From: a virus
Lineage: Duplodnaviria; Heunggongvirae; Uroviricota; Caudoviricetes
Reading direction: 5' to 3' (one strand)
IMG/VR virus record: IMGVR_UViG_2711768057_000005
Length of the DNA stretch: 24,533 bases
In this document: piece after piece, positions 1-24,533 of the stretch
Layout: every line of letters starts with the position of its first letter
Position numbering within the stretch: position 1 is the first letter of the stretch
Notes under the pieces: generated by a model
Told to the model about the DNA's origin: nothing
The model's database searches: none
What the model saw: the letters and a program-made list of their open reading frames with translations, nothing else
Translations under genes and position numbers: made by a program

Positions 1-1284
1 TTACAGACTTCTGGAAGGTTGCGCAGCTCTTACAACACGCGGTTGATCTTCCGCAGCGTCTTCCAGCGCACTTAAATCACGGTCTTTCACTTCTGGCATT
101 TTCAGCGCAGAGATTAAACCAATCACTGAATATGCCATGATCATAATGGCGATCGGATACCAGGATTCCGTCATGGTGCAGAAAATACCCGCCAGGATAG
201 GACCAAAACCGGAAGCGATAAGACCACCAATTTCTTTAGAAATGGCCATCCGGGTAAAGCGGTTTTTACAGCCGAACATTTCTGCCATGGTAATGTTTTC
301 CAGAGCAAATAATCCCAGCACCGCACAGTTATGAATCACAATCAGTGCAACCATAATGGTGCTCGGGGCATAGCTTTTATCTACAATGATAGAAAGCATT
401 GGCCATGCCAGCACAATCGCGGAGGTATTCATAATAATATACGGGATCCGGCGACCAATTTTATCGGATAACCAACCAAGGAACGGAATGGTCATAAAGC
501 CGAGAATCGAACTAATCATCAATGCATCTGTTGGAATTGCTTTGTTAAACAATAACGTCTGCACTAAATAGCCTGCAAGGAAAGTCTGAATTAACCCGGA
601 GTTACCCGCCTGACCAAAACGCAGCCCTGTTGCCAGCCAGAAGGATTTGCTCTGGAACATGCTACCAGCAGGTGCAGGTTTTGCTGTGGGTTGGTTGCTG
701 TCATTAACCTTCTCAAAGACCGGGCTTTCTTTCAGATTCATACGTAACCAGATAGCAAAGACCATCACGACAACGCTCGCCAGGAACGGTATACGCCATC
801 CCCACGCCAGCAGTTCCTCTTTACTGAGAATGAAGAACATAAAGGCCCAGATTGCCGTTGCGCTCAAGGTTCCGCAGTTAGTTCCCATAGCTACAAATGA
901 GGAGATAATTCCGCGCTTACCTTTTGGTGCATATTCCGCCAGCATCGTACCGGCACCGGAAATTTCCGCACCTGCACCCAACCCCTGAATAATACGCAGC
1001 GTCACCAGCAAGATGGGGGCAAAAACACCAATCTGTGCATAGGTCGGTAACACACCAATTAAGGTGGTACAGATCCCCATCATGGTGATGGTAATAAAGA
1101 GCACTTTTTTACGCCCTATTCTGTCGCCCATTTTGCCGAAAATAAATGCTCCGACAATACGCGCCACATAACCTGCACCGTAGGTTCCCATTGCCAAAAT
1201 TAACGCCATTGCCGTTGATGATTCAGGAAAAAATATTTCATGAAACACCAACGCTGCGCCGAGCGAATATAACTGGAAATCCAT
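1..1284 (-). CDS. ydfJ: MFS transporter, metabolite:H+ symporter type (chromosomal flank)
   Basis: 427-aa ORF with many hydrophobic helices and the MFS loop signature GKMGDRIGRKKVL. Symbol is from recalled position next to Qin-type prophages in E. coli, not from a search. Confidence 0.75.
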   Translation of the reverse strand: MDFQLYSLGAALVFHEIFFPESSTAMALILAMGTYGAGYVARIVGAFIFGKMGDRIGRKKVLFITITMMGICTTLIGVLPTYAQIGVFAPILLVTLRIIQGLGAGAEISGAGTMLAEYAPKGKRGIISSFVAMGTNCGTLSATAIWAFMFFILSKEELLAWGWRIPFLASVVVMVFAIWLRMNLKESPVFEKVNDSNQPTAKPAPAGSMFQSKSFWLATGLRFGQAGNSGLIQTFLAGYLVQTLLFNKAIPTDALMISSILGFMTIPFLGWLSDKIGRRIPYIIMNTSAIVLAWPMLSIIVDKSYAPSTIMVALIVIHNCAVLGLFALENITMAEMFGCKNRFTRMAISKEIGGLIASGFGPILAGIFCTMTESWYPIAIMIMAYSVIGLISALKMPEVKDRDLSALEDAAEDQPRVVRAAQPSRSL

Positions 1285-2000
1285 AATTCACAGATGTTTT
1301 TTCTCATTCTGTGGTTTCCTTGGCGCTTTCTAGGTTTTTTCAGATAGTTACATTTTTTCAAAAGCATCCTGAGTTCGATCTTACTATCTATCTGTGGCCT
1401 ATTTCTGTCCCATATATGCCCCAAAAAACACCCCAACAGATAAGCAATCTTTTCATGGTGTTACGCGTAAAAACAATAACGGCTTGAAATTATTCAATAC
1501 ACTCTCGAAAGTGCATCAGCCAACCGCAGAACGTTATTGCATACAACGTTTCTGCGGCATATCACGAAACGATTACTTAATGACTGGGACTTCAGACCAC
1601 TCAATATCCGGTACAATTATGTATCAACGCAGTTTAACAACACCCTATATTTAATCCAGAGTGCGAGCAACGTTGTCCCTTTCTCTTTTGCACTCTTAAA
1701 ATATACGATTACTTAAGTGAAGATGCTTGACGAATCGCCAAATAAAACATCTTCATCAGCATAAAAATCCATATATGATTGAAAATTTAGTCATTAATAC
1801 CATTCATATCTGAATACTAACCTAATACGCTTACTAACCGTGAGAAATCTTTTTTTTCGACTTAATCACTCGAAATAAACTTTCACTCAATTGAAAACAA
1901 TTAGCTACAATTATCATTGCAATATCAAATCAAACATAACAACTTGCATAAATTCTCATGGGATACAGCATCAGTTGTGCCAAACACATAAGGAATTGAA

Positions 2001-2198
2001 ATGGACGGAGAAAGCTTTAACTTTGATGACAATGATATTGAATTTATTGCTTCAATGTATGCATCATGTAAATTATCAGGAAGTATCGCCCCCATAATGC
2101 ATATAATGGTTAGCATTCCAAAAAATAAGAAAAAACAATTCTACGAACGAGTTGAGCATTATTGTAGTTTATATTCCAATAAAAACCCACCTTCTTAA
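2001..2198 (+). CDS. hypothetical small acidic protein (65 aa)
   Basis: ATG at 2001 preceded by AAGGAA (1990-1995) at 5-nt spacing. Lies in an AT-rich, otherwise ORF-poor stretch. No recognisable family. Confidence 0.25.
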   Translation: MDGESFNFDDNDIEFIASMYASCKLSGSIAPIMHIMVSIPKNKKKQFYERVEHYCSLYSNKNPPS

Positions 2199-2340
2199 AT
2201 TCGCTGCATTCTAGTGGATTCCATTAAGAAAACAATGACATACACTCAAACACATCTTTTTTATCAACAGTGAATTTCAGTTCGGCCAGTTTTTACCAGC
2301 TATTATAAAAATAGCACCCATATAAAGTTTTTACCCCACA

Positions 2341-2432
2341 GGTACAGCTGGCCATTCGATAACCGCACTAAGGAAGTGCCAACACGACATCAGCAAGACC
2401 CGATATTTCTTCCATGCCGCCAGCAACGATGT
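2341..2432 (-). pseudogene. remnant of a second tail fibre assembly (tfa) gene 3' end
   Basis: Nucleotide similarity by eye between 2341-2432 and the 3' end of the intact tfa at 3030-3110 (shared GGCCATTC..CCCGATA.TTCTTCCA..CCAGCAACGA). The translation recovers a ..IEWPAVPVG-like C-terminus only across a frame break. Confidence 0.45.
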
Positions 2433-2902
2433 TAAGGTTAAATTAATTATAAAAAAATATATTATAATTCCATCTTCGCATTAAATTTTAACCTTTAATC
2501 TCCACACGGAACAAGTTGCATAGGTGACTATATTAAGAAAACTTATAACCACCAAAAAGATTTGCTTTGCAAGCAAAAACAGTGACCATTGACTCTAAGA
2601 AAATTCCGATCTATTGTTAGTGTCATCAAAGTTACTTAACAGTATTCCGAAATGAAAATACAAAGCAAGCTAATTGTCTTATTAAACATTATCATTGCAT
2701 TTATATTATTTGAGCTTTTAGCTCAAAAATTTGGTTTGAGTACATTATTTTAAAGCAAGATAAACAATATCGGGCACTCTAGTTTTTATAATTAACAATT
2801 AAACGCCCATAAAATGTTATTTACTTTTCTTCGCTATTGTCATATCTTAATATAGTGGCTTACGCCACTCTACTTTCATCATATTTTGTACGTTTATGTA
2901 CT

Positions 2903-2932
2903 CGCCATGAAGCTCTTTCATGGCGATTTTTT
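2903..2932 (+). terminator. intrinsic terminator-like hairpin (orphan)
   Basis: 9-bp perfect stem CGCCATGAA / TTCATGGCG with a 5-nt loop, followed by A then TTTTTT. No annotated plus-strand gene ends just upstream. Confidence 0.4.
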
Positions 2933-3018
2933 ATTCTTAATCCAAGAACATACTCCCTACCTATAGAAAAATCACTTTTTGAACAAAAGAATAACGTATT
3001 TAGGTAATCATTACGAAT

Positions 3019-3600
3019 TTACCCTATAGGTGCTACTGGCCATTCAATATCCGGTGCAGTTGTTGTATTAACACGGTTCAGCAACACCCGATACTTCTTC
3101 CAGGCTTCCAGCAACGAGATTTCTTCCTCCGTTGCAATTTCCAGATCTGCAGCATCCTGAAGCGGCGCAATATGCTCACTGGCTACCTGCATCAGGTTGT
3201 TTTTTGTTTCTTCCGCCTCCCGGATCCGGAACAGTTTTTCTGCTTCCGTATCCTTCACCCAGGCTGTGCCGTTCCACTTCTGATATTCCCCTTCCGGCGA
3301 TAACCAGGTGACATTTTCCGGTAACGAGCCAAGTTCAGAAATAAATAACGCGTCGCCGGAAGCCACGTCATAGACGGTTTTTCCCCGATGATCTTCAACG
3401 AGATGCCACGATGCCTCATCACTGTTGAAAACAGCCACAAAGCCAGCCGGAATATCTGGCGGTGCAATATCGGTACTGTTTGCTGGCAGACCTGTATGAG
3501 GCGGAATATATGCGTCACCTTCACCAATAAATTCATTAGTTCCGGCCAGCAGATTATAAATTTTTATGGTCCGTGGTTGTTCACTCATTCTGAATGCCAT
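3019..3600 (-). CDS. tfaQ: tail fibre assembly protein (Tfa)
   Basis: 193 aa beginning [24 protein letters not shown], the N-terminus I recall for TfaQ/TfaR/TfaE of E. coli cryptic prophages. Its start shares one base with the upstream fibre gene stop (TAATG). Confidence 0.8.
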
Positions 3601-5297
3601 TATGCAAGCCTCACAATATAGTTAAATGCGATGTTTTTGACGGTGTTTTCCGCGTTACCAGCAGCGTTAACGGTGATGGTGTGTCCATGTGAACCAATCG
3701 CAACGGAGTGCGTGTGTGCACCAATACCGACAGTATGTGCGTGTGCACCTGCAGATGCTGCTGTGCCGGACAGTGAGTGGCTATGGTTACCATCTGTACT
3801 GGTATTAGCTAACGCCCCCGTAGACATACCTACTGAGCCTTGTACACCCCAGGTATTTTGACCTGAGCTTGTATAACCATATTGATAAGTATCTTTAAAA
3901 ACACTGGGGTTAAATCGACGGCCATCTCTATGGCTGTGATTACCAGCTGCATTCGTGCTGCCACTTAAACTATGGGTATGCGCACCAGTGTTATTCGTGG
4001 ATTTAGTGCCGTAATCAAACGACGATGTGGTTTTCGTCCCCAAATCAGTACTGGATGCGCTGGCGCTGTGGGTATGCGATTTTATGCCGTCCTGTTCCTG
4101 AGACAATACGGCACGACCACTGGCGGGCTTGCCCTTAATCGTCCAGCCACGCATATCAGGGATCACGCCTGACGGATAAGCGGCTGCAAGTTTCGGGTAG
4201 GCAGATTTGTCAAAAGTCTGCCCCTGCATCAGGGCATAACCAGACGGAACGGTATCTGATGGCCACGGGATTGGTGCGCCGACTGGGTAGCTTTCTGGTG
4301 GAAGATTTTTCGAGGTATAAACTTCTGCCCAGTCTTCCTCAAAACCATAACCGTCTCTTGAAGAACGGTAGAACAGACCACCATTTCTGTAATGCGCCTT
4401 CATCTGCAAGGTCCGGCAACTTCCGACTCCGGTATAGAAGTTAACCAGAATATAGCTGTCGCCAGAGCGGGTGACATTATAAGCGCCTGATTCGGCATTC
4501 CAGGGAACGCCACCATCCGCATCGGCATATGTATCCGTTGCCCTTCTGGCAAAAGCAGCCACATGCGCGGCGGTTAAAGTAATATCTTTGGAACCATCAA
4601 ACTCAACACCAGAAACCCGTCTTGGCGTTTGCAGCTTTGTTGCTGTTAATGCATTACCGTTCAGACTTGCGGACAGTTTGGTTCCAATAACCAGTTCGCC
4701 GGTTGCGTTATCAATAGCAAACGGTCTTAATGTATTCCAGCCACCATAAACATCACCTTGATTGGTAAGCAGCAGGTAAGTTTTAGCGCCATCATTACGC
4801 CATAATGCCCCATACTCCCCACCTATCATTCGAATCTGATTACCACCACGCGCTACAATTTCGTCTGTGGCAAAAAGTTTTTTGCACGACAAGTTATCGT
4901 TAACGATTAATGAATGAGACTCATAAAAACCACGCCCACTCTTAAAATCAAGGATAACGTCCGCCGCGATACATTCAGTCGCCGGATTTGTTGCCCCAAA
5001 CTTATAGGTCGTATCATTAACAACGAGATCAGCACCAGGTGCGGATATTGACAGGCCATCTTCGATAAACGCAAAAACAGGGAAAGCAGCGCCATCAACA
5101 TAGAACACAGAGCGCAAATCATCGCCCTTATTACTCATCATTATTGAGTGGATGGCTCGTTCATTGTTTTGATATTGCCAGAACATTCCATAAGCATAAC
5201 GCCCCCTGTCAGTCCAGCCACCAGGCATAACAAATCCGTTATTCGAGCAACCCACCAGCGATATCAGCAGGAACAGGCAGATCACAGGTTTTTTCAC
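3600..5297 (-). CDS. side tail fibre C-terminal (receptor-binding) region with a lipoprotein-type N-terminus; probable fusion or truncation
   Basis: The C-terminal ~330 aa carry the lambda Stf / StfR-like tip ([21 protein letters not shown], repeated HTHS/HSHS histidine boxes, ending [11 protein letters not shown]). The N-terminus [18 protein letters not shown] looks like a signal peptide with lipobox; it starts at GTG 5297 and overlaps the Rz 3' end in the +1 frame. Confidence 0.6.
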
Positions 5298-5562
5298 GGC
5301 GGAGAATCTCCCGGTATTCGATTACGGTTTTTTCGGTGCTGGTGTCGATCAGGGAGTTAAGACTGTTGGCATGTTCTGCAACCTGATTGAATCGATTGAA
5401 GTTGAATGCCTGGGTGGCGATTACCTGCCCCAGCATAGAGTTGTCACTTCGCAGAACGTCGTTATCGCTCTGAAGATTACTGGCGTAAGAGCAACTCTTG
5501 ACGAGAGCGACCGAAAGGCCAGCAATAACGACAACGCCTATAAGATCCGGATTAATTTTCAT
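5239..5562 (-). CDS. Rz-like i-spanin
   Basis: Position immediately after the endolysin with an ATGA start/stop overlap at 5559-5562. N-terminal TM segment ([21 protein letters not shown]) then a hydrophilic periplasmic region. The track ORF has a 31-codon N-terminal extension that I trimmed. Confidence 0.65.
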
Positions 5563-6101
5563 TGCTCCAGCCCCCAGCACGCCAGTGCGCTTTCCTGATC
5601 GCGCCGCTCGACCTGCCCATAACAGCCATTCTTCTGCCCTTTTGTCAGGCGGCAATCACGCCCACCATCTTTTATCCACCAGCGAATCGCCTCGCATGCC
5701 CCCTTACGATCATCGGCATTCAGCCGCTTATAAAACGTCGACGGGAAACACTTACCGGGGCCAATGTTATAGGGACAAAATGACGCTATACCCGCTTTCT
5801 GTGGTTCGGTCAGTGGCACTTTAATATTGCGCTCCACCCATGCCAGCGCCTTATCCCGTTCAATGGCGTTAACCTGGTCGCATTTTTCCTTCGACAGTTT
5901 CATACCGGGAAAAACGGGTTTTCCATCCACCACCGTGGCACCCCGACAGATGGTCCAGATGCCGGAACCATCGCGGTATGCCGTTGTGTGGTTACCTTCT
6001 TTTTCATTCAGAAACTGGTCGAGAATATCAGGCGCAGGCGCACCGACGGCAATCAGTGCCAGAACGGCAGCCGACAGGCCGTATCTGATTTTTACGTTCA
6101 T
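5559..6101 (-). CDS. SAR endolysin, GH24 (T4/P21-type) lysozyme
   Basis: Catalytic E-x8-D-x5-T spacing in EGNHTTAYRDGSGIWT. Weakly hydrophobic Gly/Ala-rich N-terminus (LSAAVLALIAVGAPAP) typical of signal-anchor-release endolysins. Overall pattern resembles E. coli prophage RrrD/R21 lysozymes from memory. Confidence 0.85.
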   Translation of the reverse strand: MNVKIRYGLSAAVLALIAVGAPAPDILDQFLNEKEGNHTTAYRDGSGIWTICRGATVVDGKPVFPGMKLSKEKCDQVNAIERDKALAWVERNIKVPLTEPQKAGIASFCPYNIGPGKCFPSTFYKRLNADDRKGACEAIRWWIKDGGRDCRLTKGQKNGCYGQVERRDQESALACWGLEQ

Positions 6102-6206
6102 GGATTTTTATCAGGATTTATCGGTTTCTGAACCCTGGATATGTTTATCTGTCCCGGCCTGTTGAATCAGGCAAGGAATAGTTAAATACAATAGAGAGGA
6201 TTGTTT

Positions 6207-6479
6207 ATGGACAATAGCACCATTTCTCTACAGGAGTTGCTCGACTGCATTTCCAAGCTTCGGGATGATGTAAATGCCCTTACTGTCGCATTTTCATATC
6301 TGGCATTCTCAATTCCCAAGGAACAAATGCAACCAACACTGGCATCGCTCCAGCTTGAATCACTCAACCCCAAATGGTCCCAGCAACAACAAAATTCTTT
6401 CAAGTGGCTGGCGATATTACTGGAAGAAAAATATGCTGGTGAAATTACCATTTCGGCGGAGTCTTCAGAGAACCAGTAA
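6207..6479 (+). CDS. hypothetical protein (90 aa), opposite strand inside the lysis cassette
   Basis: ATG at 6207 with SD GAGAGGA (6194-6200). Hydrophilic, helical-looking product (MDNSTISLQELLDCISKLRDD...). Overlaps the 3' end of the minus-strand 6445..6789 gene by 35 nt. Confidence 0.4.
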   Translation: MDNSTISLQELLDCISKLRDDVNALTVAFSYLAFSIPKEQMQPTLASLQLESLNPKWSQQQQNSFKWLAILLEEKYAGEITISAESSENQ

Positions 6480-6789
6480 TTCTTCCCGGTAGCTTTCCTT
6501 TGTAGGTTATCCACACATTCTGCGCCTCTAAAATTATGGGGCGCTTTTCCGGCGACAGCTCATCCCCTTCACATAACCCGGCAGCAACATCCAGGAAGAC
6601 CTGTCTGATGCTCCTTCTGGCTGCTGCCTCATAAAACTCCAGCGCGGCACCTTCAACACGGTCCAGCGAGATGTCCAGGTCAAAAATTTCACCGTCAAAG
6701 CGTTCTTTGTCCCGTAACGCTAAAGTTACCGTAACTTTATTCTCAAAATTGCGGATCCCTTTCACAATCAGTTCATATTTTTGAGTCAT
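6445..6789 (-). CDS. hypothetical protein between holin and endolysin (YdfR-position)
   Basis: 114-aa ORF, ATG 6789 five nt after the holin stop. Sits where ydfR lies in Qin-type lysis cassettes; the sequence match is recalled only loosely. Confidence 0.55.
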   Translation of the reverse strand: MTQKYELIVKGIRNFENKVTVTLALRDKERFDGEIFDLDISLDRVEGAALEFYEAAARRSIRQVFLDVAAGLCEGDELSPEKRPIILEAQNVWITYKGKLPGRITGSLKTPPKW

Positions 6790-6793
6790 TGAA

Positions 6794-7009
6794 TTACTCT
6801 CCCCGTGCAGCCTTACGCTTGTCTTCTTTAATCTTGAAATAAAGGTTTGTCAGGTACGTCAGCAGGCCAAATACCAGGCTACCCAGCACACCTATTGCTG
6901 CCCACTGTGAGGGCGTGACTTTATCGAGCAGCTGTAAAAACCAGTAGCCAGCACTGCCTGCGGAGGTGCCGTAGGCAATGCCTGTTGAAATTTTGTCCAT
7001 GGATTTCAT
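6794..7009 (-). CDS. class II holin (pinholin S21-like) with dual-start motif
   Basis: 71-aa product [26 protein letters not shown]...[22 protein letters not shown], nearly identical to my memory of phage 21 S / EssD. Met1 and Met4 give the holin/antiholin dual start. The track ORF carries a 19-codon N-terminal extension that I trimmed. Confidence 0.85.
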
Positions 7010-7111
7010 AGCCTCACCTCCGCACGGAACGGATGGCATAGTTATTATGTGTAGGCTTCCAGACACATCAATCGGAGCCTTAATTGATATATATGCTGGA
7101 GACGATGCAAT

Positions 7112-7137
7112 ATAAAAAGCTCGCCGTAGCGAGCTAA
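7112..7137 (-). terminator. intrinsic terminator downstream of the lipoprotein pair
   Basis: Minus strand reads AGCTCGC-TACG-GCGAGCT followed by TTTTTATATT. Located between the lipoprotein gene end (7261) and the holin start (7009). Confidence 0.5.
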
Positions 7138-7260
7138 TAAAATGTATTTCTCTGATATTATGTTTATTTGTATTAGCTCAGACTTGACATCACAGGTTTC
7201 GTATATAGAACATCATCAAATCTGTCAGTTTGCTATGAATGAGATATAGTAATTGAAGAG

Positions 7261-7656
7261 CTAACCTCGCATGTCAAAGCCAGATTTCTGAAAATCTCTG
7301 TAGACTTCCGGATTGTTGAAGGCCGGAAATTTGGCTTTATGAGCTGCGGACTTTATCGCTTCGCAATAGGCTTTATCACCGTTACTGGTAGATATTTTTA
7401 ACGCCGTGCCATCCTGAGAGAATTCCATATGCAACCTGCATTTTTTCCCTTTCCAGTTATGCGGCTCATCAAGTTTGGCATTAATTGCAGCTCTGATTCC
7501 CCGCGCTTGCGCCCCCCATTCATCCTGATCATCCCAGCGTCCTGAACTGCAACTACCTGTAGCAGTAGTTTTGTGGCAATCTGAAGGGTGTAAAGGTGTG
7601 CATCCCGCAACAAAACCGACCCAAAAAGTCAACATAACGATTTTCTTTAATCCCAC
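7261..7656 (-). CDS. lipoprotein with TolA C-terminal (domain III)-like region, paralogue 1
   Basis: GTG 7656 with SD GAGGAG. Signal peptide plus lipobox (FVAGC). C-terminal KGKKCRLHMEFSQDG..GDKAYCEAIKSAAHKAKFPAFNNPEVYRDFQ matches the TolA domain-III pattern (C.L.....DG...GD...C.A...A.....P.....VY..F) more weakly than its neighbour. Confidence 0.7.
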   Translation of the reverse strand: MGLKKIVMLTFWVGFVAGCTPLHPSDCHKTTATGSCSSGRWDDQDEWGAQARGIRAAINAKLDEPHNWKGKKCRLHMEFSQDGTALKISTSNGDKAYCEAIKSAAHKAKFPAFNNPEVYRDFQKSGFDMRG

Positions 7657-7806
7657 TTCTTGCTCCTCAATCCATTAAAATCTCAGCAATAGTAGTTGTT
7701 ACGTCCGCCACTGGCTCAGAGCTGACTATCCGCTAGATTTAGCTCAGTGCCGTAGTTGTGTCAGAACAAACCTAAGCCGAAACCGTTTATTACAAAACAA
7801 TAAATA

Positions 7807-8235
7807 TCAGGGTTTAAAATCCAGCACCCCATTTTGAAATACTTTATATACTTCCGGCGAAGGGGGGGCAGGTATATCAGCATTCTTTATCGCATTCATC
7901 GCTTCACGACATAAATCGAGGTCTCCACTTTCTCTTTTAACCTCCAGTAGAAGGCCATTCGGGGCCATATGCATTCTCAGTGTACACTCTTTTCCTGAAT
8001 ACTTACTCGCATCCCCGAACTGTTTTTCGATGGCGCTCTTGATTTGATGGGCATACAGACGGATATCCTCACTAACATCAGAAGTACGTTCAGATGAACT
8101 CACATACTGTGTCTCTATTGCTTTATCGGAGTAATATGATGTACGGTCATGATAATTTGTCGATACAGCATCAGTGCACCCGATAATAATCCCACTAATA
8201 ATCAACGTAAGAATTGATGCGCTACGAAAACCCAT
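7807..8235 (-). CDS. lipoprotein with TolA C-terminal (domain III)-like region, paralogue 2
   Basis: ATG 8235 with SD GAGGA. Signal peptide plus lipobox (IIGC). C-terminal 85 aa (YAHQIKSAIEKQFGDASKYSGKECTLRMHMAPNGLLLEVK..GDLDLCREAMNAIKNADIPAPPSPEVYKVFQNGVLDFKP) closely resemble my recollection of the E. coli TolA C-terminus (..GQIKSAIESKF.DAS.Y.GK.CTLR...APDG.LL.IK...GD..LC.......K.A.IP.PPS..VY.VF.N..LDFKP). Confidence 0.8.
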   Translation of the reverse strand: MGFRSASILTLIISGIIIGCTDAVSTNYHDRTSYYSDKAIETQYVSSSERTSDVSEDIRLYAHQIKSAIEKQFGDASKYSGKECTLRMHMAPNGLLLEVKRESGDLDLCREAMNAIKNADIPAPPSPEVYKVFQNGVLDFKP

Positions 8236-8264
8236 TTTTCCTCACATATGTCATATAGTAAAGG

Positions 8265-8294
8265 ATTATATATACCGTTGTTTTGGACGCTCAA
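8265..8294 (-). promoter_or_regulatory. candidate sigma70 promoter for the lipoprotein pair
   Basis: On the minus strand TTGAGC, an 18-nt spacer, then TATAAT, ending about 30 nt upstream of the 8235 start. Pattern only. Confidence 0.3.
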
Positions 8295-8768
8295 ACAGCG
8301 AATCAGATCAAATAAAACGCACATTTGTTAACATTTACACAAAGTCTGCGTGGGATATTCTGAAAGAATATCCATAATGTGGAGAGAATCTATTGAAGTG
8401 CATGGTGCCGGGGGCCTCCCGGTGAATTCAGTACCAGCACCTGAATCCACGATTATCCCATATACCTACTCGCTGATTGCCCCTCCGCACAGGGGGATTC
8501 ACCATGCCAGTTTCTTTTAACAAACTCCCCGCAAACCAGAGAACAGTCAACCGCCTGAATTGTGAAGTATTTAAAAATTTCTCCCGCTAACTGATACCCG
8601 GCTAACAGTCTGGCGTTTTCTTTTTCAGCAACGGGAAAGCAACAACTACCACACCCGCCACCAGCACACCGTCAGCCAGCACTGACATTATCCGGCTGCT
8701 GCAATGCCATTCACAAAAACAGTAAGCAATCACTTTTTACCGTAACAGGTGATAATCCAGATATGTAT

Positions 8769-9122
8769 CTACCCCAGATGAGTAATCCGAAGTTCATCCA
8801 TACCACAGGTCCTGGCTATTCTGTTGTACTCCTGAACAAGAGCAAATAATTCTGAATTAGCAACCATGAACTCATCGCAAACCCTCTGTATAGCATCACT
8901 ATTCAGAATAATAACGTCTCTTCCCGAAAGACGATCAGGAGCACAGAACAAAACTGTCAAACGGCTGAAGGCCTTTGCTCGTGCTGCATTGACTATATCA
9001 ATACGCTGCCTAAGGATGAAACACCCCGACGCCTCATCAATATTCACTCTACCCACACCATATGAATGATAAATATTTAATGCTGAAAAAACCATTAGAC
9101 CGTATAACAAACACTCAATCAA
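8769..9122 (-). CDS. hypothetical protein (weak call)
   Basis: 117-aa ORF. The 9122 start is TTG without a clear SD; an ATG at 9095 is also possible. No family recognised. Confidence 0.3.
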   Translation of the reverse strand: MIECLLYGLMVFSALNIYHSYGVGRVNIDEASGCFILRQRIDIVNAARAKAFSRLTVLFCAPDRLSGRDVIILNSDAIQRVCDEFMVANSELFALVQEYNRIARTCGMDELRITHLG

Positions 9123-9232
9123 TACTTAACAGAACTTTTATTTTTGACAAACATATAATGTTTTCAACAATATCCTGAGCCAGGTATATTCCAGTATAAG
9201 GCTCTGCCGGAAGGAATCTGGAAGAATGAATA

Positions 9233-9309
9233 TGGCGCGCTGTACTGGATTCGAACCAGTGACCGATTGCTTAGAAGGCAATTGCTCTGTCCGGCTGAGC
9301 TAACAACGC
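9233..9309 (-). tRNA. tRNA-Arg (anticodon UCU)
   Basis: Hand-folded cloverleaf: acceptor GCGTTGT/ACAGCGC, D-stem GCTC/GAGC, anticodon stem ATTGC/GCAAT, loop CTTCTAA, T-arm ACTGG-TTCGAAT-CCAGT, discriminator G, CCA. Same position as argN/argO in lambdoid phages. Confidence 0.85.
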
Positions 9310-9343
9310 TGAATACCGATAATGGACCGCCATCGGGGACCCG

Positions 9344-9355
9344 CCCCCCCCCCCC
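9344..9355. repeat. C12 homopolymer (G12 on the transcribed strand) in the inter-tRNA spacer
   Basis: Twelve consecutive C between the two tRNA genes. Confidence 0.9.
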
Positions 9356-9416
9356 GCACCAACAACCCTGTTATCGTGTCGTCTGCTCTTCCTGATAAGC
9401 TCATGGCGGTTTGTGA

Positions 9417-9492
9417 TGGTGGCCCTTGCTGGATTTGAACCAGCGACCTGGCGATTATGAGTCGCTCGCTCTCACCACTGAGCTAAAGGACC
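9417..9492 (-). tRNA. tRNA with CAU anticodon, ileX/ileZ-like (tRNA-Ile2, lysidine-type) rather than Met
   Basis: Hand-folded: acceptor GGTCCTT/AAGGGCC, D-stem GCTC/GAGC, loop CTCATAA, T-arm GCTGG-TTCAAAT-CCAGC, discriminator A, CCA. The 3' half is nearly identical to my memory of E. coli ileX. Confidence 0.8.
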
Positions 9493-9527
9493 GGGAGCAG
9501 AATAATAACGGTCCGTAATTAATTCCG

Positions 9528-9556
9528 CAATAAAAAACCCGCTCGGTGGCGGGTTG
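9528..9556 (-). terminator. intrinsic terminator, candidate tR' downstream of Q
   Basis: Minus strand reads AACCCGC-CACCGA-GCGGGTT followed by TTTTTTATT, about 80 nt after the Q stop codon. Confidence 0.6.
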
Positions 9557-9602
9557 TAGAAACTCTTCTAACGTCAGGTATAAAAAGCCCATCTTTATGA
9601 CG

Positions 9603-9630
9603 AATTTACCACAGATTCCGGAAAAATCAA
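9603..9630 (-). promoter_or_regulatory. candidate late promoter pR' (with qut region)
   Basis: Minus strand TTGATT, 16-nt spacer, TAAATT, starting just after the Q stop. A start here would give a roughly 55-60 nt transcript ending at the terminator at 9528-9556, analogous to lambda 6S RNA. Confidence 0.4.
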
Positions 9631-9635
9631 CCTTG

Positions 9636-10457
9636 TTACCTAGTTACCTTTTTTAACTGCCGCTCAGCCCATGCTTCTTCAATATCAAACCGGGTCACCA
9701 GCGCATCATAGAATTTCTTAACTGTTTTTTCCCATGACGCGCGTGTTATCTGGTTTGTCACCTCGCATATAGCATTAAATGCCTCCGTTGATGGTAGTCT
9801 TTCATAGCCACGACCACCACAACGCTGGCAGTCTCTGATAACAGGCATACCACGTTTTACCGACTCTTCACGGTGAATGGCGACACCACGCCCACGGCAA
9901 TCCTTACAGGCGGTGGAAACCTCACCCTTTCCGCCACACTCCGGACAGGCAACTTTTACCACCTCCCTGACTTTTTTCCATTCTTCCCAGTAAGACGGAT
10001 ACACACCTTTCGTACACTTTGCCCATACCGGCGGCTTACCATCCGGATACTGGACCTTGTTTGTAAAAACTACGCTTTCAATAAATTTTTCCCCATAGCA
10101 ACAAGGGCACTGCTTTTTACTCGCTGCGCTGCGGGCATAATCCTCAAAAGCGTACGAAGCCATAATGCGCATCACTAACGGTTTTATTTCTGCCGGAAGT
10201 TTTCTCAACGCCGCCACACGATCGCACCGACTGAGTGCATAATCTGCCAGTAATTCTGTTGCCCGCGCCCTGTCATTCATACTGATGCCCATTTTCCCCA
10301 GGAACGCAGAAAACCCCATCTCAGCCCGATTCTGTGTCATGCCCTGCGCGGCCATCACATCAGTGATACTCAGCGCATCTTTTGACGTTGAGGCCGATGC
10401 ATCGGTCAGGCAAGGGGATTTTGGGGAGTAGTATTTCGGTAAATCTTCCAGTTTCAT
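9636..10457 (-). CDS. late-gene antiterminator Q-like protein
   Basis: 273 aa in the position between rusA and the pR'/tRNA/lysis region. Three zinc-ribbon-like motifs (CPECGGKGE, CKDCRGRG, CQRCGGRG). ATGA overlap with the rusA stop. Confidence 0.6.
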   Translation of the reverse strand: MKLEDLPKYYSPKSPCLTDASASTSKDALSITDVMAAQGMTQNRAEMGFSAFLGKMGISMNDRARATELLADYALSRCDRVAALRKLPAEIKPLVMRIMASYAFEDYARSAASKKQCPCCYGEKFIESVVFTNKVQYPDGKPPVWAKCTKGVYPSYWEEWKKVREVVKVACPECGGKGEVSTACKDCRGRGVAIHREESVKRGMPVIRDCQRCGGRGYERLPSTEAFNAICEVTNQITRASWEKTVKKFYDALVTRFDIEEAWAERQLKKVTR

Positions 10458-10828
10458 TTTTTGACCTGCTCTTCATGCATTATGGGGTAAATCTTCACCC
10501 CCATACGTCCACCAGATACTGGCTGACCACGAACGATATTGATTTCATCAAACTGCTCATCGTCCATTAACACTCCCGCATGCGTCAGCGCATCCAGCGG
10601 TGCTTTAAGGATATTGTCCAGGTCGCGACGACGCTTATCCGGTGGCTCTGCAATCACCTTTATCGCCAGCCTTCCGGACAGGCTTAATTTCAGCCGCTGC
10701 TGGCGAACAATAAGCGCCACAGCCCGGCGATAACGCTTTCCCTCCTCCGAGATAAAATATGTGCTGCCACGGCGTCGCCAGTAAGTGTTCACCGTCGGCG
10801 GGTAAGGTAAAACCAAATCTATGAGCAT
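10454..10828 (-). CDS. rusA: RusA Holliday junction resolvase
   Basis: 124 aa with the RusA signature PDKRRRDLDNILKAPLDALTHAGVLMDDEQ (compare E. coli RusA [30 protein letters not shown]). SD AGAGGTGA before the ATG. Confidence 0.85.
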   Translation of the reverse strand: MLIDLVLPYPPTVNTYWRRRGSTYFISEEGKRYRRAVALIVRQQRLKLSLSGRLAIKVIAEPPDKRRRDLDNILKAPLDALTHAGVLMDDEQFDEINIVRGQPVSGGRMGVKIYPIMHEEQVKK

Positions 10829-10840
10829 CAGTCACCTCTT

Positions 10841-11890
10841 TTACCCAAGCACGCCAGTTGCAAAGGCGTGATCAAGAAAACGAAAGATTAAATCAACCTG
10901 AGAACCATGCTTTTCTTCGAACGCCAGCGGATCCGCATGAAGCTCGTTGTGATGCTCCCGACACAGCGGTAGCGTGAAAATATCGTGAGATTTTGTCCCC
11001 ATTCCGCCCTGACCATGACCAATCAGGTGATGGGGATCGTCGGCTGGCTTACCACAACACGCACACGGCTGTGTCTTCACCCAGCGTGTGTATTTCTCGT
11101 TAACCCAGCGGCGACGTTTAGGTCGTTTCATAAAAGATTCCGGAGACTCAGGATCAACGGCAATGCTTACCACCGTCTTTTCCTGTAGTGGGTGTTGTTC
11201 CTGGTGGGCGTGAGGCAACAGTGCAAGATTTTTTGTGCGCTGTTTCAGTATGCTGGTGGCGGTCTGCTCTCCCGGTACGATGTCGCTTTCACGGTACATT
11301 GAGCGGATTTTTTCCGCACGCAACCCCAGCGAACGACGTAATACCGCTTCCGGTAGCGCGTCCGCCACCTGATTGCGGACCGCCCACCAGGATAATTCAG
11401 CCAGAGATAATTCACGCTCCTGCGTACCGCTTATTGCGTGACCGATGACGTCAATCATCCATGCTGACAGGTTTTGATGAGCAACTTGCTCGAGTGATTC
11501 GGATGTCTGGTCACGCAGCTGGTTGTCGCAGTGCCAGCACAACACCATTGCGCCGGTACCATAACGGTGAATGACGGTTTCGCTGTGATGATAATCGCCG
11601 TGTGGCCACTGGCAGGATTTAATATGGCGCAACAGCCAGTCAGACAATGCACCAGCACCACCAGCAGCACGAATCACCCGTGCGTTACTGAAAAACGGCA
11701 GCAATGTTTTGTCTTCCACCAGCGGCTGGCGAGCGGCAGGAACGACCCCGGACGGCAGATTACGCATGCTTTTCGGTTCCGGCTCCACCAGTAACCGGGT
11801 ATTGTGGAATACCGGCATGGATTCACGGCCCGGCTTAACGATCACCAGCCCGAGTTCCGGTACCAGAACAGGTCGAAGTAATACCCGCAC
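10841..11890 (-). CDS. ydfU: DUF968-type protein with C-terminal HNH-like motif (YdfU-like)
   Basis: 349 aa, GTG start with SD GGAGG. C-terminal CACCGK..HHLIGHGQGGMGTKSHD..LPLCREHHNELH is an HNH/Ref-like metal-binding motif. Symbol from recalled Qin gene order. Confidence 0.6.
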   Translation of the reverse strand: MRVLLRPVLVPELGLVIVKPGRESMPVFHNTRLLVEPEPKSMRNLPSGVVPAARQPLVEDKTLLPFFSNARVIRAAGGAGALSDWLLRHIKSCQWPHGDYHHSETVIHRYGTGAMVLCWHCDNQLRDQTSESLEQVAHQNLSAWMIDVIGHAISGTQERELSLAELSWWAVRNQVADALPEAVLRRSLGLRAEKIRSMYRESDIVPGEQTATSILKQRTKNLALLPHAHQEQHPLQEKTVVSIAVDPESPESFMKRPKRRRWVNEKYTRWVKTQPCACCGKPADDPHHLIGHGQGGMGTKSHDIFTLPLCREHHNELHADPLAFEEKHGSQVDLIFRFLDHAFATGVLG

Positions 11891-11891
11891 G

Positions 11892-12170
11892 TTACCTCCA
11901 GATGCGTTGCTGGAATGTGTGGGACGGACGCGGTGGGCGTTCGGAGTAAGGCAATCTGACTGAGATTATCCAGTGACGGTAGTCGAGGCTAAGGGCTTTT
12001 TTAACCTCGTATCCGCGCCTGCGGTAACACTGAATTATCCATTCAGCCTGCTCTTCAGTGCATGGTGGATGCTGGAACCAGTCCGATTTGAATGCATGAA
12101 AACGCCGTCCGCACCTGCTGGCAAAGACGGCAGAATCATCAGAATTGTGTAATTTGGTATCGTGCGCCAT
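11892..12170 (-). CDS. hypothetical protein (about 92 aa from ATG 12170)
   Basis: The track ORF begins at a TTG (12281); the first ATG is at 12170. Stop lies 2 nt before the DUF968 start, suggesting translational coupling. No family recognised. Confidence 0.4.
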   Translation of the reverse strand: MAHDTKLHNSDDSAVFASRCGRRFHAFKSDWFQHPPCTEEQAEWIIQCYRRRGYEVKKALSLDYRHWIISVRLPYSERPPRPSHTFQQRIWR

Positions 12171-12435
12171 CGGTTGTCTCTGCTGGCGCAGCAGGTGCCA
12201 GTTGTTCAGGCTGGCGTATAAAGTATAAATAAACTGGTTCCAGTGTAAAGCCCCTACATTAATGGAATAAAAGTCAAACAACAGATTGTTGGGATAAACA
12301 CAACGCTTATTATTAAAAGCGATTAGATAAATTAAATTTTAATGTTATGCAATTTTACCAGATCACCATAACATCTCGTTTGAAACCACCAAAACAACAA
12401 CCATATCAATTTTGATTATGTTAAAGTGAGTAAAT

Positions 12436-12522
12436 ATGGAAAACAACAAATCTGCACATTACGCTCCTTTTTTATCTGTGATACTTTTTGTTTTATGCTG
12501 TGTGTGGGCATTATTTTTATAA
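12436..12522 (+). CDS. candidate 28-aa hydrophobic peptide (speculative)
   Basis: ATG 12436 to TAA 12522 encodes MENNKSAHYAPFLSVILFVLCCVWALFL. Weak SD (GTGAG). Lies just downstream of hok on the opposite strand. Confidence 0.15.
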   Translation: MENNKSAHYAPFLSVILFVLCCVWALFL

Positions 12523-12533
12523 AAATATTTACA

Positions 12534-12560
12534 GATAAAATAAACCCGCCGAAGCGGGTT
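12534..12560 (-). terminator. intrinsic terminator at the hok transcript 3' end
   Basis: Minus strand reads AACCCGC-TTCG-GCGGGTT followed by TATTTTATC, about 70 nt after the hok stop codon. Confidence 0.6.
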
Positions 12561-12628
12561 AAGTGCGGGTGCATTGAGGATGCCTGACACATCAGAGGTG
12601 GCGAGGGATTTCTCCCTCGCCTGGTCTC

Positions 12629-12784
12629 TTACTCCTCAGGTTCGTAAGCTGTGAAGACAGCGACCTCCGTCTGGCCGGTTCGGAGTCGTACCTCGCAGAG
12701 GTCTTTCCTCGTTACCAGTGCCGTCACTATGACGGTTAAACAGATGACGATCAGGGCGATTAACATCGCCTTTTGCTGCTTCAT
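12629..12784 (-). CDS. hokD: Hok-family type I toxin (HokD/RelF-like)
   Basis: 51-aa product MKQQKAMLIALIVICLTVIVTALVTRKDLCEVRLRTGQTEVAVFTAYEPEE matches my memory of HokD almost residue for residue. SD AAGGAG upstream. The track ORF has a 19-codon in-frame extension. No relBE genes are upstream here. Confidence 0.85.
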   Translation of the reverse strand: MKQQKAMLIALIVICLTVIVTALVTRKDLCEVRLRTGQTEVAVFTAYEPEE

Positions 12785-13401
12785 AGCCTGCTTCTCCTTG
12801 CCTTTCGGCACGTAAGAGGCTAACCTACATGTGTCTAGCATGAAATTGGCCTCAGATTAATGTTAAGCGTCTTGCAGGACGCGTAATGTTAACTGGGGCT
12901 TTTCTCTATCTGCCTTTGGTGTTCATGCCTGAGGCAGATAGCCTCAAGCACCCGCAGCAATTCTACTTAACTCACGTCACCTCGCCAATATAAAATCAAT
13001 CAGAAAGGCGATCCGTAAGAACAACAGCAAGACAATAAATTGCCATTACAGCCGCAATAGCTAGCGCACATTTGAGAACCAGCACGACAACCTCCTGTAT
13101 TGGACGTACACCAGTCCTGATAAATATGAGGCTGTCTCATCATTGATTCAATATAACTATTGGGTATAGTTTCTGTGATTTTGTTCTGTAGAAATGGAAC
13201 ACAACAACCAGTCACCACCAGCACTTCTTTAAATACGCCAAGTCCGACGCAAGCTAACCTTCTAGTCCGCTTTGAGCGATCTGTAGACATTGCTAGCAGC
13301 CTTCTGTGTGAATTCTCAGGGAGCAGGTCGGCATAGCATCACGTTGAGGCTCTTACCCTACTTGTTGACACCAACCCTAACTCCACAGACTGATTCATAA
13401 A

Positions 13402-14403
13402 TTAGTAATCTGCGTATTTCGCACTTTTCAGAAATGCTTTCATATTTTCATTAGGTCGCTCAATTTCGAAGTTACTTCCATATAACTCTTGTAATTTTGG
13501 CCATAACTTACTTAATAACCCTCTCCTGCGATAAAATGGATGTATCCAAACGGTAGATAGGTACGGAGAATTTGCATTTGAATTGTTTATTGTGACCAGC
13601 CCAACTAAACATTGTCGATAACCACTATTATCCATTGATTGTATTTCTTCGACGAATGGATACGCGATTACATCAGTCCAACCATGATCGGTTGTATCCC
13701 ATTGCATTCCGTCATGACATTCCTTCGACTGATAGCGGCGTAAAGCTACACACGCGAGCTTTTGCCAATCTGGAGAATTAATTGTGATCTCTTCATCGTA
13801 TGACGCGCCTATTGGAGCGGGTATTGGTCTGATTAATCCAGCATGGCATTCATCATAGAACTTCATGTTTCCCTCAGAAACGTTGTGTACGTTGGGTTGC
13901 TCCATGTGTGCGCCATTCAAAAATAGCTCTGATAGTAGTGTATCTACACTGTAATCTTTATTGATTATTGTCGGCTTAGAGTTTTTCTTATTAAGGCCGC
14001 GAGTAACGATTTTTTGATCAATGTTAACAACATGGAATAATCCGTCGGGGAGACTAGCGAACCACGATGGGGCATCGGACCAGAATAGCATGCCTTTTGT
14101 ACTTCTTAAGAGTTTAATTAAGTTAATACAAGCTTCTTCACTAGTCTTGCCGTTGATGCGAAGTATGTTAGGACTAAAGTAATATTCATCCATATCAGGG
14201 AATGCAGCTTCGCAAAACTCCTGTACATAATTTAGCACCTGGATTCTACAGAGATCATCATAGCTGGTAATAACTAAGGGGATATCTTCATTACTATTAT
14301 GATTATCAATAATGCAATCTATAGCGAGACTTACTGCTTTGCGTATCACTTCAGTTGAATCTAACGACTCTAAAAATTTTGTCTTTCGTGTGCGAATATC
14401 CAT
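13402..14403 (-). CDS. hypothetical protein with C-terminal GNAT-acetyltransferase-like motif (gene 2 of low-GC insert)
   Basis: 333 aa, ATG 14403 is 15 nt after the upstream gene stop. C-terminal VWIHPFYRRRGLLSKLWPKL resembles GNAT motif A (h-x-P-x-Y-R-x-x-G-h-[GA]). N-terminal two thirds not recognised. Hand-sampled 60-nt stretches give roughly 37% GC. Confidence 0.55.
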   Translation of the reverse strand: MDIRTRKTKFLESLDSTEVIRKAVSLAIDCIIDNHNSNEDIPLVITSYDDLCRIQVLNYVQEFCEAAFPDMDEYYFSPNILRINGKTSEEACINLIKLLRSTKGMLFWSDAPSWFASLPDGLFHVVNIDQKIVTRGLNKKNSKPTIINKDYSVDTLLSELFLNGAHMEQPNVHNVSEGNMKFYDECHAGLIRPIPAPIGASYDEEITINSPDWQKLACVALRRYQSKECHDGMQWDTTDHGWTDVIAYPFVEEIQSMDNSGYRQCLVGLVTINNSNANSPYLSTVWIHPFYRRRGLLSKLWPKLQELYGSNFEIERPNENMKAFLKSAKYADY

Positions 14404-14418
14404 GTATGACCTGCGCTA

Positions 14419-15441
14419 TTAAAATTCATGAATGAACGGTTTGTCATCTGGTTGCAAAATGGTGGTTTTATTCGTTGCTACATTTAAACTGTTGTAGAGC
14501 ATAATTGCCAGGTTCGATGCATTTTCAATCAGCGTTTCAAGATCCTGGTCTGTAATCACTACGAGGTTCCCTTCTTTATCCTTTCCACCACGATGCACTA
14601 AGTGATTTCGATTGAGGGTTGCCAATTCAATAGCTTCTATCGGACAGTCTTTTTGTACTTTTATATCGAATGTAGCTTCATAGCGGTCGATTACCTTTTT
14701 AGTGCTATGCCAGCTTGCACTGATCAAGTGTTCCTTGATTGACCTGATTAGCTCTCCCCTAATTTTCTCGATGGGTTCACCCTTGAAAGGCAACGCAGCA
14801 ATATCTTTGCTTACTTTAAATTCAGTCTTACCTTTTTCTATACAATTGGCTATGTAGACATCATCTTTCTCTATAGAATTAATGAATAGCTCAACATAAA
14901 GCGTTTCCAAAGCTGTAATAACATTCGTGTAGAGCAAACTAAGCAAGTGGTTTTTTTGCTGTTGTTCAGTTTTATCTTTTGCAAGTTTTTTTATTTTATC
15001 GATATTATCAATGAATTTTAAATACGGATTACCGGAAGACGTTACAGCGTCGTAGATATCATCATCGTACCAATCATCTATATTATTTGAGTTTCCAGAC
15101 CAGTCAAAACATTGTGTTTGTAATTCATCTACTAATTCCTCAATATACTCAGATTTAACATATTGACCGAAGATGGATTGTAGTTCTTCGCTCGCATCAT
15201 ACGGCCCGCCATATATGTAAGCATAGCCACCTTCTCTACTTTCATACGGACAAGCATTTGCCGGATCTTCAAAGTTTTCAAAGAACCAGTTTTTCATTAC
15301 TTCGAGTTGATCTTTTTTGCTTATGTATTTTAAAGATTTTAGTGGAACTTTCTTTCCATTAACCTCGAAAACAATTTTCACGATGTAACGCTCCCTTGTA
15401 TCAATTGCGCAACTATTATACCACAGCGAAATACAGGGCAT
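14419..15441 (-). CDS. hypothetical protein with HEPN-like R-x4-H motif (gene 1 of low-GC insert)
   Basis: Start chosen at ATG 15441 because of a strong SD AAGGAGG 6 nt upstream (track ORF extends to 15531). 340 aa. Near the C-terminus LNRNHLVHRGG fits the HEPN R-x(4-6)-H pattern. Hand-sampled stretches give roughly 27-37% GC against about 58% in a sample of the neighbouring replication gene. Confidence 0.55.
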   Translation of the reverse strand: MPCISLWYNSCAIDTRERYIVKIVFEVNGKKVPLKSLKYISKKDQLEVMKNWFFENFEDPANACPYESREGGYAYIYGGPYDASEELQSIFGQYVKSEYIEELVDELQTQCFDWSGNSNNIDDWYDDDIYDAVTSSGNPYLKFIDNIDKIKKLAKDKTEQQQKNHLLSLLYTNVITALETLYVELFINSIEKDDVYIANCIEKGKTEFKVSKDIAALPFKGEPIEKIRGELIRSIKEHLISASWHSTKKVIDRYEATFDIKVQKDCPIEAIELATLNRNHLVHRGGKDKEGNLVVITDQDLETLIENASNLAIMLYNSLNVATNKTTILQPDDKPFIHEF

Positions 15442-15572
15442 AACCTGCCTCCTTAAACTAACATACCATGAGCCAGCAATGTCCGCTATTGGCACAAAGC
15501 GGACAACCACGCTAGCTCTACCCTGTGCCACAAAATGTCAATTTGCATCTGAACTAATGCACTTTAATCTCG

Positions 15573-15995
15573 TCACTTCAATAAATACCGAACATCACCC
15601 TGATAAAACGACAATATGCGCTGCATAACTTCACTCTTCCGGCACTCGCGACAGATTATGTTCTGACGCCTGTCGTAGCGACGTATTTCTCCGTCAGGTA
15701 ATGACCAGATAAGGTCCGGATCAACCGCAGATGGTTTCTTCAGCTTTGCCCTTGAGAGCTTTTTACGGGCATTTTGCCAGTCCTTACGCGCCTGTTCAGA
15801 CGGGAATAACCCGTAACCAGAGTTGCATACATCGCCGCTGGCAACCAGCTCTCTTGCGAGAACGCTCATCAGATATCTTGTCGCACCTGTCTTGACTTCC
15901 AGTTGCCGTAACGTCTCACGCCCACTCTGGCGTACGAGTTCAACAACCTGTCCTTTAATTTTTTCCCGCTCTTCTTGTGTAAAAACTTTTGCCAC
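15573..15995 (-). CDS. hypothetical protein (140 aa)
   Basis: GTG 15995 with SD AGGAGG 5 nt upstream. Basic, with a C-x-x-C pair (CRECRK). Follows the replication gene in the same operon. Confidence 0.5.
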   Translation of the reverse strand: MAKVFTQEEREKIKGQVVELVRQSGRETLRQLEVKTGATRYLMSVLARELVASGDVCNSGYGLFPSEQARKDWQNARKKLSRAKLKKPSAVDPDLIWSLPDGEIRRYDRRQNIICRECRKSEVMQRILSFYQGDVRYLLK

Positions 15996-16035
15996 AAGCC
16001 CTCCTGAAAATTACCTCATGACCAGAAATTAACAC

Positions 16036-17112
16036 TTACCCCCTGAAGCCCGGCGGAATTTCGTTATCCGGTTCAGAAATATGATTCACACAACGCTGGT
16101 TGTTCGTGCCGCTTACCGGGAGCAACCAGGGGTTCTCAAAATTCCGGTCCGGTCCAAAAAACGTCGTCGCTCGCTGAACAAATTCCGTTCCCGTTTTCCC
16201 GGTAGCCGCCAAGTATCTTGCGTAACGCCTCACGCCATCCAGCATGGCCTCTGGTGGCACCCCCTCGCGTAATCTGGCCTTCCAGGCACTGAAAGCGGAT
16301 TTCTTCGGGTTTGCCCCAGCACGCAACGGGTACTCCCGCCAGACCTGTTCGAACACATCCGGATAATCCACTCGTCCCACAGACTGCCCGGTGTTTTCCG
16401 GGACTACCCGATCGGCTTCCCGCTGAATGGCGGAATCGGCTTCGGGCTGCTGCAGTTGGTGTGATTGCTCCGGCCTTGCGGTCATCACCTGCTGCACAGC
16501 GCCCGAATCGGCTTTCAGCGCATACGCTGAATCGGCTTCCGGTGTCGTGCCTGCTGGCTGACCAAGATTGACGGTCTGAACATCCCCTGCCTGGTTCGTG
16601 GCGTTTTTTACGCCATGGACCATAGTGTTTTGATCTTCTTGATCTGTATCTTTATCTGTATCTTTATCTGTCGTGACTCGTCGTGACATGTGCGTGACAT
16701 TTCGTGACGCGCCGTGACAATCGCCATTTTGTTCCCGCTTTCTTTCCCTCTCTCGCTGCGCCCTCTTGCGCTCTGCAGGAGATTTTGCGGTTTGCGAAAT
16801 ATTGCCGTTGTCCTCTTTAAGCACCTGGCGTTTTTCCCATCCAGTGATTAAATCACCATCAAGTACCCGCCCCTGCATCGTCTGCAAAATTGAATCAATT
16901 ACCTCTTCTGTCACGTCGAGCGCACTTGCCAAATCTTCTGTCGTGACATCAATGTGACCTCGCGTGACATTTCGTGACGCGCTCACCAGGAGGTGGATAT
17001 ACACTGCCATCACTGTTGCAATTGGCTGCCCTGACACCCTGGCAATTGTTCGCCACTTAGGGTCATTTGGCATGTCATGCCATAATCTGAGCCAGGCGTT
17101 AGCCATACTCAC
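16036..17112 (-). CDS. putative phage replication initiator (lambda O-like organisation with ori inside the gene)
   Basis: 358 aa in the position after cro/YdaT. Contains two arrays of (C/T)GTGAC direct repeats at helical spacing, plus acidic and basic low-complexity segments. Family not confirmed. Confidence 0.5.
   Translation of the reverse strand: MSMANAWLRLWHDMPNDPKWRTIARVSGQPIATVMAVYIHLLVSASRNVTRGHIDVTTEDLASALDVTEEVIDSILQTMQGRVLDGDLITGWEKRQVLKEDNGNISQTAKSPAERKRAQRERERKREQNGDCHGASRNVTHMSRRVTTDKDTDKDTDQEDQNTMVHGVKNATNQAGDVQTVNLGQPAGTTPEADSAYALKADSGAVQQVMTARPEQSHQLQQPEADSAIQREADRVVPENTGQSVGRVDYPDVFEQVWREYPLRAGANPKKSAFSAWKARLREGVPPEAMLDGVRRYARYLAATGKTGTEFVQRATTFFGPDRNFENPWLLPVSGTNNQRCVNHISEPDNEIPPGFRG
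16671..16718. repeat. iteron array A: five CGTGAC repeats at 10-11 bp spacing
   Basis: CGTGAC begins at 16672, 16682, 16693, 16703 and 16713. Preceded by 2.5 copies of the 12-mer ATCTGTATCTTT (16642-16671) and two GATC sites. Confidence 0.6.
16941..16978. repeat. iteron array B: four (C/T)GTGAC repeats at 10-11 bp spacing
   Basis: CGTGAC at 16942, TGTGAC at 16953, CGTGAC at 16963 and 16973. Same core as array A, about 260 bp away, inside the same gene. Confidence 0.6.
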
Positions 17113-17177
17113 CTCTTCTGATACCGAATCTTTTTACTCACGAGTTGCCGGAAGCGATTCGATATGGCTATTGTCAG

Positions 17178-17603
17178 TCAATGTACTGCCACAGCATTTC
17201 CTGCCGGGCCACCACGGTTCATCTGATTGAAACCGGCGATTGCCACTGCGACAAAATCATCAGCGTCTCTCACCAGTCGCTCCCGCGTCTCCACCAGCTC
17301 CCGAAAATAAGCTGAACTGTGGCTGCGCATTCTGGCCACCAGCAAAGGTGGCATTGCCTTTTCGATCGCTGGTAACAACGCCTGAATTTTTTCAACTGCA
17401 TCAGGGGTGTCTTTCTCTATCCAGCGGAAAATTTTCTGGGTATTGCGAGCCAGGGCTTCCGGATGGCTGTCGTCGTACAGTTCAGGAAACGTCATACCCA
17501 ACTCAAAATAAGCCTGGGTTATTCCAGCTGCCGGAACTTTTTCGCCATCAGGACGCGCCCAGGCATTCATCGCCATGCGGATGTGTTCATGCTTGATTTT
17601 CAT
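17178..17603 (-). CDS. YdaT-like protein (CII-position regulator)
   Basis: Start at ATG 17603 (MKIKHEHI...) with SD AAGGGGGG; the track ORF is extended upstream. The MKIKHEHI N-terminus and position after the Cro-like gene match my memory of Rac YdaT. Confidence 0.6.
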   Translation of the reverse strand: MKIKHEHIRMAMNAWARPDGEKVPAAGITQAYFELGMTFPELYDDSHPEALARNTQKIFRWIEKDTPDAVEKIQALLPAIEKAMPPLLVARMRSHSSAYFRELVETRERLVRDADDFVAVAIAGFNQMNRGGPAGNAVAVH

Positions 17604-17829
17604 GAATCCCCCCTTGGTTAGAAGGCGGATTATGATCAGAACCGGGAATGACAACCGTCGGTATGTGTAACTCATATTTGAGCGCCCCGGCAGTGACTGC
17701 CTGAATTAGCAACGCCCATTTCCACGGAACCTCTTCCCCCCACATGCTGACTGTGGTTTTTGACGTTCCTAGAGCTGCGGCTGTTTTAACAACTCCGCCA
17801 AAATAGCCTAATACTTCTGATTTTTTCAT
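17587..17829 (-). CDS. Cro-like HTH regulator (YdaS family)
   Basis: Start at ATG 17829 (MKKSEVLGYFGG...) with SD GGAG. The motif GG..K.A..LG.S...VS.W...VP fits the YdaS/Cro-type HTH. Divergent from the CI-like gene. Confidence 0.7.
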   Translation of the reverse strand: MKKSEVLGYFGGVVKTAAALGTSKTTVSMWGEEVPWKWALLIQAVTAGALKYELHIPTVVIPGSDHNPPSNQGGIHENQA

Positions 17830-17921
17830 GAGTCGCTCCATAAAACTGAACGCCAAAAGTTTAATAATCAAAACCAAAGAAAGTCAAGAAACAAAACCAT
17901 CTGTGTTTTAAAATCAAAACA
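17830..17921. promoter_or_regulatory. divergent immunity control region (OR-like) between the cro-like and CI-like genes
   Basis: 92-bp AT-rich spacer. Perfect inverted repeat TGTTTT-N6-AAAACA at 17904-17921 overlapping the cI start, and a degenerate copy at 17858-17875. Minus-strand TTGACT (17882-17887) is a candidate -35 for the cro-like gene. Confidence 0.5.
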
Positions 17922-18559
17922 TGAACAAGCAAACAATATCTGAACGCATAACCCAACGTATGCATGCGCTAAACCTGAAAGGCAAAGACCTTGTCAATGC
18001 CACTGGCGCATCAAAAGGCTCCGTAAGTCAATGGATGAACGGTGGAGGAGCGCCGTCCTCGCGTTACATAAGTTCACTGGCAAAAATATTGAAAGTAAAC
18101 GAAAATTGGCTTCTTAATGGAGGAGAGTTAAATACAGGTGATTCGCTTGATCTATCTTTACCGCCGATAAAAACGGTTCCGCTACTATCACTTCAGCAGG
18201 CAGCAAGCTGGAGTGATTATATGAAAAATTCCTCAATAACCTCTTGTGTGCAGCTTGTCGGAGAAATCCCGGCCAATACCTTTGCAGTTGTTCTAGAGAG
18301 TGACAGTATGTCAACATCTGGTGGGGGAGTTTCCATCCCAAATGGTTCAACAGTTTTTGTTGATCCCGATCGAACCGTACAACCAGGAAATATTGTCCTT
18401 GCCTTACCCAAAGGGACCACAACACCTGTCATTCGTAAACTGGAGATAGAAGGGCCGGATATTCTTTTAGTCCCCACGAATCCTCGCTACCCTTCAATTA
18501 TGCTGGATGATCTATCTTGCATATTGGGCGTATGCTTTAAAATTCAACAAAATATTTAA
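17921..18559 (+). CDS. CI-like repressor: N-terminal HTH plus C-terminal S24 (LexA-like) autopeptidase
   Basis: 212 aa. N-terminal helix-turn-helix region (ISERITQRMHALNLKGKDLVNATGASKGSVSQW). C-terminal Ser (ESDSMS) and Lys (VIRKL) dyad typical of S24 peptidases. Starts with almost no leader, as lambda cI does from pRM. Confidence 0.8.
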   Translation: MNKQTISERITQRMHALNLKGKDLVNATGASKGSVSQWMNGGGAPSSRYISSLAKILKVNENWLLNGGELNTGDSLDLSLPPIKTVPLLSLQQAASWSDYMKNSSITSCVQLVGEIPANTFAVVLESDSMSTSGGGVSIPNGSTVFVDPDRTVQPGNIVLALPKGTTTPVIRKLEIEGPDILLVPTNPRYPSIMLDDLSCILGVCFKIQQNI

Positions 18560-18625
18560 CCGACCTCATCTATTTGATTAACTGTATGCCATCGTGGTGA
18601 TGGCTTAACAGCTGCCTGCTTAAAA

Positions 18626-18672
18626 TGTTTTGATAAAAAAACATTGACCTGAAAAGTTCATTTTTCTAAACT
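18626..18672 (+). promoter_or_regulatory. candidate pL-like promoter with operator
   Basis: Inverted repeat TGTTTT-GATAAA-AAAACA (18626-18643), the same motif as in the OR-like region. Directly followed by TTGACC (18644-18649), a 17-nt spacer and TAAACT (18667-18672). Confidence 0.5.
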
Positions 18673-18851
18673 TCATTCATTCCCTCTCCCCACCCCACAG
18701 AATGCAGGGCAATACTTCTAGTTACCAGGCAGTGGTCAGGGGTTAAGTAGCCAGCCCGAGGCGTAAGAACATGACGGCAGGGTTCAACTTTAATAACTAT
18801 GCAGCAGGTTTTTGTTCCGCTACCCCGGCGTTAAGGGGAAATGAGGTCAGC

Positions 18852-19007
18852 ATGGATACTATCGATCTTGGCAACAGCGAATCTCTGGTATGTGGCGTGT
18901 TCCCCAACCAGGACGGTACGTTCACCGCGATGACGTATACCAAAAGCAAAACGTTTAAAACCGAAAATGGTGCCCGTCGCTGGCTGGAAAGAAACTCAGG
19001 TGAGTGA
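18852..19007 (+). CDS. ydfA: YdfA-like small protein (51 aa)
   Basis: MDTIDLGNSESLVCGVFPNQDGTFTAMTYTKSKTFKTENGARRWLERNSGE; first gene of the ydfABC-dicF-dicB order recalled from E. coli Qin. The track ORF is extended upstream. Confidence 0.7.
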   Translation: MDTIDLGNSESLVCGVFPNQDGTFTAMTYTKSKTFKTENGARRWLERNSGE

Positions 19008-19008
19008 T

Positions 19009-19137
19009 ATGGATTTCGACACAATCATGGAAAAGGCTTACGAAGAATACTTCGAAGGTCTTGCCGACGGCGAAGAAGCTCTCAGCTTCAACGAATTTAA
19101 ACAGGCGCTTTCCAGTTCGGCAAAATCTAACGGCTGA
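19009..19137 (+). CDS. ydfB: YdfB-like small protein (42 aa)
   Basis: Not in the ORF track (under 60 aa). ATG 19009 with SD AGGTGA encodes MDFDTIMEKAYEEYFEGLADGEEALSFNEFKQALSSSAKSNG, stop at 19135-19137. Confidence 0.65.
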   Translation: MDFDTIMEKAYEEYFEGLADGEEALSFNEFKQALSSSAKSNG

Positions 19138-19166
19138 TAAGCGAAACAGCACCGCGAGGAATCAGT

Positions 19167-19385
19167 ATGCAGAAACGAGAACCCGTCATCATCGCGCCAG
19201 ACTATACCGATGATGAACTTTATGAGTGGATGCGCCAGAAAATTAATGCAGCGCAGGATTTGAAATGGGCCAATGAAACCAGGGCTAAGCAGGCTGAAAA
19301 TCTGTCCGCTCTGGAGCAGGATATCACCAATCTGGAAAAAGCAGCGGCATTAAGCATTGCCAGAATGATTACATACCCGCGTTAG
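19167..19385 (+). CDS. ydfC: YdfC-like protein (72 aa)
   Basis: ATG 19167 with SD GAGGAA. Position between ydfB and the DicF region. Confidence 0.7.
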   Translation: MQKREPVIIAPDYTDDELYEWMRQKINAAQDLKWANETRAKQAENLSALEQDITNLEKAAALSIARMITYPR

Positions 19386-19725
19386 TAGCTAATCAACAAA
19401 GCTAAGGTTAGTAATTAAGGAGTTCTCCACGGGTGAGGTGGAGTGCGTGCGCCGGACACGGGTGAGCATCCGGCACTGACAGTTTACTGAAAGGATATTT
19501 CCCTGAAAAGTCAGACCATAACGCGAAAGCGCACGGCGAGGTAGCTGGTTCATAGATAGCCTGTCGTTAAATTTTCGTCGACCGTGCGCTTCCGGTTGTG
19601 GCAACCCGCGAAATGGCGCGGCGGTAAGTATGGCGGGGTTATTCCTTCCCCGTTGAGGACACCGGGTTGTCAGGTTGACCATACGCTTAAGTGACAACCC
19701 CGCTGCAACGCCCTCTGTTATCAAT

Positions 19726-19783
19726 TTTCTGGTGACGTTTGGCGGTATCAGTTTTACTCCGTGACTGCTCTGCCGCCCTTTTT
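19726..19783 (+). ncRNA. dicF: DicF small RNA (ftsZ-targeting Hfq sRNA) with intrinsic terminator
   Basis: TTTCTGGTGACGTTTGGCGGTATCAGTTTTACTCCGTGACTGCTCTGCCGCCCTTTTT matches the DicF sequence as I remember it, including the GGCGG/CCGCC terminator stem and U-tail. Lies between ydfC and dicB, preceded by about 340 nt of structured non-coding leader. Confidence 0.8.
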
Positions 19784-19952
19784 AAAGTGAATTTTGTGAT
19801 GTGGTGAATGCGGCTGAGCGCACGCGGAACAGTTAAAACCAAAAACAGTGTTATGGGTGGATTCTCTGTATCCGGCGTTAATTGTTAACTGGTTAACGTC
19901 ACCTGGAGGCACCAGGCACTGCATCACAAAATTCATTGTTGAGGACGCGATA

Positions 19953-20141
19953 ATGAAAACGTTATTACCAAACGTTAATACGTCTGAAGGTTGTTTTGAA
20001 ATTGGTGTCACTATCAGTAACCCAGTATTTACTGAAGATGCCATTAACAAGAGAAAACAAGAACGGGAGCTATTAAATAAAATATGCATTGTTTCAATGC
20101 TGGCTCGTTTACGTCTGATGCCAAAAGGATGTGCACAATGA
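19953..20141 (+). CDS. dicB: DicB cell-division inhibitor
   Basis: 62-aa product MKTLLPNVNTSEGCFEIGVTISNPVFTEDAINKRKQERELLNKICIVSMLARLRLMPKGCAQ matches recalled DicB. SD GAGGA. The track ORF is extended upstream. Confidence 0.85.
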   Translation: MKTLLPNVNTSEGCFEIGVTISNPVFTEDAINKRKQERELLNKICIVSMLARLRLMPKGCAQ

Positions 20142-20329
20142 ATTCAGCATTTGTGCTTGTTCTGACAGTTTTTCTTGTTTCCGGAGAGCCAGTTGATATT
20201 GCAGTCAGTGTGCACAGGACAATGCAGGAGTGTATGACTGCAGCAACCGAACAGAAAATTCCCGGTAACTGTTACCCGGTCGATAAAGTTATTCACCAGG
20301 ATAATAACGAAATCCCGGCAGGTCTTTAA
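20138..20329 (+). CDS. ydfD: YdfD-like small membrane protein
   Basis: 63-aa product starting MNSAFVLVLTVFLVSGEP, with an ATGA overlap to the dicB stop. Position as in the Qin dicB operon. Confidence 0.75.
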   Translation: MNSAFVLVLTVFLVSGEPVDIAVSVHRTMQECMTAATEQKIPGNCYPVDKVIHQDNNEIPAGL

Positions 20330-20422
20330 AACAGTTCCGTAATAAATATCCGGTTTCATTCTTATATGCCAGCAATGGCAGGGATTTGTTCATCCTTAAA
20401 TCTGTCATGAGGTTAAAACAAA

Positions 20423-22894
20423 ATGAGTAAAGTCTTTATTTGCGCCGCTATTCCTGACGAACTGGCAACAAGGGAAGAAGGCGCTGTGGCTGTAGCCACA
20501 GCCATTGAAGCTGGCGACGAACGCCGTGCTCGAGCAAAATTTCACTGGCAGTTCCTGGAACATTATCCGGCTGCTCAGGACTGCGCTTATAAATTTATTG
20601 TCTGCGAGGATAAACCTGGCATACCCCGCCCTGCCCTCGATTCATGGGATGCTGAATATATGCAGGAAAACCGCTGGGATGAGGAGTCTGCTTCTTTTGT
20701 CCCGGTTGAGACTGAATCCGATCCGATGAACGTCACTTTTGACAAGCTGGCCCCTGAAGTACAGAACGCTGTCATGGTTAAGTTCGACACATGTGAAAAC
20801 ATCACCGTTGATATGGTTATTAGCGCACAGGAATTGTTGCAGGAAGACATGGCAACATTCGACGGACATATCGTTGAAGCGTTGATGAAAATGCCAGAAG
20901 TTAACGCCATGTATCCGGAGCTTAAGTTGCACGCCATTGGGTGGGTTAAGCATAAATGTATTCCTGGTGCTAAATGGCCCGAAATTCAGGCAGAGATGCG
21001 CATCTGGAAAAAACGTCGCGAAGGTGAACGCAAGGAAACCGGAAAATACACGTCTGTTGTTGATCTCGCCCGCGCCAGAACCAATCAACAGTACACTGAA
21101 AATTCAACAGGAAAAATCAGCCCGGTCATTGCTGCCATTCATCGCGAATACAAGCAGACATGGAAAACACTGGATGACGAACTGGCCTACGCTCTCTGGC
21201 CTGGTGATGTGGATGCCGGAAACATTGACGGCAGCATCCATCGCTGGGCAAAAAAAGAAGTTATCGACAACGACCGCGAAGACTGGAAGCGTATCTCGGC
21301 ATCAATGCGCAAACAGCCTGATGCCCTTCGCTACGACCGCCAGACTATTTTTGGCCTTGTCCGTGAGCGTCCGATCGACATTCACAAAGATCCCATAGCA
21401 CTGAACAAATATATCTGCGAATACCTGACGACAAAGGGCGTGTTTGAGAATGAAGAAACAGACCTGGGCACTGTTGATGTTCTCCAGTCATCAGAAACAC
21501 AAACTGATGCAGTGGAAACTGAGGTATCTGATATCCCAAAAAATGAAACCGCGCCGGAAGCTGAACCATCTGTAGAGCGTGAGGGGCCGTTCTATTTCCT
21601 CTTCGCAGATAAGGACGGAGAAAAATACGGTCGCGCAAACAAACTTTCTGGTCTGGATAAGGCACTGGCTGCTGGCGCCACTGAAATCACAAAAGAAGAA
21701 TATTTTGCCCGAAAAAATGGCACATACACGGGCTTACCGCAAAATGTAGATACCGCTGAAGATTCAGAACAACCAGAGCCGATAAAAGTTACCGCTGACG
21801 AAGTAAACAAAATTATGCAGGCAGCCAATATCAGCCAGCCTGACGCCGATGAACTGCTTGCAGTATCACGTGGTGAATTTGTTGAAGGGATTAGCGACCC
21901 GAATGATCCGAAATGGATTAAGGGGATCCAGACCCGCGATTCTGTGAACCAGAACCAGCAAGAAACGGAACAGAACGACCAGAAAGCGGAACAAAACAGC
22001 CCAAATACGCAACAAAACGAGCCAGAAACGAAACAACCTGAACCAGTAGTGCAACAGGAACCGGAAAAGATCTGCACCGCCTGCGGTCAGAGCGGTGGCG
22101 GCAACTGCCCTGATTGTGGTGCGGTGATGGGTGACGCAACATACCAGGAAATATTCGATGGAGAGAATCAGCCTGAAGTTCAGGAAAATGATCCGGAGGA
22201 AATGGAAGGCACTGCGCATCAGCACAAGGAGAACACTGGCGGCAATCAGCATCATGCCAGCGATAGTGAAACTGGCGAGGCGTCAGATCCCTTAATTAAG
22301 GCAAACGGTCATCATAATCTCACATCCACCAGCAGAGCGGGGATTCATCTGATGATCGACCTTGAAACCATGGGAAAAAATCCCGATGCCCCGATTATCT
22401 CAATAGGTGCAATATTTTTCGATCCGCAAACCGGAGATATGGGACCGGAATTTAGTAAGACTATCGATCTGGAAACTGCTGGCGGAGTCATTGATCGGGA
22501 CACCATTAAATGGTGGCTTAAACAATCACGCGAAGCGCAATCTGCCATTATGACCGATGAAATCCCGTTAGATGATGCACTGTTACAATTGCGGGAATTT
22601 ATCGACGAAAACTCCGGTGAATTTTTTGTTCATGTCTGGGGAAATGGAGCCAACTTCGACAACACGATTTTGCGCCGTTCATACGAACGGCAGGAGATCC
22701 CCTGCCCGTGGCGTTACTACAACGATCGCGATGTACGCACAATCGTTGAGCTGGGGAAAGCCATAGACTTCGATGCCAGAACGGCTATTCCATTCGAAGG
22801 TGAGCGCCATAATGCACTTGATGACGCCCGTTACCAGGCAAAATACGTTTCAGTTATCTGGCAAAAACTGATCCCGAGTCAGGCTGATTCTTAA
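20423..22894 (+). CDS. ydfE: large YdfE-position protein with zinc ribbon, Q/E-rich linker and C-terminal DEDDh 3'-5' exonuclease domain
   Basis: 823 aa. C-terminal DnaQ-like motifs: Exo I MIDLETMG, Exo II GNGANFDNTIL, Exo III HNALDDARYQAKY. Also CTACGQSGGGNCPDCG. Occupies the recombination-module position before xis/int. Confidence 0.7.
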   Translation: MSKVFICAAIPDELATREEGAVAVATAIEAGDERRARAKFHWQFLEHYPAAQDCAYKFIVCEDKPGIPRPALDSWDAEYMQENRWDEESASFVPVETESDPMNVTFDKLAPEVQNAVMVKFDTCENITVDMVISAQELLQEDMATFDGHIVEALMKMPEVNAMYPELKLHAIGWVKHKCIPGAKWPEIQAEMRIWKKRREGERKETGKYTSVVDLARARTNQQYTENSTGKISPVIAAIHREYKQTWKTLDDELAYALWPGDVDAGNIDGSIHRWAKKEVIDNDREDWKRISASMRKQPDALRYDRQTIFGLVRERPIDIHKDPIALNKYICEYLTTKGVFENEETDLGTVDVLQSSETQTDAVETEVSDIPKNETAPEAEPSVEREGPFYFLFADKDGEKYGRANKLSGLDKALAAGATEITKEEYFARKNGTYTGLPQNVDTAEDSEQPEPIKVTADEVNKIMQAANISQPDADELLAVSRGEFVEGISDPNDPKWIKGIQTRDSVNQNQQETEQNDQKAEQNSPNTQQNEPETKQPEPVVQQEPEKICTACGQSGGGNCPDCGAVMGDATYQEIFDGENQPEVQENDPEEMEGTAHQHKENTGGNQHHASDSETGEASDPLIKANGHHNLTSTSRAGIHLMIDLETMGKNPDAPIISIGAIFFDPQTGDMGPEFSKTIDLETAGGVIDRDTIKWWLKQSREAQSAIMTDEIPLDDALLQLREFIDENSGEFFVHVWGNGANFDNTILRRSYERQEIPCPWRYYNDRDVRTIVELGKAIDFDARTAIPFEGERHNALDDARYQAKYVSVIWQKLIPSQADS

Positions 22895-22966
22895 TGTTCA
22901 ACTGTCGCCGGTTGTGACTGGTATTCTGCAACCGGCGCTCGTCTGATGTAAGAGATAAAGAAATCG

Positions 22967-23218
22967 ATGAGCGAAGTAATCATGATTGTCTCTCCCGGCA
23001 AATGGGTATCCGAAGAGCAGTTAATTGCGCTGAAAGGAATAAAAAAAGGTACGTTAAAAAAGGCCCGGGAAAAATCGTTTATGGAAGGAAGGGAATATAA
23101 GCATGTCGCTCATGACGGTATGCCATGGGATAACAGTCCATGCTTTTACAACCTGGAAGAAATTGATCGCTGGATTGAGCGCCAGGCATCAGCGAGACCA
23201 AGACGTCATCTTACTTGA
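22967..23218 (+). CDS. putative excisionase / recombination directionality factor
   Basis: 83-aa basic protein immediately upstream of the integrase on the same strand. Family not confirmed. Confidence 0.5.
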   Translation: MSEVIMIVSPGKWVSEEQLIALKGIKKGTLKKAREKSFMEGREYKHVAHDGMPWDNSPCFYNLEEIDRWIERQASARPRRHLT

Positions 23219-23252
23219 CTAAAAGCCACACTAACTAATGAGAGAAGTTGAA

Positions 23253-24533
23253 ATGAAATATCCGACAGGCGTGGAAAACCATGGAGGGAAATTACGTATC
23301 TGGTTTGTTTATAAAGGCGTAAGAGTCAGGGAAAATCTGGGGGTTCCTGACACAGCAAAAAACAGGCGCGTTGCAGGTGAACTACGCGCCTCTGTTTGTT
23401 ACGCAATAAAAACTGGTGTTTTCGACTATGCAAAACAGTTTCCCTCCTCACGCAATCTGGAAAAATTTGGTGAGGCCCGACAAGATTTAACCATAAAAGA
23501 ACTGGCTGAAAAATTTCTGGCACTGAAAGAAACTGAAGTCGCCAAAACATCACTCAACACATACCGTGCCGTCATCAAAAATATCCTGAGCATAATCGGT
23601 GAAAAAAATCTTGCCTCATCGATTAATAAAGAAAAATTACTGGAGGTTCGTAAAGAGTTACTGACTGGATACCAGATCCCCAAAAGTAACTATATTGTTA
23701 CACAACCAGGGAGATCGGCTGTAACTGTAAATAATTACATGACAAATCTTAACGCCGTGTTCCAGTTTGGTGTTGATAACGGTTACCTGGCAGATAATCC
23801 GTTTAAGGGGATCTCGCCATTAAAGGAATCAAGAACCATTCCGGATCCTCTTTCGCGGGAAGAATTTATCCGTCTTATCGATGCGTGCAGAAATCAGCAA
23901 GCAAAAAATTTATGGTGTGTTTCTGTTTATACTGGCGTTCGCCCTGGTGAGCTGTGTGCACTTGGATGGGAGGACATAGATCTGAAAAATGGAACAATGA
24001 TGATCAGGAGAAATTTAGCAAAAGACCGTTTCACGGTACCAAAAACACAGGCGGGAACCAATCGGGTCATTCATCTTATTAAGCCAGCAATCGACGCTCT
24101 CCGGAGTCAGATGACATTAACGAGACTGAGCAAAGAGCATATCATTGATGTTCACCTCAGAGAGTATGGCAGAACAGAAAAACATAAATGCACCTTTGTT
24201 TTTCAACCTGAAGTGTCAGCGAGAGTAAAAAATTATGGTGACCATTTTACCGTTGACTCAATAAGGCAGATGTGGGACGCAGCGATAAAACGTGCCGGAC
24301 TCCGCCATCGAAAATCATATCAGTCGAGACATACTTATGCCTGCTGGTCGCTGACAGCTGGTGCTAACCCGGCATTTATAGCAAACCAGATGGGCCATGC
24401 AGATGCGCAAATGGTATTTCAGGTATACGGAAAATGGATGTCTGAAAACAATAATGCACAGGTAGCTTTGTTAAATACACAGTTAAGCGAGTTTGCCCCA
24501 ACCATGCCCCATAACGAAGCAATGAAAAATTAA
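23253..24533 (+). CDS. intQ: tyrosine-type site-specific integrase
   Basis: Start at ATG 23253 (MKYPTGVENHGGKLRIWFVYKG) rather than 23238. C-terminal catalytic region with R...H-x-x-R...Y (HTYACW..., ...VFQVYGKW) typical of lambda-family integrases. Its stop codon is the last three bases of the window. Symbol by position only. Confidence 0.8.
   Translation: MKYPTGVENHGGKLRIWFVYKGVRVRENLGVPDTAKNRRVAGELRASVCYAIKTGVFDYAKQFPSSRNLEKFGEARQDLTIKELAEKFLALKETEVAKTSLNTYRAVIKNILSIIGEKNLASSINKEKLLEVRKELLTGYQIPKSNYIVTQPGRSAVTVNNYMTNLNAVFQFGVDNGYLADNPFKGISPLKESRTIPDPLSREEFIRLIDACRNQQAKNLWCVSVYTGVRPGELCALGWEDIDLKNGTMMIRRNLAKDRFTVPKTQAGTNRVIHLIKPAIDALRSQMTLTRLSKEHIIDVHLREYGRTEKHKCTFVFQPEVSARVKNYGDHFTVDSIRQMWDAAIKRAGLRHRKSYQSRHTYACWSLTAGANPAFIANQMGHADAQMVFQVYGKWMSENNNAQVALLNTQLSEFAPTMPHNEAMKN

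Follow-up and report, generated by a model that had tools for sequence, protein, structure and literature searches.

Embedded Rz/Rz1 spanin genes lie downstream of the phage endolysin gene. The i-spanin Rz is characterized by an N-terminal transmembrane domain (TMD) followed by a full-length periplasmic domain, and the o-spanin Rz1 by a lipobox, an overlapping out-of-frame position and a short proline-rich mature domain. The o-spanin lipobox follows the pattern [LVI][ASTVI][GAS]C, and a start at 0.49 of the length (L) of Rz is a typical position for an embedded Rz1 (PMC6139136). In phage lambda, all nonsense truncations of Rz except loss of the last residue abolish lysis, as do Rz1 nonsense mutations up to W46 (PMC5295617).

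Lambda-type side tail fibres (Stf) with a T4 gp37-like tip, such as those of phages PhiR34_1 (XSB42368.1), Kati and mEp332, possess an N-terminal half that serves tail attachment and a C-terminal receptor-binding tip, and their gene is followed by tfa. Fibre remnants are also found in the cryptic prophages Qin, DLP12, Rac and e14 of E. coli K-12, in which internal deletions spared lysis genes and stf/tfa remnants. One of them, the chimeric Stf remnant StfE2 of prophage e14, was reported to block adsorption of phage T2 (PMC12529663). It is a small and experimentally supported protein without signal peptide, made from the 3' part of a cryptic-prophage stf and reversible through Pin-mediated inversion (PMC12529663).

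The whole stretch of DNA analysed here (24,533 nucleotides, hereafter the window) is a single complete defective Qin-type lambdoid prophage inserted in E. coli ydfJ. Its gene order begins with int, xis, an exonuclease gene, ydfD, dicB, DicF, ydfABC, a repressor/cro pair and hokD/sok. It continues with a DUF968 gene, rusA, Q, two tRNA genes, two genes for lipoproteins with a TolA C-terminal domain, the holin gene essD and ydfR, and it ends with a lysozyme gene, an Rz fragment, a fibre ORF, tfaQ and a 3' fragment of ydfJ. Terminase, head and tail genes were found nowhere in the 24.5 kb. With K-12 Qin the prophage shares the ydfJ site as well as dicB, DicF, hokD/sok, Q, essD, ydfR, rrrQ and tfaQ and, as in the K-12 cryptic prophages, the morphogenesis module is gone and a fibre tip with its tfa gene has been kept. 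Unlike in Qin, however, the breakpoints are located elsewhere, and the deletion begins within Rz/Rz1, ends within stf and by chance created an in-frame chimera.

In the late/lysis operon of the window, the holin and endolysin genes are still intact. The endolysin, an RrrQ-type lysozyme (5559..6101, minus strand; Pfam Phage_lysozyme, E 1e-23; RefSeq WP_001101168.1 'lysozyme/rrrQ'), is encoded directly upstream of the Rz fragment. The ORF in the Rz frame opens straight after the lysozyme gene with ATG 5562 and closes with a TAA at 5241..5239. A first, sequence-only reading of this DNA had taken 5239..5562 (minus strand) for the Rz gene; the identity as Rz stands, with a match to phrog_214 'Rz-like spanin', but the gene is not complete. 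The match is restricted to profile positions 14-113 of 176, the alignments to Rz of phage mEp237 (171 aa) and of the E. coli OkiPb01681 prophage (WP_242813147.1, 178 aa) both stop at position 5240, and the fragment is also a pseudogene in the PGAP annotation. This truncated i-spanin gene, Rz', comprises codons 1-107 of 178: its N-terminal TMD and the beginning of the periplasmic domain are retained and the C-terminal 71 residues are gone, so that the full-length periplasmic domain of an i-spanin is absent.

The o-spanin side was examined in the same relatives. The Rz side of the window shares 92% identity with the mEp237 lysis cassette, in which Rz (F852_gp59, 'Rz-like spanin') contains an unannotated Pro-rich lipoprotein of 48 aa embedded in the +1 frame. 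Judging by its sequence, this lipoprotein is a classical embedded o-spanin. The embedded Rz1 of OkiPb01681 is also 48 aa long, with 8 Pro among its 32 mature residues. Native Rz1 starts at 0.49 L of Rz and matches phrog_456 'Rz-like spanin', while its match to Pfam LysC is weak. In the window, an Rz1' remnant is present at 5241..5297 (minus strand), with the GTG start and codons 1-19 identical to those of OkiPb01681 Rz1, and near-identical to Rz1 of mEp237 and Flotzy. It consists of the full lipoprotein signal peptide with LVGC and of just Cys-Ser-Asn of the mature o-spanin. The remainder of the Pro-rich mature domain, 29 of the 32 mature residues, is lost and Stf sequence follows from residue 20.

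The retained parts of Rz' and Rz1' are thus those of embedded spanins: they are 92-100% identical at the nucleotide level to mEp237/OkiPb01681, Rz' lies directly downstream of the endolysin gene and has its N-terminal TMD, and Rz1' has its GTG start in the +1 frame at 0.49 L and its LVGC. Unlike in functional pairs, Rz1' reads into foreign sequence and no periplasm-spanning complex is possible. With Rz shortened by 40% of its length and Rz1 by nearly all of its mature part, the spanin would be non-functional. The sequence-only reading had supposed that spanin function may be compromised, and truncation of both Rz and Rz1 supports this more strongly than was claimed.

The ORF that opens with the Rz1 signal is 565 codons long plus stop (3600..5297, minus strand; GTG start, TAA end in the ORF listing). 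Relative to Rz, its start codon GTG 5297 falls in the +1 frame, as 5562-5297 = 265. The encoded N-terminus conforms to the lipoprotein rule PROSITE PS51257: it has an LVGC lipobox with Cys17, a K/R within the first seven residues and an h-region without charge. Since this lipobox was inherited from Rz1, which is intact in relatives, it is not a chance match. A scan of all three frames over 5100..5750 (minus strand) returned GTG 5297 as the sole lipobox-bearing start, and therefore no separate Rz1 exists in this region, in line with the first reading, which had identified none. A Shine-Dalgarno-like GGGAGA is located 9 nt upstream of the GTG (5307..5312, minus strand), and the identical sequence precedes the intact mEp237 Rz1. 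To judge from this identity, GGGAGA is the native Rz1 translation signal, retained in the window.

Past residue 19, the chimera is a side tail fibre. The stf remnant (3600..5240, minus strand) represents codons 587-1132 of a 1132-aa Stf, identical to that of OkiPb01681 at 546 of 546 aa, and corresponds to residues 589-1134 of PhiR34_1 Stf. At the nucleotide level, the fibre side shares 99% identity with the 3'-terminal 1.64 kb of PhiR34_1 stf, a gene of 1134 codons, and the first 640 nt of the fibre side show 99.2-99.8% identity to six other viable phages. Pfam domains were found along the chimera (Gp34_trimer at aa 96-195, gp37_C at 260-329, Collar at 340-387, and Phage_fiber), together with matches to PHROG tail-fibre families, and aa 335-565 match the structure of the T4 gp37 receptor-binding tip (2XGF, E 3e-85). 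The remnant therefore holds gp34-like trimerisation, gp37_C-like and collar domains and a T4 gp37-like needle tip with HxH repeats. It is followed, with a 1-nt TAATG overlap, by the intact gene of the tail-fibre assembly chaperone tfaQ (3019..3600, minus strand; Pfam Caudo_TAP, E 3e-42; RefSeq WP_001593356.1). All of this agrees with the earlier description of an ORF that starts with a lipoprotein signal in the +1 frame of Rz, continues for 565 codons into an Stf-like tip and is followed by tfa.

In its C-terminal 546 residues, the chimera is identical or 99% identical to the Stf of PhiR34_1, Kati and mEp332, and the downstream tfa is shared as well. It differs from them by the absence of their N-terminal 586-588 residues, including the 'prophage tail fiber N-terminal domain', in place of which stands a lipoprotein signal peptide, and by residing in a prophage without tail genes. 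In sum, a receptor-binding tip and tfa are present and the attachment domain and tail are not. On the o-spanin side, the lipobox and the overlapping out-of-frame position downstream of the endolysin gene are present and the short Pro-rich mature domain is not. By these defining features, the chimera is a functional member of neither the spanin nor the fibre family.

The two parts meet at a sharp boundary. In pairwise alignments with mEp237 and PhiR34_1, Rz/Rz1 homology extends down to position 5240 and stf homology begins at 5241, and a TA dinucleotide is common to both parents at the junction. The undeleted parental arrangement is found in the prophage of E. coli OkiPb01681, which keeps its morphogenesis genes and has the same accessions as the window for lysozyme, YdfR, EssD, both TolA-like proteins and TfaQ. 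In the interval from lysozyme to tfaQ, this prophage carries Rz with its embedded Rz1, a hypothetical gene, DUF1441 and large terminase genes, followed by portal, a ClpP/capsid fusion, tail genes and tape measure, and finally L, K, I, J, lom and the gene of the 1132-aa Stf. The window is ~99.96% identical to it at the nucleotide level on both flanks. Taking exactly 22,605 bp out of the OkiPb01681 prophage regenerates window positions 5140..5341 perfectly, base by base, in three equivalent registers that amount to a microhomology of 2 bp (TA on the gene strand, 5240..5241). A 5-bp microhomology (5237-5241) indicated by BLAST against OkiPb01681 was rejected as a gapped-extension artefact, the ungapped value being 2 bp. 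At the protein level, residues 1-19 of the fusion are Rz1 1-19 and residues 20-565 are Stf 587-1132 of OkiPb01681, with no stop codon between the two parts. The N-terminus is hence no normal fibre domain: it is a true Rz1 signal, and from residue 20 onward an internal fibre segment. The Rz stop was made by the junction itself, which turned the parental GAA TAC into GAA TAA.

The 565-codon ORF is therefore, in all probability, the scar of a single 22,605-bp deletion and an ordinary decaying pseudogene. Of the two readings offered earlier, a deletion that fused Rz1 in frame to an stf remnant and a genuine lipid-anchored fibre-like protein, the former is borne out by the excision from OkiPb01681. 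Both parts are truncated, one deletion accounts for the junction, and the reading frame is not conserved among carriers. The mechanism is one event of illegitimate recombination between two TA dinucleotides. It removed the last 40% of Rz at the 3' end, the embedded Rz1 past codon 19 and the small hypothetical gene, and along with them the whole packaging, head and tail module (from the DUF1441 small terminase through J), lom and stf codons 1-586. The join fell in the Rz1 frame, so that the GTG, Shine-Dalgarno sequence and signal peptide of Rz1 are now read into Stf 587-1132, and the Rz frame runs into the TAA made by the junction. What presumably remains is a spanin pair without function, together with a chimeric pseudogene that has no demonstrable role.

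That the join gave a long open frame is no surprise. Of the three frames at the left breakpoint, those of Rz and Rz1 are coding, and in the stf frame no stop occurs before the natural one. Because of this overlap, a long in-frame chimera is likely to arise by chance, in about two thirds of such joins, and the chance that it starts with the Rz1 signal is about one third. By the same reasoning, in-frame chimeras are to be expected from deletions that end in spanin genes.

The distribution of the junction was followed in 5426 complete E. coli genomes. It is present in ~58 of them, and ~547 further genomes carry the same stf 3' part within a full-length gene, with alignments that start exactly at the equivalent of window position 5241; an intact Rz of this family was found in 131 genomes. 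The junction 40-mer is identical in 10 of 10 carriers inspected, which argues for a single deletion event. Across the 1963-nt query, 45 copies are 100% identical to the window. The chimeric ORF is intact in ~52 of the ~58 carriers and broken in at least six. The disruptions include two IS insertions, one of ISVsa5 (target duplication of 9 bp) and one of an IS3-family element (target duplication of 3 bp), a +1 frameshift (TT>TTT) at nt 114 of the ORF common to two strains, and a W323* nonsense codon in strain I2; a further copy shows seven indels that may be sequencing errors. Strains 2017.06.05CC and CUPS TF 6/1_01 are the IS-disrupted ones, and KSC9 and ZH48 are further carriers.

Other changes are few. 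In one strain (given as L009 / L3Cip3), eight substitutions lie within ~100 nt of the chimeric ORF. They cause a single amino-acid change, and purifying selection was considered on this account and rejected, as they are clustered at nt 1483-1584, which points to a recombination patch from another stf allele. Outside this patch the sole non-disruptive change is one missense, G200S, and no isolated synonymous changes were present in the chimeric ORF among the carriers examined. The pattern is that of a young, unconstrained sequence, with counts too small for a formal test and a diversity too low to measure selection. The chimera would thus be open in most carriers because it is recent, most copies being 100% identical, and in the others it would have been knocked out at random. 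It is probably without function.

What survives best among the alternatives, at a very low probability, is an exapted outer-membrane lipoprotein that would show a gp37-like receptor-binding tip and would mask receptors or exclude superinfecting phages on late-operon transcription. A Ser at position +2 of a lipoprotein leads to outer-membrane sorting, and the chimera retains this residue together with the Shine-Dalgarno sequence, the GTG and a PROSITE-conforming lipobox. As read from these signals, transcription of the late operon could lead to translation of the chimera from the Rz1 start, as a product of ~58 kDa, and to its entry into the Sec/Lgt/LspA pathway, and once lipidated it would presumably go to the outer membrane. 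A promoter and terminator consensus scan of 2400..9800 was uninformative, with promoter-like sites at background level (16 vs 14.7 expected from shuffles) and no convincing terminator between the lysozyme gene and the fusion ORF. The gene of the cognate chaperone, tfaQ, is still downstream, and most carriers have kept the ORF open. In addition, Llp and Cor are examples of phage lipoproteins that inactivate a receptor.

Against exaptation, there is just one junction, recent in origin and almost clonal, and at least five independent disruptive events have struck the ORF in ~58 carriers that show no isolated synonymous changes. An in-frame fusion is also to be expected by chance (one third for the Rz1 frame). 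No independent fusion of a signal to Stf was found either: a protein-collection search with the first 151 aa returned only ordinary Stf, although its sensitivity was limited, the fusion itself being hidden in a 90% cluster of Stf proteins. Upstream of NGFVMPGGW, the relatives have ordinary Stf sequence (...TRTAGDPMNNCEF) and none has a signal peptide. Moreover, trimerisation normally needs cytoplasmic Tfa, whereas for a Sec-exported form folding would take place in the periplasm, where Tfa is absent, and a tip facing the periplasm would not reach the surface loops to which such tips bind. As the attachment half of Stf is missing and trimerisation would take place in the periplasm, away from cytoplasmic Tfa, the product is expected to be unstable or inert.

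Slightly less probable still is the specific scenario in which Q-dependent late transcription would yield an exported, lipidated gp37-like tip that interferes with a receptor (porin or LPS), with the effect that other phages adsorb less. If true, the chimera would be an accidental exclusion factor of the Llp/Cor or StfE2 kind, born of a deletion. The adsorption block claimed for StfE2 is a precedent for such a role and indicates that Stf remnants are not always inert, and for this reason a small probability is kept for an exapted function (PMC12529663). Like the chimera, StfE2 derives from the 3' part of a cryptic-prophage stf; unlike the product of that inversion system, the chimera stems from an irreversible deletion and is known from sequence alone.

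It is even less likely that the junction arose by recombination between two prophages of one chromosome, with the lysis cassette coming from one and stf-tfa from the other. Such an exchange would suit the mosaic nature of lambdoid prophages, the presence of the stf tip in the ~547 further genomes and several viable phages, and the difference between the 3' ends of the mEp237 and OkiPb01681 Rz genes. Yet both flanks of the window are nearly identical to one contiguous prophage, that of OkiPb01681, and agree with it in gene order and orientation; one excision gives the junction exactly, and the 2 bp of homology there exclude a homologous exchange. Finally, an assembly or sequencing artefact, such as a false join of the two parts or an overlooked stop or frameshift between them, is by far the least credible explanation, as nothing was found in its support and the same junction with an open frame recurs in dozens of complete genomes sequenced independently by various laboratories from various hosts and countries, and the exact protein on hundreds of contigs.

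With the single deletion as the preferred origin, the locus matters mainly for annotation. The feature is already known as pseudogenes: in RefSeq/PGAP, 5242..5562 is listed as a pseudogene 'missing C-terminus', while the tail-fibre pseudogene at 3600..5249 bears the label 'missing N-terminus', and this correct split into two fragments was seen in all carriers inspected, with the exception of strain CUPS TF 6/1_01. The exact 565-aa product is also deposited in GenBank (ANW31898.1 and others, on 574 contigs) under the names 'tail fiber protein' or 'hypothetical protein', and the 'tail fiber protein' is in fact a chimera of two truncated genes. Were it expressed, which nothing found here suggests, the chimera would be a natural experiment in the export of a fibre tip to the envelope. 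Viable phages have an stf tip and a tfaQ with 99-100% identity to those retained here, and the remnant is therefore a plausible recombination reservoir for host-range modules.

The stf remnant of the dead prophage (3600-5241, minus strand) and the adjoining tail-fibre assembly chaperone gene tfaQ share 99.2-99.8% identity with fibre tips from viable phages, namely mEp332, Kati, PhiR34_1, Chlobot, 2H10 and ev099 (phage locus L003 and search matches H41-H49). This fits the view of cryptic prophages as a reservoir of host-range modules or as a partner in their exchange. The Rfam family IS009 (RF02111) also matched at 3059-3257 (minus strand; 225 bits, full model covered). As this full-model match falls entirely within the tfaQ coding sequence, the IS009 'sRNA' family apparently represents the 3' half of tfa genes.

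Immediately downstream of tfaQ lies an AT-rich segment of 430 bp (2569-2998) that is missing from the undeleted OkiPb01681 prophage, although the two are otherwise about 99.9% identical. On the plus strand, it contains a hydrophobic ORF of 33 codons (about 2651-2752; MKIQSKLIVLLNIIIAFILFELLAQKFGLSTLF) as well as a strong terminator-like hairpin (2902-2926). A Pfam search of the ORF gave no match; its predicted product resembles a type I toxin.

Annotation by PGAP of the chimera of Rz1 and stf is inconsistent across the genomes that carry it. In strain CUPS TF 6/1_01 (locus L006, NZ_CP180632.1, 566-2137), the GTG-start chimera is cut short by an IS3 insertion and is annotated as an ordinary CDS, 'tail fiber protein' WP_416046289.1, while in all other carriers inspected it appears as two pseudogene fragments.

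Two adjoining minus-strand ORFs (7261-7656 and 7807-8235) are located in the late region, with tRNAs on one side and the holin gene on the other. In each, a lipoprotein-type signal (...FVAGC or ...IIGC) is joined to the C-terminal domain of TolA (Pfam PF06519; E-values 1e-14 and 2e-23). The names given by PGAP are 'TolA' and 'TolA C-terminal domain-containing protein'. It is possible that the prophage encodes them as lipid-anchored TolA-III decoys, directed against filamentous phages or against colicins that depend on Tol.

A further ORF of 92 codons (6201-6479, plus strand; conserved hypothetical protein, RefSeq WP_001593363.1) runs antisense to the 3' end of ydfR and to the ydfR-lysozyme spacer, and it is kept in deleted and undeleted prophages alike. 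The RNA genes of the prophage include STnc100 (8346-8536, minus), sok adjoining hokD (12779-12953, minus), DicF (19727-19778, plus) and tRNA-Arg(TCT) (9233-9309, minus). Finally, a tRNA with a CAT anticodon (9417-9492, minus) is called Met by ARAGORN but Ile by PGAP, and it is therefore presumably lysidine-modified.

Follow-up and report, generated by a model that had tools for sequence, protein, structure and literature searches.

Two intact genes in the Q-to-holin slot of a prophage

The window, a stretch of 24,533 nucleotides from the IMG/VR record IMGVR_UViG_2711768057_000005 (Caudoviricetes), carries on its minus strand a cassette situated between Q and the holin gene of a defective E. 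coli prophage of the Qin type, i.e. where Stx phages carry stx. The cassette-specific DNA is delimited by the end of the holin-leader homology to K-12 Qin (7036) and by the start of the STnc100-repeat homology to Stx-type prophages (8399), and contains two intact ORFs, referred to here as gene 2 and gene 1 in the order of transcription. Both ORFs, and their place between the tRNA genes and the holin gene, had been proposed in an earlier sequence-only reading of this DNA and were confirmed by our analysis (Table 1). K-12 Qin holds cspB/cspF in the same slot, and the cassette is thus present in some phages and absent from otherwise related ones at this position, as expected of a moron. The GTG start of gene 1 was confirmed, since plasmid orthologues have their ATG at the aligned position and the same GAGGAG ribosome-binding site ahead of it.

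Table 1 Features in and around the cassette (positions in the window)
Feature	Position	Strand	Description
Holin gene	6794..7009	minus	P21-type (essD-like); first lysis-cassette gene, downstream of the terminator
Cassette-specific DNA (cargo module)	7037..8398	minus	1.36 kb, GC 37-47%
Predicted intrinsic terminator	7110..7135	minus	AGCUCGC-UACG-GCGAGCU then UUUUUAU; hairpin 7135-7118
Gene 1	7261..7656	minus	Intact ORF, GTG start, predicted 131-aa lipoprotein; lipobox VAG|C19; Cys-containing, highly conserved tether of ~24 aa; TolAIII residues ~44-131
Gene 1 Shine-Dalgarno	7663..7668	minus	GAGGAG, 6 nt before GTG; conserved in plasmid orthologues
Gene 2	7807..8235	minus	Intact ORF, predicted 142-aa lipoprotein; signal peptide with lipobox IIG|C20; variable tether of ~34 aa; TolAIII residues ~54-142
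Gene 2 likely ribosome-binding site	8243-8240	minus	GAGG
Sigma-70 promoter-like site	8265..8294	minus	TTGAGC-18 nt-TATAAT, ending 29 nt upstream of gene 2 ATG
STnc100-family sRNA element	8346..8536	minus	Upstream flank of cassette; 110 bits (gathering score 47)
tRNA pair	9233..9492	minus	tRNA-Arg(UCU) and tRNA with CAT anticodon (Ile per PGAP); Stx-phage type, upstream
Terminator-like hairpin	9555-9536	minus	Downstream of Q, candidate tR'
Q antiterminator gene	9636-10457	minus	Upstream of tRNA pair and cassette

The sequence-only reading had also given the cassette a candidate promoter and an intrinsic terminator of its own, and this claim stood in part. The promoter-like site agrees with the consensus at 10 of 12 positions (joint best over the 3 kb scanned), and the terminator hairpin, with a dG of -13 kcal/mol (z = -4.0), falls in DNA not common to K-12 Qin, 126 nt past the gene 1 stop codon and approximately 100 nt ahead of the holin start. 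However, the regional totals of promoter-like and terminator-like matches were not clearly above those of shuffled controls, so that both signals are to be taken as patterns and not as demonstrated functions. A late transcript reading through the cassette would originate from the Q region.

Both genes encode predicted lipoproteins with a TolA domain III

Each protein starts with a lipoprotein signal peptide, followed by a short tether and then by TolA domain III (TolAIII). The signal peptides were assessed with PROSITE rule PS51257, which looks for a basic residue among positions 1-7, a hydrophobic segment free of charged residues and a Cys at 15-35 within the lipobox pattern [LIVMFWSTAG](2)-[LIVMFYSTAGCQ]-[AGS]-C. 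Both gene 1 (Cys19) and gene 2 (Cys20) follow this rule, in agreement with the lipoboxes noted previously, as do 114 of the 120 gene 1-family and 22 of the 27 gene 2-family members. The residue at +2 is Thr, and not Asp, in both proteins, as it is across both families, which predicts outer-membrane sorting of both lipoproteins. The tether of gene 1 hardly varies between genera, despite a prediction of disorder.

Against Pfam PF06519 (gathering threshold 25 bits), gene 2 scored 82.6 bits (E 2.4e-23) and gene 1 54.6 bits (E 1.3e-14), and both matched solved E. coli TolAIII chains, with E values of 5e-28 and 5e-9 respectively. Identity to E. coli TolA 334-421 amounts to 59% (52/88) for gene 2 and 31% (27/88) for gene 1, and the disulfide pair C363/C388 of TolA has its equivalent in C84/C109 of gene 2 and C73/C98 of gene 1; this cysteine pair is invariant in an alignment of 14 sequences and at least 99% conserved across both families. 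AlphaFold modelled both domains with a pLDDT of approximately 90 and with the TolAIII alpha/beta fold of a three-stranded sheet on helices, the top Foldseek matches being the TolAIII structures 2X9A for gene 2 (rmsd 0.6 Å, TMt 0.96) and 3QDP for gene 1 (rmsd 1.1 Å). The TolA domain-III-like C-termini of the earlier reading were thus borne out by alignment and by modelling, and the proteins share Pfam family, fold and disulfide with E. coli TolA domain III (~314-421; PDB 1S62, 3QDP, 1TOL, 2X9A and 3QDR).

Neither protein is a full-length TolA, as the N-termini are lipoprotein signal peptides, the sizes are 131 and 142 aa, and both align to no more than the final ~80-97 positions of full-length TolA models. 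With NF007065 (cut-off 213), the two proteins reached 107.8 and 53.7, whereas the cut-off of TIGR02794 (59.45) was passed by gene 2 (75.6) and not by gene 1. E. coli TolA is anchored in the inner membrane by domain I and has a long helical domain II, both of which are missing here; since a lipoprotein signal and a short tether replace these domains, the cassette proteins are predicted to be held at the outer membrane with no coupling to TolQR. In addition, E. coli tolA lies in the tolQRA-tolB-pal operon, whereas the cassette genes are found on mobile elements, here between the Q antiterminator gene and the prophage holin gene.

The automatic NCBI labels are ‘cell envelope integrity TolA C-terminal domain-containing protein’ for gene 1 and its homologues and ‘tolA’ for gene 2. 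PHROG 5772, the function field of which reads unknown, is matched over the full length of both genes (E 7e-65 and 2e-62). Profile libraries detected only TolA/TonB C-terminal families and PHROG 5772 in the two proteins, with no other domain, and the BFVD viral structure library returned no TolAIII-fold match at E <= 0.001.

Two families with different distributions are under purifying selection

The proteins of gene 1 and gene 2 are only 29% identical, and they belong to two separate lineages with different distributions. The sequence-only reading had described them as a tandem pair with gene 1 as a ‘diverged paralogue’; the local tandem duplication that this suggests was rejected on the low identity and the differing distributions. 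Recent capture from E. coli tolA was likewise rejected, as megablast did not link gene 2 to chromosomal tolA and the protein identity is 59%.

Members of the gene 1 family occur on approximately 600 plasmids, among them hundreds of I-complex resistance plasmids and pO157, and also as a stand-alone chromosomal gene in Enterobacter, where it is conserved, Serratia and Citrobacter. The term ‘prophage lipoproteins’ used previously is too narrow for gene 1, given this plasmid-borne and stand-alone occurrence in other genera. On I-complex plasmids the gene 1 homologue directly follows the relaxase gene in the same direction; carriage is confined to a subset of these conjugative plasmids and does not extend to R64. 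As R64 conjugates with no copy of the gene, a required role in conjugation was rejected. The Serratia homologue adjoins GmrSD and HEPN genes.

By megablast, gene 2 has matches in only 888 of 5426 complete E. coli genomes, and the full stretch was found in 771 of them (~14%). Gene 2-family members also stand alone at the exact stx position (tRNA-Ile, tRNA-Arg, gene, nanS-p) of stx-less Stx-type prophages, in keeping with the stx slot recognized earlier. These solitary variants have no convincing promoter match of their own, and a promoter common to them was rejected because their upstream regions are not homologous. A third lineage of TolAIII lipoproteins is present on Klebsiella IncF plasmids. 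Among 50,697 phage records, only mEp460_ev081 has either gene. The IMG/VR matches listed were saturated with identical E. coli copies and add no diversity.

Gene 1 has an estimated dN/dS of 0.11 and gene 2 one of 0.34, at dS 0.5-0.6, and both genes are under purifying selection while being carried as optional cargo. This bears directly on the reading that they are functionless, decaying fragments of a captured tolA, as is implied by the PGAP tag of gene 2 in CP016546 (pseudogene; ‘tolA, incomplete, missing N-terminus’) and as would suit a defective host prophage. That reading conflicts with the data on selection and on gene integrity and is highly improbable: neither ORF is interrupted, each has a ribosome-binding site, a canonical lipoprotein signal peptide and the conserved cysteines of the disulfide, the domains are modelled with high confidence, and full-length gene 2 homologues are annotated as intact CDS in other assemblies.

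The binding edges of TolA are retained to different extents

TolAIII binds TolB, colicin N and g3p-N1 at its beta3 edge (PMC4339652; for TolB also PMC7391070), and proline mutants of D418 and K420 of TolA abolish ColN, g3p and TolB binding (PMC4339652), whereas the beta2 edge is the colicin A site (PMC3365938). The affinities are approximately 1 μM for g3p-N1 and ColN and approximately 40 μM for TolB (PMC4339652), and filamentous phages of both the I-pilus and the F-pilus type use TolAIII as co-receptor (PDB 2X9A and 1TOL).

When the cassette proteins were compared with TolA at these edges, the C-terminal beta3 strand of gene 2, LDFKP, proved identical to TolA L417-P421, and most of the colicin A site is retained (L375, L376, K379 and K396). 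In gene 1 the beta3 strand reads FDMRG, with conservation of 0.79-0.98 for F-D-M-R-G in the family, and all three colicin A lysines are missing from the family. Several short TolAIII lipoproteins of other lineages that we inspected have a C-terminus of the form hydrophobic-[D/E/N/V]-F-[K/R].

A putative outer-membrane decoy for colicins and filamentous phages

The function that we consider most likely, with a probability of roughly 45%, is that of a decoy, placed at the outer membrane, for colicins that bind TolA and for the g3p of filamentous phages; this is plausible because the experimentally defined binding edges are conserved (PMC4339652, PMC3365938). Each lipoprotein would be exported by Sec, lipidated at the lipobox Cys and, in the absence of Asp at +2, delivered by the Lol system to the outer membrane, in its inner leaflet, where the disulfide-bearing TolAIII domain would fold and hang by its 24-34-residue tether just below the membrane. 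It would there offer the beta-strand-augmentation edges of TolA, i.e. beta3 in both proteins and beta2 in gene 2 only, and the translocation domains of Tol-dependent (group A) colicins and related bacteriocins, as well as the g3p tip of filamentous phages, would bind the decoy first. Because the decoy is unconnected to the TolQR motor of the inner membrane, import would stall and the cell would be tolerant. As the two genes keep different edges, they may cover different ligands, and, given affinities of ~1 μM for g3p-N1 and ColN as against ~40 μM for TolB, low decoy levels would favour the invaders as ligands. Expression in the lysogen would be driven by the cassette's own promoter-like site and, on induction, by the Q-dependent late transcript, with the terminator shielding the lysis genes from the cassette's own transcript.

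The decoy reading is supported by the TolAIII sequence and fold, by the lipobox rule and the invariant disulfide cysteines across both families, and by the purifying selection on both genes. It is further supported by their carriage as optional cargo on unrelated mobile elements (prophages, I-complex plasmids, pO157 and Klebsiella IncF plasmids), which gain from host survival. Against it stand the PADLOC defence library, which returned no match to either protein, and the solitary gene 2 variants, in which no convincing promoter was seen.

The leading alternative is that the proteins modulate Tol-Pal by way of TolB. Here the anchored TolAIII domain would compete with TolA for host TolB, by binding the TolB N-terminus, or for a different partner of TolA, with less mobilization of Pal and a looser outer membrane; phage copies would act late, in envelope disruption, vesiculation or release, and chromosomal copies would tune envelope physiology. 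As host TolB uses the same beta3 edge, such interference is inseparable by sequence from decoy action, and the identity of the gene 2 beta3 strand with the TolB-binding strand of TolA (PMC4339652, PMC7391070) speaks for it. The cassette lies within the Q-dependent late transcript and immediately ahead of holin and endolysin, a position that fits a role in lytic growth and counts against the decoy reading, and gene 2 variants sit at the stx position, a site expressed on induction. According to PMC6195910, which refers to Levengood-Freyermuth 1993 and Wan & Baneyx 1998, overproduction of TolAIII with a signal sequence is used to release periplasmic protein to the medium. The chromosomal stand-alone gene 1 family in Enterobacter also fits a physiological role equally well. 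However, with a TolA-TolB affinity as weak as ~40 μM (PMC4339652), a modulator of this kind would need high expression, and stable carriage on conjugative plasmids, pO157 and Enterobacter chromosomes argues against strong membrane damage. Furthermore, the prophage is defective and would gain nothing from better lysis, yet its cassette genes are intact and identical in hundreds of genomes, and R64 conjugates without the gene. We regard this modulation as somewhat unlikely to be the main function.

A further alternative, which we rate as clearly improbable, is that the TolAIII fold has been reused for a non-TolA ligand, for example through the invariant, Cys-containing tether of gene 1, in mobile-element exclusion, in a conjugation-related role or in the binding of a porin or peptidoglycan-associated protein. 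The near-invariance of a tether predicted to be disordered, the loss of the colicin A site in gene 1, the location directly after the relaxase gene on I-complex plasmids and the GmrSD and HEPN neighbours in Serratia are all consistent with such a partner, but the beta3 edge is TolA-like in all lineages examined, conjugation of R64 does not need the gene, and no further domain was detected in our profile searches.

Comparison with known systems

Cor (phi80/N15/HK022), Llp (T5) and TraT (F) are small accessory outer-membrane lipoproteins of mobile elements that protect the host from phages or colicins, and their target is a receptor in the outer membrane (FhuA or OmpA), which they bind and block. 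The likeness to the cassette proteins is one of analogy only, as these would imitate a periplasmic co-receptor and not block a surface receptor, and profile searches detected no sequence relationship of Cor, Llp or TraT to either protein. We tentatively suggest, at somewhat short of even odds, that outer-membrane TolAIII mimics make up an unrecognized and widespread class of tolerance factors against Tol-dependent bacteriocins and filamentous phages. Such a class would act by imitation of the co-receptor and would span at least three independent lineages on Enterobacterales prophages, conjugative or virulence plasmids and chromosomes, and the present pair may combine two specificities, beta2 plus beta3 in gene 2 and beta3 plus a conserved tether epitope in gene 1.

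In work by Boeke, Model and Zinder, cells with g3p in the envelope reportedly became tolerant to colicins and immune to superinfection by Ff phages. When TolAIII is free in the periplasm, it disturbs Tol-dependent import and outer-membrane integrity (Levengood-Freyermuth 1993 and Wan & Baneyx 1998, cited in PMC6195910). These laboratory Tol phenotypes involve either artificial overexpression of a soluble domain or a ligand (g3p, colicin T-domains) in place of a receptor mimic, whereas the cassette mimic is natural, predicted to be lipid-anchored and selected on mobile elements.

If the proteins are decoys, they would confer a natural and transferable tolerance to group A colicins and pilus-dependent filamentous phages, and the presence of the full stretch in ~14% of complete E. 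coli genomes, together with the plasmid homologues of gene 1, would have a bearing on bacteriocin- and phage-based antimicrobials and on competition in the gut. TolAIII lipoproteins would also offer a natural probe with which the mechanism of TolA-TolB-Pal can be approached from the outer membrane. Full-text literature searches found no published study of TolAIII lipoprotein genes; the tolA of a paper on O157 in soil and water is the chromosomal gene and not the cassette gene, and EDL933_2012 was rejected as evidence of expression, as the TolA-linked remark on it concerns a gene annotated as tail fibre. The PGAP call of a tolA pseudogene for gene 2, which is intact, calls for correction.

The slot, which follows Q and the tRNA pair and precedes the holin gene, also holds stxAB in Stx phages and cspB/cspF in K-12 Qin. 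Its cargo is exchangeable between otherwise related prophages, and the cassette, with an envelope lipoprotein pair in place of a toxin or cold-shock proteins, provides a new example of stx-slot cargo in lambdoid phages.

Cargo of the prophage late region

The window is 100% identical to stretches of many E. coli chromosomes and comprises a Qin-type defective lambdoid prophage adjoining ydfJ. Two ORFs had been proposed at 7261-8235, between the tRNAs and the holin; both were found on the minus strand at exactly those coordinates (gene 2 upstream and gene 1 downstream), and the minus-strand order of tRNA pair, two ORFs, STnc100 element, gene 2, gene 1, terminator and holin agrees with that placement. 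The CAT-anticodon tRNA is probably a lysidine-modified Ile tRNA, as accompany stx in Stx phages. The 117-aa ORF gave no Pfam match, was assigned to no family and may not be a real gene; its DNA is ~72% similar to positions 4257-4559 of L007, which, like L008, is a stx-less Stx-type prophage with a solitary variant of gene 2. The prophage is defective, with tail-fibre pseudogenes, tfaQ and a remnant of ydfJ after the lysozyme, and it has sok/hokD, DicF and an IS009 RNA match (3059-3257), as in K-12 Qin (window 1-6100, 12779-12953 and 19727-19778).

Features of the prophage late region, in minus-strand order
Feature	Position	Strand	Remarks
Q antiterminator	9636-10457	-	
Terminator-like hairpin	9555-9536	-	3' of Q
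tRNA with CAT anticodon	9417-9492	-	ARAGORN: tRNA-Met; PGAP: tRNA-Ile
tRNA-Arg(UCU)		-	between CAT-anticodon tRNA and 117-aa ORF
117-aa ORF	8769-9122	-	between tRNA-Arg and DUF3927 gene
DUF3927 gene		-	between 117-aa ORF and STnc100 element
STnc100-family sRNA element	8346-8536	-	Rfam RF02076; upstream flank of cassette
Promoter-like site	8294-8265	-	TTGAGC-18-TATAAT
Gene 2	8235-7807	-	ATG start, 142 aa
Gene 1	7656-7261	-	GTG start, 131 aa
Terminator	7135-7118	-	3' of gene 1
P21-type holin	7009-6794	-	
DUF1327/YdfR gene, then lysozyme		-	after holin
Truncated tail-fibre remnants		-	after lysozyme

Homology to K-12 Qin stops at window 7036, 27 bp upstream of the start codon of the holin, and homology to the STnc100 repeats of Stx-type prophages begins at 8399, which on these comparisons delimits the cassette-specific DNA to about 7037-8398. 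Its GC content (37-47%) is below the roughly 50-54% of the more distant lysozyme and Q coding sequences, and the same slot in K-12 Qin holds cspB and cspF. Inside the cassette lie the promoter-like site, which shared the top score in a 3-kb scan, and a terminator of canonical form (-13 kcal/mol, z -4.0). Because a scan of the minus strand between gene 2 and gene 1 found no promoter-like or terminator-like site, the two genes probably form one transcription unit. The promoter-gene-terminator moron suggested by the sequence-only reading is seen as a layout of sequence patterns, in which the promoter and expression in the lysogen are putative. The STnc100 element lies upstream of the cassette in the window; in the stx-less Stx-type prophages it immediately follows the solitary gene 2 variant. 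It may mark the recombination joints of this cargo slot. Copies of the element are found at L007 5681-5893, with four more at 2943-3922, and at L008 5625-5831.

Predicted lipoproteins ending in TolA domain III

The gene 1 GTG falls opposite the ATG start of its plasmid orthologues when the sequences are aligned, and is preceded by a conserved GAGGAG ribosome-binding site, and this comparative alignment confirms position 7656 as the start. PGAP places the start at an internal ATG on the chromosome (CP016546) and 12 codons too far upstream on plasmids. The expected signal peptides with lipoboxes are present in both proteins, which satisfy the PROSITE PS51257 rule with MGLKKIVMLTFWVGFVAG before Cys19 (gene 1) and MGFRSASILTLIISGIIIG before Cys20 (gene 2), as do 114 of 120 gene 1-family and 22 of 27 gene 2-family members. 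Under the established Lol sorting rule a +2 residue other than Asp directs a lipoprotein to the outer membrane; as this residue is Thr in both, they are predicted to be outer-membrane lipoproteins.

Alignment and AlphaFold modelling both upheld the C-terminal TolA domain III (TolAIII) assignment. Against Pfam PF06519 (cut-off 25 bits) gene 2 scored 82.6 bits (E 2.4e-23) and gene 1 54.6 bits (E 1.3e-14), and solved E. coli TolAIII chains were matched at E 5e-28 and 5e-9 respectively. Identity to TolA 334-421 is 52/88 (59%) for gene 2 and 27/88 (31%) for gene 1. The top Foldseek PDB matches were 2X9A for gene 2 (rmsd 0.6 Å over 88 columns, TMt 0.96) and 3QDP for gene 1 (rmsd 1.1 Å), with pLDDT values of ~90 in the domains and <50 in the N-terminal 40-50 residues. 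Cysteines equivalent to TolA C363/C388 are invariant in an alignment of 14 sequences and show conservation of at least 99% in both families.

Orthology with TolA was considered and rejected: both proteins match full-length TolA models only over the last ~80-97 positions, have neither membrane anchor nor helical domain II, and are encoded outside the tol-pal operon. For these reasons the PGAP call of gene 2 as 'tolA, incomplete, missing N-terminus', a pseudogene (CP016546; L001 12262-13068), is an artefact applied to an intact gene. The architecture, in which a lipoprotein anchor and a tether are followed by TolAIII and nothing else, differs from that of TolA.

Two lineages with separate distributions

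The sequence-only reading took gene 1 for a diverged paralogue in a tandem pair. A duplication is not borne out, as the two share 29% identity and form two lineages with separate distributions: the gene 2 family (46 clusters) occurs in E. coli and Shigella only, and the gene 1 family (370 clusters) is far broader. Diverged gene 2 variants (65-74% protein identity) are solitary and occupy precisely the place of stx in Stx-type prophages: tRNA-Ile and tRNA-Arg immediately precede them, and nanS-p, DUF1378, DUF826 and the holin follow; no good promoter match was found just upstream of them. In L008 the same late-region cargo area holds an ompC-type porin gene between quuD and a methylase gene (7699-8781), which gives this one prophage two envelope-remodelling cargo genes.

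An 88%-identical gene 1 orthologue is found on about 600 plasmids. It lies directly 3' of the relaxase gene in I-complex conjugative plasmids (IncI1-type and IncK2/Z; L004, L006) and adjoins toxB and a truncated nikB in pO157 of EC4115 (L003 8001-8432). The classical IncI1 plasmid R64 has no orthologue, nikB abutting trbC, and the gene is therefore optional cargo and not conjugation machinery. Prophage and plasmid copies have only the ribosome-binding site and coding sequence in common. Members of the family in Enterobacter, Serratia and Citrobacter are chromosomal and stand alone in surroundings that are not prophage; in Enterobacter their synteny is conserved. On a Serratia chromosome (L094/L095 6001-8736) the homologue adjoins genes with GmrSD-N and HEPN domains, suggestive of a defence island.

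A third TolAIII lipoprotein lineage occurs on ~310 plasmids, mostly of Klebsiella; in the IncFIB/FII plasmid examined, pMR0617ctx (L005 6217-7246), it has 144 aa, lipobox ITAC and C-terminus ALDFRL, and its gene adjoins that of a secreted thioredoxin-fold protein. An exhaustive profile search returned 574 representatives at E <= 0.001; among the best 149, 95 have at most 170 aa, and 51 of the 77 with 110-170 aa pass the lipoprotein rule. Representatives looked up came from Klebsiella, Enterobacter, Serratia and Erwinia and bore automatic names only. Annotation pipelines recognize the family (PHROG 5772, 'unknown function'; NCBI, 'TolA C-terminal domain-containing protein'). No functional description was found in the PADLOC library or in the literature, where subscription journals lay mostly outside the search and a study may be missed.

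Among 5426 complete E. coli genomes, the full 7000-8500 stretch was present in 771, gene 2 in 888 and gene 1 in 1269, a figure that includes 525 copies on plasmids. A single phage record of 50,697 (mEp460_ev081) carries either gene, and the BFVD viral structure library gave no TolAIII-fold match. The dN/dS ratio was 0.11 (dS 0.52) for gene 1 against its plasmid orthologues and 0.34 for gene 2 against its variant (0.29 within the domain). These selection data and the intact ORFs contradict a reading of the pair as pseudogene remnants, which we regard as extremely improbable; by such comparisons both are functional genes.

Binding edges and a possible decoy function

TolAIII has two published beta-strand-augmentation edges. 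The TolB N-terminus, colicin N and g3p-N1 of filamentous phage all bind at the beta3 edge (A415-K420), and either of the substitutions D418P and K420P eliminates their binding and causes a full tol phenotype (PMC4339652; PMC7391070); colicin A uses the beta2 edge (L375-P380) with K368, K379 and K396 (PMC3365938). Gene 2 is identical to TolA at L417-P421 and keeps L375, L376, K379 and K396 of the colicin A site, with K368H, D377E, I378V and P380R changes. The gene 1 family has F-D-M-R-G at the beta3 edge (conservation 0.79-0.98) and has lost all three colicin A-site lysines (E368, S379, Q/H396). Several short TolAIII lipoproteins of other lineages, among those inspected, keep a C-terminal hydrophobic-[D/E/N/V]-F-[K/R].

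We infer, with a probability of roughly 45%, that both lipoproteins are outer-membrane decoys for colicin translocation domains and phage g3p. Held at the periplasmic face of the outer membrane by 24-34-residue tethers, they would display TolA binding edges where these ligands first reach the periplasm; because such a decoy would not be coupled to TolQR, captured ligands would be stranded and the cell tolerant. TolAIII binds ColN and g3p at about 1 µM and TolB at about 40 µM, a roughly 40-fold difference in affinity (PMC4339652), given which small amounts of decoy could catch invaders and still not cripple Tol-Pal. The edges retained differ between the two proteins, which may be complementary. 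That unrelated mobile elements carry the genes is consistent with protection of the host; some of these carriers make pili used by filamentous phages, and PDB 2X9A is the IF1 g3p-TolAIII complex.

The late-operon position of the genes, and the leakiness caused by signal-sequence-directed TolAIII overproduction (PMC6195910 and papers cited there), would also suit modulation of Tol-Pal through TolB. However, the weak TolB affinity and the stable carriage of the genes on plasmids, in chromosomes and in a defective prophage argue against this, and we consider it unlikely. Cor, Llp and TraT are known receptor-blocking lipoproteins, whereas the decoys proposed here would act by periplasmic co-receptor mimicry, a directly testable hypothesis.

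The gene 1-family tether, C-x-PLHPS-x-CHKTTA-x-GSCSSGRWDDQDEWG (residues ~19-46, window 7546-7600), has two extra cysteines and is almost invariant across genera, yet predicted to be disordered; it is too conserved for a plain linker. A different partner for the proteins, for example one reached through this tether, is a less probable alternative still. The gene 2 tether is variable.

Follow-up and report, generated by a model that had tools for sequence, protein, structure and literature searches.

The two tightly linked minus-strand genes described here are an anti-phage system that has already been published, DS-33 (DeWeirdt et al., DefensePredictor, Science 2026, PMC13092281). With good confidence, the locus is explained as a copy of DS-33 that a Qin-like lambdoid prophage carries in its early-right region as a cargo cassette with a promoter of its own. 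The window, that is, the whole 24,533-nt stretch of DNA that was analysed, encodes a gene 1 product identical to DS-33A at all 320 residues and a gene 2 product identical to DS-33B at 330 of 333 residues (99.1%). The total length of the two genes and their spacer (963 + 15 + 1002 = 1980 nt) equals that of the published DS-33 span (6922-8901), with the same gene order and the same 15-nt spacer. In the supplementary tables of the publication, WP_014639476.1 and WP_000354965.1 together constitute DS-33, under the working name 'GNAT', and are flagged as defensive (PMC13092281). Searches of main-text literature for HEPN plus GNAT, 'RiboL-PSP', the accessions, and PHROG identifiers returned nothing specific, the match being found only in those supplementary tables. 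A sequence-only reading had proposed the locus as a candidate for defence, which is supported by the anti-phage activity published for the identical gene 1 and nearly identical gene 2; the HEPN-plus-GNAT pairing, which the same reading had taken to be undescribed, is that of DS-33.

DS-33 was reported to confer 2.3-4.7 logs of protection in E. coli against T7, T3, Bas67, and Bas26 in a first screen, and 10^3- to 10^5-fold protection against the same four phages (PMC13092281). In Table S7, which gives single rows in which differences of tenfold or less are not to be over-read, the log10 protection by the wild-type system is listed as 3.78 (T7), 3.30 (T3), 4 (Bas67), 5 (Bas26), and 0.77 (T5), as compared with 4.78, 3.30, 4, 5, and 1.73, respectively, when the GNAT gene was deleted, and 0.08, −0.48, 0, 0.52, and 0.54, respectively, when the HEPN gene was deleted; the R258A variant gave 0.78 (T7) and 0.37 (T5) (PMC13092281). 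Published experiment thus shows that DS-33A and its residue R258 are required for defence and that DS-33B is dispensable against T7, T3, Bas67, and Bas26. The idea of an interdependent two-gene module, also put forward from the sequence, is contradicted as far as tested, with deletion of the GNAT gene preserving defence and deletion of the HEPN gene or R258A abolishing it; the mostly solitary occurrence of both gene families, described below, opposes it as well. The DefensePredictor log-odds tabulated for genes 1 and 2 are 9.45 and 1.08, respectively (PMC13092281). The main text of the article, as consulted, counts DS-33 among four validated HEPN-domain systems without treating it individually, and reports no RNA cleavage, growth arrest, trigger, or target for it (PMC13092281).

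The locus comprises open reading frames at 13402-14403 (minus strand, 333 aa; gene 2) and 14419-15531 (minus strand), the latter including an ATG at 15441 that would give a 340-aa form of gene 1. The arrangement of two minus-strand genes 15 nt apart, recognized earlier, is confirmed by these reading frames and by the intergenic spacer at 14404-14418 (minus strand). The GC content of the gene pair is 37.8% (36.1% for gene 1, 38.8% for gene 2, with GC3 at ~35%), and 60-nt windows across the pair range from 18 to 50% with a mean of 37.6%, as compared with 54.0% in both a replication-type gene (16036-17112) and the DUF968 gene; earlier hand counts of ~27-37% against ~58% were therefore roughly right. 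The pair is placed, as had been stated, between the DUF977/replication genes on one side and hokD/sok on the other, and the view of the cassette as horizontally acquired cargo is judged to be right.

The window belongs to a Qin-like lambdoid prophage of E. coli, and the genome of strain KSC9 matches it fully. The minus-strand order in KSC9 begins with cro/cI-type regulators, YdaT, and a 356-aa hypothetical protein, continues with a DUF977 protein, two hypothetical proteins, hokD, a DUF968 protein, and RusA, and ends with an antiterminator, two tRNAs, and the lysis genes; the integrase adjoins rspB/ynfA. Rfam matches in the window comprise sok (RF01794, 12779-12953), DicF, two tRNAs, and two sRNA families. 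In the Qin prophage of E. coli K-12, relB-relE occupies the slot directly upstream of hokD, and the pair therefore sits where a sister prophage has other toxin-type cargo, which marks this slot as an exchange point for such cargo. Of 5426 complete E. coli genomes, 205 carry the complete pair, and in each of these both genes are annotated as hypothetical proteins. A search of a phage genome collection with the locus gave a match over only ~170 nt, at the end of the query that lies nearest DUF977.

Downstream of gene 2, a non-coding 3′ flank (13290-13401, minus strand) is conserved behind the gene in both paired and gene-1-deleted loci, and in unrelated contexts; an internal segment of ~50 nt is missing from this flank in the window and in two further loci (L117 and L122). 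A test of the flank for RNA structure was not significant (z = 0.0), no Rfam family matched it, and a consensus scan for a terminator after gene 2 found none.

The start of gene 1 required revision. A Shine-Dalgarno-like AAGGAGG-N6-ATG is indeed present at 15441, as had been noted when the gene was assigned 340 aa and a strong ribosome-binding site, and the length of 340 aa is to be replaced by 320 aa. Gene 1 probably does not begin with the ATG at 15441, and the in-frame upstream extension that it opens (15382-15441, minus strand) is probably untranslated as part of the gene: the extension is missing from homologues of 313-326 aa, the corresponding region is not conserved in five cassettes (L129, L130, L132, L007, and L008), and all 55 aligned homologues start with M/V-K-[IV]-V-F, corresponding to a GTG at 15381. 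The resulting 320-aa form (14419-15381, minus strand), equivalent to DS-33A, is the one used by PGAP and by the DS-33 publication. Furthermore, a predicted extended −10 promoter element, TGGTATAAT, proposed from direct reading of the sequence and from conservation, lies downstream of the ATG (15415-15423, read from 15423 to 15415 on the minus strand). Its form TGGTA[TC]AAT is kept in all aligned cassettes except L130—that is, including L129 and L132 despite their unrelated sequence further upstream—and also in the natural gene-1 deletion derivatives L105/L126. A Shine-Dalgarno sequence, AAGGGAG, is located at 15391-15397. In cassettes in unrelated contexts, similarity begins only ~55 nt upstream of the GTG at 15381, and this onset of conservation, together with the conserved −10 box, places the right boundary of the cassette at ~15381 plus ~45 nt of promoter and leader. 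A consensus promoter scan upstream of gene 1 flagged nothing; it would have missed the predicted −10 element because a good −35 element is lacking, and the promoter is proposed from conservation instead. The DS-33 clone carrying the native promoter region is reported as active (PMC13092281).

Gene 1 encodes a HEPN/RES N-terminal domain 1 (residues ~1-115) followed by a RiboL-PSP-type HEPN domain (residues ~140-308). The R-x4-H motif that had been read as characteristic of HEPN RNases (RNHLVH, 14610-14593) is present as part of the putative catalytic motif R258-N-H-L-V-H263-R264 (14590-14610, minus strand), and its R258 is the residue required in the published test. R258, H263, and R264 are invariant among 56 homologues with identities down to 26%, as are W224, H225, and E159. 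In all 56 sequences, the Arg of the motif is followed by Asn or His, in agreement with the Rx4-6H pattern of the HEPN superfamily, and the fold is all-alpha, as in HEPN proteins. Against PF18870, the window's gene 1 scored 22.2 bits (E = 2e-4), below the gathering threshold of 27.4, and 53 of the 56 homologues matched this family at E ≤ 0.01; against PF18735 (RiboL-PSP-HEPN), the window's gene 1 gave no match at E ≤ 1, and 29 of the 56 homologues matched, with a best E of 7e-11. Judged by sequence comparison, gene 1 is thus a member of PF18870 and PF18735 at the family level, this membership resting on its homologues, although the sequence-only reading had recognized no named family. Other searches were less informative: PDB chains searched with both family profiles yielded nothing meaningful (E ≥ 0.045), NCBIfam gave no usable match for either gene, PHROGs returned only two unannotated families, and a word-indexed protein search with the N-terminal domain of gene 1 alone returned only fragments. 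The check with PADLOC that had been suggested for the locus was performed with PADLOC-DB v2.0.0, and returned only unrelated models for gene 1 (best E = 0.01) and no match for gene 2. Besides HEPN and RES, a third type of C-terminus is found behind PF18870, namely a GIGHNxPPE motif with a hydrophobic tail, in Alphaproteobacteria; this is in keeping with a sensor or regulatory module that can be combined with different effectors.

Gene 2 (13402-14403, minus strand) is a 333-aa allele of DS-33B with an N-terminal alpha/beta domain of ~200 aa that has no Pfam match and a C-terminal region (residues ~205-333) with a predicted GNAT fold, as seen in a confident structure model (pLDDT 90.4). The N-terminal domain is restricted to this architecture in a full HMMER scan of 1.84 billion representative proteins; a 570-aa match to it (P0212) was rejected as spurious, the protein being of low-complexity repeats. 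The window's gene 2 scored 20.0 bits against PF00583 (gathering threshold 20.7), and 27 of 45 homologues matched. The loop HPFYRRRGLL, earlier compared with the acetyl-CoA-binding loop of GNAT proteins, is present at 13542-13513 as H288-P-F-Y-R-R-R-G-L-L297 (13513-13542, minus strand) and lies between β4 and α3 of the model. Motif A reads R-R-R-G-L-L as compared with the Q/R-x-x-G-x-G/A pattern; it ends in Leu, and R292 is its sole invariant residue. Conservation of H288 and P289 is ≥90% in the family, which has many invariant residues and a strictly conserved architecture. The GNAT domain stops right after α4, without further strands, and, from reading of the motif, carries Leu where many GNAT proteins carry the catalytic Tyr. 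The three differences from the tested DS-33B are I41, P289, and Y330 in the window as compared with Thr, Leu, and His, respectively. Position 289 is Pro in all 71 gene 2 copies that were fetched and Leu in the published allele. Because the tested allele has Leu289, the published dispensability of gene 2 may not be final, and may not transfer to the P289 allele of the window.

Both families occur mostly alone, and their pairing is limited to one Enterobacterales/Aeromonas clade, as observed in 70 loci collected by gene 2 and 80 collected by gene 1, the latter set having one genome per species. Among the 70 gene-2 loci, every copy of gene 2 with ≥72% identity and enough room upstream is paired, with three exceptions. 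In all paired loci the spacing is constant, gene 1 ending 18 nt (stop codon included) before the ATG of gene 2. Among the 80 gene-1 loci, gene 2 is present only beside the two closest; gene 1 homologues stand alone in five enteric loci at 54-76% identity (Aeromonas, Yersinia, Pantoea, and others), as do ~50 distant homologues from many phyla, and all marine relatives of gene 2 are likewise alone. In the gene 2 tree, the three lone enteric copies (L104 and L105/L126) are nested among paired copies, and their upstream DNA reveals two independent internal deletions of gene 1, both of which left in place the promoter region together with 45-75 nt from the end of gene 1; these loci were found by gene 2, and deletions of gene 2 could not appear among them. 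The tree and the lone copies indicate that the pairing arose once and that neither gene needs the other to persist.

Outside E. coli, paired cassettes adjoin GajA/GajB, a dGTPase with a methyltransferase, LeoBC with GajB, or a restriction-enzyme-like gene. Members of the gene 1 family usually stand alone, carried by mobile elements or located close to defence genes. Integrases, transposases, and SIR2, ResIII, CapP-like, and RmrA genes are among their neighbours, and one lone homologue lies in an island with a DruA gene (L004). No recurrent partner of lone gene 1 homologues emerged among 148 neighbours, the most frequent Pfam family being phage integrase (5 of 148). Lone gene 2 copies neighbour an integrase, a P4-alpha-type primase, an AAA_13 ATPase, a HigB toxin gene, and a gene matching Abi_2 weakly.

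These observations bear on how the two genes relate to each other. MNT AMPylates HepT, and by analogy an obligate two-component or toxin-antitoxin system could be envisaged in which the GNAT protein neutralizes the HEPN RNase, for example by acetylation, or activates it. Such a system would fit the observations that every paired locus keeps the same gene order and 15-nt spacer, that the cassette moves as a unit between unrelated contexts, and that only gene-1 deletions, the usual route of decay for a toxin gene, were seen in the paired clade. However, deletion of the GNAT gene left viable cells with full defence, which largely refutes it; no gene 1 homologue below ~80% identity has gene 2 beside it, no marine relative of gene 2 has gene 1 beside it, and the apparent bias toward gene-1 deletions arises in a collection made through gene 2, in which the converse loss is invisible. 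The ability of each gene to persist without the other further argues against a toxin-antitoxin relationship, a reading that was rejected since both genes tolerate loss of the other, and an obligate pair of any kind is now highly improbable.

Two readings in which gene 2 is not essential can be considered. That it is a tuner of DS-33A—dampening the RNase or narrowing its activation, and so reducing the damage done to the lysogen or to its own prophage—is suggested by the tenfold higher protection against T7 and T5 upon GNAT deletion, by co-transcription of the two genes from one conserved, predicted promoter, and by maintenance of the pairing over divergence of gene 2 down to 72% identity. The gain, however, lies within a single tenfold dilution step and is unreplicated in the table, and T3, Bas67, and Bas26 were unaffected; moreover, gene 2 remains promoter-linked after natural loss of gene 1, and its deeper family is never found beside a gene 1 homologue. 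This reading is unlikely. The same retention of gene 2 with its promoter, the lone relatives placed among mobile-element, toxin, and Abi_2-like genes, and the strictly conserved architecture with many invariant residues would fit gene 2 as independent cargo, for example a separate enzyme for defence or counter-defence, or a function in lysogenic conversion, that is merely stacked next to DS-33A in the hotspot. Set against this are the HEPN-deleted construct, which had no phenotype on the five retested phages, the low DefensePredictor score and absence of a PADLOC match, and the GNAT domain that stops after α4 and has Leu at the usual catalytic Tyr site; independent cargo is accordingly a tentative possibility, with a chance clearly short of even.

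The HEPN family is known for RNase activity of an infection-activated kind. On the explanation preferred here, DS-33A would be a single-protein RNase of the abortive-infection type that acts alone and is activated by infection. Its N-terminal domain may keep the HEPN domain inactive or sense an infection cue, and, once activated, HEPN dimers would cut cellular or phage RNA (tRNA, rRNA, or mRNA) and so halt phage production. This proposal draws by analogy on the activity of the HEPN family, from the precedent of HepS, and from the PF18870 domain shared with aRES, both of which are compared below. DS-33B would be an acyl-CoA-transferase-like accessory gene, serving as cargo with a function of its own or as a non-essential modulator, and would have joined gene 1 once, at the base of the Enterobacterales/Aeromonas clade.

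A bolder joint reading, improbable as it stands, is that DS-33B is a working acyltransferase whose role was masked by the P289L substitution in the tested allele and, separately, that PF18870 is a portable infection-sensing module. Wild-type gene 2 might then restrain or retarget the HEPN RNase, or be a second, independent conflict function. Such a sensing module may be common to DS-33A (HEPN), aRES (RES), and the alphaproteobacterial hydrophobic-tail proteins.

As a discovery, the locus adds little, the system having been validated and named in 2026. It does confirm independently that a genuine defence system can be picked out from motifs, GC content, and the setting in a hotspot. The modest interest that remains lies in gene 2 and in the shared N-terminal domain: gene 2 is conserved and is retained after loss of gene 1, yet has shown no phenotype so far, and its role is still testable.

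Among known systems, the growth-arresting enzyme is a HEPN RNase in HepT/MntA (type VII) and a GNAT acetyltransferase in the type II GNAT/RHH systems, TacT and AtaT. Neither type describes the locus: no NTP_transf_2 match was found in gene 1 or gene 2, so there is no MNT partner, and gene 2, at 333 aa with an extra, unrelated N-terminal domain, is about twice the size of a GNAT toxin and is flanked by the HEPN gene and non-coding DNA rather than by an RHH gene. The best reported remote match of DS-33A is subunit B of PD-T4-2 (Vassallo et al., 2022), a RiboL-PSP-HEPN protein; in the publication's tables, the HHblits probability is 96.1 over 55% of the protein (PMC13092281), and a review lists PD-T4-2 among the defence systems with PF18735. 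The partner gene and the N-terminal domain differ, however, and the PADLOC model for PD-T4-2 gave no significant match to gene 1. HepS of the Salmonella prophage Gifsy-1, an abortive-infection RNase that cuts tRNAs in the anticodon loop once triggered by protein J of the siphovirus tail tip (PMC13043305), is similarly a prophage-encoded HEPN protein that works alone with no conserved partner; unlike DS-33A, its homologues are restricted to at most 250 aa, with no extra domain, and its catalytic His is H105 (PMC13043305). With respect to domain content, DS-33A is likened to aRES, a RES domain with PF18870 that was validated as a stand-alone defence protein in a preprint of the Sorek laboratory, in that aRES proteins combine an N-terminal PF18870 domain with a toxic effector and are found in defence islands (10.64898/2026.01.28.702374), and 53 of 56 members of the gene 1 family carry PF18870. 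Membership of gene 1 in aRES itself was rejected: no RES match was found, the C-terminal domain being HEPN, whereas the aRES effector is a RES NAD+ phosphorylase. Overall, DS-33A belongs to a large, mostly stand-alone family combining PF18870 with HEPN that runs parallel to aRES, which suggests a shared sensor domain with interchangeable effectors.

Directly upstream of hokD, the K-12 Qin prophage (L155; E. coli K-12 NC_000913.3 1645119-1645872) carries relB-relE, whereas the window, compared over 12629-15381, has the DS-33 cassette, consisting of gene 1 (HEPN protein) and gene 2 (GNAT-fold protein), at this position. The site upstream of hokD thus resembles a location at which cargo of the toxin type is swapped. 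Separately, when positions 13300-15650 were searched against E. coli genomes, some of them (NZ_CP141840.1, NZ_CP080075.1, and NZ_CP116981.1) matched in two pieces, with IS903B or IS3 inserted between the pieces.

Within the cassette, almost the whole of gene 1 has been lost in two independent natural deletions, represented at three comparison loci (L104, L105, and L126), with gene 2 remaining intact downstream. At the deletion junctions (L104:5850-6000, L105:5850-6000, and L126:1460-1607), the upstream promoter region is joined to the final 45-75 nt of gene 1. On the other side of gene 2, approximately 110-160 nt of non-coding DNA was observed to be kept across unrelated genomic contexts, namely in the window (13290-13401) and in L006, L104, L121, L124, L127-L129, and L141; an internal stretch of approximately 50 nt is missing from this 3′ flank in the window, L117, and L122. 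An RNA-structure signal was sought in the conserved flank and none was found, and the flank matched no Rfam family. Between gene 2 and sok lies a 96-aa Cys-rich ORF (13000-13290, minus strand), which is unannotated in the matching RefSeq genome, that of E. coli strain KSC9.

Homologues of gene 1 also occur outside the cassette. In Yersinia alsatica (L008:1680-8402), a stand-alone homologue with 75% identity is accompanied by a divergent 453-aa gene, the protein product of which gave no match in a PADLOC search. This pair is flanked by a large ORF on one side, and by an Ogr-like zinc-finger ORF and then a portal-like ORF on the other; on visual inspection of these ORF sequences, the setting looks like the cargo hotspot of P2-like prophages. 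Phage_GPA was matched by 1 of the 148 ORFs neighboring stand-alone gene 1 homologues, a count pooled over loci. In a set of alphaproteobacterial proteins of 227-463 aa (L058-L084; for example, L058:5902-6744 and L066:5923-6822), likeness to gene 1 is limited to the PF18870-like N-terminal ~100 residues. Their C-terminus is unlike that of gene 1, contains a conserved GIGHNxPPE motif, and in most of these proteins ends in a hydrophobic helix; it may represent a third effector type joined to the PF18870-like N-domain.

Elsewhere in the window, a 1.7-kb stretch of 30-39% GC (1285-3019), the longest ORF of which is at most 86 aa, sits between a transporter-like gene (1-1284) and a tail-fibre assembly gene, with a match to Rfam family IS009 (3059-3257) within the latter. 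The prophage late region contains an STnc100 sRNA match (8346-8536, minus strand) together with two small ORFs that are paralogues of each other (7261-7656 and 7807-8235, minus strand); the RefSeq annotation of the matching genome gives these ORFs as TolA C-terminal-domain genes, one intact and one partial.

With respect to the published system, codon 289 of gene 2 (13537-13539) lies inside the conserved GNAT loop HPFYRRRG, and encodes Pro in the window and in each of the 71 gene 2 copies examined; the experimentally tested DS-33B allele has Leu at this residue (PMC13092281).

Follow-up and report, generated by a model that had tools for sequence, protein, structure and literature searches.

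In phage lambda, iterons and an A+T-rich tract midway along gene O make up the replication origin (PMC7466680). In phage SPP1, the replisome organizer gp38 binds direct repeats within its own gene beside an A+T-rich unwinding element; the second repeat region of this phage, oriR, is found about 13 kb from the first, has a separate A+T-rich region and serves as an origin as well (PMC6316719). The DNA analyzed here (the window, a stretch of 24,533 nucleotides taken as a whole) carries an initiator gene that contains two arrays of short direct repeats, array A and array B, and an A+T-rich tract. This region is probably the origin at which a lambdoid (Rac/Qin-like) prophage starts its replication, located inside the gene of its own initiator, with a probability of roughly three in four. 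A preliminary description had proposed a candidate origin of iterons and an A+T repeat, lambda-like but with two arrays. The comparative evidence supports this proposal inferentially.

The Initiator Gene and Its Distribution

The initiator gene is located downstream of cro-like and cII/YdaT-like genes, opposite a cI-like repressor, and is the first replication gene there. It occupies the initiator slot of a lambdoid early-right (cI/cro/cII-like) operon. The gene on its 3′ side in the window encodes a DUF977 protein, and the window has no gene for P, DnaC or DnaB after the initiator. The preliminary description had placed the start at a GTG at 17112, giving 358 amino acids. This start is less likely than the ATG at 17106, which is preceded by a GAGGTG Shine-Dalgarno sequence and agrees with the MAN start of all homologues.

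Among the PHROG families, the protein matches phrog_3729 "replication initiation protein" (E 5.5e-258, alignment from residue 3). Matches to "replisome organizer" PHROGs are weak (phrog_4880, E 4e-6; phrog_5968, E 2e-4), and "phage replisome organizer" is the name given to homologues at NCBI and in the record of phage Tritos. A Pfam search with the initiator found no family at E < 0.01, and PADLOC returned a weak match only. Some phage records label the gene "DNA replication protein O," which is an annotation only.

The same gene is found in phages Tritos, Evi and 204576, and the copy in Escherichia coli ATCC 11775 is 100% identical. Of 5426 complete E. coli genomes, 1647 (about 30%) contain the gene over at least 80% of its length. 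A scan of viral contigs with the window gene as query retrieved near-identical E. coli copies only. A literature search found no paper on this initiator family or its origin; despite its prevalence, the family appears to be unstudied.

Architecture of the Locus

The features of the locus are listed in Table 1. Five CGTGAC repeats (plus strand) had been described in array B, and these are borne out, starting at 16672, 16682, 16693, 16703 and 16713 with spacings of 10, 11, 10 and 10 bp. Tandem Repeats Finder likewise reports a 10-bp array at 16670-16719. Four further repeats had been described in array A, of which three are exact (16942, 16963 and 16973), while the fourth is the variant TGTGAC (16953-16958). 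The 24.5-kb window contains 13 exact copies of CGTGAC, nine of them within 16672-16978, including one in inverted orientation. The inverted copy is also found at gene nt 192 in many loci with the GTCACG iteron, and its V65 codon is GTG in 18 of 18. The arrays are 270 bp apart from start to start, with a gap of 223 bp between them.

Table 1. Features of the putative origin and initiator gene, in window coordinates.
Feature	Position	Strand	Description
Replication initiator gene ("phage replisome organizer" type)	16036..17106	-	356 aa from ATG 17106
N-terminal folded domain, aa 1-98	16813..17106	-	Presumed origin-binding domain
C-terminal helical domain (aa 249-320) and DnaT-like tail (aa 333-356)	16039..16362	-	Presumed helicase-recruitment part
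Array A: GTCACG, GTCACG, GTCACA, GTCACG	16942..16978	-	Spacing 10/10/11 bp; coded at aa 45-57
Single inverted iteron copy	16910..16915	+	26 bp downstream (gene sense) of array A; coded D64-V65-T66
Array B: five GTCACG iterons (gene strand)	16672..16718	-	Coded at aa 132-147
A+T-rich tract: GATAAAGATACA repeated (gene sense), then AGATCAAGAAGATC	16628..16671	-	Proposed DNA unwinding element
Two GATC (Dam) sites	16632-16635 and 16641-16644		Distal end of A+T-rich tract
Imperfect palindrome, possible hairpin	16592..16622		15 bp past A+T-rich tract, at start of C-terminal mosaic module

The 12-bp tandem repeat that had been described beside array B was recovered by Tandem Repeats Finder as 2.9 copies of the unit TCTTTATCTGTA at 16637-16671. 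The number of 12-mers is polymorphic: 76 copies of the locus have two and 3 copies have three. The tract has a GC content of 0.33-0.35, compared to 0.54 for the gene, and 16627-16668 is the least stable 40-bp duplex window in the gene. Based on this composition and position, we propose the A+T-rich tract as a putative DNA unwinding element. Inspection of the tract by eye gave no convincing IHF site, and a search for DnaA boxes in and near the gene found none. A scan for promoters and terminators gave nothing beyond shuffled expectation; its one promoter-like match (16694-16721, score 9/12) is made of iteron sequence.

The two GATC sites noted in the preliminary description are present, but neither L001 nor L002, the closest divergent relatives, has them. 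AGATCT is found in the tract of several other relatives. Within the window, GATC is not enriched (73 observed, about 96 expected). A role for Dam methylation at these sites is thus unsupported, and their significance is doubtful. The palindrome beyond the tract has a predicted DNA folding energy of -8.7 kcal/mol (z = -3.2). In phage 75/02 Stx, a single compensatory change turns GGCGT/ACGCC into GGCGA/TCGCC, but strains ERL06-2497 and 2009C_3996 have lost the inner stem. Whether it is part of the origin, as a counterpart of the palindrome in the lambda origin, is uncertain.

Conservation and Mosaicism among Relatives

A comparison of iterons among related prophages had been suggested in the preliminary description. 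In gamma- and betaproteobacteria, 53 non-redundant relatives with a locus GC content of 34-69% show both arrays and the A+T-rich tract; as these relatives share descent, the counts given here are of sequences, not of independent events. Array A is found at about nt 129-160 of the gene and array B at about nt 350-450, and the spacing within arrays is 10 or 11 bp in 231 of 259 cases. By their iterons, the relatives fall into three lineage classes (GTCACG, (C)GAACGC and GTAACGC), with the same iteron in both arrays within each class. Different classes coexist within the Enterobacteriaceae. The N-terminal domain is 60-75% identical in relatives from Pseudomonas, Bordetella, Aquitalea and Stenotrophomonas; relatives are also present in Aeromonas and other hosts.

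A GATAAA/GATACA (GATA[AC]A) tract begins 2-3 nt past the last iteron of array B in almost every relative, in all three classes and also at loci of 60-69% GC. In loci of at least 55% GC, with the tract defined by position, Asp codons are GAT:GAC 75:1 in the tract vs. 185:265 in the rest of the genes, and Lys codons are AAA:AAG 45:10 vs. 126:204.

The arrays are inherited together with the N-terminal part of the initiator. In comparison with relatives that have another C-terminal half, the mosaic breakpoint falls inside the A+T-rich tract; therefore, the N-terminal domain and both arrays travel together. The C-terminal half moves separately from the N-terminal one. The gene next to the initiator also varies, encoding a lambda-P-like, IstB/DnaC-like, DnaB or ParB-like protein or being absent, while the N-terminal domain and the arrays are constant. 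It is very unlikely that the repeats bind another protein, such as a host factor, the DUF977 protein or a cII-like protein, for transcription control, partition or packaging. The DUF977 neighbor does have a weak PHROG match to "DNA binding protein," but the downstream genes vary widely next to an N-terminal domain and arrays that are inherited as one mosaic unit. Binding of a host factor is argued against by the presence of different iteron classes in phages that share a host group. Furthermore, an A+T-rich tract with fixed synonymous sites suits an origin, whereas an operator or a packaging site would need none.

A fixed helical phase between the arrays was considered and rejected, as the last-to-last distances vary from about 249 to 270 bp, and a rigid looping model is weakened accordingly. 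In addition, the A+T-rich tract follows array B only, and no obvious array A was found in three low-GC relatives (L031, L033 and L038), which nevertheless keep the tract. These three observations fit a reading in which both arrays are true initiator sites but array A is a control element outside the origin. It could block transcription through the gene (autoregulation), limit copy number by titration or handcuffing in the manner of incA in plasmid P1 or incC in plasmid F, or exclude incoming phages with the same initiator type. Plasmid-borne lambda ori iterons inhibit lambda replication (PMC3349717), which also counts toward such a role. A control function for array A is possible, though on the unlikely side. 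Nearly every lineage has retained array A even though this burdens the protein: the loop that encodes it is forced to do so and has been widened by iteron-bearing insertions, an observation that fits either role. This loop connects helix 29-45 to the helix-turn-helix in the N-terminal domain and tolerates insertions with extra iterons, as seen in L001, L002 and L005, where a 21-bp insertion in array A adds two iterons.

Constraint on the Repeats at the DNA Level

The repeats are constrained as DNA and do not form a peptide repeat. Permutation of synonymous codons, which preserves the protein and the codon usage of the gene, left 1.6 ± 1.0 copies of GTCACG per gene (maximum 6) compared to the 8 observed, and none of 5000 permutations reached 8. 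Across the relatives, synonymous sites are frozen in the repeat cores and saturated outside. In array A, the codons of V47 (GTC), T48 (ACG), G50 (GGT), H51 (CAC), V54 (GTC) and T55 (ACG) are each identical in 21 of 21 diverse loci. The spacer codon R49, in contrast, varies freely at its third position. In these 21 loci, mean codon entropy is 0.29 inside the repeats and 1.43 outside (p = 5e-5). The cores of array B are invariant in L001 and L002, where the spacers differ and even the local reading frame changes. In 80 near-identical copies of the locus, substitutions within the arrays mostly hit spacers rather than cores.

The preliminary description had stated that each repeat encodes a Val-Thr pair, coupling the constraints on DNA and protein. 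The nine array copies are instead spread over codon phases 0, 1 and 2, encoding Val-Thr four times, Ser-Arg three times, and Cys-His and Gly-His once each. The idea of coupled constraints is thus right in spirit, but not in the form of Val-Thr at every repeat. Across the 53 relatives, the codon phases of the iterons are nearly uniform.

These data also bear on whether the repeats might be a by-product of a required peptide motif (SRNVT or CHxxSR) with no function as DNA. Although the peptide ASRNVT occurs at both arrays, and the peptides coded at the two arrays are alike in every iteron class, the use of all three codon phases means that copies are read as different peptides, and most copies vanish when synonymous codons are permuted. 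The residues S44, N46, V47, T48, R49, G50 and H51 are invariant in distant relatives, but so are synonymous core positions (GTC and ACG, both 21/21), while other synonymous sites are saturated. Furthermore, the last iteron of L012 is read as S-H-D rather than V-T-T, and array B is located in a predicted disordered linker. Taken with these observations, a purely peptide-based explanation is extremely unlikely.

The origin may have fallen out of use in this prophage, which looks defective. Head, tail and terminase genes are absent from the prophage, tail-fiber genes directly follow the lysis genes in the window, and there is no helicase loader after the initiator. The locus could accordingly be an intact but idle relic whose origin no longer fires, a reading that is rather doubtful given that the gene and arrays are intact and 98-99.5% identical to the copies in the isolated phages Tritos, Evi and vB_EcoS-689R5. 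The concentration of substitutions in spacers among the 80 near-identical copies likewise argues against a relic. Defective prophages such as Rac also keep a usable origin, oriJ.

Domains of the Initiator and Iteron Specificity

In the AlphaFold2 model, the N-terminal domain is made up of helices, including a helix-turn-helix, and a short beta wing (pLDDT mostly > 90 at aa 11-90). The best Foldseek matches of this domain are winged-helix DNA-binding proteins, none of them significant (E > 0.1), and Foldseek searches of the PDB with two AlphaFold2 models gave no match below E 0.1. For this reason, the winged-helix assignment draws on the secondary structure of the model and on non-significant matches. 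The lack of a Pfam match and of significant fold matches counts against the model, in which the N-terminal domain is presumed to bind DNA at the origin.

The C-terminal part matches phrog_1701 "DnaD-like helicase loader" (E 7.5e-63) and phrog_9327 "primosomal protein" (E 1.1e-15). The tail, comprising the last 24 residues, matches the NCBIfam DnaT model PRK02854 with 19.2 bits (E 7e-4, compared to a cut-off of 201 bits). Similarity to host DnaT is confined to this tail and does not extend over the full length, and a profile search of PDB sequences with the initiator gave weak DnaT matches only (E 0.25). From these matches, the C-terminal domain and tail are presumed to recruit the helicase. 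Array B and the A+T-rich tract are coded at aa 132-160, in the linker between the two domains, which has a pLDDT below 50 in the AlphaFold2 model and is thus predicted to be disordered.

Array A, on the other hand, is coded within the N-terminal domain, and the loop that it encodes (aa 44-55, SRNVTRGHIDVT) might read the iterons, so that site and reader would be held in the same nucleotides. If so, a change of iteron would alter both at once. This possibility is unlikely. Within aa 1-98, most residues that separate the iteron classes fall in this loop or coincide with the inverted copy (V65), the only others being at positions 31 and 96; outside the loop, identity between classes (0.64-0.67) is on a par with that within classes (0.65-0.71). 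The differences between classes in the loop are forced in any case by the change in DNA. As the sole determinant of specificity, the loop was not retained, since the argument by elimination was weakened when more sequences gave class-specific residues in the basic helix aa 107-120. Specificity could instead be carried by this helix, which also differs between iteron classes, or by the linker peptide coded by array B.

A Model for Initiation

In the model proposed here, array B is read as the binding array of the origin core and array A as a putative auxiliary initiator-binding cluster. The initiator would be translated from the early-right transcript, and its winged-helix-like N-terminal domain would bind the 6-7-bp GTCACG iterons, whose spacing of 10-11 bp would align consecutive sites along the same helical face. 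Oligomers on the five iterons of array B may then distort the DNA and melt the adjoining GATAAAGATACA tract, after which the C-terminal domain and the DnaT-like tail would bring the host replicative helicase. Most likely, array A and the inverted copy would either join the same nucleoprotein complex via a DNA loop or tune initiation by titration, by handcuffing or as a roadblock to transcription. Initiator binding, melting of the tract, the route of helicase recruitment and the role of array A are all inferred in this model.

Significance

This replication module is among the most common in E. coli prophages, yet no mapping of its origin seems to have been reported. With a known origin and three iteron classes, origins could be annotated, and incompatibility or exclusion between prophages could be predicted. 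The locus might also provide a compact cassette of origin and initiator, about 1.1 kb in length, for vectors. In addition, it is a clean natural overlap of a protein code and a DNA-level code, in which the repeat cores are frozen at synonymous sites from 34 to 69% GC. Due to the two-array design, array A could be destroyed by synonymous changes alone, separating its role as DNA from that of the protein, a test that lambda does not allow.

Comparison with Known Origins

The closest parallel is the origin of phage lambda and the Stx phages. In both cases, the proposed or known origin is located in the initiator gene between the codons for DNA binding and those for helicase recruitment, a run of direct repeats (4-6 iterons in ori-lambda, five here) is followed by an A+T-rich tract, and an early transcript of the pR type passes through. 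In both, the N-terminal half and the iterons also form an exchangeable specificity unit that is joined to various C-terminal halves and loader genes. Unlike lambda, the initiator has no detectable sequence kinship to O (Phage_rep_O was not matched in Pfam at E < 0.01). The iteron core is asymmetric, 6-7 bp in length and repeated with a 10-11-bp period, whereas the iterons of lambda are 19-bp elements with internal dyad symmetry, to which initiator dimers bind. Furthermore, a second array is found 223 bp upstream in the codons of the DNA-binding domain, and no P-type loader gene is present directly downstream in the window, although relatives with the same N-terminal domain do carry P.

The locus also resembles oriL and gp38 of SPP1 in having repeats and an A+T-rich element inside the initiator gene and in having two separate repeat regions, with binding putative in the present case. 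In contrast to oriR, the second array is only 0.27 kb away and has no A+T-rich tract of its own. SPP1 is a Bacillus phage, while the hosts here are Gram-negative, and similarity to the "replisome organizer" families is weak, with no match in Pfam to the N-terminal family Phage_rep_org_N.

Two clusters of short repeats near a rep gene are also known from P1 (incC and incA), F (ori2 and incC) and P4 (ori and crr), where one cluster is located by the melting region and the other is a control element or a required cis element. The locus is like these iteron plasmids, phage-plasmids and P4 in having two clusters of short direct repeats for one initiator. However, the arrays of iteron plasmids are intergenic, whereas both arrays here are coding sequence of the initiator. 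The Rep proteins also come from other families, and homology to iteron-plasmid Rep proteins of the RepA/pi type, which have two winged-helix domains, was not found in Foldseek searches of the PDB (none at E < 0.1; best plasmid initiator 4pta, E 1.8). Overall, the arrangement resembles the origin logic already known from lambda, to which the locus would add a second array inside the initiator gene.

Initiator Gene and Its Setting

The initiator gene has a full-length match in phrog_3729 'replication initiation protein' (E 5.5e-258), while a Pfam search of the initiator gave no match. Its start was placed at GTG 17112 in the preliminary description, but this adds two residues that are absent from every homologue. 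The family is uncharacterised yet very common, and a literature search found nothing on it. E. coli ATCC 11775 has a copy with 100% identity, the isolated phages Tritos, Evi and vB_EcoS-689R5 have versions at 98-99.5% identity, and at least 80% of the gene is found in 1647 of 5426 complete E. coli genomes. Upstream lie a P22-Cro-like and a cII/YdaT-like gene, with a cI-type S24 repressor opposite, in a Rac/Qin-like prophage encoding an integrase, RecE-like exonuclease, DicF, hok/sok, RusA, Q and lysis genes.

Among relatives, the position after the initiator is occupied by a lambda-P-like, IstB/DnaC-like, DnaB or ParB-like gene, or by none. This variability identifies the initiator as the origin-recognition member of the replication module, and speaks against the iterons having some other constant partner. 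Downstream of the initiator in the window there is no P, DnaC or DnaB gene; a DUF977 gene ('Ren-like exclusion protein' in PHROGs) comes next, where relatives with the same N-domain or the same C-domain carry a lambda-P-like, IstB/DnaC-like or DnaB gene.

Positions of features in the window (nt) and in the initiator protein (aa)
Feature	Position	Strand or orientation	Details
Initiator gene	17106-16036	minus	ATG start, preceded by GAGGTG
Array A	16978-16942	gene strand (-)	three GTCACG, one GTCACA
Inverted single iteron	16910-16915	opposite to arrays	
Array B	16718-16672	gene strand (-)	five GTCACG, spacing 10/10/11/10
Imperfect palindrome	16592-16622		just beyond A+T tract, at start of C-terminal mosaic module
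AATCGGCTTC repeats	16411-16542	+	four copies, spacing 24/72/24
DnaT-like tail	16039-16110		last 24 residues of initiator
N-terminal domain	aa 1-98		confident; helices, helix-turn-helix, short wing (AlphaFold2)
Basic helix	aa 110-126		AlphaFold2
Disordered linker	aa 127-248		AlphaFold2
Helical C-terminal domain	aa 249-320		AlphaFold2
21-bp tandem repeat GAAACAAAACGAGCCAGAAAC	21946-22036		4.3 copies, 74% matches; within RecE-like exonuclease gene
DicF sRNA	19727-19778		Rfam/ARAGORN scan
DUF977 gene	15573-15995		
Two adjacent genes, 333 and 370 aa	13402-15531		between DUF977 and hok/sok
sok antitoxin RNA of hok/sok	12779-12953		Rfam/ARAGORN scan
tRNA-Met(CAT), tRNA-Arg(TCT)	9233-9492		downstream of Q; Rfam/ARAGORN scan
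STnc100	8346-8536		Rfam/ARAGORN scan
Endolysin gene	5559-6101		
Tail-fibre gene	3600-5297		
'IS009' RNA match	3059-3257		inside fibre-assembly gene; Rfam/ARAGORN scan
Fibre-assembly gene	3019-3600		

Elsewhere in the window, the tail-fibre and fibre-assembly genes follow the endolysin gene almost directly, terminase, head and tail genes being absent in between, and because of this arrangement the prophage is probably defective, like Rac. The adjacent 333- and 370-aa genes match solely phrog_16994 and phrog_17908 (function unassigned in PHROG), were without match in Pfam, NCBIfam and PADLOC searches, and could represent moron-type accessory genes or defence cargo.

Iterons and the A+T Tract

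A 307-bp stretch of the initiator gene contains 9 of the 13 exact hexamer copies of the 24.5-kb window; one isolated CGTGAC copy, at 19760, falls within DicF. When synonymous codons were shuffled with protein and codon usage unchanged, the gene held 1.6 +/- 1.0 GTCACG copies against 8 observed, a number reached in 0 of 5000 permutations. The repeats of the preliminary description are real and exceed chance. The second array, reported as four copies, consists of three exact copies and a GTCACA variant. The proposed Val-Thr pair at each repeat proved wrong, as the nine copies lie in three codon phases and read VT, SR, CH or GH. Directly after array B, GATAAAGATACAGATAAAGATACAGATCAAGAAGATC forms a 12-bp tandem repeat (2.9 copies, Tandem Repeats Finder), with 2 or 3 units in near-identical prophages. 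Its tract has a GC content of 0.33-0.35 vs 0.54 for the whole gene and is the gene's least stable 40-bp duplex; the two GATC sites pointed out beside it are not conserved.

Scanning genome and viral contigs yielded 53 non-redundant relatives (locus GC 34-69%), with hosts in Enterobacteriaceae, Pseudomonas, Bordetella, Aquitalea, Stenotrophomonas, Pseudothauera and other hosts. In nearly all of them array A occupies gene nt ~129-160 and array B gene nt ~350-450, within-array spacing is 10 or 11 bp in 231 of 259 cases, and the cores are spread nearly evenly over codon phases, these conservation counts and the codon counts below being of related sequences rather than independent events. Three iteron classes are found, GTCACG, (C)GAACGC and GTAACGC, the two arrays of any locus being of the same class, and one host group can harbour phages of different classes. 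In 21 diverse GTCACG-class loci, the array A codons GTC, ACG, GGT, CAC, GTC and ACG are each invariant (21/21), while the spacer Arg codon is free and synonymous sites of other conserved residues are saturated; mean codon entropy is 0.29 inside array A vs 1.43 outside (p = 5e-5). At the inverted copy, Val is always encoded by GTG (18/18). Whatever the class, a tract of GATA[AC]A repeats begins 2-3 nt past the last array B iteron. With the tract delimited by position, and in loci of at least 55% GC, its Asp codons are GAT 75 : GAC 1 vs 185 : 265 in the rest of the genes, and its Lys codons AAA 45 : AAG 10 vs 126 : 204.

Mosaic Exchange and Protein Architecture

In the E. coli homologues L001 and L002, the N-terminal half is 84-88% identical and all array B cores are kept, with spacers altered and the local reading frame even shifted; a 21-bp insertion in array A supplies two extra iterons. 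Similarity ends inside the A+T tract, past which come another C-terminal half and a lambda-P gene. Conversely, the window gene's C-terminal half is also found on unrelated N-terminal halves with their own linker repeats, followed by DnaC-like genes. This exchange in both directions indicates that the N-domain and both arrays form one mosaic unit. Initiators with unrelated N-domains carry short direct repeats of their own at the same linker position, AAGGGGCTT three times (L204 and L205, E. coli ERL06-2497 and 2009C_3996) or AGCCCCTT twice (L203, phage 75/02 Stx), then a purine-rich (GAACAG)n tract and the shared C-terminal module, which suggests that placing the origin in the linker is a general arrangement among these mosaic initiators.

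The predicted domain layout places the coding of array B and the A+T tract in the disordered linker, and that of array A in a loop (aa 44-55) before the helix-turn-helix. A Foldseek search with the model returned mostly winged-helix DNA-binding proteins, none significant. Most class-separating residues of the folded domain fall in this loop or at the inverted copy (V65), the only others being positions 31 and 96, and, outside the loop, sequences of different classes are as identical to one another as sequences of one class. From this clustering, the loop could determine iteron specificity while being coded by the same nucleotides as some of its own binding sites. However, the basic helix 107-120 also has class-specific residues, which leaves this reading unsupported, and we regard it as improbable.

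The initiator's C-terminal tail is similar to that of host DnaT (NCBIfam PRK02854, E 7e-4, well short of the cut-off); the motif EPDxxIPPGFRG also ends relatives with unrelated middle parts, and this short peptide may let a host replication protein dock. The linker-coded AATCGGCTTC copies share a single codon phase (EADS, KADS, EADS, EADR) and belong to a 36-nt duplication, with two copies in the 75/02 Stx homologue; the pattern resembles a protein-level repeat or a product of duplication more than a binding array. The palindrome folds as DNA better than shuffles (z = -3.2), with one compensatory change (75/02 Stx) and a broken stem in ERL06-2497 and 2009C_3996. In lambda, a palindrome lies beside the A+T-rich region, a position which this one recalls.

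A Candidate Origin Within the Initiator Gene

The lambda-like, origin-inside-initiator reading of the preliminary description is backed by strong comparative evidence. Judged from sequence, the region is probably a replication origin inside its own initiator gene (probability about 0.75), and we conclude that its predicted core comprises array B together with the A+T tract. Initiator bound on one helical face of array B would melt the A+T tract and use its C-terminal domain to bring in the helicase, probably with host loading factors, since the window has no loader gene. Array A is very likely bound by the same initiator, given their shared DNA-level constraint and its covariation with array B. 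It could serve as a loop partner within the initiation complex, or as a control element that works through titration, handcuffing or a roadblock to transcription. The two arrays are not kept in a constant helical phase and only array B has an A+T tract, which tips the balance slightly in favour of an accessory or control role.

An origin within an initiator gene is known; what is new is an uncharacterised family with a conserved, covarying two-array layout. The lambda origin has iterons and an A+T-rich tract mid gene O (PMC7466680), and SPP1 oriL has direct repeats within gene 38 and an adjoining A+T-rich unwinding element (PMC6316719). Array B and its tract share this anatomy, but the protein family differs and the iterons are much shorter.
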